Source: Monocercomonoides exilis PA203 (lineage: Eukaryota > Protista > Preaxostyla). Taken from it: a stretch of DNA of 64,000 nt. This document shows positions 1-64,000 of the stretch, one piece after another (within the stretch, counting starts at the first letter, position 1; each line of letters starts with the position of its first letter). The DNA lies in NCBI GenBank assembly GCA_001643675.2, contig LSRY02000005.1:806001-870000 (forward strand), read 5' to 3'. A model generated the notes under the pieces. It worked only from the letters and a program-made list of their open reading frames with translations. It ran no database searches and was not told the origin of the DNA. A program made the translations under genes and the position numbers.

Positions 1-778
1 TTGTGTTTGTGTTTGTGGTGTTTGTGGTGGTGGTGAATGAGTTGTGTGTGTGTGTGGGTTTGGCAGGAATGGTGTGTGTGGATTGTGGTGCAGTGGTGAT
101 GTTTGTGAAGAGTGTGTCCGAGAGATGGAGATCGAGATGGATTTGGAGATGGCGATGGAGAAGGGAAGAAGAAGAGGACACTAAAGGAGAAAAAAGGAAG
201 GGATTGCAAATGGAGATGAAAGAGGAGAAAGAGGAATGTGAAATGGAGAAGGATGCAGGTATTGGGGAGTTGGCATTTGGAAGGAGATTTTGAGGAAGGG
301 AGAAGAGGGGGAAGGAGATGATGGCTGGTTGAGGGATTGTGAGGGAGAAGTTGGCGAGAGAGAGGGAGCTGCGGGAAGAGAGGAAAAGTGGGTGGCTGGC
401 ATCTGCGTGGATTCGGCAGGCAGAGGAGAAAATGGTGCACGATGAGTGATGCTGTGCAGAGAGGAATGCGCAGCCACCGAGAGGCTCCATGACGAGATCG
501 CTCACACACAACGAGGCATTGACGATATTCAGACTTGTTCGAGCACAGCTGACACGATCGCCTGGCGAGAATACAGTTTTTGCTGTACATGTGCCATTTT
601 TATTGTAGTATTTGTTGCTGTGTGTTTCAACGCTGATCGTGCTTACTGGCATCTCCCAACTCATTTCTTGTTGATTTCGTTTTTCTGCAATGCCTATTCC
701 ATTGTCGCAATTTATAACAACAAATGCAAAAACAATTATATTGAGTGCAACTTTCGCGCAGGTTGAGAATCTCGCCAT
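1..778 (-). CDS. 5' part of a putative secreted/surface protein, running off the left edge and absent from the ORF track
   Basis: ATG at 778 opens a stop-free frame to the edge: MARFSTCAKVALNIIVFAFVVINCDNGIG...SFSISHSSFSSFISICNPFLFS...HHHHKHHKHKH. The N-terminus is signal-peptide-like, and SFSSF-type motifs resemble the N-termini of the two receptor-like genes in this window. Confidence 0.7.
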   Translation of the reverse strand, partial: MARFSTCAKVALNIIVFAFVVINCDNGIGIAEKRNQQEMSWEMPVSTISVETHSNKYYNKNGTCTAKTVFSPGDRVSCARTSLNIVNASLCVSDLVMEPLGGCAFLSAQHHSSCTIFSSACRIHADASHPLFLSSRSSLSLANFSLTIPQPAIISFPLFSLPQNLLPNANSPIPASFSISHSSFSSFISICNPFLFSPLVSSSSSLLHRHLQIHLDLHLSDTLFTNITTAPQSTHTIPAKPTHTHNSFTTTTNTTNTNT

Positions 779-1106
779 AAAAGAAGATGAAAGAAAAAAC
801 TGAAAATAAAAATTCCTGCGCCCAAATTATTTTTCCTTTCAAGAAAAATAATTTTGTTAAAAGCAATTCTTGAATGTTCATCGTTTTAATAAAAACTTCA
901 ACTTTTTAATAACTGTTTTTTGTGAAATATTAATAACATTTCTTTTCTTCTCTCTTTCTCTCTCTTTTTCAATCTCTTTATTTTTTTTTTTTTATTTTTT
1001 TTTTTTTTGTAAAAATTCAACTTTTTTCAAAAGAAATCAAATTAACTTGAATAAATATTTCACAAAAGTGTAAATGATTAATAACTTAACGATGAAGAAT
1101 AAATAA

Positions 1107-1989
1107 ATGGAATTTTTTGGCACCCATCATTTACTTGAGCATATGGATGAATTAAAAAAAAGAATTACAGCTTTTGGAGAGTAGTTTGATATTATAATTA
1201 TTATATGTTAACAATATTTAGTTATTCTAAATATGTTTCATTGAGTAGAAGCGGATTAAAAATTTTTGGACTTTGCGCAGATAATATTTGTGTGTATTTT
1301 TACTTGTATCACTTCATCCATTGCTATATTTTTCATAATGCAAGTAAAAACAAAAGAACTTGGCTGTGGAACTTTCATAGAGATGGATCCTTGTATTCGT
1401 TTGAAGTTTATGTAAATTATTTAGTAAATTTATCAATTTTCATTTGCATTTTATAAATTGTTCAAATTTAATATGTATATTCCAATAATTTTGTTTTGAT
1501 TAATCTTCAAACAGTGGAAAAGCAGATGGGAGAGCTTATAAATATTCTTCAAAAATGTGTCAAAAATAATTTTTTTCTGTACTCATTTTTATTGCTGTTA
1601 ACTGGATGCATCTTTTCGACACATCATTTAATATTAAGTGAAGGAAATTGCAGAACAAATATGTGATATTGCAGATTCGAGGAGAAGTCAGGCAAGAGAG
1701 AAAATATCACTTCAAGAGCAAGGATTGTTTGATGAAGCCTTTGAAAGAGAGAGTGTAGTTGTAGAAAATGAAATTGCAGCAGCTGAATGTATTTTGAATG
1801 ATTACTTATCAAAGGTTTGCCCTCATTTTGTTAAAAATTTACAGTTTATTGAATGATTCAATGCTTGACATTATTTAGATGAAGATATTTGAAGAACTAA
1901 AACCAGAATTAACCGAGAGGAAGGCATCAGAATTAAAGATCATGTGGGAAACATCTGGTTTTATTCCAGATGATCTTTTTGGAACATGA
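1107..1989 (+). CDS. Small multi-exon hypothetical helical protein
   Basis: Purine-rich exon blocks (MEFFGTHHLLEHMDELKKRITAFG...; KEIAEQICDIADSRR...LNDYLSK; MKIFEELKPELTERKASELKIMWETSGFIPDDLFGT*) are separated by short AT-rich GT..AG segments. Middle exon boundaries are uncertain. Confidence 0.6.
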
Positions 1990-2292
1990 AGATGATGTAT
2001 AAATCGTGCTCATATTTATAAATAAAGAATTTCTCTGATATTGTTATATATAAAATCACTTTCTTTTTATTTTTACATCACTCGCGCTCAAACATTTGTT
2101 AAACTTTTGTTGTTGTTGATCATGTTAACGCCATTCGTTTTCACCAATGCAATAGATGCAAAAGCGAAACAAAGAAAAAACATTTTTATGAAAGAAAATT
2201 TGAACTAATGAAAAGAAAACTCAAAAACAAGCAACAATACAAAAGAGAAAGAGACCTTACGTTCGTAAGGAAAGTGATAGAAAGAGAGAGAA

Positions 2293-5200
2293 TTACTGCA
2301 TGAGCAGCTTTTCTTCTGCTCTCCTTTCATCATCTTCACTAACCTCTTGCTCTTCTATGTAAGTGAAATTCTCATCTTCAGTATTTTTTTCTTCTTTGGG
2401 TGAAAAGCATTCTTTTCCTTCAACATCCATCTGCATGGCTGCTTCAAGAGAGCACAATATTTCAACACTGCCATCTTGTCTGCTGCCTTTTTCGCATTCT
2501 TCTCCACCCTCTTGGACTTCCAGCTTCGTATCGTCTTTATCAGTGTCTTTGGCTTCATCTCTTTGGCATTCTCTCTCCTGCTCACCTTTGAGTCTCAGTG
2601 GGGATTCTGCACGAGGCGGAGGCGTGTGCCGTTCATCGCTCGAACTAAGCGGAATTGAACCGAACAATTTGAATTCAGACTGGTGATTGTTATCAGTTGA
2701 TTGGGCTGTTGGTGACGTTGTTGATTCAGAAGGCAGGGATGGGATTGTTGCTTCAAGCGAATGCGAAGGAGTGTTCTCCGAAAGATTTTCACGTTCACAA
2801 TCCGATTTTGAATAAGTTGAATTCATTTCACAATTCGGTTTCTCGCTTAAAATCCCAGAATCAGCTAAATCCTGAGTCATTAAGTTGCAAGTTGAAAAAT
2901 TATTTGAACTTGATTTTATAATCTTTCCTTTCTTTAGCAATTCTTGCTCCTTGTCTTTAATGTCCTCCTTTATTTCATATAATCGCTCTCCCATCTCATA
3001 AATCCAATCTTTTCCGTATGTTCTTTTCAGATCAGCCAAAGTTTTTGACAACTTCTGTGAGTATTTTTCAGAATCTGATATTTCAGCGTTAGCGGCAAAA
3101 GCTGCAGCCGAATTAGTAACCGTTGCAAGTGCAGTTTCTGACGATGCAGCTAATTCTTCCTTGTTTTGGTTGATTGCCTTCTTACTGTCCTGAGTCTTTG
3201 ATCTTCTATGAGCAACACTCTTTGGAGAAGAAAACTTAATCCCAAGTGGCTTTGGTGGTTCTGGAGCAGAAATATCAGCAGATTCGGGCTGCTGTTGAGA
3301 AGTGCCTAACTTTTGTTCTGATACGTTTCTTTCATCTTCTTTTGCATCGCCAATTTTTGCTTCTGTTTTTCTATGCTCACGAATTCTATTTCTTCTCAAA
3401 ATCTTTCCAAGCTTTTTCTCCGCATCTTCAATTGAACACGCATCCATCCGAAGCATGGCATCGAGTATCAATCGTGCATCGTTCTTTAACTTTTCGTTTC
3501 GCATTGCTTGTTCTTGCTTTTCTTCTTCCATTGCTTTTTTCATTGTTCCTTCAATGTCGTCTTCTTCTCGGTGTCCGCTCAATTCCTCCTCAGAAACAAT
3601 CGTTTCCATGTGGCAAAGAGGCCCATACTGAAGCACATCAACCATCAGCACTGGCGCAAGCAGCGTCACATCATTCACAGAGGAAGGAATGCTCGCCATT
3701 GCGTCATACAGTCTGAGGTAGCGATCGAGCTGAGGAATGGCAGAAGGGATGGTGGATGGGATTGCTGAGGAAAGAGCTTCTGAAAGAGTTGTGGTTGTCT
3801 GAGGAGAAGACGAAGAGTTGAGTGAAATCGTTTGTGTTTGCTGGGGAAACGAGGCTGTGGACGCTGGATTCACGTGCAATTGTTGGGGAGAAGCCATCGC
3901 ATCGATCTGAGATGTGCTTAGGAATGGGGACGAAAAGATAGGAGAAGCAGAATGCAGAGATGGGGAATAAGATAACGAACTTGGTGAAACTGGCTGCTGA
4001 AGCACAATTGATTGAGTGGAATGGATGGAATTGAGGCTGCGTCGAAGAGATAGAATTGAACGCGGTAAACGAGGAATTTGAAGCGGGCGTTCGATTGATG
4101 GGATGCAGAAGTGCGACAAATTGTATGACAATTTCAGGACTCTTGGATGGCGGAGGGCTGACTGCGAAAGACTGAGTTCTTTGAGAGAGGACAGGAAAGA
4201 CGATACGTGTGTCAGTGAAACAGCATTCGAAATAGGCGAAATGGCTGCAAATGTGGCAGAGTTGAACGGAGAGCACTGTGGTGTGCGGGGAGATGCAATG
4301 TGCGGAGTGAGCGAATACGACGTTGTTGGCGTGGGCGAAGGCAGAGGCGACATCAGCTGGAAGGAGGCAGCAGAGCCTGTGTTGATGAACGGGGCAGGAG
4401 AAGATGGTGGTGAGATTCCTAATGATGTTCCAAGTGAGAAACCTCCGAGACCATCATTGGACGAATACGATGAGGTTGTGGCAAGACAGGCAGAATTTGA
4501 TTGGAAGGCGTGGAGGCACGCACCAGTAGATTGAATAGAAATGCCATCAGTATCGGTTGTCTGCTGCTCGCTCGAAATGCGCTTCTTTTCTTGCGTTGCT
4601 CTGCGAATGCTTGCAATTCTTTTCATTTTGCCAACGGCTTTGCGTATGTTTGCATAGAAGTGATCTGGCTGAGAGCTCTTCAGGATCTTTCTCTCTGCAA
4701 TTGATGACTCCCTCTGCATTTCTGCAGCAAGAACTATCTTCGCAGCAGCCGCTGCCACACTTCCACGGCCTCCAACGCGTTCATTCGTTGGAGGAGCGAG
4801 CTTCAGCAGCAGCACACTCGCCTCGTTCGGGCCGCAGTAGTCGTAAGCAGAGAACACAGTGATAACTCTATTTTCGTGAGCGGCAGAGAATCCACGTGGA
4901 AAGAACTGATGTGCTCTGATGAGCATGTCGATGTTGTTGGAAGCCATGAATCTACGGCATGTGTCCAACGAGTATGGACATCTGTTCCCATTGGGCAAGT
5001 CAACATCCCCCGGATCAGCCCACAAGGTGGTGTGCTGGATGTCCTGCACACGGAAGCGTGGGTGCCCGAAGTTCCACTTCCGCATGGTCGGATCTTCGCA
5101 CTCGGCAAAGTAGTCGAAGCGGTGCATCTTCGGCATCTCCTCCTCCACATTCAGCGCTGGCACCATTGCAGTGAACCCTCCGTGGCAAATGAGAATGTTC

Positions 5201-8200
5201 CGCTCTTCAATGATAGGCGCTGGTGGAGGAGTAGAAAGGAACAAGGCAGATGAAACATCAATTGGAAGAGAGGAATTGTTCAGAGAAGCAGAGTGAACGG
5301 CAGAATGTGCACGTGAGCGTTCTGTGGTGAGAGTGGAAGCTGAGACAGATGAAGTAGACCGAGAAGTTATTAGCGATGTGGAAGAGCTTGATGAAGAAGC
5401 AATCATTGACGGAGTCGAACAATCAGGCGAGTCGAATGAATTTGTTTGCGCATTCCACTTTTGAGAGGCATCTTTTTGAGGCGAAGAAAACGATTCTGGA
5501 AATCCATTGGCAGCTTTCTGCTTTTCATTTATCTGCGTTGTTGCATCACCGAGTACAGAAGGCTGCGAAATAGGAAGCAAGTTCTGAGAACAGGAAGAGC
5601 CGCAAACAATGCAAGAAGGAAGAATAGATGATGATCGTGGAGGAGCTTCAAAAGACTTGCGGTAAATTTGAGATTGTAATGTTCCTTCCAAATTCGAATG
5701 CTCAGATGATTCTTTGCTGAAAATGAGATTGCTCCAGTTGATGAATCTTCGATAGCAAGAAGGACAGATTGTTAGGCTGATTGAATCAAAACCAGTGTTG
5801 TAATTAACATTTTGTTGAGATGTTGTTTTTGATTGGCTGTCATCACATTGACAGAAATATGCATTGTTGATTGAGTTTGAAGATGGCTCATACAAAGTTG
5901 GTGAAGAGATTAGAGACTGAGAGCGTTTGTGACTCATTGAACGTTGTGGAGATGGGAATATTGATGAAATCGGTTGCACCGCTGGTTCTTTAAGTTTCTC
6001 TGTATTTTTGGATAGCGAGTTAAATGAAAGAAAAGATGGACGCATAAGCAAAGGTGATTGGTCTGTTTGAATCGGTCTATGGCAGCTTGAGCACAGAGAA
6101 AGCAAAAATGAGGGAGGTATCATCGGCGCGGCAGCCACAGAAGAATCGTCTGATGAGCATCCAGCTGATGATTGGCCAGACAGCAAAGAAGAGTTCAGAG
6201 AACTGGAAAGAGTGCTTGTTGAAAGATGACGAATGGCAGAGCCAGCAGATTTGGTTCCTGTTTGCAGCGTCTCGATGCTCCGCAAGGATGTCGAAGGGGA
6301 TGCGGTTGCTGATTTACCAGCAGTTGTATTTGAAGAAAGAGGTGCTGTTTGAAGCTGGTTTGATGTTGATTGATTTGCCCCTGCCATAAAACGAGCGAAG
6401 TCTGTGCTGCCCAACGGAGAGAAATGTGGTCTCATCGCCAGCATCTGCTGAGTAAGCGGCTGTGCACCTTTCTTTGCATTCTGAACTTCAATTGACAGAT
6501 TCTTCTTGCTTTTCGAAGGCAAACACTCTGAACTAGATGGAGATGGACTGCTTTGAGGAGTGGAAGCATTTGTAGCAATGTGAGGGATAACAGGAAGCGG
6601 AGGATGATACTTTAGTGTGGCAAGAATAGCAATGGGCATGTTGTTGAACAGCTCCAAAAAGCGTGCATAGAGCGGATGCTTCAGCCGATATTCGTATCGG
6701 CCAAACTGGTTGACGATTCTTGTGCCAGGCGGCATTTCACAGGGAAACTTCTCAAACAGCTCCTCGTTGAATCCCCAGTCAAACGAGCGATAAGACTCGT
6801 GGTTCCCTCTCATCATGAATATGCGGTCAGGCAATGCAAGATGGTATAACAGCAGCAGCAAAATAACTTCGAGTGAGTTCTTTCCTCTGTCCACGTAGTC
6901 TCCCAGAAACACCACTTTCGACCGAGAGTGTGGTGCAGTGATGACTCGATCCACTATTTCGAGGGCAGAGCGGAGAGAGTTCAGAGAACCGTGAATATCA
7001 CCCACCACAAGAAGGCCATGCATGTTGTTCTCTTCGTCGTTCACTCCTTTGTCTGGGGCGTCTTCGCAGATTGAATCGATCCGATTCGACATTCTGTTCA
7101 GCAGCACTTGTTTTGTTGCGCTGAGTGGAGGAATTGTTTTGTTGTTTGGGTTCTTCTCAGAAGGAAGACGCTGATCTGTTTTGCTGTCTCTTGGTATCTC
7201 AATTGGCTGCTCGTCATTGTTTGTACTATCTTCAGTATTCAGCTGTTCTGCAGAAACATAACTGATTGCCTTTCCCTTTCGATAGCCAGGCCCATAGTGG
7301 ACTTCTATCTTCTTTAGCATTGATGAACCAGGCTTTGTGTAATGTGTTTGTGCAAGTGTCAAAATTGAGTCAACCATTTCAGCTGAAAAGTGGAGCGACA
7401 GCTGGCCAGTGGCTGGGAAGTACCTCGAATAGATCATTCTTCTGACCTGCTCCACAAACAGCAGCGAAATCCCGTCTTCGGTTGTGGGGAACTGCAGCTG
7501 CGGTGGCGGAAACGGCTCGCGCAGAGGAAGCATCTTTGAAGGTGTTCTGTGCCAGCCGAAGCGGAAGACAGCCTGACGTGGGTCAAACATGGTGGATGGA
7601 TGAAGAGAGCGAAGGGATGTTGGTGTGGAACAGCGGAACAGACTGCGTGAAATACGCTTCATCCGTCGAGAGGGCTCAAACAAGACGATTTTGGTGTTTG
7701 TGGAGGACGTGGAGGAAGAAGGAGATGAGGAGGAGGATGAGACTTTTGCTGGTGGCTGAGCTGGAGGAGTGAACGAAGAGATTTGATTGTGTGTTGATGG
7801 AAGAATCGAAGCCGAAGGCAAAGAAGGAGCAAAAGCAGGAGTCGATGTAACAGAAGTAGATGTACCAGAAGTTAATTGTGAAGGACCTGCTCCATTTGCA
7901 TGAGTAGGAGAACGAGAAAGGAGCGAACCAGAAATTTGGAGCTGTCTGAAAGAACTTGGAAGATTTGAAAGTGTGCACATCTTTCTGAGTGCTGGAACTT
8001 CCATAAATTTGTCTGAATGCTCACCATTTTGTGCCTTGCTGTTTGCGAGCACCTCAAACTCATCCAATTCGTTCATCCTCTGTTTCTTTGCTCGGATTCG
8101 TCTGCTGCGTTCCTTCCTCCTTTCCTTCAGCTTTTCATCTGCCAATCTTCCCAAACGCTTCTTCATCCGCTCTGTCAAAAGAGGTGTCCAAAGTGTTATC

Positions 8201-11200
8201 TCGTTTCCGTTCAGATCAATTTTTGTTCCAATCTGTTTGGAGTCTTCTTTTGGTTGTTCCGAAAGAGGCTCAGGAACATCTTGTGTGAAATCCTGGCTCA
8301 ACCTCGAGCGCTTTCTAGCTTTGCGCTCCTTTTTCGCTTTCTCTTTCAGTTCGGCTGCTCTTTTTTCTGAGGCAGAGGTGACAGGATCATACGGTGGTGC
8401 TGGTATTTCCCCGACGTCTCTCATTCTTCCTGTTTGAATGTCCTTTTGTGTTGGTTGAGAACACACAGGGAAATAGCGATGATGCAGCGGATGGTACACC
8501 ACCTGGAAAGTGAGTCTCCACGACTCAAAGATACCGACTATACCGCACAGGTGATTGCAGGGCACAAGAGGCGCATGGGAGTGGAGATATGGCTTGAATG
8601 AACGAGGTGGAAGAAATGATTCTTCAGGCGTGATTGGATCTTGCTCGGGAGCTGTGCTGGTGGAGAGGCGATGATGTGTGATGATCTGCTCCTCTGTAAA
8701 TGAAGCGGATGTGGAAGCATATTGTGCTATTGATTTTTCATAAAGCGATGGAGATGAAAAAGATGAGTGAATTTTTTGAGATTTTTCTTGATAGTTTTGA
8801 ATATCATTGCTTGATTGGTAATAGTGCGAAGGCGTTTGATTTTGAAAGTTATTCAGTTTTTGTGTTGGCTGTAACAAAGAGAAATGAGGTAGAAGAGAAG
8901 GATTTGGGAACAAAGATGATGGATGTTGTGTTTGAATGCGTTTCTGAGAGGAAATAGTAACACATGGAACGCTTTCACTCTGCTCAGAAGCCTCAACTCC
9001 GTTTTCATCCATATCACTGGAATCTGCCCTCTGAACTGTTTGTGTATTCTCTGCTTGATCAAAAGACGTATGTGATGCAAGCGAAGAAGCCCTTTGGAGC
9101 TGCACTTTGCGTGCTTCCCGCTCTTCGATGATCAAACAGACTGCTCTTTTCAGCTGCGACGCAAACTCAAGAGACCCAAAATCATCCCAGTAATCCTCAA
9201 ACTTCTCAATCGCCAGAAACTTTCTGTTTTGCTCGTGCTGACGAAACAGCCTTTTCGCTTTTCGCGAATATTTGAATTTCTTTTTGTGATCTTTCTGAGG
9301 TTGTGCTTTTGTCTTTGAACTTGTCTTAAGCCCAGCATCTTGCGATACCTCATTATTGGTGTTAATTTTCATATTGTTTGCATTGTTTTTCCTTTCGTTC
9401 TTTCTCCTCTTTGCTGCATCTATTCCATAAGTCCACTCAACATCCTCTTCGTCGAAAAGCCTATTGCACCATTCGCCTTCGCTCTCCTCTTCTTCCTCAA
9501 ACTGTGTGTACCATCGATCTTCCGGTGCTAATTTATTCGGCTGTACTCTTTCTGGTCGCAATGAAATGTTTCCTGCTCTTTCTTTGATTGTAAATGTTTT
9601 TTCTTTTGTTTTATTTGATGATTTGCGTTTTGTTGCAGATTTGCTACAAGAGTGTGAAGAATCAGATTCAGAACTTGTATTTTTCGAGTTCATGCAGTTT
9701 TCATTGATAATCTCTTCTTCACTTTCAGACAAGACTATATCTTCTGACCCCCCTTCTCCAATCCCATCTTCTGAAAGTGATGAAGAAGACAGCTCGTCAA
9801 TGAAGAATCCTGTTCTGCTGAGCTGTCTGGATGCCAGCTCCCAAACATACTCAGCTGCGTCTTCTTCTCTCAGGAAGTCGTCTTCAGCTGGCTGGTTCTC
9901 ATCCCATTCAGAAACCCTGCGACGTCTGTGACAGCAGCGGTGAGTGTGTTTGAGGTGTTTGCTGTGGTGATGGAGGCATCTGTGCTTCGGATCAACTGAG
10001 CTTGGCTTGGCAAAACGGTCGAAGGAAGGGCTTTGGTTGAATGAAAGATGGTGTTGATGATACGATTGAGTTTCGTGGAGCTGGCGGTCAGAAATCAGAT
10101 GAGGCGAAAGAGAAGGATGTGGAGATTGTCTGACAAGTGAGTGGTCGTCAGGCTGATGTTGTGTATGATGGTGGATCAGACTGTACGACCGACTTTGCTG
10201 TGAATGAATGAGCTGAGGTGACAGAAACTCTGTGTTCGGCTTGCTTGTCTGTCTATCATCCAAGCCTTGTCCACTCATTGTTGAATGTGAAGTTGCTGTG
10301 TTGCTCTGAGAAGGATCCAGCGGAGGCGGCAGCTCAATTGTATTGTCTTCTCTTTCCTTCGCCTTTGACTCTTCTTCTGCAATGTAAATAGCCTGTGGAG
10401 CAGAGGCTGTGAGTTTACTGAGACTAAACGAAGAATCATCAGCTGTGGCAAAGAGAGAAGATTGTGGTGAAATGTGTGTTTTCTGCTGCAGTTGCTGTTG
10501 CTGCTGAGAAAGAATGGGAGAAGTGAAAATCGAAGGGACTTGCTGGTGTGGCAGGTTGTTGTTCAGAGAAGTGGTATCAGTCATTAGCAGCTTCTGCTTC
10601 GAGTCTAATGAAGCAGAATTTGAGAACTGTCGTATGACAGGCGGAGGTGAAGGCGTTGCAGACGAAGATGGAACAGAAGAGCAAAGAGATGGGGAAGAAA
10701 GAAGAGGCGTGGCAGTGGTGAACATCATGTTGTCTGAATGCGCCAATGGTTCAGTCTGTGAACGATGCTCGTCAGACGATGAAGGAGAAGAGATTTGCAA
10801 ACTCTGCAATTCTGGAGACAGATTGATAGCTGAGCGATCGAGAGAGGCTGATGCACTGCTTTGCATTCGCTCAGCGCTATTTGAATGGTTAGCCCCTCTG
10901 CTGCGGCTTGAGAACACCTCATCGTCCACTCCTGAGTCCTCTGTCCCTGTTTCACTGCGGTTGCCGTGTCTTCCATTGTTTCTGTGTGAATTGTGCTCGT
11001 TTCTGTTGCCTGTTTCGCAGCTGAATGAGTCAAATGCATCGGTTGTGCTGCTTTCGGAATCAATAAAAGGCAGTTCGTCTTCGATTCGGCGTGAGAAAAC
11101 AGAACAGTTGAGCGAAAGATGGGAGAATGCGCGTGAATCGTATGAATTGGGTTGCATGTGCTCTTCAACTGAATGAATGGAATGTGGATGGAGATGGCAA

Positions 11201-14200
11201 TGAATGTTATGATGGTGGGCATTATGACAATGATTGTTGTGTTGACTATGTTGGATTTGGCCATCATGATAGTTGTGTATGTATTGATGATGATGATGAT
11301 GATGATGATTGTGTGCGTGATGGCGATGAGGCAGTTGTTGCGAAGCAACTCTGTGTGAAAGACTGGTTGAAGTGATCAAACTCAAGTTCGGTTTGCTTTG
11401 CAGATCTGATCGATAGCTTGGCGAGTGTGTGAGTTCTAATGATATGCTTTCGCCAAGATGAAGAATTCTGTTTTCGCTTCTGCGTTTTTGGAGACTTTTT
11501 GGAGAAGAAACAGGCAAATCACGAGAAAGAGATGCGGCTGCGGCGATGGCAGCAGGTGTTGGAGTAGAAGACAAAGCAGATGAAAGTGCATCAAACGAAT
11601 GTGTCTGACTGAGTGTGGGTGTTTGTGGTTGGTTTTGATGCTGTTGATGATGCTTTTCTTTTTCTTCTTCCTCTTTTTGTTGTTGCTGTGTTTGTGTTTG
11701 TGATATTTCCTTTCCTGTTGAATGAGAATTATCTGTAAAATGAGCAGAAGGCAAGACAGGATGCAAATGATCCTCTGATGCCTTTCTGATTCCGAGCTCT
11801 CTTTGCAACTGGCGAGGCGATGCCATCGGATTAAAAGGGACAGAAAAAGGAAGAATTTGACCAGAAGAGGATTTCAAAAGAGAAGGAGACGACGATTCAG
11901 AAGATGTGTGGATGGCTGAGGGAGATGAAGGAAAAGAAGAAGTGCCCAAAGATGGAAGAGAAAGACGAGGTGGGTGGGTTGTGAATGAAGGTGTGTATGG
12001 AAGAGAAAGAGAAGAAGATATCTGAAAGAGCAGAGGAGAAGAGACCAGCTGAATGGAAGAAGCCGAAAGCGAAGAAAAGTTCGTTGGTGACAGAGATGGA
12101 GAAGGCAAAGGCGAAGATGGCAGAAGCAGCTTCTGTTGACTGTTTTCAGATTGATCGTTCACAAACACGAATTCTGAGTCGCCTTCGCCTATGTACTGCT
12201 TCCAGACAGCATACAGCTCAGCCTGGCTCATCTGGCAGATCGCCTTGCGAATGGCTGATTTTTCGAGCAGGCGCTCTTTTCGCATCAGAAACAGCAGCTT
12301 TCGACGAGAATCGGCTCTTCTTTTGGATCTTCTTAGGACAGAAGCACTGGACGAGTCTGAAAGCGGCAGGGAGGAAGAAAGAGGCTGAGAGAGATTGGCT
12401 GCGGGAGACAGAGGTTGCGATCGAATTGGTATTGACTGGATGTCTGAAGGAGGGTGGGTGATGAAAGTGCCATGGGGAGAAGGCGGAGGAAGGTCTGCTG
12501 CATATTGCAGAGTGAACGAAGAAGCAGAAGACGAAGGCGCCATCGATGATGTGGACAGAGAAGAAGCGATTGGGCGGTCAAAAGACAAGTCAAAGGAGCT
12601 CCTGTGAAGATGGTTCTGTGACTTGCTGAGTTGCGAGAGGGAGTCAGAGGAAGGGTGCAACGAGGTGAATTCGACAGATGGGGAGAGAGAAGAAACAGAG
12701 GAATAATGGCGAGATGGCACAGACTGGTCAAAACTGGTGGAACGAGTGGGAGAGTTAAGGGCATTTGAAGTGGAAGAAAGAAAAGAAGAAGCAGAAGAAG
12801 AAGTAGACGCAGCATCTGATTGTTGAAGAAGCAATTGGGTGAGTGGAGGAGTCATGTTTGAGGAAGTGAACTGAGATGTTTGTGATGTCTGTGATGTGAG
12901 TGAAGAAGTAGAAGGAGAAGAAGTTGTGCGTAACACTTGGTGGCGTGGAGATGCATCTGCCAGCTGAGCAGAAGCCATTCTGAATGGAACAGCTGGCAGC
13001 TGGTTTGAGTCAACACGTTTTGCCAGTGGAGAAGGGAGGCCGTATGTCAGAGAAGCAGAGGAGCTGTGTTGAATGCAAGGACTCTGGGATGCACTGTGGG
13101 GGTGTGCAGATGCAAGCATCCTGTTTGCTCGTAAGGCTGTTTGTTGCTCCTTCGCACGCTGCTTGGAGAGTTGTGTGGGAGTTGAATTGACTGAAAGAGA
13201 ATCGTGATTGGGCAGAGTCTTCGACATCGAGGTCGGAGACTTTCTTACACTCGCATTTTTGCTCCCTCTTTTCACATTCACCTGCGCGGCATCTTCCTTT
13301 TTCTTATTTAAAACTCCATTTCTTTCCGCCTTTGCCCTGACCGCCGCCACAATTCTTGCCTGCCTCTCGTCTCTTGCCCTTCTTTTGATCAGACTTCTGA
13401 GCGCTCTCCCAAACTCACCCCGATGTGCTGCTGATGTGTGGATGGAATACGGTGCAAGCACTCTCTCACGCAAAGCAGCCAGCAAAACACGCGCCAGACG
13501 CAGCTCTTCCAATGCTGTGAGAGAGTTCTGCAGGTGTGATGGGGCTGAACTGGAAGAAGATGAAGAAGATGATGATGATTGCCTGGTAGCAGGTGACTGT
13601 GGATGAGAGCCTTGTTCAGTTGTTGATGGATCAGAAGGCGCCCAAACCTCAGAAACCAAAATAGGATCATTCGTCATTTCTATCTCATTATCTATGCTTG
13701 GCAGCTCAGAAACAGGAGATACGCCTTCTGATGCACTATTTACATTAGGCTCTGCTTCATTCACTTGATTTTCCCCTTCCTTCTCCTTCTCCTTCTCCTT
13801 TTCTTTCTTTCTTCTCCACATCATTGTCTGCACCCCTGTTCCTGGTGCTGCGTTCTCTGGAAGCGAATACCTCTGCTGCATGTTTCCAGGCTGGTACCCG
13901 TCTTCCGCAGGAAGCTCTGTGTGGTTGGGAATCCACACCATCATCTTCCCTTCTCTGTTGTATGCAGCCAGCCTTCCGTTGACATCTCCTTCGACAGATG
14001 GAGGAGCAGGTGTCTTTGAGGAAGGGCGAGTGAACACAGCGAGATTGCGGATGGCAGTGATGAGGGGCATATCAGACGGGATCACACACTGCCCCAGGAT
14101 GCGCCGGCCTTGTGTGATGATGGCAATTAAAGAGGATGTTGGATGAGGGAGAAGCTTTGGTGTTTCACGTGACTTTGCAATAACCTCACAGTCTTGTTTG

Positions 14201-17200
14201 TTCAGAGGCGAAGGCTTGTCAGCATCGTTTTCTGTGCCAACGGAATCAGCATTTGCAGTTGCTGAAGAAGAATCTGAATTGTCTTTGTTTGCCTTCGCCA
14301 AATCTGATTCTGAATCCAAATTTGTTGAGTCAGGAGAATTATCTGATCCATCAAGAGCATTCTCATCTTTTTGTGTTTTCAAGTTGTTCTTTTCATTTGC
14401 TGTTTCTTTTTTCTCTGTATTTTCATTATTGCTTGCTTTCACTTCATTTGCACTGAAATAATTCTCGTTCTCAACTGAATGTGTGTTCTCTCCACGATAA
14501 ATATGCACTTTCCCAGGCACACAAAACGCTGCCACAAATTTTGGCGCCTTTGCCCAGTCGTCCGATGTGCTCCATCCATCCACAAGCATCTGCTGCTGCA
14601 GACGGAGAAGCGGGTTTAAGAACGAATTTGACTGTGTTGCTGCTGTAAACGGAGTAGAAAATGCAGTTGATGGCAAATGATTGCGAGATGAGGCATTGTT
14701 GTTAGCAGTTGCATTTGATGCAAAGTTGCCTTGTGAATGATGAGAATGAGGCAGATTGAGTGAATGCACTTTGAATGACTGCAAAGGCATTCCCTCTTGC
14801 TCGTTATTGTGCGCATCTCCACCAGCAGCCCCAGCCGTCTGCATTCTCTGTGTCTGAAACGAGTGTGTCTGCTGCTGCACAGCCATCAGATGCTCCCTCA
14901 CCCGCGGGGCAGCCTGCGCCGCAAAGAAAGAGTGGAGGTTTGTGTCGTCGGCAGTCACAACAGAGCAGAGACGAGGATCAACCGGCGGGTACTGCAGACT
15001 CGTCAGCTGGCAGAAGTCGCCCAGGTCAGTCACTTCCAGCGGCCAGCCGGTGTCTTGGCTGCCTTCATTGAGCTGCTCCCCGGGCTTGTTAATATCCTCC
15101 TCATCGAGTGAAGGCATTGAACTTTCGCTGTCGCTGCCACTTTCACTCAAAATACTGGGTAAATCTTCTGAATTTTTGGGTTCTTTTAATTTGGTTTGTG
15201 AAATAGCAAAATTGTCTGTATTGTTTTCTTCTTGTTGTTTTGCTGTATCAATCTTTGCATCTCCCTCTTCATCCTTGTTGTTGTCATTTGGTGCCTTGAT
15301 CGCTTTCATTCTGTTTCTTCTCGCACTCCTCTCCATAATCTCCTTCTTCCTCAAGAACAGCCTTATCCTCTTCTCTCTCTCATCCACAAGATTCAGCGAA
15401 TACGGTCTCGGGATCACATACTCCACAGCACGGGGCAGCGGAAACTGCCCCGGAAAGAACATCGCCAGTGCAGATGGCTTGGCAACCTGCTGTGGCACAT
15501 GCGGGTCGAACGGGCGGTGCTGGGCAAGAATCTCGTCGACGGTGTAGGCATGCGACTCAATGGAGTGGTTGTCGATGACAAATGGCTTCTGTTTGGGGGG
15601 AAGAGAGGACAGAAGTGGAGGAGGAACAGTGTATGTGGGCTTTGGCGAGGAAGGGAAAGGGAAAATGGATGTGGTTGTGTCAAAATTCGTTTTTAGGAAA
15701 TTGCTTTTTGATTTTGGTGAGTCCAACGGGAAAGAAGAAGCAAGCTGTTCATTTTGTGTCTGTTCGTTTTCTGAGGCGCAGAACGAAGTCGGAGATGAAG
15801 CAGCAGATGAGATTTCAACAAACTGTGTCTGTTGACTGTGTTGTTGCTGCTGCTGCTTAGAAAGCGAATGAGGCGATGCAACTTGCTCCTTTGTGATGTG
15901 GTCTTCCTTGTTGAATGAAGGGAACGAAGGAGCACATTTGAACAGAATCAATGTGAAGTCGTCGGGAACAAGTTGAATGGACTCTCTGTCTATTGCTTGT
16001 AGCTTGTCAGCACGGGGAGGAATCACAGAAGATGGCAGTGTCATTGGATTGGCAGCATTTGGCTTGATTGTGAAGATCTGGTGTGGGTTTGCGATGGCAG
16101 AAGCAGAAGTGGAAGAAGATGGTGCATTTGAAGAAGAGCGAAGTGAATCTTGTGGCTGCCAAAGATCGAAAAGAGGCGGCTCTGTTGGACGAGGAAGCTC
16201 AATGGAAGGACGCATACTGTGGAAATTGTGGGCAGATGACGAAAAGAAAGAAGAAGAAGCAGAAGAAGCAGAAGAAGCAGAAGAAGAATCAGAATCAGAA
16301 CAGCATGAGCAAGAAGAAGAAGGCGATGAGGAAGAAGAGCGAGAGTGGTGCGAGTGATGATAGCTGTGCTTGTGATGAACATAATGATTGGCATCAGCAT
16401 TGGCACAGCCACACGAAGACTGGTCGAAGTTTGAGGCAGAAGAATCGGTGCTGCCGGAACGTCCTCTGAAGGAAGGGCTCTGAAACGACTTGAATTTTTG
16501 AAGCTGTTTGGTGTCAGTTTCTGTCTTTCGTGGTGTTTTATCCGAAGAATGATGCAATTTTTCAGCTGAAATGCCATCTTCTTGCTGACTATTTTCATCG
16601 CAAGTGTTTGTATCTCCATTTTTCTGTGCTGCATCCGTCTGACTGCGCCGAAGAGAGCTGCAGATCAGCGGAGAATTTGGATGTGGTGCACAATGAGAAG
16701 GGCTTGCTGGGGAAGAAAACGATGCAGAAGATGCACCTGATGATGACGATGATGACGATGACGACGACGATGATGATGATGATGATGCAGTTGAATCTGT
16801 GCTTCCATGTGACTTGGTGTGTGGATGGAGGTGCAGCGATGAAGAACGTGGAGAGCCAGAAGGTTTCTGTCGAGACTGCATGAGGGTCGGTGGAGGGCTG
16901 TGTGAATGAGGAGGATTGCCGAAAGAAGGCGAGGCGCGAGGTGATGACTGTATCTGCGCTTGTGTTAGAGAAAAATGTGGCGTTGCACCTGCTGAAGAGT
17001 TGTCTATTTTGTGGGAATTTCTGGCTTTGTCTGAGTAAAATTCATTCCCTTGACTTCTTTTCCCATTGTTCAGCGGTGGCATTTTTGGAGTCCCCTGGGA
17101 CCTCTGCGCGCCAACAAGTGCAGACTCTTTGATGAGTCGTTCAACCTCGGATAAATCTGGAATTGCTTCGACATTCAAAGGAATAGGACAATCAGTGTGA

Positions 17201-17805
17201 CGTCTCCAAAACCTCCGGAAAGCTGGATCTTTTGCGCACATTGACAAAATCCTGGTTTTAAATTCTAAAGCACTTTCTCCAGGAGAGACAGAAAAAAAAC
17301 CTCGTGGAGGTATCATTGATTGAGTCATTAGATTTAGTTTTTCTATGTCAACTGTTTGATTTGCCTTTTCGTTTAATCGATAAAAATCGTGCAAAACTTG
17401 TGGAAGCATTGGATCGTACAATGGTACAAGAGCAGAATTTTCAATGACTCGCTGCTTTATGTGTAAAGGCACATCGCTTAAAAGGATATCAGGTTCATCG
17501 AAAACAAATACAACATAAAAACCGGGTACGCTTGAAAGACTTTTTAAATTTTGGTCCGATAGAGAAACTCGATCATGATTCAAATGGTTAACAAAACGAT
17601 CAAGTTCCAGTTGTGGAGTTTGTATTGATCCGGTGTGATGTTTGGTTAAATGAGAAGAACCTTGCGTATGGTGATGTCTACGCGACACTTCAGAAGAATC
17701 TTTCCTTCTTTTAATCCTTTCATTACGCTTTATTTGTTCGTCATGGCGAGATGTTGAAACAGCTGATGAGTGTCGGTGAATTTTCTTTTCACATCCAAAA
17801 AGCAC
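2293..17805 (-). CDS. Giant (~5170 aa) PPP-family Ser/Thr protein phosphatase embedded in low-complexity sequence
   Basis: All PPP motifs occur in order: GDIHG (~6989-7003), GDYVDRG (~6884-6904), RGNHE (~6796-6810), CHGG (~5177-5188), LWADP, RAHQ, VITVFSAYDYCG (~4833-4868). The 15.5-kb frame has no stop. The track start is TTG, so the true start may lie in an upstream exon near 18000. Confidence 0.9.
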   Translation of the reverse strand: MLFGCEKKIHRHSSAVSTSRHDEQIKRNERIKRRKDSSEVSRRHHHTQGSSHLTKHHTGSIQTPQLELDRFVNHLNHDRVSLSDQNLKSLSSVPGFYVVFVFDEPDILLSDVPLHIKQRVIENSALVPLYDPMLPQVLHDFYRLNEKANQTVDIEKLNLMTQSMIPPRGFFSVSPGESALEFKTRILSMCAKDPAFRRFWRRHTDCPIPLNVEAIPDLSEVERLIKESALVGAQRSQGTPKMPPLNNGKRSQGNEFYSDKARNSHKIDNSSAGATPHFSLTQAQIQSSPRASPSFGNPPHSHSPPPTLMQSRQKPSGSPRSSSLHLHPHTKSHGSTDSTASSSSSSSSSSSSSSSSGASSASFSSPASPSHCAPHPNSPLICSSLRRSQTDAAQKNGDTNTCDENSQQEDGISAEKLHHSSDKTPRKTETDTKQLQKFKSFQSPSFRGRSGSTDSSASNFDQSSCGCANADANHYVHHKHSYHHSHHSRSSSSSPSSSCSCCSDSDSSSASSASSASSSFFSSSAHNFHSMRPSIELPRPTEPPLFDLWQPQDSLRSSSNAPSSSTSASAIANPHQIFTIKPNAANPMTLPSSVIPPRADKLQAIDRESIQLVPDDFTLILFKCAPSFPSFNKEDHITKEQVASPHSLSKQQQQQHSQQTQFVEISSAASSPTSFCASENEQTQNEQLASSFPLDSPKSKSNFLKTNFDTTTSIFPFPSSPKPTYTVPPPLLSSLPPKQKPFVIDNHSIESHAYTVDEILAQHRPFDPHVPQQVAKPSALAMFFPGQFPLPRAVEYVIPRPYSLNLVDEREKRIRLFLRKKEIMERSARRNRMKAIKAPNDNNKDEEGDAKIDTAKQQEENNTDNFAISQTKLKEPKNSEDLPSILSESGSDSESSMPSLDEEDINKPGEQLNEGSQDTGWPLEVTDLGDFCQLTSLQYPPVDPRLCSVVTADDTNLHSFFAAQAAPRVREHLMAVQQQTHSFQTQRMQTAGAAGGDAHNNEQEGMPLQSFKVHSLNLPHSHHSQGNFASNATANNNASSRNHLPSTAFSTPFTAATQSNSFLNPLLRLQQQMLVDGWSTSDDWAKAPKFVAAFCVPGKVHIYRGENTHSVENENYFSANEVKASNNENTEKKETANEKNNLKTQKDENALDGSDNSPDSTNLDSESDLAKANKDNSDSSSATANADSVGTENDADKPSPLNKQDCEVIAKSRETPKLLPHPTSSLIAIITQGRRILGQCVIPSDMPLITAIRNLAVFTRPSSKTPAPPSVEGDVNGRLAAYNREGKMMVWIPNHTELPAEDGYQPGNMQQRYSLPENAAPGTGVQTMMWRRKKEKEKEKEKEGENQVNEAEPNVNSASEGVSPVSELPSIDNEIEMTNDPILVSEVWAPSDPSTTEQGSHPQSPATRQSSSSSSSSSSSAPSHLQNSLTALEELRLARVLLAALRERVLAPYSIHTSAAHRGEFGRALRSLIKRRARDERQARIVAAVRAKAERNGVLNKKKEDAAQVNVKRGSKNASVRKSPTSMSKTLPNHDSLSVNSTPTQLSKQRAKEQQTALRANRMLASAHPHSASQSPCIQHSSSASLTYGLPSPLAKRVDSNQLPAVPFRMASAQLADASPRHQVLRTTSSPSTSSLTSQTSQTSQFTSSNMTPPLTQLLLQQSDAASTSSSASSFLSSTSNALNSPTRSTSFDQSVPSRHYSSVSSLSPSVEFTSLHPSSDSLSQLSKSQNHLHRSSFDLSFDRPIASSLSTSSMAPSSSASSFTLQYAADLPPPSPHGTFITHPPSDIQSIPIRSQPLSPAANLSQPLSSSLPLSDSSSASVLRRSKRRADSRRKLLFLMRKERLLEKSAIRKAICQMSQAELYAVWKQYIGEGDSEFVFVNDQSENSQQKLLLPSSPLPSPSLSPTNFSSLSASSIQLVSSPLLFQISSSLSLPYTPSFTTHPPRLSLPSLGTSSFPSSPSAIHTSSESSSPSLLKSSSGQILPFSVPFNPMASPRQLQRELGIRKASEDHLHPVLPSAHFTDNSHSTGKEISQTQTQQQQKEEEEKEKHHQQHQNQPQTPTLSQTHSFDALSSALSSTPTPAAIAAAASLSRDLPVSSPKSLQKRRSENRILHLGESISLELTHSPSYRSDLQSKPNLSLITSTSLSHRVASQQLPHRHHAHNHHHHHHHQYIHNYHDGQIQHSQHNNHCHNAHHHNIHCHLHPHSIHSVEEHMQPNSYDSRAFSHLSLNCSVFSRRIEDELPFIDSESSTTDAFDSFSCETGNRNEHNSHRNNGRHGNRSETGTEDSGVDDEVFSSRSRGANHSNSAERMQSSASASLDRSAINLSPELQSLQISSPSSSDEHRSQTEPLAHSDNMMFTTATPLLSSPSLCSSVPSSSATPSPPPVIRQFSNSASLDSKQKLLMTDTTSLNNNLPHQQVPSIFTSPILSQQQQQLQQKTHISPQSSLFATADDSSFSLSKLTASAPQAIYIAEEESKAKEREDNTIELPPPLDPSQSNTATSHSTMSGQGLDDRQTSKPNTEFLSPQLIHSQQSRSYSLIHHHTQHQPDDHSLVRQSPHPSLSPHLISDRQLHETQSYHQHHLSFNQSPSFDRFAKPSSVDPKHRCLHHHSKHLKHTHRCCHRRRRVSEWDENQPAEDDFLREEDAAEYVWELASRQLSRTGFFIDELSSSSLSEDGIGEGGSEDIVLSESEEEIINENCMNSKNTSSESDSSHSCSKSATKRKSSNKTKEKTFTIKERAGNISLRPERVQPNKLAPEDRWYTQFEEEEESEGEWCNRLFDEEDVEWTYGIDAAKRRKNERKNNANNMKINTNNEVSQDAGLKTSSKTKAQPQKDHKKKFKYSRKAKRLFRQHEQNRKFLAIEKFEDYWDDFGSLEFASQLKRAVCLIIEEREARKVQLQRASSLASHTSFDQAENTQTVQRADSSDMDENGVEASEQSESVPCVTISSQKRIQTQHPSSLFPNPSLLPHFSLLQPTQKLNNFQNQTPSHYYQSSNDIQNYQEKSQKIHSSFSSPSLYEKSIAQYASTSASFTEEQIITHHRLSTSTAPEQDPITPEESFLPPRSFKPYLHSHAPLVPCNHLCGIVGIFESWRLTFQVVYHPLHHRYFPVCSQPTQKDIQTGRMRDVGEIPAPPYDPVTSASEKRAAELKEKAKKERKARKRSRLSQDFTQDVPEPLSEQPKEDSKQIGTKIDLNGNEITLWTPLLTERMKKRLGRLADEKLKERRKERSRRIRAKKQRMNELDEFEVLANSKAQNGEHSDKFMEVPALRKMCTLSNLPSSFRQLQISGSLLSRSPTHANGAGPSQLTSGTSTSVTSTPAFAPSLPSASILPSTHNQISSFTPPAQPPAKVSSSSSSPSSSTSSTNTKIVLFEPSRRMKRISRSLFRCSTPTSLRSLHPSTMFDPRQAVFRFGWHRTPSKMLPLREPFPPPQLQFPTTEDGISLLFVEQVRRMIYSRYFPATGQLSLHFSAEMVDSILTLAQTHYTKPGSSMLKKIEVHYGPGYRKGKAISYVSAEQLNTEDSTNNDEQPIEIPRDSKTDQRLPSEKNPNNKTIPPLSATKQVLLNRMSNRIDSICEDAPDKGVNDEENNMHGLLVVGDIHGSLNSLRSALEIVDRVITAPHSRSKVVFLGDYVDRGKNSLEVILLLLLYHLALPDRIFMMRGNHESYRSFDWGFNEELFEKFPCEMPPGTRIVNQFGRYEYRLKHPLYARFLELFNNMPIAILATLKYHPPLPVIPHIATNASTPQSSPSPSSSECLPSKSKKNLSIEVQNAKKGAQPLTQQMLAMRPHFSPLGSTDFARFMAGANQSTSNQLQTAPLSSNTTAGKSATASPSTSLRSIETLQTGTKSAGSAIRHLSTSTLSSSLNSSLLSGQSSAGCSSDDSSVAAAPMIPPSFLLSLCSSCHRPIQTDQSPLLMRPSFLSFNSLSKNTEKLKEPAVQPISSIFPSPQRSMSHKRSQSLISSPTLYEPSSNSINNAYFCQCDDSQSKTTSQQNVNYNTGFDSISLTICPSCYRRFINWSNLIFSKESSEHSNLEGTLQSQIYRKSFEAPPRSSSILPSCIVCGSSCSQNLLPISQPSVLGDATTQINEKQKAANGFPESFSSPQKDASQKWNAQTNSFDSPDCSTPSMIASSSSSSTSLITSRSTSSVSASTLTTERSRAHSAVHSASLNNSSLPIDVSSALFLSTPPPAPIIEERNILICHGGFTAMVPALNVEEEMPKMHRFDYFAECEDPTMRKWNFGHPRFRVQDIQHTTLWADPGDVDLPNGNRCPYSLDTCRRFMASNNIDMLIRAHQFFPRGFSAAHENRVITVFSAYDYCGPNEASVLLLKLAPPTNERVGGRGSVAAAAAKIVLAAEMQRESSIAERKILKSSQPDHFYANIRKAVGKMKRIASIRRATQEKKRISSEQQTTDTDGISIQSTGACLHAFQSNSACLATTSSYSSNDGLGGFSLGTSLGISPPSSPAPFINTGSAASFQLMSPLPSPTPTTSYSLTPHIASPRTPQCSPFNSATFAAISPISNAVSLTHVSSFLSSLKELSLSQSALRHPRVLKLSYNLSHFCIPSIERPLQIPRLPRSILSLRRSLNSIHSTQSIVLQQPVSPSSLSYSPSLHSASPIFSSPFLSTSQIDAMASPQQLHVNPASTASFPQQTQTISLNSSSSPQTTTTLSEALSSAIPSTIPSAIPQLDRYLRLYDAMASIPSSVNDVTLLAPVLMVDVLQYGPLCHMETIVSEEELSGHREEDDIEGTMKKAMEEEKQEQAMRNEKLKNDARLILDAMLRMDACSIEDAEKKLGKILRRNRIREHRKTEAKIGDAKEDERNVSEQKLGTSQQQPESADISAPEPPKPLGIKFSSPKSVAHRRSKTQDSKKAINQNKEELAASSETALATVTNSAAAFAANAEISDSEKYSQKLSKTLADLKRTYGKDWIYEMGERLYEIKEDIKDKEQELLKKGKIIKSSSNNFSTCNLMTQDLADSGILSEKPNCEMNSTYSKSDCERENLSENTPSHSLEATIPSLPSESTTSPTAQSTDNNHQSEFKLFGSIPLSSSDERHTPPPRAESPLRLKGEQERECQRDEAKDTDKDDTKLEVQEGGEECEKGSRQDGSVEILCSLEAAMQMDVEGKECFSPKEEKNTEDENFTYIEEQEVSEDDERRAEEKLLMQ

Positions 17806-20800
17806 AAAAAAATATTTTCCAATAAAAAATTATGTTGTGAGTTCCCAATCAATATTGAGGAAATATTATAGTCAAAATGTGAAAAATGAATGCACACAAC
17901 AAATAAAGCAAAAATAAAAAATGTAATAAGAATTGGAAAAAGATAAATAATACAGCTGAAATCAAACATCTTGGACTTCTTGTTCGGCCGCATGATGTCT
18001 TGGCAATGTTTGACTCGTTTGTGAGAGCTGCTTTGAATTCTGAGACATGAATAATGCGGACCAAACAAATACAAGATCCGGAAATAATTTATTATGGATG
18101 CAGAATGTAAACTTTTTCAGATACTCCATTAAGCATTCCAAAAAGGAAACAGGAAGCAAGAACGTTTCAAAATATGTGAGTACAATAAATGATTAATTAT
18201 TGTGGTTTGTGATTGAGCTTCAAAAATTTGACCATTTTTTAATTTTTTAAATTAACAGGCAATTTTTGCTCTTGTCATAAATTTTATTGTTTATCTATTT
18301 CAAAGTCAAAACATAAGTAATGGTTTCCAAAGTATTTGTGCTTTTAAGTTTTGCTTTTCTCATGGAAATTCATCTCAACTACAACTATTCAGGAATCCAT
18401 CCAAACATTCAACAAACAAATCATTCACCAAAACCATTTTCGCAACGAAGCATGATGCTTAAAACTCGTTTTCAATCTCAAACATTTGATTCGTTTGTTA
18501 AATCATTAAGCATAAATAGTGTTTATTCAATGAGTTCTGTGAATTCAAGGTCCATATTCTTTAATTCCTCTTCTCAAATGACTTCTGCAAATATCATCCA
18601 ACAATATGAATCCTCGGTGATAGAGATGGGATTATTTTCTAGTTGCATAATTGATGATTGCTGTTTCTGGAGCTTTTCAACAATTGTGAATTGCTCAAAA
18701 AACACTTTTGTATCAATCGTAAATGTTTCACATAACATTCAAAATGTTAATGAGTTATCTCATAGCATTGCTTATTCATATTCATCAAATTCTTACATAT
18801 CCATTTCAAATTCAGTTTTTTCAGACTTTGTTATTTGTCAAGGCAAAGTATTACTCTGTGTTGGAATATTTGATTTTACGGATATTAGTAGCTGTTGCTT
18901 CTGTAACATTTCTCAAAATAGAAGGTTTCATTGAAATGAAAACACATTCAGCTATTTTCATAGATGCTCATTTTCAAATTGCAATTTTGTTTCCTCCTTG
19001 AGCATTCTTGAAAATGGAATTGTGTGCAGAGCTCAAAACTCAAATGCCTTCAATTACTTTAATTCTTCTTTTATTCTCAGTGAAAGGATTGTCAATTCAT
19101 TAATATCACAAAATAGAACGGAGACATCATCTTCGTTGAATTTCAGCAATTGTGAATGGGTTGAATGCTCGGCAGATAGAGGAGGAGCGCTGTATGTCCA
19201 CGACAACACTGCTGCCGTGCTCAAAGTCGCTAATTCTTCATTCGTGAGATGCAACGCAACAAACAAGAGAGGTGGAGCAATTTATGCACTCAATATTGCT
19301 GAGTGCCTTGTTTATGATACAACTTTTCAAGAATGCTATTGTGTAGCTTCCAATGATTATGGAGGAGCAGGAATAGAATGTGAAAATCTTATTTCGCAAC
19401 TACTTATTCAGAATTGCTGTTTTAAAGATGGATGGTCTGATAATGATGGAGGTGCAACGTTCATTTGTGATTCTCAAACAAAAATCAAAGAATGTGTCAT
19501 TGATTGCTCTTTCATTAATAATAGTTGTCATTCTTCAGAAAATGGAGACGGCGGAGGAGTTTGTATTTATCAAATGAAAGGAGGAGTGGTGTTTCGAAAT
19601 TGCCGTTTTGAAAATTGTGATTCGCAACGTTATGGTGGTGGATTAACAACATATATTATGAATGAAAATAATGGAATACTTTTGTATTATTGTTTCTTTC
19701 ACAACAATTATGCAACGCTATTCGGCCATGATATTTGCTTTCAAAGTTCAATGAATAATCATATTGATAGCTCATGTAAAACAACAAGAAACACAATAAA
19801 TAGAGTTGTTCGCCGTTCTGATGGTCAAGACTTAAGCAATTATCTTTCCTGCGAATATGATTCAATCAGATATGTTGCTTCATTCATTGTTCAACCAAAT
19901 GCAAAAGACACTTACAGTTGCGGATTCTCCATGGAATATCCCTGCGAATCAATCAGTTTTTGTGTCTTACAACTTATTCCTGGAGTTGTTGTGAATATCA
20001 ATATGATGGACGGTTCAATCCCTGAGACACATCCCATTAAAATCCTTAACAATCAATACATTTTAAGTGGGTCAACTGAAAGCGGAGCAGAAATACAAAC
20101 CATGTTCGCTGAATCAGACATGTCTCTTTTCAGTGTGTCAACAGGATCGCTTGATGTTAATAACATTAGAGTTATTCATGACTCTTCAATAAACAATAAT
20201 AGAGAATCACGAATATGCTGCATTTCCAGTTCAGGTGCAATCAATCTGAAAAACACAAATATATCAACTGATAATTCACATTCTCCTTACACATCTTTCA
20301 AAACTGAAATGATAAGAATCGTTGCTGGATCATTAACAATGGAAAATGTTGGATGGACTCGTTTTTTTTCATCAACGTCTTTCATATATTTGCAACAGGC
20401 AGAAATTTTGTCGATTTCATTGCTTGAAACAACATTTGAAAATATTATTCGAACCTCTCAAGGTGCTGCACTTATCGATTCTTCAACTACAACTGCAAAC
20501 ATTGCACTAAAAAAATGTATCATTGACGGATGCGGAAGTCAATCTTCTGTTGATGGAGGTGCCATACGCATTTCTTTGAATAGTCCATGCCAGCTAAAAA
20601 TTGAAGAAGGAACAATTCAGAACTGCTATGCATCATCATCAGTTGGAAGAGGCGGTGGCGTTTTCCTAAAATTGTGCAATCTTCAAGTTGAGTTTTCTGT
20701 CTTCACATTATTCAACAATAACATTGCAAAATGGGGATACGACTTGTTCGTTCAATCTCCAGATCTTCAAGCCACTTCCACAAGTGGCCAAGTATTGTTG

Positions 20801-23800
20801 AAAATACCTTGGAACAGCACTTTCAGCACAATCAGAGGATTGGATAATGAAGCAACATCTGTGCCTATTCCATTATGTGTGTATCTTCTTGATCAACCAC
20901 AAAATATTACTGTGGCAAGGAATGATACATTGAATCATCCTCTTTGCGGTTTCGAACAGTTTCCATGTTCGTCTTTGAATTATGCACTAACTCGTCAATC
21001 TGGAGACAAGTTCGTTGTTTTCAATGATATGGTCATTCTTTCAGAGGATATTACTATCGAGCAAAATAAACATATAATTCAAGGTGCATGCGAATCTTGC
21101 GGACTTGACATAACAGACGAAATGAATGAAAATTCTAACTCATTGATCAGCACCTCGTCGATCACACTCCTAACAACCTTGAAGTTCGCTCTTCCAGCCG
21201 AGCTACCATTTCATCAATTGTTCATGAAGTCATCATCTCCTCTTCTTGAGATCAGTTCTTGTTCAATCAGCACAAAAGATACTGACTCCGTCATGACCTT
21301 TTCGTTTCTAGAAATGGATGCAGGACTCCTCAACGTTTCTTTGTTCAAAACAACATCCTTGCTATTAGGAAGTAATCCATTGTTTGTTTTAAATGGTGAA
21401 AATTCAATCTGTTCTTTCTCTTCTGTTCACATAGAAAAAGTGTCTTCAACATTATCATCTCATATCTTTTCTGTTTCAAGTAAGGTCACATTCAAGATGA
21501 TGAATTCGATATTAAGTGCTTCAACAGCTTCTCAGGACAATCAAGATCTCTCTCTTGGAGCAATTTTCGCCAATGCTCCTTTCTTGGTAGATCTTACAAA
21601 CAATACAATCACTGGCTTTGTAAAGAAAAGCTCAAAAGGTGGTTCAATCATATGCACTCTGGAAGAAGGAGGAAAAATAGAGATAATTGGAGGCACCATT
21701 TCCGAGTGCAAGAGTTTGAATGGAGACGGAGGAGGTCCGTGGATAGCAATGGGTGGAGCTTCTTCTTTTTTCATTGGAAATGCTAGTTCTTTAGCTTCAA
21801 AGCATTGTGTGAACACGAACTCAGAGCAACTTTTAACTTTCATAGCAAAGTGTGTTGCAACAGCTACCACTGTGACAAATGCTGGATGTGGTGGAGGACT
21901 TTTCTTGCAAGTTGGATCGAATGCTTCGTCATTTGTTCTAAATGACTTGCTCTTTGATCAATGCCAAGGCACAAAAGGAAAGGATCTGTTTCTTGTTGCT
22001 GATGATCTTTTTCAAGTTTTAAGCAATGATTCCATTTCTTTCAATCCCGATTTAAACGATTTCACTCGCCTCAATGGATACGAGCGGTCAACAAGCAACA
22101 ACGCTTTTTCAATTCCTTTGTTGCTTTATCTGTGGGACAATTATTCGTCTGTCATTTATGTTGGTGGAACTGGAGCTTGGGACTTTTCCAGTTGCGGAAG
22201 TGAAACATATCCTTGTTCGTCCATCTCAGCCGCAATGAAACAACGCTTTGCCAATATAACAACAAATTTGATTTTGCATCCTTCCTTTTGCATTCAAGAA
22301 GAGCTTCTCATCTCTCAGAAAGAGTATTCAATTGGCAGCATTGAAGATTCAATAACTTGCCCAATCACGGATACAGTAATCAATAAAAGAAACGCTTTGA
22401 TATCATCTCTAAAGTCAACATCCTTTGAAGGAATAACCTTTTTGCTTCCACAAAATCTTATATCTCACTCATTGATATTTTTATGCCTTTCAGATACACT
22501 GAGTTTGAATAAGTGTGCCATCCAGTTGAAAGAAGAATACATCTCTTTTGTTTTCGGAAGTGTTGAAGGAGGGAAGCTTCTCATATCTGAATTCCAATTT
22601 TGTCACGGAACTGTCAACAATGGAGCTGTATTTTCTGTGAATGGATCGAACGGTGATGCTTCAATACAAATGAGCTTCTGTAACTTTGAATCACTTAAAA
22701 TTTCACCTGGAAATTTGATTAGTGCTGCAAACAGTGATGAAAGTAATATCACAGAATGCAATTTTTCAACAATTTCCAGGGTAAAGGGGAGTGGAGGTTG
22801 CTTTCATTTCGTCTGCAGTGATAGTGTTGAATCTGAACTTCGAAGCGCAAAAGTTAGCAAATGCAATTTTGACAAATGCAGCGTCGAAGAAAAATATGCT
22901 GGAGGTGGCGGCGTGTTCTGCTCTATTGATGAGCATTCATCTGTTTTCATAAGCGAGTGTCAATTTAGCAATTGCATCGCACCAAATGGAGATCAAACTT
23001 CCGGGTACGGGGGTGGAATATACTTCAATCTTGTCTCTTCAAATTCCCGCTTTTGTATTTCTGCTCCACTCTTTCCTCCACAAGCTCCAAACAAAGCAAA
23101 ATATGACAATGATGTTTTCATAAAAGCAGTCGATTTGTCACGGAGCATCACAAATGAAACTTTACCATTTGTTGCCAGCATGATGGAGTCGCTCACAAAA
23201 GAGTCATTGAGGGGATATGATGGAAAAGATGAAGAACATGCAATTCCTTTGCAATTCTTTTTGAAGATATTGGACTCTTCGTTATTTGTGAAATCTGATG
23301 GCGTTGATGTGATTGTTTGCGGATTTGAAGAATATCCGTGCCATTCATTCGGGTATTCACTTCAGAGAATCGCTGGAAAAGAGAATAAATTTCTTTCAAT
23401 AATTGGCAAAGCAATTCTGAATTGTGAAGTTATTTTGTATGCCACAAATGTTGCTTCTGTAGGAGATGTTGTGTCACATTTAGTTTGCGAACGAGCGTTG
23501 GATGGAAATACGCACAACGTGATTAGTGTTGATGCTCATTTTTCTTTCAAATCAGTGAATATCGAATTCCCGAACGCTTTTAGCAATGAAGCAAATGCCT
23601 TTATTTCACTGAAAGAAGATATGAGTCATTTAACAATCGAAGAATGCGAATTTGTACAGCTCGAAGCTGATTCCACATCGCTTCAGCTTGAGCTTTTTGT
23701 GGTCAAAAAATGATGGTTGACTCTTTATCAGACCTCATTCACTGCCATTTCCTCGTCAGTTCCCCTTTTCGATTTTTCTCCTTCTGCTTTCGTTGAAATA

Positions 23801-25957
23801 CAAAATGCGAATATTGAAGATATTTTCCTTTCTTCGAAAAGCGCATTCATTTTGAGAGATGAAATCGAAAATGATCATTCCAATTTCGTTGAAGAAGAAA
23901 ACTGCAACATTTGCTTTTCTTCATGCACATTTCTTCGCATCCACCAAAATTTCTCTGATAATCCGTCTGCCATCCAGGCAGGAAAACGAAGAAACAACGG
24001 AATAATTATAGCAAACTCAACGTTCCAAGATTGTGGTTCGACTCTTTCACAAAAAGGCGGTTGCATACTGCTGGAACTCCACGAGAACTTTAAGATTGTT
24101 TGTGCCAATTCCACAATTGTCGAATGTTTTGCTTCATATGTGGGCAGAGGAGGCGGAATTTTTCTAATTGGAAAAACTAACGAAAATCAGCCTTTGCAAT
24201 TTGCATTTTCAAATATAACATTATCTGGAAACAGAGCATATCGTGGCTTTGATTTTTTTATTAAATGTCAAAACATTGAAACTCAAATTGTTGAGGAGCA
24301 GTTCCTGCTTGATTTTCGAAGTCTAAGCAGCAAAGAGCTCTCGATATGGGGCTGTACCAGAGAATCGAACGAAGATGAACAAGACTTACTTCCAAGAGTT
24401 ATTTTGTTCAGAAGCGAAACAATTTTTGTTTCCGGCGTTTCGAGTAATAACACAAATAACAGACAATGCGGTAGTCTGAGCGGCCCGTGCACTTCGTTGG
24501 ATACAGGCATTTCCCACGTAATCCCAACAAAATATTCTCAATTATTGATCGTAGAGGAAACAAATTTGCAGTCTGCAACTTCCATTAAAAGCGTTTTAAT
24601 TCGGTCTTTAGATCAGCCTGAAAAAGTAATTATTCATTTGGACGAAAAAATAGAATGCGAGAATAGTCCTTTAATTGCCTCATACGACATCGTCAAATTG
24701 GAATATCTTTCATTTATTTTCAACACCTCGTTTTGTTCTGATGCCAACGCTTTAATTGGGCAGATGAATGGAACATTGAAGATTTCGTTTTTGCTTTTTT
24801 CAGTTGAACCAAATGATTCAATCCCTGTGAAAAACGATTTAAACTTCAATATTATATCTGTTGATTGCGGTAGCTTATTATTGGAAAATTGCGAGTTTTC
24901 GTTTCTCCGTTTGGCCAGGCCGATGATTCTCATTACTCCAAATGCTGAAGCCAGAATTGAAGACAACATCGTTCATGATATTGCAATCCAAAAATCGTTG
25001 TTTGCTTTTTAAAATGCTCTTTGGGTGGTTGTGCACGATTTGAATATTTCTCGAATACAGTTTCAAGAAGGAACTTGTTGCGAATTTGAGTTTTCAAATG
25101 TTTCAAAGGCAATATCGTCTTGTTTGTTTTTTGAAAACATTACAACTTTTTCGGACGTGGCATCTTCTATTATGGTCAACGATATTGAAGCGCTGGAATT
25201 ATCAATGGAGAATTGCTCGTTTAGGAATTGCATTTCTCGTTCAGAAAAAGGATCCATTGCCTTGATCAGCCTTTGCAAAAATGTAACAATCAGTTTTTGT
25301 TCATTTGATGGATTCGATTCTGAGGCAAATTTGAATGTTCAGAATTCAAAATCAGATGCTGTTTGCAAATGGAATGGTTCTTTGGTTGATTTTTCAAGTA
25401 GTGATGTGTTTATGAAAGAAGCAAAAATAGAAAACTCACCAAAAGGCGGATTGTCATTGTCTGAAGGAAGTGTATCGATAGAAAAAGGGGAATTTGCAGG
25501 AAATAACACGAACATTGAGGGATATTCATCGGCACGCAGAAACATTTTGTGCTTCAATGCACAGAAGTTGGGATTGGTTGATACGAAGGAAGGAGGAACA
25601 GCAAATGATAACAAATTACAATGGATAATTTACGATGGCTGCAATCTCGCTGGCTCTGGATTTGAAAAGGGATGGGCTCTGTTTATGCCAATTCTTGAGG
25701 ATATCAAGATTGAAGATTTCGGAGAATGGATAAAACTGAGATTTTTCGGAAAGATGCTCCATCCATGCAATCTATCATTTCAGGTGATAAGCTCAAAAGG
25801 TGAAGAAAAGCTGATTGAAACGTATGAGCTTGGGGAAGAAGGGTATTTGACTGAGAAAGAAGCTGAAGGGATGGTAGAGTCAAGTTTAATCAAAGAAGCA
25901 GAAGATGAGGCAGAAGTGCTTGTCAGGCTAAAATATGGATTCAAAAAAAGCCCTCTA

Positions 25958-26969
25958 TAGGGTCAACTTTTTAATGGGACTTTTTCCCTTATTGGCACTT
26001 TTTTTGTTTTTGACTGCCAACTTTCAACAAACGTTGATTGGCTTTCAGTACTTCAAAAAACCTTTTTTACAAGTTTAACACAATTTAATTACAGTTTGTT
26101 TTTTAATTTTTGCTTATTACACATTGAGAAATTACGTTTTTTTGTTAAATTTGAAAGGACTTTTACCAGCCAACTAGGCGACGTCCAAGAAATTGGATAC
26201 ATGTTTTGAATAGCAAAAACTATTATTTAACTACTTTTAAATTCTTTTTTTTCACAAACACTTTTTTCTTGTTTTTTTCACATTTCATTTTTTTAACAAC
26301 ATTCTAACATAAAACCGATTATTTCTTTGTTAATATAATGAAATGATAAAAATAAAAATATGAAATGAAAAACAAATGCTCTAATAATAAAGTGTTGTTA
26401 AAATAAAACATTAATTTTTTCTATTTGTCAAGAATTTAACTTTTTTACAAAAATTTGATCATCGATGATTTTAAGAAAGCGCCATATGTCCGTTTCAGAT
26501 AAATAGAAAAAATTAATGTTTTATTTTAACAACACTTTATTATTAGAGCATTTGTTTTTCATTTCATATTTTTATTTTTATCATTTCATTATATTAACAA
26601 AGAAATAATCGGTTTTATGTTAGAATGTTGTTAAAAAAATGAAATGTGAAAAAAACAAGAAAAAAGTGTTTGTGAAAAAAAAGAATTTAAAAGTAGTTAA
26701 ATAATAGTTTTTGCTATTCAAAACATGTATCCAATTTCTTGGACGTCGCCTAGTTGGCTGGTAAAAGTCCTTTCAAATTTAACAAAAAAACGTAATTTCT
26801 CAATGTGTAATAAGCAAAAATTAAAAAACAAACTGTAATTAAATTGTGTTAAACTTGTAAAAAAGGTTTTTTGAAGTACTGAAAGCCAATCAACGTTTGT
26901 TGAAAGTTGGCAGTCAAAAACAAAAAAAGTGCCAATAAGGGAAAAAGTCCCATTAAAAAGTTGACCCTA
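25958..26969. mobile_element. Non-autonomous foldback/MITE element (1012 bp) with 469-bp inverted arms
   Basis: 25958-26426 is the reverse complement of 26501-26969, with no mismatch seen by eye, around a 74-bp spacer. Termini are TAGGGTCAAC...GTTGACCCTA, flanked by TA on both sides. It interrupts the receptor coding sequence. Confidence 0.93.
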
Positions 26970-27379
26970 TACAGATTGCGTTGTGATAAAGAATAGAACC
27001 GAGCTTCTGAAAAATGCAGATGGGAACATTGTGAAAGGAGAAGAGAAAGAGAAAACATTGTGGCCGATTATTGTTATTGTCCTTGTTGTTACATTGTTGA
27101 TCGTTCTGATTGTTTGGGTAATATTCATTGTTCGGTGGAGGAAAGTGAAGTATGAAGCAGAAGATCTGAGAGAGATTGTGAATGACAACATCAGAAAAGA
27201 TCCGAAGGCATTTGAGATGGTGACGATGGAGATGTCGCCTGAAGCGCAATGGAGGAGAGCAGAGAGAGAGGCAGAGAAGAAGAATGATGAGAGGATAAAG
27301 AAAAGAGTATATGAGAAAAGCTTGAGTAATTCAGATTCATCTGAGCATTTGCTGAGTGAGAGTGGATCGACTGAATATA

Positions 27380-28527
27380 TAGGGTGGTCCTTTATATTTT
27401 GTTAAAAAATTTTGATATGGTTTCATAATTTAATGAGAATAAAAATTCAATCATAAAAATATTCACCGTTATGAGTTGTAATAAACTCCAATCGCTTAAT
27501 CCAACTTTCAAAGGCACGAATAATCATGTCTGAAGATATTGTATGAAGAATATTTCTTATTTCTATTTCTAATTCTGAAGAATTAGAAATTTTTTTCCCT
27601 TTCAGAGCTTGCTTAATGTAGCCGAAGAGGAAAAAATCGCATGGCGCAACATCAGGAGAATAAGGAGGATGCGGAAGAATATTTAAATGATGCTCCTCAG
27701 CAAAGATCTTTGAAATTGCTGATGTGTGCGGACGAGCATTATCGAAATGAATAAAAAAATCCATAGGAGAAACGGAAGAAAGGTCTATTTGAATCTGGCT
27801 AATGGGCATTAATATTGAATTCACGAAATATTCTACATTCATTTTTGTTTTTTCTGGTAGAATATTAAGAAAAAACAGCCCATGGACTGAAATGAAAATT
27901 GTGTACATGAATTTCTTATCAGAATAAGTGTAATTTGCTGCAGTTGACACTTCAGATTTTTCTTTTCTCCATTCGCATTCGAAATTATACCTTCTGAAGA
28001 AAAAAGATTCATCACCTGTAATCAGCCCTTCAAAATTTCTTTTTCGTAAATCTCTCAATTTCTCCAGTAATTGTAAGCCAGTTTGAACGCGGATTTTTTT
28101 CTGATCATCATTCAGCGAGTACGGCACCCACCTAATTTTGTAAGAATGGAGATGTAATTTTTCATGAAGAATACGAAAAACAGTTGTTTTTGCAGCACTG
28201 AATTGTTCTGCCAACGCTCGGGAGCTAATATGAGGATTTTCTTCCACTGCTTGTTGTATCTTCTTTATCAACACTTCATTAGTTGGTTTTCCGCGATTAT
28301 AATGTCTCCTGTCAATTTCTTCTCGCCTTTGAATTCGAATGTTCCATGAACGAATAGTTCTAATATCCGGAAGTTTTAAACCATACGTAATTTGCAGTTT
28401 TTCATATATTTCTTCGGAATTCATTCCAATCAGAGTGCAAAACTCTGTTATATCAAAAAAATTTTGATAATTCATTTTTTATTTACCCATTTTTTATTCT
28501 TTGTGCAAAATATAAAGGACCACCCTA
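27380..28527 (-). mobile_element. Intact mariner DNA transposon (1148 bp)
   Basis: Perfect 22-bp TIRs TAGGGTGGTCCTTTATATTTTG with TA duplication (27378-79, 28528-29). Removing the element plus one TA restores GAA TAT ATC CTT GGA AGA GAT (EYILGRD), as in the paralog at ~54790. Confidence 0.97.
27447..28475 (-). CDS. Mariner transposase, DD34D
   Basis: 342-aa intact ORF with HTH region, WVPYSL linker, ITGDES, HFDNARPH and HPPYSPDVAPCDF. There are 34 residues between the second and third catalytic Asp. Confidence 0.97.
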   Translation of the reverse strand: MNYQNFFDITEFCTLIGMNSEEIYEKLQITYGLKLPDIRTIRSWNIRIQRREEIDRRHYNRGKPTNEVLIKKIQQAVEENPHISSRALAEQFSAAKTTVFRILHEKLHLHSYKIRWVPYSLNDDQKKIRVQTGLQLLEKLRDLRKRNFEGLITGDESFFFRRYNFECEWRKEKSEVSTAANYTYSDKKFMYTIFISVHGLFFLNILPEKTKMNVEYFVNSILMPISQIQIDLSSVSPMDFFIHFDNARPHTSAISKIFAEEHHLNILPHPPYSPDVAPCDFFLFGYIKQALKGKKISNSSELEIEIRNILHTISSDMIIRAFESWIKRLEFITTHNGEYFYD

Positions 28528-29249
28528 TATCCTTGGAAGAGATTCAGACAAAATTCCTGATTGGGCTTTGGAGAAGGAAGAAGAAGAAGAGAATCAAAAG
28601 AGATCACCATCACCATCCATCTCATCCACTTCAACAACAGATTCTGATTCCACTTTTATCCGACCGGAGAGTATGTGTCCGACCACCTCATCGATGTCGA
28701 ATCTTGTCGATGCCATGGCCTGTTCATCACCACACGAGAAATTTATTGTGGACTTGAGGGATTCGCTGTTCATGTTGTTGCATGGGAGGAACGAGAAAAA
28801 GGAGATGGCGATTGGCTCATTGAAAGAGAGGGAGCAGACAGCTGCTCAAATCTTGTTCTGTGTGGCCAATCTCGCTCTCCACTCATTTGATGAAATGGAC
28901 AACCCACTTCAGTCATTGTCCAGTCTGAGTCCTCACATTGTTCTCTTCTCTGAGCATATGGTCATCTGCATTGTCATGCACTCAGACTTCTTGTCAGATG
29001 ATGATTCGGACTCATCATCCATCTCTTCATCAACTGTTGTGACATCAGCAAGTGATGATGATAAGGGGGAGGAGGATGACTCTCTTCCTTCATCAGCCTT
29101 TGAGGATGAAGATAGTTTCAAAAAAGAGTGCCTGAGGTGGATGGCGCCTGAGCTGCTGATGAACAAGAAGATGGGAGCGACAAAGAAGTCAGTTGCCTTT
29201 TCGATTGGGATGATGCTGTGGGAGTGCTTGACCCTTCAAATACCATTTG

Positions 29250-30045
29250 GGGAGTATCCAGCAGAGGTGACAGGGCAGAAGATTGCAAATGGCGAGAGGC
29301 CAGATATGAATGTTATCACAGGAAGTTCTTTGAAGGAGATTGTGAAGAAGTGCATGCTGAATGACGAAGAAAGCAGACCAATGCTGACTCATCTGAAGTG
29401 TGAATTTTTCGAGAAATTTCCAGCAGGTGCTACGATGATCACGATGACTGATGCAATCAGGATTGAGGAAAGCTCAAGCGAGAATGATGGGCATGGTTCA
29501 ACAGAAGATGGAAGCGAACTCATTACAATTCCAAATGATGTTTCCTCGAAAATGAAAGACGAGGAGCAAAGACAGGATGCAAGTATCAAAATATAAGAGA
29601 ATGGGAGAGAAAACATGAAAGGATAAAAATGTTGCTTTTGTGGGATTGAAAGGCGCTGAATTAGACAAATGTTCAAACAAGCATTTGAAAATGAGGAAGA
29701 TTCTGGATACAAAAAGATTTCACAAAAAAAGAAGAAAATTATAAGAAGAGAAAGAACAGTGAAAGTTGATAAGGATGATTTATATTTTTGGAGAGAAAGT
29801 TGGACGAAGTCACCGTTTTTGATATTTAGAAGAAGAGGCATCGAATAATTGCATGATATGTTTTTCTTCGCTGATGTGGCTTCATGGCATGATGATATGA
29901 TATTCAAGCTAAAAATCAGTAACAATGAGAGAAAACGGAATCAAAGAATAATTTAATAAGTAACTTTTCATTTTCAAACTTTTTTTCTTCTTTGTAACTC
30001 CAAAACTATGTATTCATGTGATTTTCGTGTGTGTTATGTTTTCGA
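29250..30045. repeat. Near-identical inverted duplicate of 52308-54060 (kinase-tail end plus ~450 bp of 3' flank)
   Basis: The C-terminal peptides are nearly identical (RPDM.VITGSSLKEIVKKCMLNDEESRPML...KMKDEEQRQDAS.KI). The non-coding 3' sequence also matches on the opposite strand up to the poly(A) ending at 52307. Confidence 0.9.
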
Positions 30046-30898
30046 ATAGTTTTCTGTTTTTTGAAAATTGAGTAAATCAGATTCATTTCTGTTAAAAATT
30101 GAAATATTCTATTTTTCAGAACATTAGAAACTTTTTTTGATTGTGTACAACTTCAAAAAGGCTATTATTTCATTCAAAGAATAATTTTCACTTGATGTTA
30201 AGAGAGAAATGATGGTTATTGTTATAATATTGGAAAAGATAAACGTGAATCCCAGAATTTACAATTATTGTCAGAGTTTTATCTCGATAATCGTGGGGAA
30301 AATTGTAGTTTCTTTCTTGATTAAATTTGATTTAAATCGTGAAATACATTTTCAAAATTTTTAAAAAAGAAAAAATAGATGAAAATCATAAATAATCATT
30401 GAAAATACCATTTTAAATATTTTGGGGAAAATATTACACATCAGACATTAGCAATGAAAAAGAATGAACTTTTCATTAACTTCTGATGATTGTTTTTTTA
30501 AATTAAGAAAATGTGTCGTGAATAATTAATAAATTAATAATATAAATCAATAAATAAATAGATAAATAAATAATTAAATAAAAATTACCTGTGAGATTTA
30601 TAAAAAATTTATTTTTCGATATAAATAACGATTGTTTTTGAATATGATAATCAAAAAATATATAGAAATCTGACAAAGTTTTGTTTACAAATGAGTTAAA
30701 CAAAATTTTATTCTTAAAGGAGCAAAAATTGTTTGAAAAATTGTATAATCTTTTCTATTGAAAACAATTATCAATGGTTAAACTGTAACATTAATTAACA
30801 TTTGAATAAGTGTTATCTCCGAAACTTCAACAAGTTAAATAAATAACTTTTTTTTTTGCTTCTTTTTCAATCTTAAAGAAAATAATTTCGATTTTCAA

Positions 30899-32130
30899 CA
30901 GTGCATTAATTCTGACGTGACCACTAACCTTCATTCTGATTCAACAACTTTATTGTGAAATTACACGAAAAACAATAAAATAAATTAATAACAAAATCAG
31001 AATTTATTCTTCAAGTTGCTTTTCTTTTTCCTTTTGCTCAATTAAATGCATTATCTTTCTTTTCATCGTCAGAATCATCGTTTTAAACATGAAGATATCT
31101 TCTTTTTATTTTTTTCTTTTCATCCACAACAGTTTTCACTTCATCTTTCTCCTTTTCATCCATTTCATTTTTCCTTTCAATAATCATTTTCAAATGATTT
31201 TCCAATTTCTCTAAAAGATTTTCGTAGGTTATCACTTTTCCATAAAAGTTGAATCCATTTCTGCGAGTTGGAAGAGGGTAAATTGAAGATTCGGGCAGTT
31301 TCAAAAGAACTGGCCCAGAAGAATTGTGAAGAACACCACTTCAGACAAAAGCTTTCTGAATTACAGAAGGAGATAATGCAGTGTGGATGGCTTGAGGCAG
31401 AGCGTCGGATATTGCTGCTCCTTTGGAGGAAGATGAAGAGGAAGATGGAGCCTCAAATCTGTTTGTCAGTTCAGATTTGAACACAGCAAACACTCCTCTG
31501 TCCAGTGGTTGACAGATGTGTGTGCTGTGTGGAACGAAGGTTAAAACGTAGACTTGTTGTTTTTGGAATTCTCGCCAGATCGATGGATCTGCGCAAGATG
31601 CATGAGAATCAAGAAGGAAATGAATGCGTTCGTTTTTAAGTGACATGCGCTAAGCAGCAGAATGGTGAGAGCACACCTTTGAAAGCACTCGTTGTCCATC
31701 CAGCCGCTTCCATTTACCCATATCCCAAGCGTTGAAGATAGCAAATATCTCAGCTCCTCTGGTTAATCAAATATTGGCCATCGAATAACGGAACGAAAGC
31801 TGTGCTCATCCACCACCACTGATGCCACGAATGTTGAACTTTTTATTCTTAAAGGGTTTTTTGAAAGACCAACTCTCGAATCAGTGTTGCGAACAAATAG
31901 TCTTTTCTAATATATCGGAACTCCCGTAGATGATTCATCTCCATTTTCTATCATGTCTCAATTGAAAAGATAATTTTTATTTCGATCATCAGTATTTTAT
32001 ATCAGAGTTTTGAATATATCTACAAGAAACAAAAAGAGGTTTTAACTAAAGAATTTGGTTTTTTCATCTTCTTCTCAGTGTTTCACTTCAGGAGGCTATT
32101 AATATCAGAAATTGAAATATCTGCAAACTG
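30899..32130 (-). pseudogene. Decayed pogo/Fot-type (DDE_1, D35D) transposon relic
   Basis: Frameshifted fragments ENGDESST (~31940), GSGWMD and FLLDSHAS...PHSTHICQPLDRGVF. Possible degenerate CAGT...ACTG-TA ends; the boundaries are tentative. Confidence 0.75.
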
Positions 32131-32232
32131 TACATCTTTTTATTCATTATCTATCACTTCATTTTCCATTCAAAAAAAAAACAATAATTGAAATATGAGT
32201 TAATCTTTTTGAAAAGTCAGGAAATATATATA

Positions 32233-32439
32233 TGGCCGATCCTTTTTGAAATCAAACTTTCGTTCGAGTTTTGATCACACTTTTTATTTCGATGGGATTT
32301 TGAAAAAATGAATTAAAATTGGGAACACTTAATGTTTTTGATTCTGCTATTTTAATAACAAATTTTGACAATAATCCCATTGAGATTAAAACTTTGGTCA
32401 AAACTCGAACGAAAGAAATATTGCAAATAGGATCAGCCA
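32233..32439. mobile_element. MITE (~207 bp) with imperfect ~50-bp TIRs in a TA repeat
   Basis: Left end TGGCCGATCCTTTTTG..CTTTCGTTCGAGTTTTGATC matches the reverse complement of the right end, TGGCTGATCCTATTTG..CTTTCGTTCGAGTTTTGACC. (TA)n on both sides. Confidence 0.8.
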
Positions 32440-32445
32440 TATATA

Positions 32446-32701
32446 TGGGTGATTATTTTTGAAAGCATATTTCTTCAATCAAAATTTTCGGTTCGTAAAT
32501 TTCACTCGAATATCAAAAAAAGAACACTGAAAAATGAAAAGACAAATAATAGACATCAGCCTCTTTTAAGTGCTGAAAAAGTTGTTATTAAGCCAGTCAT
32601 GATGATTTTTGGATTTTAACACAAAATCTCTTCCCAAATACAAACAATATTTGAAAAATAAGCTCCCCGAAAAAAGTTATGATTTCAAAAATAATCACCC
32701 A
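32446..32701. mobile_element. MITE (256 bp), second family, copy 1
   Basis: 19-bp TIR TGGGTGATTATTTTTGAAA...TTTCAAAAATAATCACCCA flanked by TA repeats. Confidence 0.85.
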
Positions 32702-32988
32702 TATATATATATATATATTTGTTTTTATTTTTTATAAAAATTCCTTTTGTTTATTTTTCATATGAATTAATATATTCGAAATTTAATCAAAAATTTGTTC
32801 CAAATCATGAATTTTCACTTCAATGAAAGTTAAATTATAATTAAACTGTATTTAACATTTTTCTGAAACTTTGAAAGTGGGAAGAGAAATGTGATCAAAA
32901 TATGAAATTTTAGTTTCTCTGAAAGTAAACTCAAGGATTATTTCAAATTAAAAATACCAAATATATATGTCAATTAAACTCAAATATA

Positions 32989-33245
32989 TGGGTAATAATT
33001 TTTGAAATCATAACTTTTTTCGGGGTGTTTATTTTTCAAAGGTTGTTTGTCATTGGGAAGAGTTTTTGTATTCAAATTGAAAAATAATTACAACTGTATT
33101 AAAAATAAATGTTTGTGCTCAAATAAAGATGTTGATGTTATCAATAAACCCTTTCATTTTTTTGTACTCTTTTGTTGATAAAAAAGTGAAAATTTTGTAC
33201 CGAAAATTCTGAAAGAAAGAATATGTTTTCAAAAATAATCACACA
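32989..33245. mobile_element. MITE (257 bp), second family, diverged inverted copy 2
   Basis: Begins TGGGTAATAATTTTTGAAATCATAACTTTTTTCGGGG, matching the reverse complement of the copy 1 right end. Same length, TA flanks. Confidence 0.8.
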
Positions 33246-33437
33246 TATATATATTTATTTGAAGAATATTAATTAACTAATGGTGAAATTTTTTTCATTT
33301 AAGAAAGAATAATAATTATGTTATAAACTTTTTCCACTTTAATTTTATAATTAATCAATTATTACCTTGGAATAAAAAAAATAAAAAAAATTTTTTAGTA
33401 GAACAAAAGAAATAACAGAGTTGAGCAAAATTCAAAA

Positions 33438-33440
<3 letters not shown>

Positions 33441-33491
<51 letters not shown>
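33441..33491. repeat. Poly(A) homopolymer (~51 nt)
   Basis: Directly visible. Confidence 0.95.
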
Positions 33492-33493
<2 letters not shown>

Positions 33494-33753
33494 TTCATTG
33501 AACCATTTGTTTTGAACTAAAATAACTCCTATTTTAAATTTTTCTAGATAAAATTAAAATCATTTTTAAAATAAAACATCGAAATTAGTCATTTGCTTAC
33601 GAAAATATCAAAATAAATATCTTCAACTGTTTGGTTTATAGTATTCAAAATATATAAATACGAACAAGAAAATTATTCTTAAATTATTTGAATTTTTAGA
33701 TTCTTTTTCAAATGTGTGTGATAAAAATAATTAATATTTGACCTTCTTTTCTA

Positions 33754-35409
33754 GTCGGGGAGTTAACCCGCTCGGGGGAGTTAACCCGCTCAGATGATCA
33801 AAAGAAGTTAGAACATTTTTCTTTCCACAGTTTTTATTTTTCTCTTCAAAAACAAACAAAAATCGTTGGCTGTAACATTACAGCAGAGTATTATTGGAAA
33901 TAATTTAAAAAAGGATGAAAAATTATAAAAAGAGCATAAAAAAATTGAAAAACTCAATTATATTCCAATATCGGACAAATCATCAGAACTGAGCCAAATT
34001 TTCCCAGATATTGCTCCTTCCGGTGCCCTGTTTGATGATGTGGCAATTTCTGCCCATTCTGGAGGCTTCTCTGGCAGTTGAGCAAGAACAGCATCTGGAT
34101 TCAATGGATGAAGGCCTGTCACTCTCCAGCTGGCTTTTATTGTAGATGGAAATGAAGCCATTGCAATTGCTTCCTTTAAAACGGAAATAAATTCTTTTCT
34201 TCTTTCACTCGCCGTGTTTGTTTTCCCACATTCTGTTGACTTTTTGAAACATTTTTTCATGTTGGCAAAAATGTACTGATCGTTGGGTTGCAGCAAGTGA
34301 GAGGTGTGCGAGGGGAGTTGAATAAGATCAATTAAATTATCTTTGCATAATTTAACGATCTCTGTAGAAAAATGCCCTGTTCCTCCATCCATTACCAAAG
34401 CCGCGTGATTATGTTGAAGTCCAATGGCAATTCGCTTTCTGTTTATGCTCGGAAGGATAGCTTTTTGAAATACGTCCAGAAAGCATGCAGTAGTCATATG
34501 TCCTGTTGAGCATGGTATGAACACTTCATTTTCTGTTGTAGCTTCAACATATTCTTTTGGAATTGTCGAATATGGAATAAGAATTGGAGTTAAATATCTC
34601 ACTCCATCTGCGCTTGTGAGAAAAACTATACATGTTGAATTTGGCAATGAAGGCTCTGGAATGATTGGCTGAACTGAAGAAGAAGACGGAACCACGACAT
34701 CTTCTAAAGATTTTGAAAATACAGTTGATGTTTCATCCAAATTGAACAGCAATTGTGGTACAATTTTCACATCAGCAAAGAACTTAGTGACCTTGTCAAA
34801 AAAGGGACCAATGGTTTGCTTGGAATTATGTGCAGCACGGCCGATTGGTAACTTTGTTGCTTTTTTCAGAGCAAGTTTTGGATATCTTTCAATGAATCTC
34901 TTTGGCCAGTGTTTGTCTACAGATTTGACTTCTTCTTCTTCAGTTCTTTTTTCTCTTCTAATTTCATTTGCCTACAAATTACAAAAAATTAAAAAAACAA
35001 TAATTCGAATGCTCACAAACCATTTCTGCTATATCTCTCATTGAATGGAATATTCCTTTATCTGCATCGACTTCCAATCTGACAATTAACCTTTGTTCGT
35101 CTGTTTTCGAAAAAAGAAAAGGTCTCCCGGGTTTTCCAATAACGCGATTCTCCTTCTGAGCTTTTTCTGCTCTTTTTAGAGAATGTCTGGAAATAATATT
35201 TGCCTGTTCAATTTCCGCCTTTTTGTATCCGCAAACAAGATGCAAGTGAAGACCTTTCTCGTGAGGAGTTTCCAGTAGCCTTGCTTCGCTGGATGCTGCA
35301 ATTCTGTGGATCTCTTGCTCAATCTTTGACATTTTTTTCCAAACAAAGAATGGGTTGATTTTTGATCATCTGAGCGGGTTAACTCCCCAGAGCGGGTTAA
35401 CTCCCCGAC
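33754..35409 (-). mobile_element. Intact pogo/Fot-like DNA transposon (1656 bp) abutting a tRNA gene
   Basis: 50-bp TIRs with one mismatch: GTCGGGGAGTTAACCCGCTC[G/T]GGGGAGTTAACCCGCTCAGATGATCAAAA. TA on both sides (33752-53, 35410-11). Encloses a spliced transposase gene. Confidence 0.95.
33958..35332 (-). CDS. Two-exon pogo/Fot-like transposase (CENP-B-type HTH + DDE_1, DD35D), ~441 aa
   Basis: Exon 1 35332-35021, 49-nt intron GTTTGT...TTTGTAG at 35020-34972, exon 2 34971-33958 in frame. Motifs GKPGRP, WPKRFIERY, FNLDETS, VMDGGTGH and PSHTSHLLQPND, with 35 residues between the last two Asp. Confidence 0.92.
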
Positions 35410-35417
35410 TATCCATC

Positions 35418-35489
35418 GGCCTGATGGTCTAGTGGTATGATTCTTGCTTTGGGTGCAAGAGGTCCCGGGTTCAATTCCCGGTCAGGCCC
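35418..35489 (+). tRNA. tRNA-Pro (anticodon TGG)
   Basis: 72 nt. Acceptor stem GGCCTGA/TCAGGCC, A box TGGTCTAGTGG, anticodon arm CTTGC-TTTGGGT-GCAAG, T arm CCGGG-TTCAATT-CCCGG. Confidence 0.98.
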
Positions 35490-35495
35490 TTTTTT
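35490..35495 (+). terminator. RNA polymerase III T-run terminator
   Basis: T6 immediately follows the tRNA discriminator base. Confidence 0.85.
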
Positions 35496-35669
35496 ATCAA
35501 TTGTTTCATTTTCTGTTAACTTTTCTATTTAACATTTTGATTATTTTTATCAATTTCATCGGTGTTATATTTTCATTTTTTGTTTTAATTGTATATAAAA
35601 AATTGCTAAAATTATAAAACATAACAATTAGTTAACCATTATAATACATTTTATTTTTATTGATAAAAG

Positions 35670-36396
35670 ATGGATAGTTTTTCATCTTCTTCAATGTCGC
35701 ATCAAGATGTGACATTTTTGGTTCCTGGTCTTGTTTACGATGAAATTGATTTTGAAAAAAGTGAGCAAATTTAATTTAACATTTATGATTTTTCAATTTC
35801 ATTCATTCCATGCATTTATTTCTCACTATTTTGACCAGAAAGAACTTCAACTTTGAAAAATAAAAGGATGAAAGATATTTTTGATCACATTTGCAAAGTT
35901 ACTCGTCCAGTATCATTTATTGAATTAGTTTCTTGATTCTCATTTATTTCATGTTTTTCTTTAGGAATTTGATGAGACAAACGAAGCACTGATCGAGATT
36001 GAAAATGCAGTTGAAAGACAAAAAGATAAATTGAAAGCAAAAGCTAAATGCGGATCTGAGGGAAAAAAATCCTTTTCATCTCATGTGTGAAATTTAAATT
36101 TTTTGTCCAATTTGTAATTTTTGAATTAGTCAACTGGTGGAATGCCTTTTTCAGAAATGATGAGCGGAATACCATTAATGGCATTTCTTACCGGATCCCA
36201 CGGAAAACCAGATTTCCCTGGAATGGCTGGATCGAAAAAAAGTTCTGTGATCATTGAAGATGCTGATAGTGACGAAGACATGGAAATACCTTCTCATCCT
36301 TCAACAAGAAAAGGAGCTATTATTGAAACAATAGACGATGAAGATGATGATATAAAAATTGATGATGATGAGGATATGACGAAAACAGTAGATTAG
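35670..36396 (+). CDS. Four-exon hypothetical protein with acidic C-terminus
   Basis: Splicing three GT..AG introns gives a continuous frame: MDSFSSSSMSHQDVTFLVPGLVYDEIDFEK/KRTSTLKNKRMKDIFDHICKVTRP/EFDETNEALIEIENAVERQKDKLK.../STGGMPFSEMM...TKTVD*. Confidence 0.7.
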
Positions 36397-37018
36397 AAGT
36401 TCACAAGAAAGTAATTTGAAGAGAATATAAAAATTGATTTTATTTTTAATATCTTTTTATTTTTTGGAACAATCTTTGATATTGTCAATTTCTTCCATCA
36501 TGAAAGCAATTGTCTTTTTTTGTTCATTCGAAAGAAACATTTTAAAAAAGAAAATACATATATCATTCATTTTGTAAAAAGGAGTAGTTGCTATATTTTT
36601 GAAGATGTATTCATTCTATTGATAAAAAAAAAAATCGAGTATTTTTTGCTTTCATCGAAGCCTAATATGAAGTTTTATTATTTAAACGGAAATAATTATA
36701 TAAATGAGAATTGCTCACGTTTTTATAATTGAAAGAACTGTTCACTATCTTCTGTCTTGTTCAGATTGAAGAAAAGATAATTCTCATTATTTTCGAATGG
36801 GTATGATCTAAAATCAGAAACATCAAAACTTTTTCTTTTTGGAATTGATTTTTTCATAGAGAAACCGTTCTCCAAAAAATAATTCTTCATTTTATCAGAT
36901 GGGACCTGAACAGAGTAAAGAAGAAGAGATTCGACCTGATCCACCGAAACCAGGTATATTTTATAAAATTCGTTTTTTTAAAACTAAAAAATGATGCAAA
37001 ATTTTACAAAAACCTAAA

Positions 37019-40000
37019 ATGCTGTTTAAAGTTTCAACTGCCTTTATGAGGAAACATTCAGTCAGTTCTCCTTTTTCAGGTCTTACTGGATTGACAATTC
37101 AAAGAACAAATCCTTCGTCTTTAAGAATGCAGCAAAATGTGCTATCTCCAAGTCCGTTGCGAAAAGGCTCAATTTCAATTCAAAGGAAAGGGACACCACC
37201 TCCGCAAATAAAACATTCTCCTCTTGTTTCTTCGCACAAACGTCGAAACTCGGCTGATGGTGATGCTCCTTTGACCAAGGCTAATACTGTAAATTACGAG
37301 TTTGTTTGGAATTATGGCGCTTGTAGCTTTGTATCATTAGTTGGTTCGTTTAATTGTTGGTCTGAAAAGATTGATTTTTCTCCTCGGCCTTCTCCTTTGG
37401 ATCAGCTTGGGCCTTCTCAGGATGATATCACTAATGGGCAAATATCGCCTGAGATCTTAGCAAAAATAAAAAAAGAGCAAGAAAAATATCATGGAAAAGT
37501 TAAACATTGGACCAAACAGTGGAATGTTGTTGTATCTCTTCCTGTTGGACAGCATTTTTACAAGTTTATCGTTGATGGACAATGGAGGTACGATCCACAA
37601 GTTACATGCGGAACAGATTCGAATGGAAATATGGTTAATGTGCTTGTGCTAGAACATTCTGACATTGCTTTTGACGAAAATTCCTCATCAAATGTGATTA
37701 ATCCTCTTACGAGCATTTCTGAAACAACATCTCAGCCACACCAGCTATCGATTATTCCTCCAGTTCCCATGACGTCTTCATGGTTGCAGCAGACTTCGCC
37801 CCAACATTTATCTCCTTCTGATGCATCCTCGTCTCTTCATCCTTCTTCACTGGCACAGCCGTCAACATCACCTGCATCATCATCATTGTCATCAGCATCA
37901 TCAGCATCATCAACACGCTCTCCCCGCTCCACTTTTCTTTTTGCCCAAACAGACAAGAAATCCCCCGTCCTGTCGCCTTCCGACTGGCAAAGCTACACCC
38001 AGCTGCAGATGGACTCCGAGTTCTACCCGCTTTCAGCCAGCACGACGCCTTCTGACGGGAATGCCTGTCCAGACGCCTCAGCAGCTGGTTCCTCAGCCTC
38101 GCGCACACCTTCAATAAGCCGGTCGCACACACCCCAGAGCTCTTCTCTAAGCCCGTTTGCGTCGTCCACCCCGCCTCTCTGCTCGCCTTCCTCGCAGACA
38201 CAAATCAACCCTGTGCATTCACAGCAGCAACTCTCCTCGCTATCATCTGCCCCGAAACCTCCTCCACCTCAGCCGTCTGCGTCGTATCTCAACCTTTCCT
38301 CCCCTTTCAATCTGGTCAAAGCCAACACCATCACCACCACTGCCTCGTCTGCAGCTCTGTCTTCCCGTTCCTTCCACTCGCCTTCCAACTCCATTCACGC
38401 GTCTCCCCTCAGCCTGTCCCCCAAAATCGAGTCTGGCAGACACGGAATGTACGCCAAAATCGGCCCAGCCTCCTCACGCGGTGCTTCCCCAGGGCCTCTT
38501 TCGCCGTCCCCATCCACATCGCCTTCTCTGACCCCTTCAGCCATTCCGTCGCCGACGTCTTTCCATTCCTCCTCTTCTCGCTCGACTCCTTCACCGTTTG
38601 CTCCGGTTCCGCCGGCTTCCTCGTCAGAGGCTGTTTCCTCTGTGCAGTTCCAACAAGGGAGCAGAAAGATAGAAGCCAGTTCAAATGCGAAGAAGAGCAA
38701 AGAAAAGAACGATGCCAAAAACGAAAGTGCAAAGAAAGAGGAGAGAAACAAAGCAGACAACAACAACAACAGCAGCAGCAGCCAACAACCACACGGACAC
38801 TCAAAAAGGACAGCATATCCAGTCATTGGCTATAAATCATCCTCAGGTGGCGATGAAGAAGGATTTGGATCCCATTCAAATGCGTTTAGTGGGGTGACGA
38901 CAGAGGACACGCAGTGGAGAGGGAGGTATGAGCAGCACAAGAAGGAGAGGGCAGCGGCTGGGCTGGAAGAGTCAGAGTCAGATGCGTCGCTGGATATCGA
39001 CAACGAAGTGAAGGAGAGCGAGATGAAGTACGGGGACGTGATCTTCGATGCGTTTGAGGACGACAACAAGCAGATGATGGGAAGAGGAAGTGAGCTAGGC
39101 ACAGGAAAGGAAGCAGAGAGGGAGAAGATGAAGGAGCTGTTAGCACAGAACCCGCTGTTGCGGTGGTCGCATGTGCTGCCTCCGCCCACGATCTTCAAGA
39201 AGACGAAGAAGCAGGCAGCGCCGTTTCCTGGTGTGCTGGGGACGAAAGTGATGAATATCCAGAGGCAGCGAGGGTGGGAGCCAGATCTGATGCCGAAGAT
39301 GGAGAATATCATTGTGAATCACTTGTGGGCAGCGGAGCAGCGGACAGTGAGGAAGATCAAGTATTTGGAGGTGATGAGGGAGTTGAGGCAGATGAAGGCG
39401 AAGGAGAGAGGGAAGGAGAAGGAGAAAGAGAAAGAGAAAGAGAAGAGTGAAAAGAAACAGAGGGAGAAAGCGATTGGGAATGAGCTGAGGCAAAAAGAAG
39501 AAGGATCAGAAAAGAAAGAGGGAAAAGAGGGAAAAGAGAAAAAAGGGAAGAAGGACAAGTCGAAACAAGGTGGAAAAGAGAAGAAGAAGGACAAGAAAAA
39601 CAAGAAGGAGGAAGGAAAGAATGCTGAGGTGGAAGGGGAAGCAGAAGCAGAAGGAGAAGAAGACAATGCAAACGATGCAGAGAACATTAACCAAGAGCTT
39701 AATAATTCCAAACAAGATCATCGTTTGCCTTCATACTTTGCAGAAATAACAGAAATGTCTGAGAAAAAAAGGAGAAATTCACTTATGTATCCGCTTCCCT
39801 TCCCTTCTCTCTCACCTTCTCCTTCTCCTTCTCCATCGCCCAGCTTCTTCTTCGACATTGAAACCCCTCCTTGTGCCTCACCCCCTCTTTCTCCTATTCT
39901 TTCTGCTTTTCCTTCTCAGTCTCCATCTCCATCTCCATCTCCATCTCCTTCTCCTTCTCTTTCCTTTTTCATTTCTCCCTCTGTTACTCCTTCTCCTTCT

Positions 40001-40762
40001 CCTTCTCCTTCTCCCTCTCATTCTCCTTCTCCTTCCTCCTCCTCTTCTTCCTCTTCTTATTCTTCTCCTATTTCCAGTGCCTCTCTTTCTCCTTCTCCTT
40101 CTCCTTCTGTCTCGCCACACCCTTCCTTCTCCACTTCATTCTTCTCAACATCCACATCTCAGCCACAATCAACCACTTCTGCTTCTTTGGTTCCGTTTGC
40201 ATCATCATCATCATCATCTTCCTCTTCCTCTTCCTCTTCTTCCTCTTCTTCACCATTTCCTTCTTCTTCTGTAAATGACAAGTCCACTTCACAACAACCA
40301 TACACCCAACCACCAAACAGTTCTTCCTCATCTCAAAATGCCCCTCCCTCACAAGACTTGTATGTGTCTCTGTCACCTTATCTCTCTCACATGCACCATT
40401 CTCCACCTCAGCCACTTCAACAGCCTCATCATTCATCATCATCATCTTCTTCTTCTTCTCCTTCTTCCTCTCCCTCTCCTTCTTCTTCTTTTCCTTCTTC
40501 TTCTTCTTCTTCTTCTTCTTCCTCTTCTCCTTCTGCCCTCAATTCTTCATTCACCCCAGCTGATCCATTCATTTTAGAGGCAATGGCTCGTCTGAACAGA
40601 AGCACAGACACAAAAGAAGACAGCTCAGCGCCTTTTCCTGCCTCATCCAACAAAGTCTTCTCAATTGATACAAATCCTGTTTCCAATGGCAATTCATCTG
40701 CTTCTGCTTTGTCTTCTGATTCATTGAATTCATCATTATCATCGTCTTCTTCTTCTTCTTCT

Positions 40763-40793
<31 letters not shown>

Positions 40794-41623
40794 TTTCCTT
40801 TTCTTCTGACACTTCTGCCCCCACAACATCCGAAGCCTCGCTCTTCAAAGCACTTCCGATGGAGGCTCAGCATCCAGCCACATCAGCCGAATCTTCACTG
40901 AAGCAATGCCAAAGCAACATGAATGGAGGAAACCAAGCAGCTGGACTTTCTGTCTTCACTTGTGATGAGCCAATGAAAACAGAAGAGAAATTCTCGTTTG
41001 AAATCCCCGCAGCTTCACAGCCTTCGCTCTCGACGTCGTTTTTCGATCCTGTGCCTGATCCAGCGAAAAGGAATGAAGCAGAAGAGGAAAAGAAAGAGAG
41101 GAAAGAGAACAAAGAAAAGAAAGAAGGGAAAGAAGACAAAGAAAACAAAGAGAACAAGTCCAAAAAGGGCAACAAAGAGAGCAGCATAAAAGATTTCCTC
41201 AAAGACGAGCACTCCAACTTGGCAAAGGCGTATCGCTGTGGAATCGACCCAGCCACTCTGAAGATCAGCCCTCTCATCAAAGTGCTGTTGGACTATCCGA
41301 AAGCTGACCAGAAGCCGGCTGTGATATTCAGCATGGTGCACAACTACAACTCGAAGATGACAACTGTGATGCTCTACATGCCAGCCCCTGCAGCTGTTTC
41401 TGAGGCGAATGCGAACACTTTCCTGTCTGGGCAGATCGTGAAGCACATGATGAAGAGGAAGGCAAAGTACTACAACATTAGAGTGGGCAATGTGCACACA
41501 CTGAAGCTTGCACCGGATGAAGGAGCGGAGCTGATGATTTTGAGGGAGAACGAAGAGAAAGACGGAGAGATGAGGCTGATGGGACTGACAGGGCAGACAG
41601 GGAATACAGAACCAATGGAGTAG
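37019..41623 (+). CDS. AMPK/SNF1 beta subunit-like protein, greatly expanded (1534 aa)
   Basis: CBM48 glycogen-binding motifs (FVWNYG..VSLVGSFNCW; LPVGQHFYKFIVDGQWRYDP..TDSNGNMVN). The ASC domain is in two pieces: PFPGVLGTKVMN...EPDLMPKMENIIVNHLW and VIFSMVHNYNSKMTTVMLYMP. Confidence 0.88.
39800..40810 (+). repeat. Coding (TCTCCT)n/(TCT)n microsatellite arrays encoding Ser-Pro and poly-Ser tracts
   Basis: Directly visible within the AMPK-beta ORF. Confidence 0.9.
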
Positions 41624-43006
41624 ATGAGTCCGATGGAGTTGCAGGAGAGCGTGTAAAGTTTGGCTGTTGCCTGATGATTGGCAACGGTGTTGTTACATCG
41701 CCTCACTTGCTGATTCCTTTTTTTTTAACTTGAATCAAGTTTAACTTTATTTCATTTTCTACCCTTTTCTTTATCCTTTATTGATCTTTGACTCTGTTTC
41801 ATTCTTTTTTTTATTTAAAAAAAGAATTTTAATTATATTTGAAGTGAGTTATGTCAATTGTTTTTGCATTCAAATTGTTTTACCTTTCATTTCTATAAAA
41901 GCGCTTTCATTTGAATTGGTTTGGCTTTATTTATTTATTTAGTTATTTATTTAATAATTATTGTTATTATTTTGATTTTTTAGAGCACAACTATTGAATT
42001 GTTTGCGAATCTTTCAAAATAAAAAAAATGTTTGTTTCACTGGAAATTATCCCATCTGTTTGTAAATGAGATTTGATCGAAGGGTCACATGCTTTGTGTT
42101 TATTGCCTCATCAATGATACATTCATCAACAAGATGTATTGATTGTTTTGTTTCAAACTATAATTTCTCTATTTTATTTTATTTTATTTTATTTTATTTA
42201 AAAAATCAATTTGTTTTGACTTCTTTCTTTTCAGCGTCGCATTGCAGCGATCGTCCTCATTCATTAGAAGTGCATCCTTTCAAAAAAAGTTCTTTTTCAC
42301 ATGTTTGATCAAAGCTGCAACTTATTTATTTGTTTTTGAATGTGTTTTTTTTTCCAGCAACATAAATTGAATATCCTAATTTCCTTAGAGTTGTTACAAT
42401 CATTCAATAATATGTCTATCTTCCTTGTTATGCTTTCTTTATTGTTTTGCTGCTTTGATGTATAATTTGATAGATGTATCCATTGTTTATGTGATATTAA
42501 TTGCAGATAGAGAGGGTTATGTGTTCATTTTTTAATTTTCACATTTATGATTTTTTTTTGAATTTTAATTAAAACTTTTGTTTTTTCCATTCCTTTTTTT
42601 TTCCTTTTTTCGATTTTGTTTTTTCAATCCCTTTAAAGAGGGATATAAATAAATACACATCAAAAAATAAAAAATATCAACTTGTGAGACTTTTTGTTAA
42701 CTTTTAATTGTTTCAAACAATTCTCTATTTGCAAAAGAATTATGCACGAAAGAAAAAACTTGGCAGTTTTTTTTTCAGAAGAAATCAGAGCTTCTTAACT
42801 GTGATTAATATTCACAGATTCTAAATCGAATCAAGAAATTGAAAAAAATACTGAATTATCATTTAAAATTGCAAACTGAAAACAGTTTTTCTCATAATTG
42901 TGAAATGTTTCATGAATGCACAGAAATCAAAATAACTAAATATTTCTTTCTTTTTTTCCATTGAAGTGAACTCTTTATTTTGTGAAATGATTAATTTGAG
43001 CGGACA

Positions 43007-44131
43007 TTACTCAGTTCTTGCCCTTTTTTCATGAAACTGTATTCTTTGCTCAAAATCATCATCGTAATCGTCTTCATCGTCATCATCAAGCGAGCCTCTC
43101 GAGGTGTTATACGCAGAACTTCTTGATGAATTGCTTGGAGCATATGAGCTTAGTCGCTTTTGAGGCAATTTATCGTGAGATGGCTGTGTAACTGGATTTG
43201 AATGTGGTTGCGCTGAACTGTGCTCTTCCTTGTCATCTTCTTCATCTTTTCCAGAAATCCTTTCTTCAACTTGCTTCAAGCCTCGTTCAATTCGCTTTTT
43301 CTTTTCTTCTTCCCGCTCTCTTTCAGCTTTCTTTTCAGCGTCTAAATCTACTTTTTCCTTTTCTTCCAATTCATCTTTGTCAATTTCGCCTTTATCTACA
43401 CTCTCTTCAGTCAAAAACACATAATCACGAGTACTATGCCCAAATTTCACAACATCCTTTTCTTTAATTTCATAATATTGATACGGCTCCAATTTTTCAT
43501 CGTTGAGAAATGTTCCATTTGTGCTCCTAAGATCCATAATAAAAGGACTAATTGTTTAAAATGTGATTTATTTCACAATAAATCTTTAATTTTTGTACAA
43601 ACCGAACGACAGTTTTCATTGTTCCATCTTTTTGCGCAAGAGATAATTTTCTGAAATAAAGAACAGCATGCTGAGAAGATGTCGAGGGATGCAAAATGGG
43701 AATATCCGCAATCTAAGCAATGGGATTAGAAAGTGAAATTACAATTCAATTTGTCATCTTAAATCAAACTCTTTTATCTCTTCCAAATAAGAATCCAGTA
43801 CGAGTATGAATTGGTATTGGATCTTTAAAAAAAATACTTTTCAAAATTTTAGTAAAAAAGAAATGAAACCTTCAACTAAATCATCATCTTTAAAACAATA
43901 AATTCTCCATCTCAACTTTGGAATATGAGCATCTGGGGGTTCGTCCCATTTCAAATAGATTCCTTTGTAGTAACAGCCTTCAGCAGCCAATGCGCCGCTC
44001 TAAAATAAAGAATTCAATACATAAATATTTTCAATCTTTACAAATGCGAAATATGAAAATACAAGGCAAACTTGTTTATAATTTGGTTCTTCTTTCTTGG
44101 TACTTGCATTTGTTTTCCCTAATTCAGACAT
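43007..44131 (-). CDS. SNIP1: FHA-domain protein SNIP1/Pml1 (RES complex), five exons
   Basis: The spliced product has EPNY..SGALAAE, LKWDEPPDA..PKLRWRIYCFK, FLFGRDKRIADIPILHPSTSSQHAVL and PFIMDLRSTNGTFLN..YYEIKEKDVVKFGHSTRDYV, matching the SNIP1 pattern. Confidence 0.9.
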
Positions 44132-44290
44132 AAATAGTTATTTATAATATATTACGGGATGTTTTTTCTTTTTGCATTTTCTTCAGAAATTGAGGAATGT
44201 TGTCTTTCATTTTCCTTTTGAAGATTTTTATCTAAACTGCGAAAAGGCAAAGAGAGCAAGTCTTAACCATTATATTAAGTTTATTTCTTT

Positions 44291-45708
44291 ATGAAACTTG
44301 TGTTTCTTGGAACATGGTTTGAGCATGTTGTTATGTAATGCATTTTTTGATATTAGTTTTTATGTTTTTTCAGTTCTGCTTTACCAACCCCTAAACGAAA
44401 TACTTCTTGCACAGCTTTGATTCAAGATAATAATGAAATGTGGCTTTTTGATTGCGGAGAAGGTTCTCTTCGTTCTTTGCTATCGCGAACAGACACGAAT
44501 GTAGGTAATATTACAGCAATTTTTCTTACACATTTGCACGGAGATCATATTTTTGGGTTATTCAGCGTATTGAGATGGTTAACTCTTCATGGAATCACAC
44601 GAACACTTGATCTAATTGCTCCCGTTGGGATTAAAGAACTCATTGAAACTGTACAACGCATTACAGATCTTGATATAGATTATCCTATTAATTTCATTGA
44701 ATTGGTTTGCTTGATTTTTAAGGAATGAAAAAAAATAAATTTCATTTCGACTTTATGTTGAATTCAGTACGGTTCAAAGGAGACAATTTTATCTCCATTT
44801 AATAAGTCACAGTTCAGTGCAAATGCAATCCAAAAGTTGGGAATGCCTATTATTGCGCTTCCACTTTCTCATCGAATTCGATCATTTGGATATTTTCTGG
44901 ATATACCTTATAATTATGAAATGTATAGTGGAGAAAAAGAAAAATCACACAGATTGTTGATATGCGGTGATACGGGAAATGGATATGGTCGCCCACCGGG
45001 CACATTTTTTAATCAATCTGAAATACCTCCATCTCTTTCTCTTGGAGATACTTCATCTGCAACACCTTCATCTCAGCAAATCACAACAAGCTCATCATCT
45101 TCAATATGTTCTCCCTCCTCTTCTGCGACTCCTTCATCGAGCACCCAGCCATTTATTTTGAGACCAGAGCCAAAATCTTTATCTGTCACTTCAACTGATT
45201 TGCAGGAGTCTTATATGGGAGCCATGCCAATGTTAGGTCCATCAGTTACTCCTCCAGTCACCCCAAAGCCATTGTCTTCGGACAGTTCAAGCCGTCCTGT
45301 TCGCACAACACACAATTTTGGAGATGCAGGCGATTGGGAAAGGGTTGAACGAATTGTGCAATATGTTGACACTTTAGTGCATGAAACAACATATCCTGCT
45401 GATCGGGAAAGAGATGCAGAATTTTGGGGTCATTCTACGACTGTTAACACAGCACAACGAGCGAAGCGATTAAAGGCTAAGCAGCTTGTCATGATGCATT
45501 TCAGGTTTGAGCATTGTTTTATTGATGATTCTTTGGTTGATAGTTTGATTTGAACATGGACATTTTTTTTAAAAAATGTATTAGCGCCAGATATTTCAAG
45601 CATAGCGATGATGGTTTGAAATTAATGAAGAAGGAAACAGAACGCGAATGTGGACCTTCAATAAAGGTAATATGCCCTTTTGATGGAACAGATCTTTATT
45701 TGAAATGA
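44291..45708 (+). CDS. Short-form RNase Z (ELAC1/ElaC-like metallo-beta-lactamase), four exons
   Basis: MKLVFLGTCSALPTPKRN, LFDCGEG, THLHGDH, HRIRSFGY, GDTG, VHETTY, GHST and MHFSARY after splicing three introns. Confidence 0.92.
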
Positions 45709-46262
45709 ATAGTTTATTTTAATAAATAATTTATATTATAATTTCTTGAAAAAGATTTGATAAGGTAATTGAATTCAATTATGATATCTTTTAAAAATTT
45801 TTAAAGTTTCTATCTATTATGTATATTTTCTATTGGAGCATTTTTATTGTTGTATTTTGAAAATTATTGTAGTTTACGATACAATCATTTTCTGAGTAAA
45901 AATTTGAAGTAATTTATTCTTTTTCAACCACACTGTAATCATCATTTGTTTTATTTTGTTTTCATTACAATTGCAACCTTTTCCTTTTTATTTTAAAATG
46001 CTTGAAATATAAGCATTTTTATATTTTTTGTTTTCAATTTCTGTGTGATTTTTTTTAAAAAAAGTATACATTCAACAAAATTTCAAAGTGTCTTTCTAAG
46101 TTAAATTCTCATTCTCGATTATGAAGCGTTCTTGGTGAAAATCGTTCATTTTAAATGCGATGTGAATTACACACATTCAGAAAGGTTGTGAATTGAATGA
46201 AAAAATAAAATACTTTCAAAAAGATTGATGTTATTCAAATATGTGAGGCAATAACACAAAAT

Positions 46263-46802
46263 TTAACTTGAAGTTTGTTGCCTCAATTCAACAAGTTGTT
46301 TTTGTAATTCATCTGCTTTCTTTTCTGCTGCCTCATGAAGCTTTTCAACTCGTTCTCTATAAGTGTTTCATTTTGATTAGAATATAATCAAATTGCAAAA
46401 ATCAAAATGATCTAACAAATACAAACAATTCTTCTTTCAAATGATGTTCATGCTGAGCAAGAATGTGAATAGTTTCCTCTTTGCTTTGGGGAAACATAAC
46501 AGTTCCCACTTGCTTGTAAATTTCATCAGTATCTTTCGCTAATTCAAGCTCCTAACAGTAAAGAACGAACAAGCATTAAAATTTTTATTTCATAGACTGC
46601 TTTATGCAAACTTTACGTGTCATTTCATGCTCTGTTTGTTGTGCAAGAAGCTTTTGCCTTGAAGATGCCAAATCGGTCAGTTCTATAAAAAAAGTTTGAA
46701 GATCAATTTGAAGACATCAACCATACCCTTTTGAGAGCTTCTTATTTCCGCAAGCAATTTATCGAGTTTCTCTTGAACTTCTGGAGCGAGCTGTGCCGAC
46801 AT
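46263..46802 (-). CDS. PFDN6: Prefoldin beta-type subunit, most like subunit 6; four exons, absent from the ORF track
   Basis: Spliced: MSAQLAPEVQEKLDKLLAEIRSSQKELTDLASSRQKLLAQQTEHEMTRKELELAKDTDEIYKQVGTVMFPQSKEE...LVELRQQTSS*. Coiled coil, beta-hairpin, coiled coil, with the RQKL.AQ..E...EL and YK.VG.V signatures. Confidence 0.85.
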
Positions 46803-46872
46803 TTTTCTTCTCTTTTTCTTTAAGTTCCTTACTTATGGTAATGGCCCATATTACAACTGACAGGATCCCCAA
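46803..46872. promoter_or_regulatory. Putative 70-bp bidirectional promoter between PFDN6 and the NAT10-like gene
   Basis: Only 70 bp separate two divergent ATGs. Contains GTAAT-GGCCCAT-ATTAC. Function is inferred from geometry only. Confidence 0.5.
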
Positions 46873-49800
46873 ATGGTAAAACGCAATTATTTGGGTTCCC
46901 TATTTAAAAAAGCATACAAACACCAAAATAAAACTATCATTGGATTATATGGAAGCGAAAATCTGAACAAAATAGTCTGAATACTTTTTTCTTTTAAAAT
47001 TTGAAGAAATTTATGAATTTTTCTTTTATGCTTTTTATTATGATTTAAACTATTATCAATTTCATAATCGTCACAAAACAAAATGTTTTTCTGACATGAA
47101 TTTGTGCAAATTATATAATTTTAGTGCTTGGCAACTGCAAAGTTATTGAAAAAAGCTGATATTCAATGTTCTGTGTTATCTCTTGCTCACAATAATTCAA
47201 CGTTTGTTCAATGTTCCTAATTTAAATGCACTCATATTTTTTACAGAGAAAGTGCTCTTTCAGATGATGTACTGCGCAATGTTAATGGATATCGCTTCAT
47301 AGAGATTTATTCATCTGTTCCTTATCCATGTGGTGATCCACCATTTTCAATTTGCATTGTCGAGGTATTAATTTCATTTTGTTAACGCATTGCAATTATT
47401 TTCACTTTTTAAAAATAGGATTTTTTATCAACATCCTTTGATGTTATTTCTAATACTTTCCTTGCATTAAATCCATTTTCAATAATACTCATCGATCTTT
47501 CTGCAGCCTTTCCAATTTCCTTGAAGGATGCGGTTTGTTAATTCATAAATTGATGATTTAAAGATATGACCACTTTCTTTCTTTTTTTCCCCCCGAAAAG
47601 GGATCGTTAATTCCTGATGAATTTCTTTCTCCATCTCGAAAGAGAGTTCTTTCCATTCTGTTCTCTTCACCATTTTCGCTTTGTCTATCTAAACGAGAAT
47701 ATTTACGTCAAGCATCATCTCTTTGCACGCAATCTTTTCTTCTCAATTCTTCTCAGTCAGAAGCTGAAACGAAAAAATCTTCAACACTTTCACTTTCTTT
47801 CGCATCATCATCGTTACCAAATCCATCTGCAGCATCTCATGCAGCTCTCACTTCAATTTCGCAACTTCTGTCAACTGTGGCAGATATTCCAATCATTTCA
47901 CCTCTTTTTTCTGATCTTTGCTCCCACCATATCTTCTCTTCCACTTATTCTTCTGGCACATCAACTGATAATTCGGAAACCACTTCTGATCCGATCCCAT
48001 ACTCCACTCCAGAATCTATTCTCGAGCAAGCAAATGCATTTCTCGTGGTTGCAAATGCATTGTCCGCACATGTGTCGTCTTTTGGCTCGCTTACCACTTC
48101 ATCTTCACTAATTAATGACTTAACACAGTTGAACAACTTAGGTTCTTTGTCGTCGCTTCAGCTGGTTGGAAATAGTTTTGTCTTAGCTGCACCCACAACA
48201 GCGTCGCTATCTTCGGCTGCTGTGTGCGGTTACTCGATTGCTGTGGCTGTGGCTGTTGGCCTCCCGTCGATCTCACTTGTGGCGATGGAAGGAGCAACGA
48301 GAGAGGAAAAGGAAGTTGTTACAGCAATTAAAGCAGGAAGATCAGTGAAAAACATAAAAAAGAGAGAAAAAGAAGGAGATGAAATGTCAAGTCAAACGAA
48401 GATGACTGACAGCGCTGATAGTATTTTGGAGAGCACATCCAGTCTGACAGAAACAGAGACCATTTGGATGTCGTGTCTGCGTGCCTTTGATTTGCTGGGA
48501 TATAAAGAAGGAAAAGACTACACGATCGTTGCACACGAAGACAGCTCAGAAGCAGCAAAAAGAAAGAAAAAGAAAGTTGGATCTACACAAAAGGAAGGTC
48601 AAATAGAGAATACCAGACAATCTGTCAGTCGGCCAACAATTGTTCGAATAGACTTCTACAAAACACACAAGCAGACAATCCAGTTTCTGCTTCCAACTGA
48701 GCTTCACTTGGCTTCTCTCTCTGACTTCACTGTCTGCGTGTCACCTCATCTTTTCCCCTTCTTCCTCTCTTCCTCTCCTCTTTCGTCTGTCTCTGCCACT
48801 TCATCCTCCTCCTTTTCTCAGCAGTCTTCCATCATCCAAAAGCATCTTGCCTCGCTTCCTTTCTCTCTCTCCACCATTTCAGTTGGAGGGCCAGACGGGC
48901 TTCCAGACGACGAATGGATCAACGAAACGTTCTCTGGCGCTTCTACGGGCACTTCATCTTTTGCTTCGTCTGTCGTGCCATCAGAAAGATCTCGTCAGTC
49001 TTCCTCGGCAAAATCACTCATTCTGCAGCATCCGCCACGGATGCCTGTGTCTGACCCGCTTCTCCATCTGCTCGAGAGGGCTTTCTTCTTCTCATACTCT
49101 CCACTTGCTTCTTCGCCTTCCGAAGATAATACATCACTCGCCCGTGCTCCATCAACCAGTCTGGGTGTGTGCAGTGTTTGCCCTCCTCCTGCTTTGTGTG
49201 TGCTGCATCTTGTGAATGCATCTGCACTTTTATCACTTCAGAATGCATCGCCAAGCGCTATTCTCAAACTTTTTGCAGACAAAAAAAAGAAGGCCGAAGA
49301 AGATGGTGAAAGAAGTGATGACAGTGAGGAAGAAGAAGAAGATGGTGATGAAGACAGCGATTCAATGAATGGGGATGACGAGCATAATTTCGAAGATATG
49401 GATGTTGATTATGAAGGCATTTCACAGAAGAACTCAAAGAAATTTGGTGCGCTGAAATCAGAAAAAAGCAACAAAGCTAAAGGCAAGCGACAATCACAGG
49501 CTAATTTGCAGAAAAGCGGTGAAATTTCCAGAGAACAGGAGGAAGAAGAGCTTCTGATGAAAGTGCTGCATTTGCTTCGGGTGTCTCGTTTGACTCCGAC
49601 TTCGGCAGAGGAAACACGATGCATCATTGACGAAGGACAGCAAAGAGAAGAGAATGAAAATGGAGATGCAGGAAAGAAAAATCAAGAAAAGAAGGAAAAC
49701 GCAAAGGAAGAAAAAGGGAAGAAAAAGCGAAAAAGCAAAAGCGGATCAATTTCTGTGCAGGAAACAGAAGAGAAAACAACAAACAAAGAATCTGGCCCAA

Positions 49801-51757
49801 GTGAACATCAGCTTAACCTCATTTTTGCGCTTGTTGGAGAAGGAAAACAAAAGAATACAAAGCCGAAAGAACAGAAATCAAATCCATTGGAAGTTGGGCT
49901 TGGAGAAGAAGATGGAGAAGAAGTCATCAAGAGCGAAATAATGTGTGTGTTGCGAGTTGTGATAGAGTGGCCTGCCAAGCCGTCTTCAACCTCGCAGCTA
50001 TCATCATTTTCATCATCGCTTCCAACGCTATCTCAAGAGCTGTCGGTGAATCTGTTTGAGCCTTCGCTTTCTGAATGTGTTGTGGCGAAGATAGATTCCG
50101 TGGCGACTCATCCTCTTGTGACTGGAATTGGATACGGCACAGAAGCAGTTAAGCAGCTGAAGCTGTGGCTGCAGGGAAAACTGTGGCTGTCTAACCCAAA
50201 TCCATCATCATCGCCATCTTCCTCGACAAATTCGTTTGAAGAAGGAATCCCTGAATCGTTTAAACTGGACAATTTACCGTTTCTGACTCCTCTTCAGGAT
50301 GTCTTCCCGCCTTCTGTTGATGTTCTTCTTGCGAAATTGCCATTCGGAAATCATGTCTTGGCAGAGCGAGTGAAAAGAAATTCACTTCCTGGAGAATCAT
50401 CTCATGCTGAATCAGGTTAGAAAATCGGAGTTTTTATCCAAAAAATTGTTGCTTTAATTTTTATTTCTTATTTTATTTTTTTGTTTTTTTTGACAAATTG
50501 AAATATTCATTATTCACAGGTCTTTACGTGGAACGATACTTGTCCTGTGGAATTGACATAAATCGGGTTGTGCCGTTTCTGCAGAGGTGTGGAATGCGTG
50601 CTGTTCTGCTGACTCAGTCACTCCCACTCAACTTGCAGCACTCAATGAATGACAAGCAACAGAATTCAGTTGATGTGGACATAAGCCCAGAGAGCTTGTT
50701 TTTTGAAAATGATGATGAGCCAAAGAAAAGTAAGAAAGGGAAAAAGAGAACAGGATTGAAGAATGAAACAAATGAGGATAAAACGAAGCTGAGTAATCAG
50801 TGGGAGCTTTGGATGATGTGTGATGTTCGAGTTGAAAAAGAAAATAAAGAAGAAGAAGAAGAAGAAGATGGAGAAGAAGGGGATCTTCATTTGAATAGTA
50901 CTGAGGAGTTAAATGAAAAAGATGAAGCCGACGATGAAGATGATGACGAACTGATTATTAAGCCAATTGGAAAACAATCAGCAGAATTTTTGTCATCAAC
51001 AAAAATCTCTTCAACTGAAGCCAAATCAAAAGCAAACCGCAAATCCGAGGAAATGATTCCTGCAAAAGGATGGCTCAGACGTAGTAATGATCGCTTTAAG
51101 TACCGTCTTCTTTCTCTGTTGTCGTTCAGCCGTGTTCCTCTCTCCTCCACTGTTGCACTTGATTTGCTGGACCCAACTGCTAACCGCTTCCGCGGCCTTC
51201 CATTTTCAGCTTCAGCACCACTTGTGAGCCCAACCTCCCTTTCAATTGGCAGCAACTACTCAGCTTTTGTAAAACATTTACTGCATAGTCAAATGAAAGA
51301 ATATAATAAAACAGAATCACAGAAAAAGGATGAAAGGGCAGAAACGGACGAATGGGGCGAGCCTGAAGATGAACAATCTTTAAAATTTGATTCAATTCCT
51401 GAAGAAAAATCGATCAATCTTTCAGCCTCTTCCCACTTCACTCCGTACGATATGCAGAGGCTGTTTCGCTTTTCTCGCGGAAACTTATCGATTTCGTTTG
51501 TTTTGGATTTGCTCCCTGCAGTGGGGATACAGATGGTGTCTGGAGCTGCCAGGTGTCCGCTCACTCGCACAGAAGCAGCCGTCCTTGTTGGAGTGTGCCT
51601 GCAAAGGCTTTCCGAAGAGCAAATTTCGGCACTCACAGGCCTTCAGATAAGCCAGATTACAAGCAAGCTGAAGGCAGCAGCTGGAAGAGTTTGGGAGTGC
51701 GCTGAAAGAGAAAAAGTTGAAGAAGAAGAAAAAAGGCTGAAATCTGTAACAAAATAA
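46873..51757 (+). CDS. NAT10: Highly divergent NAT10/Kre33 (RNA cytidine acetyltransferase) homolog, six exons, catalytic motifs degenerate
   Basis: Collinear NAT10-like blocks: SICIVEDF, AFDLLGYKEGKDYTIV, IVRIDFYKTHKQTIQFLLP, CPPPALCVLHLVN, VATHP..TGIGYG, FKYRLLSLLSF, FTPYDMQRL and AAVLVGVCLQRLS. Four 5' introns and one at ~50416-50519 give a continuous frame. Confidence 0.88.
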
Positions 51758-52243
51758 AGATTAATCTTGAAGTTCTTCAGTAGTCAGAAGTGTACAGCAT
51801 TATTTATTTTGAACACTTATTTAATATTTCTCCATTTTTTTTACATAAATAATTTTCAATTTATTTTAAAATTACAAAAATTTTGATTAAAGAATATTTA
51901 TCTATAAAAAAAAATATTTTTCAAGAAAATGATAAATAATTTTCATATTAATGCAAATGGACTGATATTTTATAACATTTTTTTTTGAAAATAACCCACA
52001 GAACCATCACTAATTAAAAAGCAAACTGGTAAAATGTGACTTTTTCGCTCGAACCATTGTAGTTCAAACAGACTTTTCTTCCAGAAAAATATATTATTCA
52101 AATAGATTTTTTTAGTCGACACAATTTTGAACATATCAGTTTGTTTTGAAAATATATTTATAAATATAGGAGAGATATTCTTTCACTTTTTTCTATTTTT
52201 CAATTTGAGTTTTCCTCTTTTTCTCACTATTTCCACAACAACG

Positions 52244-52307
<64 letters not shown>
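52244..52307. repeat. Poly(A) homopolymer (~64 nt)
   Basis: Directly visible. It coincides with the end of the receptor 3'-flank duplication. Confidence 0.95.
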
Positions 52308-52309
<2 letters not shown>

Positions 52310-52342
52310 GAAAACTTAGTACAAAAGAATATCACATGAATA

Positions 52343-53316
52343 GAGTCATATTTTTATTTGCACCTCATTTTTTATTTGATCCTAAATTTTTTTTCTTATA
52401 TTGCTTCAAATAGAAGCTTTCGTTAGATAAGAATAATTTAAAACAAATAACATTTTATAACAATGTTTTATGCTAAATGTTTAAAAAAAAATTTTTTTTT
52501 GTAAGAAAATTTTATTTTTAAGTTTTATTTTTTGATCAATGTTTTGCTCGTGTATCCACGAGTTTTTGAAACCGAGTGTTTTCCTTGTTGGCATTGTTTT
52601 TATACATTTCTTTTTAACATTTTTGGCTATTTTCTAACTTGAGGAACTCTTTTTTTTTACAGTTTTCACATCTCACCTTTTTTTCGTAAAACTGAAAATT
52701 GGAACGAACATCTTGTTATTTATTGAAATTATCATACGTGTTAAATAAATAAATTAGTGTATCAAATATTAAAAGTGGTGAGCAATAAAATTAAAAAATA
52801 CTTCAGTCAAAAAATGAAAAAGTTGATATTTTGTTTTTCACGTTTTCCGTTTTGAACACAAAAAATTATTTATGAAGGCTTTGCCATTTAATATTACACA
52901 TAATATAATACAATTCAAATATAATCAATTTTGCAAATTATTATTTCTTTTGTTGATATTATCGTTTTTCAAAAAAAAAAAGGTGAGATGTGAAAACTGT
53001 AAAAAAAAAGAGTTCCTCAAGTTAGAAAATAGCCAAAAATGTTAAAAAGAAATGTATAAAAACAATGCCAACAAGGAAAACACTCGGTTTCAAAAACTCG
53101 TGGATACACGAGCAAAACATTGATCAAAAAATAAAACTTAAAAATAAAATTTTCTTACAAAAAAAAATTTTTTTTTAAACATTTAGCATAAAACATTGTT
53201 ATAAAATGTTATTTGTTTTAAATTATTCTTATCTAACGAAAGCTTCTATTTGAAGCAATATAAGAAAAAAAATTTAGGATCAAATAAAAAATGAGGTGCA
53301 AATAAAAATATGACAC
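52343..53316. mobile_element. Second foldback/MITE element (~974 bp) with ~340-bp inverted arms
   Basis: 52343-~52684 is the near-perfect reverse complement of ~52975-53316, around a ~290-bp spacer. The paralogous flank at ~30000-30025 is an empty site. Confidence 0.92.
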
Positions 53317-53730
53317 TTCATTGTTTTGGAAATACAAAGAAGAAAAAAGTTTGAAAATGAAAAATATCTTATTTAATTATTCTTTGATTCCGTTTTCTCT
53401 CATTGTTACTGATTTTTAGCTTGAATATCATATCATCAGGCCATGAAGCCATATCAGCAAAGAAAAATACATCATGCAATTTTTCGATGCCTCTTCTTCT
53501 AAATGTCAAAAACGGTGACTTCGTCCAACTTTCTCTCCAAAAATATCAATCCTCCTCTTCAACTTTCACTGTTCTTTCTCTTCTTATAATTCTCTTCTTT
53601 TTTGTGAAATCTTTTTGTATTCAGAATCTTCCTCATTTTCAAATGCTTGCTTGAACATTTGTCTTATTCAGTGCCTTTCAATCTCACAAAAGCAACATTT
53701 TTGTCCTTCAACATTTTCTCTCCCATTCTA

Positions 53731-56700
53731 TCATATTTTGAAGCTCGCATCCTGTCTTTGCTCCTCGTCTTTCATTTTCGAGGAAACATCATCTGCAAGT
53801 GAAATGAGTTCGCTTCCATCTTCTGCTGAACCATGCCCATCATTCTCGCTTGAGCTTTCCTCAATCCTGATTGCATCAGTCATCGTGATCGTCGTAGCAC
53901 CTGCTGGAAACTTCTCGAAAAACTCACGTTTCAGATGAGCCAGCATTGGTCTGCTTTCTTCGTCATTCAGCATGCATTTCTTCACAATCTCCTTCAAAGA
54001 ACTTCCTGTGATAACACTCATATCTGGTCTTTCTCCATTCACAATCTTCTGCCCTGCCACCTCTGCTGGATACTCCCCAAACGGGATCTGCAGTGTCAAG
54101 CATTCCCACAGCATCATCCCAATCGAGAATGACACCGATTCCTTTGTTGCACCCATCTTCTTGTTCATCAGCAGCTCGGGTGCTTTCCACCTCAGACACT
54201 CTTTTTTGAAGCTATCCTCATCCTCAAATGCCGATGAGGGAAGTGAATCATCATCATCAGTTGCAGATGTCGCAACTGTTGATGAAGAGATGGATGAGGA
54301 ATCTAAGTCATCGGATGAAAGGAAGTCAGAGTGCATCACAATGCAGATCACCATATGCTCAGAGAAGAGAACAATGTGAGGACTCAGATTGGAAAGTGAA
54401 GAAAGAGGATTTTCCATCTCATCAAAGGAGTGGAGGGCGAGATTAGTCACCCAGAACAGGATCTGAGCAGCTGTTTGCTCCCTCTCCTGAAGAGTGCCAA
54501 TCGCCATCTCCTTCGTCTTGTTCCTCCCATGAAGCAGCATGAACAGTGAATCCCTCAGATCCACAATCAGCTTTTCATGAGGCGATGAACAGGCCATTGC
54601 ATCCACCAGATTCGACATCGACGAGGTGGTTGGACAGAAACTCTCTGGTCGGATAAAAGTTGAATCTGAATTAGTTGAACATGTCGAAGATATTGATGGA
54701 GATGGTGTTCTCTTTCTTGTCTCTTCATCATCTTCTTCTTTCTCATCAACCTTTTCCAATGCCCAATCAGGAATTTTGTCTGAGTCTCTGCCCAATATGT
54801 ATTCAGTTGATCCACTTTCACTCAGCAAATGCTCTGATGACTCAGAGTGTCCCAAGCTTTTCTCATACACCCTCTTCTTTATCCTCTCATCGTTCTTTTT
54901 CTCTGCCTCCTTCTCTGCTCTCCTCCACTGCTCTTCAGGTGACATCTCCATCGTCACAATCTCAATCAGCTTCGGATCCTTCTTCACTGTATCTTTCACA
55001 ATTTTCTCCAATTCATCTGATCGTTCCTTTGCTTTCTTCCATCTGATAATGAATATTATGGATACAATTTTTAGCACTTCGACAACCACTATGCAAACAA
55101 TCAAGATCCATGAGATTTTTCCTTCTTTACCGCTTTCAACAATTTTTTCATTATCTTTTGGTTCAAGCTCACTACTGTTCTTCAGAATGAATGACTGTGT
55201 TGATGAAAAAGATTCTGTATTTCCGAACAGAATACACACATTCACCTCCGCATTTGCATCTGCTGTTCTCACAATCGCAGATTCAACTGCCACATTGACT
55301 TCCTCTTCGCTCACAAAGCCCGAGTCAAGTATTTCATGAGTCTCGACTTGCTCAACATCTCCAATGGAGGAAGTCACACGAAAAGAAAGATTGCATGGCA
55401 GAAGAAGTGCTCCTCTGAACACAATGCTCAAAAGCTCTTCGTTCTGTTCTGGTGTGGCAGATCGAAGAATTGGGATAAACAGTGGTGATGCTCGCTTCTC
55501 AACGATCCCCTTCAAGATGCATCCATCATTCAAGATCCACAATGACGAATTATCCTTCACTCCATCTCCTCCCTACAGACTCACAATATTCAGCTGAGCA
55601 GAATCAGAGCACATTATGTTTCTTCTAGCTGATAGAAAGCCTCGAATTGTCAAGCTATTGAATTCAAAGAAGCCTGAGTCTATCTTCACCTCTCCTCCCT
55701 TCACCGACAGCCCACCCAATGATGAGTTTGAAACTGACACATCTTTCATGCTCGCAACGCTCTCTTCAACATCCACAACAGAGCCATTCCATCTGCATAT
55801 TTCATCTCTCTCAAATCCCTCTTTTTCTTTCATTTGTTCATTTTCCTCAAGAGCACCCACAAACATGCATGAGTCCAAGCTCAAGCTCGTGCACTTGCAA
55901 AAAGAGGCTTCAATCCCCCGAGTGCATCTTGACTCACATTCTGCAAACGAACAGTTTTGTAACACAATCTTCCCTTCTCCATCTTCACATTCCACTCCGC
56001 ACGCTCCTTCACTTGTTCTGCTAATGTTGCTGAACTTCGATAACATCATATCCATTCTTTTCTCATCACCTCTCAGCTGCTTCCTTCCCTTCTCATCTCG
56101 TAACATTCCATTATTCTCATTTCCACCTTCTCTCAACATGTTGACAGCAGGCCCATTCTCAATCCTCACATTCACCACATCAAGTTCCTTCACATTCATC
56201 TCTCCATTCCTCAAGAAAAACAACCCATTCCTGCTCTCACCTTTCTTCACCACAACTTCTGATAGCTTCATCTCACACTCAACACATTCAACAAGCGAAA
56301 CACACTCAAACTGTGAAACAATTAATCCAGTTATTGCGACTGATGATCTTTCTCCATGTATCAGCCTTGGCATTCTGCACACATTGCATCCTTCTGCTGG
56401 CTTCACCCAACATTCACTCATTGAAAGTGTTCCCTCCTCCACACCAAATATCTGCTCGTGTTCTGTTGGAAAGACTTCTGGAATCTCAAAGTTGATTCTC
56501 TCCACACTCACATTCCCCTTGCACTCCACAACACAATCCTTCTCTTTCCTCTCCAATCTGCTCATTCCAACTGTTGCCCTGCTTCCCTTTGCCAGCAGTG
56601 TGAGATTCTCCAGCTTGATCTCTGTTTCCACTTCACTTGCTTCATCCACCACAACTCGCGTTCCATACTCGTGCACAATGTGTGTCAGCCCATATCCCAG

Positions 56701-59700
56701 CGTTTCACAGTACTTGTCTTCTTTCCCACACTGTCTGTTGTTCTCCCCGCCTTTTGCTCCTCCAGAGCTCACAAAGATCGTCGATGACTGATATATCGTG
56801 ATGAATGGCATCAAGTCTGTATCTTCCCTGTGATCTGTTGTGTCCCTGAGATCATGTGTGCCTGCCCAGAAATGCCTCTCAAATCCATTCGAAATTGTGT
56901 TTCGTTGATCTGTGAAGAGATGTTGTGGCAAGCAACAAAAATGTGCCTCCCAACATATGCCGTGTTCCCTTCGAACTTGTCTCCCTCAAACACAAAGTCC
57001 AATACCCCATCAACCTCTGCTCCAACATATACACCTCCTCCACGCCCACTGATCCCAGAGCATCCACACTGCACCACGCTGCACTCACTCACACGGAGCC
57101 AGCCCCCAGCGCTCATCTGCCAACACATCCCTCCTCCTTTTGTGCTTCTTCCACATTTGCACCCTTCCACTTTCGTTCCATTCACCTCCGCCCCAACACT
57201 CACCTCTCCCTCACACTTCACCACAACCGCATCACTCCCTTCTCCATCCATCCACCCAATGCTCGAGTTCGCAATCCCAATCCCTGCCTCTTGATCGTCA
57301 ATATTCCATTTTCTTTCGTCTGCTTCCATCCCAACTCTCACACATATCAATGCCCCACTTTTCACTTTGCATCCTTCCACTTTCAGTTCTTCCACAACGC
57401 ATCTGCACCCGCTCTCAACAACAAACATCCCATTGCACACACTTTCGCTTTCCATCTCAATTCCCTTTCCCTTCAACTCTCCTTTTATCACGTGGACAAA
57501 AACAATCTCTCCAACGAATTCATTCTCTTCAATTCTCAATGCGCATCTTGTGAGTGACAGAACTCCTTCATTGTTTACTATTATTGCTGTTTTCAAGCAC
57601 TCTTCATCCTTCACAACTTCAAATCGGATCCCTTCAAATCCCGCCTTCTTGCTATTCATCAGTCCCACACCTTCCATCCTCTGCTTCACTTCAACAACAA
57701 TTGTTGCCTTCGCATCCCCCTCAATCATTGTTCCTCCATGTGCCTCGATCTTTATTCCAGACACATCAAGTCTGTCGTCCATCCTTATCTTCTTCATAAT
57801 CTCGATCATTCTCTCTTCTTCACAATCCTCAACATGCATCAGTCCTTGCCACAAGCTCATGCACGGATCCTCAACGCTCCCACATCTCATCACATCATAT
57901 CCGTCTTCTGCCACATGCACAGTTCTGCCCTTGAACAGAATAACAAAGCGCAATAAATCTGTTTCTGTGAACACACAATCACTCCCCACAAATCCATTTG
58001 TGTCTTCACTCCAATTCCCAACATCGAACATGAATGAATCGACTGTCACGCAATCGTTCAGCTTCGGTGCAAGCACAAACATATTCTTTCCAATCCTTGC
58101 CTCACAATTCGAAAATCCAGCATTTTTCACCACAAAGTCTCTCATCCCCTCGCAGACATATAAACACGCTCCTCCTCCATATCCTCCTCCACCATTCCCT
58201 CTTGTTTCTGATCCTCTTGCACTGCACGACTCAAACATCGTCTTCTCATCAGAACTGGTCGTGTTCCCAATCCCCACCCTGCTTCCCGTCTTCATCTCCA
58301 ACCACAATGCACCACCGTTTCCATTCAAACATCTACAGCCTTCAAATGAAATACCACTCAGCTCCATCACCTTTCCATCCTCCACAACCCCACAAAACAC
58401 ATTCCCATCTCCTTCACTTCGTTCAATCTCCAAAAATGTGCTCGCTTCAACCCTTGCAGTTCCAGCTATTCCAATTCTCACCAGCTCCTGTTTGCACTTC
58501 ATCCATTTCATTGAAACATTATTGCATATCAATTCTCCATCGCCAATCTCAATAACTCTCTTCTCAAACACTTCTGCTTGCTCATCACCTTCTGCACTTC
58601 TTTCACTCCTCAACACTGCATCTCGAAGCTCTGCAACTCCTGCACTTCCTTCAATCTTGAGCAGATGCGATCCTTTCCACAATACAGAATTGTGAACCAG
58701 ACATATCTTCACAATAATCAGCTTTCCACTTGTGATCTTCATCCCAGCACCTCCCTCCGCTCTTGGCTCCATCCTTGTCGAACTTGCACCGCTGCCTTCA
58801 AACTTCATCCCCATTGCATTCACTATCAGCTCAGTATCCCCATATACGCCTTCTCCAAGTACAAACTCTAGCATTTCTCTCCTCACATCAGACATCCACA
58901 GCGAATGGTTCAATGTTTTGCAAGGTCTGTCAGCTGTGCCACATATCCACTCATCTGTTCCATTTCCACTGTTTGCATGCACTTTTCCAACAAACAAAGG
59001 AATCCAGTCATCACTCGCTGACCCTCCTTCAATCACTACTCTTCGACTTGTCAAATTCGATGAAAGCGAACGGCACCCCACAAAGCAATCGGAGTTTATC
59101 ACACTCGCATATTGGGATGATGCATAGAAATCGTGCCCTTCAGTTGCAGAATTGTTGTCAAACAAACTGTATGATAAGGAAAATTTTGAGGCATAATTAT
59201 TTTCGCAAATTGCACAGAAAAATCCTCCTCCTTTCGTTTGGATTCTTGTGTTGTTTTTGAATAGGCAGTTCGTTATGGTTGATACAGCAGAACCAAAACA
59301 CAGCAAAGCACCTCCACTGGCATAACCTGTTGTCGTTCCATTCACAAAGCAACACGACTCGAAAAGTGGTGATTGGCTGTTTCTGAAGTGAGCACAATTT
59401 CCTCCATGAACATCCCAACAGGAAGAAAAGTTCACTCCAATATATTTTCCTGGTGATGCATATAGAAATGTCGCTCCTCCTGTGTTTCCGTTTGACCAGC
59501 AAAATGTGAATGAGCAGTTTGTGACATTCTGTGCTCCAGACCACAAACGCATTGCTCCATCTCCTTTGGAACTCCAACATCTCTAAAAGAGTGAACAAAA
59601 TTTCACAAAAAGAGAAAATGAAAGCAAAAAAAAGGCTTATTAATTCAAATTAACAAATGGACATACCACAAAATCACTTCTTGTTATTGTGGCTGATCCA

Positions 59701-60512
59701 CTTGAAACGTGATCTACGGCTCCTCCAAAGTCTCCCCTGAGATCTGTAAAAATGCAATCTTCAATTTTTGTGTTTCCACTTCTTTTAACATACCTATTTA
59801 TTTCTGTTTTTGTGCTTTTCTCAAATGAGCTGTTGAATACCCCAAACATTCCGCTTCGCATCGTCAGTCCTTCAAATATGCTTCCATAATATGCATTGTT
59901 CACAAAAGAAAACTGGCTGTTTGTCACCAAGCATTCTCCTCCAGGCATGTTTCTTTTCATGCTTTGTGGACAAACATTTTGTTCAACATTTGAATGCGAA
60001 ACATTCTTGAATGCACATCCACTCACAAACACTCTCTGTGCATCAGAGCTTCCAACAAATGGTTGGGTTCCATCAACACAAAATGAGGAGAAACTGCAGA
60101 AGCTCAATTCCAAAGAAGAAAAGCCTTCAAAATAGTTTCTTGTTCTCCTGTTATGCTGAATGCAAGGTGCAAAAGACTTTGATTTCTCAGGAGCAAGCGA
60201 AACATTTGAAAACACAGTTCTTCCTCCAAAACTCTCCACAATCCACTTCGTTTGGCTTTTTTCTATGAAAATTTGGCAATCTTCAATTCTTGCACTTGAG
60301 AGTGAATCAGTCAGAAATAAACTGTTTCTGTTTGATGGGCAAAGACTTATTGCTTTCAACACAAAAGATGAATTCTTTTCTTCAAAAATACCACGCAATA
60401 AACAGACTTCTTCTTTCAATTTTTCTTTTCCATATTCGCTCTTCAAGTCGTTTGTTTTCGTCCTCATATCTGATTTAGAAAAGTCTTCATTGTTCTGCAG
60501 AAAAGATGACAA
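53731..60512 (-). pseudogene. Second disabled receptor-like gene (beta-helix ectodomain, TM, pseudokinase tail)
   Basis: Same architecture as 18320-29596, with three CG..(P)C modules. One phase-0 intron at ~59585-59666, a frameshift at ~56845 and an in-frame TAG at ~55573 (SL*GGDG). The 5' end is disrupted by a ~19-bp tandem duplication near 60530-60566. Confidence 0.82.
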
Positions 60513-63499
60513 TGTGTAGGGCTATAATTTTTATCTTGACCTTTTTTCTTTATCTTGACCTTTTTCTTTTTTGCAATGCTTTTAGCTCTTCACAAGCCTG
60601 TGATAAATAAAAAATAACCAGAAATGTTTGAAATGTTTTAATTTCCTTATTCTAAATTTTTTTTCAATATTTCATATTTTTCAAAAAGATCGAGGATAAT
60701 AATAATTTTGTGTTTTGATCATTGACTTGCTGCTATTCCAGCGAATATTTTTTGTAAGAAGTTTTCAGCTTTCATATCATAATACATTGTTTCTTTTTTA
60801 TAAGTTGAACTTGTTTTTTTAACACTTTTTCTCATTTCACACATTTTTACAAAAAACACGATTTTAAGGACAAATATGAATTTGTTTTGAAATTTATTGA
60901 AATGATAAATAAACATTATTAAAATTAAACGATTCTTGTATGAAAAAATGATTATTTGTTTGTATATGTTTGGAAATTTAAATAACAAAAAAATCATATA
61001 TACTTGCTTTTTAGTTAATCTTCTTGAAAAGTTCCTTTTCATTTCAAAACTTAATACAAATAAACGATAATTAAGACTTTGCATATTTTTTTGGTTTTTA
61101 TGAAATTTGACACAAACACTTGTTTATATTAAAAATCGTGTTTTAAGCAAAAACAGTGAAATGAGAAAAATAGGTAAAAATTTAATTGATAATGTTAAAA
61201 ACAAGTTAAAATAATAATATAGGAATGTGGAACTGTGATACTGTAGCTTGAAACGTTCGGTATGAAATATTGGCTTCACAGCCAGCAAGTCTTTGATCTG
61301 GGTCCCAAAATTATAAAAAATAAAAAAATATTTTTTGAACATAAAAATCTCAAAAAAATTTTTAACAGAATTCTGAAAAACAAAAATATCAGAAAGTCTA
61401 TTTATTTTGTTTTTGTTTTCAGCCTTTTCACAAATTAAAAAAGCAAAAATAAGTTTCAAAAAAACAGGGTTGAGATAAAATTTTGATGTCAAGATAAAAT
61501 ATGCACACTATTCAGAATTTTGGAGTTCATTCAAATGTTTTTGTTTCTGCTGTTCAATAGTATTGATGCATTCCACATTTTCGTCAGTATTGGCACTTAG
61601 GATGATCCAGAAAAAGCAGATAAATACAATAAAAAACATACAAAGTTAGAACACTTTTCTCCAAATTGTTAAAACTAGTGGAAATCCAAAAATAATTATA
61701 AAATAAACATAAAAAAAATTAATAAAAAAGTAACTTTGTTGAAGAATGAACGAATATTGAAATTGAAGTATCAATCAACACCTCTTTTTATCACGCTCAT
61801 TATAGAAGTATTTGAGATATTATTTTTTTGTAAAAAAAAGCTCAAATTAATGTTTTTTTTTATAGTTTTTTGCTTTATGGCTTTTGCATAATAATTTCCA
61901 GTGTAAAGAGGATCAAAAAATATTTGGTTTTTTTTTAACTTCGACGTTGTTATTTTCGAAGTTAAATGATAAGAATGAAGATGATTTCTCAAATGAAATA
62001 CAGCTTTTTCTTTTTCTTTTTTTATTTTTCTTTCTTTCATTTATTTATTCATTCATTCTTTCTTTCCTTTTGAGAAATCTTGGAATTAATAATATATTTA
62101 TCAATTAATATTTTGGGAAAATGATTATCACTGTCAATTTCAATGTATTGATACAGTCTTCCCTTTCCTCGAATATCTCAACATATTGTGCATTATTGTT
62201 GTTTTAAATTTTGAAGATAAAAACAAAAGAATTCATGATAATTAATTTATGAACTGATGATGATAAAATTTTCAAATATTAAAAATTTTCTTCATTCAAA
62301 TAACCATTGCATGATCCAAATATCAAACGATGAAATATTACACTTTTTCGGTTTTTCGCACTTCTCAATGAAATGATCATTTGACATAATAGATAAATTG
62401 TGAAATAAAAAAATATTTCAAAATATAACGTTTATTTCAAGATCCCCCAGTAATTTTAAATTAAAGGCAGTGTTTTTAAGAAAAACTAGTTTTTTTCAAT
62501 TGTGACCTGACAGTCTTGCATTTATCAAAAAAACATTTTTCACAGGTCGAAGACAAAAACACATCAACAAATGATGTTATGTAATATCTTTCACAAAAAA
62601 AGCATTTTTGAGTAAGTTTTTCCAATATTTTGATCATTTTCATTCGAACCGGAAATTGAATCGTTTTCAAATAATGATGAATTAAATAAATAACACAAAT
62701 GTTCATTGAACATTTCCATCCATTGATAAGAAGGTTTTTTCTTATATCTGTTGAGTTTTGCTTTTTTGGTATTATGAACTTTCTGTATTTTTGTGAAACA
62801 ATGAAATAATCAAAAACTATTGGTTCACACTTAATTTATAAACAACATTAAACCTCATCATAAACATATAAAACTTATTTTACGAAATTTTCATTGATTA
62901 ATATTTATTTATGTGAATGATCAAATTGTTTTTAATATTTTTCTGAATATATTGGATGAAAACATAAATGCATTCAAAAACTGAGTGACAACAACTGCTT
63001 ATATCTGTTGAAAAATGTTTTCTATTAATATCGTTTTCTTTCTTTCAAGATTTCTCTCATTTTGTTTTTGAAAATAGATTTTGAATCTTTCTGAATGCCA
63101 CGCTTTTGCCAAAATAAAAGATATTCAAAATACAAAATATTCAGCTGGTATGAAACAGTTATCGAATGAAATATAGAATTTAATTAAAATTTCTTTCTTT
63201 TTTTATGAAAACAATAACTTTTTGAGTTTGAACTTAGTATAAGGAACTGCAGAAACAGAAATTTTCAGTATGAAAAGACTGATTGATCTTTGTGAAGGTT
63301 TCTTTTCCCTGAGCTCCTGATTCAAATCAATATATCTTTTGATTTGTATGGTTGGTCTTTTGAAAGTTGTTTTAGCAGAAAGAGGAAAATAATTAAACTC
63401 AAAAAGAAATGGAATTATCAAAACTGATGTTGAGTAATATCGATACGTGGAAAGTTTGTAATTAAATTATTACAATTCATATATTTTTCTTACTCGTTG

Positions 63500-64000
63500 T
63501 TCATAAGGATGTTGAACAAGAATTGTATTTGAAGGAGATGGCAGAAACCGTCCAAAATTATCAAGAACACCACTTCACGAAGCGCCTTGTCTATCAGTCT
63601 GTTTGGCAGTTTTTTACAGGCAGGGTCCCCTGTGAAAGAGGTTTGGAAGAACTTGTCCCCAATGAGATGCATTTTGCTACAGAGGTAGGAATAGATTTGT
63701 CAGAGTTTGTGAAGTGCGCAAATTAGAAGAAGAACGGAAATGTGAAATGGGTAAAATAAGACAAGATTGGCACCGAGATGACTCATTGCATTGAAGCCTG
63801 ATGCCCACTAATGCTGTGAGAAGAATGAAGAATCTAAAGTGGTTATGGGCATCATTGCGAGAGTGTTGAGGGAAGCGAAGAGTGATGATGGAGAAATCGG
63901 AAAGCAATGGATGAAAACTCTCCAAGGCGCAGTGGATAGCCAAGATTTGAAAGCTGAAGGCTTGCCGGAAAGCGGAGCGGTCGATGCAGTTTTGGAGGGA
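63500..64000 (+). pseudogene. Degenerate copy of a multicopy alpha-helical (ARM-like) hypothetical family
   Basis: VEQELYLKEM..YQEHH..RLVYQSVWQF..LEELVPNEMHFA and SGAVDAVLE match a large oxymonad family as I recall it. Several stops are present. Confidence 0.55.

Follow-up and report, generated by a model that had tools for sequence, protein, structure and literature searches.

NAT10 is normally encoded by a single, highly conserved gene, and its essential role in yeast is structural and not catalytic. To our knowledge, it has been described as the sole RNA cytidine acetyltransferase of eukaryotes, forming ac4C on 18S rRNA and on tRNA-Ser/Leu. Proteins of the NAT10/Kre33/TmcA family, of which TmcA is the bacterial member, have the same order of domains, namely an N-terminal domain, a helicase-like domain, a GNAT domain and a helical RNA-binding tail, and the gene described below appears to follow this order. 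H548 of CtNAT10 corresponds to H545 of the yeast protein, and the Arg of the RIA motif to yeast R637. Several RNA-modifying enzymes have an inactive paralogous subunit, as in METTL14/METTL3, Trm6/Trm61 and ADAT3/Tad3 with ADAT2. In these pairs a dimeric enzyme has been duplicated, and one copy has lost its catalytic residues while keeping the fold and the RNA-binding surface. Among protists, the trypanosomatid prozymes are dead paralogues that activate AdoMetDC and deoxyhypusine synthase (PMC5201418, PMC3663545).

NAT10 occurs as a constitutive dimer, held together chiefly through contacts of about 1000 square angstroms between the tails, each of which works in trans, on the active site of the partner subunit (PMC13433802). 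In CtNAT10, ADP-Mg is held by K291, S292 and E390, of which E390 chelates the Mg and the first two belong to the P-loop (G288-S292), and either of the substitutions H548Q and Y549F abolishes activity (PMC13433802). The CoA contacts used below were taken from the same work.

The window is a stretch of 64,000 nucleotides from Monocercomonoides exilis PA203 (contig LSRY02000005.1, positions 806,001 to 870,000 of the forward strand), and all coordinates refer to positions within it. It contains a gene of six exons and 1487 codons (46873-51757, + strand; public model MONOS_9520, which lacks exon 1), which is probably a NAT10-like pseudoenzyme with a non-catalytic role, the dead copy from an old duplication in oxymonads. 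It resembles the prozymes as a lineage-specific, apparently dead protist paralogue retained beside an active enzyme, and METTL14, Trm6 and ADAT3 in what it appears to have lost and kept. For the prozymes, which are metabolic enzymes, allosteric activation has been proven, and heterodimers with a division of labor have been demonstrated for the RNA-modifying pairs, whereas the NAT10 paralogue is known from its sequence and RNA and may act alone. We found no published account of this paralogue. The gene is built as follows.

46873-46974, + strand: exon 1, 34 codons with an ATG start; RNA joint 46974 to 47125 (GT..AG) in runs X1 and X4, frame checked
47125-47201, + strand: exon 2; acceptor set by the RNA joint, donor (GTTTGT at 47202) by identity to public protein P0001
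47247-47364, + strand: exon 3, first part of a degenerate N-terminal (TmcA_N-like) domain; translation as in P0001, flanking introns GT..AG
47419-47532, + strand: exon 4, remainder of the N-terminal domain relic; RNA joint 47531/2 to 47600/1 in X1
47601-50415, + strand: exon 5, 938 codons plus 1 nt in a single open frame; Ser-rich linker, helicase-like domain and most of the GNAT domain
50416-50519, + strand: intron 5, 104 nt, GT..AG; removed in contigs of all four RNA runs
50520-51757, + strand: exon 6, running to the stop codon; end of the GNAT domain, acidic insert and RNA-binding tail domain (about 51035-51754)

The joined exons contain no internal stop, and all five introns are bounded by GT..AG. 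In the RNA contigs, which come from four runs of one study, three of the five introns (46975-47124, 47533-47600 and 50416-50519) have been removed, and exon 5 is covered with no differing letters. The gene is thus expressed and spliced, and the intact spliced reading frame reported in the first-pass annotation is borne out. The product of exon 3 aligns with the canonical region GMCVLQDFE...GGG (alignments including MAFFT), and exon 4 has NPFS where MAFFT places the EGGG of canonical NAT10. The GNAT domain is interrupted by two long Glu/Lys-rich inserts. Compared with NAT10, the protein is about 400 residues longer on account of these and the Ser-rich inserts, and it evolves much faster.

The alignment with NAT10/Kre33 is collinear across all four domains. 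Homology searches were run with single exons or with P0001 as queries, leaving out the 34 residues of exon 1. The tail is the only domain to exceed its Pfam cut-off (tRNA_bind_2, 39.8 to 52.1 bits against 27, the highest value being that of the isolated piece). GNAT_acetyltr_2 gives 19.5 to 23.3 bits, just below its cut-off of 24.6, and no Pfam match to the helicase or TmcA_N was obtained, even with the isolated N-terminal and helicase pieces. A custom profile built from 26 canonical NAT10s matches the helicase (28.9 bits), GNAT (24.9) and tail (44.2) regions in collinear order, with an E-value of 1.2e-27 for the whole protein; its matches in exon 5 lie at positions 314-382, 497-530 and 568-667. 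The earlier claim that all four regions are retained is clearest for the tail. It is weaker for the GNAT domain and for the helicase half, which is detected only by the custom profile and in AlphaFold models, and weakest for the N-terminal domain, which is visible only in by-eye and MAFFT alignment and is not backed by any score.

The NAT10/Kre33 chains are the best structural matches to the AlphaFold models of both the first half (Foldseek E 5.8e-7) and the second half (Z 14.5, rmsd 3.1-3.6 over 186-213 residues), although this likeness is partly circular, as the input alignments included canonical NAT10. The protein aligns collinearly with solved NAT10/Kre33 chains, and its homology to the NAT10/Kre33/TmcA family is secure. 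The domains have been preserved to different degrees. Of the columns with 90% conservation or more among canonical NAT10s, the tail keeps 11 of 19, the N-terminal domain plus helicase 38 of 143, and the GNAT domain 8 of 33. The tail is 23% identical to that of the canonical M. exilis paralogue (E 7e-8) and is, by these column counts and the profile scores, the best preserved part of the protein.

The equivalence of the catalytic motifs was established by phmmer against solved NAT10/Kre33 chains, by the profile of 26 canonical NAT10s and by MAFFT alignments. The corresponding segments are listed here.

48186-48230, + strand: relic of the P-loop (Walker A); canonical APRGRGKSAALG has become AAPTTASLSSAAVCG, with Gly and Lys both gone (alignments)
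48732-48758, + strand: relic of Walker B; VIDEAAAIP has become VCVSPHLFP, with Val-Ser for Asp-Glu (phmmer to C. thermophilum Kre33, MAFFT)
48870-48899, + strand: STISVGGPDG, standing for canonical STI(N/S)GYEGTGRS; GGPDG is common to the Blattamonas orthologue
49581-49610, + strand: relic of the catalytic His-Tyr loop; SSHYKNSPND has become VSRLTPTSAE, placed between the anchors CPPPALC...LVNASALL and LIFALVGEG
50085-50159, + strand: GNAT strand 4, loop and helix 3 (motif A); ARVVRIATHP..QGMGYG has become AKIDSVATHP..TGIGYG (phmmer, profile)

All four altered motifs reported in the first-pass annotation were found where it had placed them, and alignment of the catalytic positions revealed no intact GKS, Asp-Glu or RIA Arg. 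The picture it had drawn, of a NAT10 homologue that is complete in length but has lost its catalytic machinery, is thus upheld by the alignments and motif searches together. The segment aligned to the P-loop is TTASLSS; neither GxxxxGK[ST] nor even GK[ST] occurs in the entire protein, and the P-loop motif is likewise missing in the Blattamonas and Streblomastix orthologues. The P-loop relic is nevertheless modelled as a strand-loop-helix, with pLDDT 73-95. MAFFT put the M. exilis His-loop inside an insert, and the anchors shared with Blattamonas and Streblomastix were used instead; the His-Tyr pair is absent in either register. The dipeptide HY does not occur anywhere in the protein, its positional equivalent being SRLT (SRRH in Blattamonas). 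In motif A the RIA Arg is replaced by Ser, and the Q/RxxGxG/A pattern is not found anywhere in the protein; its first position here is Thr, not Gln or Arg. What remains is the GxGxG, the Thr corresponding to T640 and, in place of S651, a Thr. The equivalent of the RIA Arg is Lys in Streblomastix and, depending on a one-residue gap, Arg or His in Blattamonas. The pocket motifs GDLIPW and TGEH of the GNAT domain have been lost.

These losses suggest that the protein has no catalytic activity. It may still bind acetyl-CoA and perform some altered chemistry, since most of the CoA loop survives (Thr, GxG and Thr for Ser). A more far-reaching version would have the GNAT domain acetylate another protein or RNA substrate, using other residues and no ATP. 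The GxGxG element of strand 4, loop and helix 3 is conserved across the three genera, it is modelled in M. exilis at pLDDT 84-93, and Streblomastix keeps the full RxxGxG. We nevertheless regard a surviving enzyme as improbable: the indispensable His and Tyr are gone, and even the conservative changes H548Q and Y549F kill CtNAT10 (PMC13433802); the near-invariant GNAT columns are mostly lost, along with GDLIPW and TGEH; and among the orthologues we saw no conserved acid or base that could take over.

A search for a second NAT10 in the same genome found a canonical one on contig C32. It scores 58-142 bits for the four Pfam domains, and its motifs are intact (GRGKS, VIDEAAAIP, SSHYRNSPND, RIATQP..QGMGYG). 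There is no third copy in the M. exilis genome. The gene in the window is a divergent, fast-evolving paralogue of this canonical NAT10. One proposal of the first-pass annotation was that the lineage had lost ac4C and kept NAT10 purely as a scaffold. Apart from the motif losses themselves nothing speaks for it, and a canonical NAT10 carrying every motif, with another in Blattamonas, refutes it at the level of genes, so that we give it practically no credence.

A HMMER scan of 1.84 billion representative proteins yielded three relatives of the divergent type and no others: BLNAU_8781 of Blattamonas nauphoetae, EZS28_004348 of Streblomastix strix and one metagenome fragment. In Blattamonas and Streblomastix the helicase-like region, which lies 5' of the annotated start, is also without the P-loop and the Asp-Glu. 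The Blattamonas orthologue is an open reading frame of 1007 codons, and the frame of the Streblomastix orthologue is open too. The divergent orthologues are 23-46% identical, in blocks, and keep among themselves motifs specific to their clade, namely GGPDG, (N/E)PFS and an RVW near the C-terminus. Between M. exilis and Blattamonas the canonical NAT10s have 50% identity over 644 residues (34-54% in the three aligned stretches), and the divergent copies 28-38% in aligned blocks. The two loci of the divergent copies have no neighboring genes in common.

The divergent sequences group together in a single clade (support 100/99), the stem of which has a length of 2.25 substitutions per site, and the canonical NAT10s of oxymonads form a separate clade (support 97/97). 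Union of the two clades was not rejected (AU p 0.45), a result which permits the union and does not establish it. The orthologues share these losses and fall in one clade, and in Blattamonas, too, a canonical NAT10 exists beside the divergent copy; duplication and inactivation are therefore old, and the dead copy has been retained. Even the closest orthologue has no more than 46% identity, and this in short blocks, so that the synonymous sites are saturated and dN/dS is not computable.

The very high divergence, the long low-complexity inserts and the terminal branches of 1.9-3.6 substitutions per site in the divergent clade could be taken as signs of a decaying duplicate, that is, a transcribed pseudogene drifting neutrally and having no function. 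This is contradicted by the 1487 codons free of stops, by the five intact GT..AG introns, by the splicing seen in RNA, by the open-frame orthologues in Blattamonas and Streblomastix and by the clade-specific motifs conserved between them, and is very improbable. The open frames in three oxymonad genera, the conserved blocks and the expression argue instead that the gene is kept by selection, as the first-pass annotation had proposed.

By combining these observations, it is possible to outline how the non-catalytic paralogue might have arisen. NAT10 would have been duplicated in the ancestor of the sampled oxymonads, and one copy, on contig C32 in M. exilis, would have stayed canonical. The other would have lost ATP binding and hydrolysis together with the P-loop and Walker B, and also most of the conserved motifs of the GNAT pocket and the His-Tyr pair on which cytidine acetylation depends. 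It would have gained long low-complexity inserts and gone on evolving fast. The four-domain fold, the glycine loop for the CoA pyrophosphate and especially the helical RNA-binding tail would have been kept. As the tail is the part kept best, and the tail of NAT10 provides the principal dimer contact and works in trans, the paralogue most likely works without catalysis and serves as a scaffold or RNA-binding subunit in RNA acetylation or in the biogenesis of the small ribosomal subunit, dimerizing through the tail either with itself or with the active NAT10.

The last of these arrangements, the other option of the first-pass annotation, could be obligate, the dead copy pairing with the active NAT10 by tail and helicase contacts, supplying the trans-acting RNA-binding tail and perhaps replacing the adaptor role of Tan1/THUMPD1. 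The constitutive dimer of NAT10, with tails acting on the partner's active site (PMC13433802), is in keeping with such a pairing, as are the high conservation of the tail and the coexistence of active and dead copies in M. exilis and Blattamonas. A six-frame Pfam search of the genome for THUMP gave no candidate, which also fits but counts for little, as the domain is short and the genes are split by introns. A genome search with Rfam snoU13 was uninformative (best 16 bits against a cut-off of 46). The paralogue could equally form homodimers, and we consider an obligate asymmetric heterodimer possible but rather unlikely. Slightly more doubtful is the fuller proposal that oxymonads converted the NAT10 homodimer into an obligate active/dead heterodimer, in which the dead subunit gives the trans tail and, standing in for a missing Tan1/THUMPD1, perhaps also selects the substrate. 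A prediction of the complex between the canonical and paralogue tails scored 0.00, a value that was obtained without controls and with the fold of the partner uncertain and that counts neither for nor against binding. Both an active paralogue in the same genome and a dead copy conserved across species, as expected of a METTL14/Trm6-type pair, are present here.

As a probable pseudoenzyme, the oxymonad paralogue may be regarded as a natural separation-of-function allele, which is without the ATPase and acetyltransferase residues and would reveal the parts of NAT10 needed without catalysis, above all the tail, CoA loop and domain cores. Its reach is limited, as it is confined to one protist order and its function is putative. 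The paralogue could further be used to test whether RNA can be acetylated by an active/inactive heterodimer, as is the case for several RNA methyltransferases and deaminases; such a heterodimer, if real, would give RNA acetylation its first counterpart of METTL3-METTL14.

When exon 5 and the C-terminal 435 residues were used as queries in word-based homologue searches, the only match was the protein itself; low-complexity words had filled the candidate list, so that these blanks carry no weight. A weak PF05127 match on contig C14 was considered as a further NAT10 and rejected, as it belongs to an SF1 helicase (AAA_11/AAA_12).

The window gene, MONOS_9520 of Monocercomonoides exilis (public protein P0001, 1454 residues, 100% identical in a protein search), aligns collinearly over five segments with the solved NAT10/Kre33 structures of human, yeast and Chaetomium in a phmmer comparison. 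Single exons or P0001 were used as queries. A profile of 26 canonical NAT10s matches it in order at the helicase (28.9 bits), the GNAT domain (24.9) and the tail (44.2). The four altered motif strings reported by the first-pass annotation were each recovered where that annotation had placed them. VIDEAAAIP is aligned to VCVSPHLFP and RIA(V/T)HP..GYG to SVATHP..GYG in the phmmer comparison, and MAFFT alignments put AAPTTASLSS opposite the canonical P-loop TAxRGRGKSA. The His-Tyr loop site, placed between two anchors conserved in orthologues, reads SRLT, and an alternative MAFFT register likewise contains no His-Tyr. GK[ST], HY and Q/RxxGxG/A are absent from the whole protein in a pattern scan, its sole hhhDE lies outside the helicase region, GYEGTGRS is replaced by GGPDG, and GDLIPW and TGEH are lost. 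Near-invariant NAT10 columns are kept at 38 of 143 positions in the N-terminal and helicase parts, 8 of 33 in GNAT and 11 of 19 in the tail.

These losses are meaningful because of residue data for CtNAT10, in which K291, S292 and E390 hold ADP-Mg, and H548Q and Y549F each kill activity with protein stability unaffected (PMC13433802). The CoA pyrophosphate loop is mostly retained in MONOS_9520 (Thr, GxG, Thr for Ser). Residual or altered acetyltransferase activity is nevertheless unlikely, given the missing His-Tyr. With the chemistry apparently shed and the RNA-binding tail kept, MONOS_9520 is read as a probable non-catalytic NAT10-like subunit that would bind RNA or serve as a scaffold. In yeast, a catalytically dead Kre33 is tolerated and deletion of Kre33 is not. 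The use of an H545A yeast strain is consistent with this tolerance (PMC13433802).

A six-frame Pfam search of the whole M. exilis genome found all four NAT10 domains (58-142 bits) on another contig, at C32:666400-670300, in open frames reading GRGKSAALG, VIDEAAAIP, SSHYRNSPND and RIATQP..QGMGYG. The encoded canonical NAT10, with intact motifs, removes the earlier suggestion that the lineage lost ac4C, and its presence makes the window gene less striking than first proposed. Identity between the two is 23% for the tail (E 7e-8) and 36% across 39 residues at GNAT motif A. A weak helicase match on contig C14 was rejected as a further copy, being an SF1 helicase; M. exilis thus has exactly two family members. 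The THUMP domain is usual in eukaryotes, in Tan1/THUMPD1 and in THUMPD2/3-type methyltransferases. A six-frame search of the whole genome with Pfam THUMP (PF02926) gave zero candidates, with a sensitivity that introns may limit.

NAT10 forms a head-to-head, tail-to-tail dimer joined chiefly by the RNA-binding tails (~1000 square angstroms), each tail being placed at the active site of the partner (PMC13433802). By analogy with METTL14 and METTL3, it is possible, if rather unlikely, that MONOS_9520 pairs with the active NAT10 as a heterodimer; alternatively, it might form a dimer of its own.

Scanning all 1.84 billion representative proteins with HMMER gave 33 matches, three of them of the divergent type:

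Blattamonas nauphoetae BLNAU_8781
Streblomastix strix EZS28_004348
a fragment from JGI metagenome 3300042620

All the others inspected (every match except P0034, a 95-residue fragment) have canonical motifs. Blattamonas also carries a canonical NAT10 (P0037). Orthologues of the BLNAU_8781 type are named hypothetical proteins in databases, and the BLNAU_8781 and EZS28_004348 gene models are both truncated. The open frame of BLNAU_8781 extends 280 codons upstream (1007 in total), with SPVLSESLRH at the P-loop site and VVLDSD at the VIDEAA site. At this locus (L017:6161-7000, JARBJD010000058.1) the gene is annotated from an internal Met, and the extension encodes degenerate N-terminal and helicase-like parts. 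In-frame helicase-like exons upstream of EZS28_004348 have neither P-loop nor Asp-Glu and are broken only by TAA/TAG, presumably read as Gln in Streblomastix strix. The orthologue, at L018:5069-5764 and 7001-8650 (SNRW01000617.1), seems to be split between two annotated genes. At the position of the RIA-motif Arg, M. exilis has Ser and Streblomastix has Lys, and Blattamonas has either Arg or His, depending on a one-residue gap.

In a NAT10 tree built on 216 columns, four divergent sequences form one clade (support 100/99, stem 2.25 substitutions per site) with Streblomastix as its earliest branch, and two oxymonad canonical NAT10s form a separate clade (97/97). Forcing the two together lowers the log-likelihood by 0.11 units (AU p 0.45), and the tree fixes no attachment point. 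The occurrence of the divergent clade across genera indicates that duplication and inactivation are older than the split of these genera; by this sequence evidence, the dead copy has been inherited ever since. The M. exilis and Blattamonas divergent copies are 28-38% identical in four blocks, versus 50% over 644 residues for the canonical copies, a comparison by which the dead copy evolves much faster than canonical NAT10. Such a rate might be expected of neutral decay; with motifs particular to this clade, GGPDG and (N/E)PFS among them, still kept, and the reading frame open, decay is very improbable.

AlphaFold models of MONOS_9520 were built from mixed alignments, and disorder in the inserts keeps their mean pLDDT down at 57-59. 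Values rise to 73-95 in the helicase core and its strand-loop-helix at the old P-loop site, and to 84-93 across strand 4, the loop and helix 3 of the GNAT domain. The best matches of both halves are NAT10/Kre33 chains (first half, Foldseek E 5.8e-7; second half, Z 14.5, rmsd 3.1-3.6 over 186-213 residues, with generic GNATs at Z 8-9). As the alignments contain canonical NAT10, the models support compatibility with the NAT10 fold and are no independent proof of it.

In a literature search, such a NAT10/Kre33 paralogue was undescribed and NAT10 in Monocercomonoides unmentioned. Other RNA-modifying enzymes are known to have dead paralogues; such a paralogue within the NAT10/TmcA family appears new.

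The window comes from contig C47 (806001-870000) of the 82.3 Mb, 101-contig genome. RNA contigs of four runs, all belonging to a single study, match the locus without mismatches and skip introns 46975-47124, 47533-47600 and 50416-50519, all GT..AG. Combined with the public model, they give six exons:

46873-46974, plus strand, exon 1, RNA-supported, absent from the public model
47125-47201, plus strand, exon 2, RNA and public model
47247-47364, plus strand, exon 3, public model
47419-47532, plus strand, exon 4, RNA and public model
47601-50415, plus strand, exon 5, RNA and public model
50520-51757, plus strand, exon 6, RNA and public model

The frame has 1487 codons, zero internal stops and five of five introns GT..AG, and is identical to P0001 from residue 2 of the latter. 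The public model begins at exon 2 and appears N-terminally truncated, a 34-codon ATG exon upstream being joined (46974|47125) in two RNA runs. In run X1 alone, one RNA contig carries an additional A following 49280 in a Glu/Lys-rich insert. The remaining three runs match the genome here, and the additional base is probably a misassembly of low-complexity sequence. At the GAA/GAG-rich insert (49326-49364 and 49890-49920), where depth is 126-196 versus ~12 elsewhere, false RNA joints and loose contig ends are numerous. Splicing there was rejected, the joints being cross-mapping from other acidic-repeat transcripts.

None of the flanking frames is shared with the neighbours of the Blattamonas orthologue:

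37019-41623, plus strand, 1534 residues, AMPK glycogen-binding module (AMPK1_CBM, 62.8 bits)
43007-43537, minus strand, fragment ending an FHA domain
53731-55560, minus strand, protein kinase domain

A minus-strand neighbour at 46611-46822 is covered more deeply by RNA contigs than the rest of the examined stretch, and its 44-nt intron (46683-46726, CT..AC on the plus strand) is removed in each of the four runs. The two genes lie head to head, this neighbour ending about 50 nt before the start codon of the NAT10-like gene. Just 3' of the window gene, 52190-52260 is a long A/T homopolymer-like tract, reading as a run of Lys or, on the opposite strand, of Phe.
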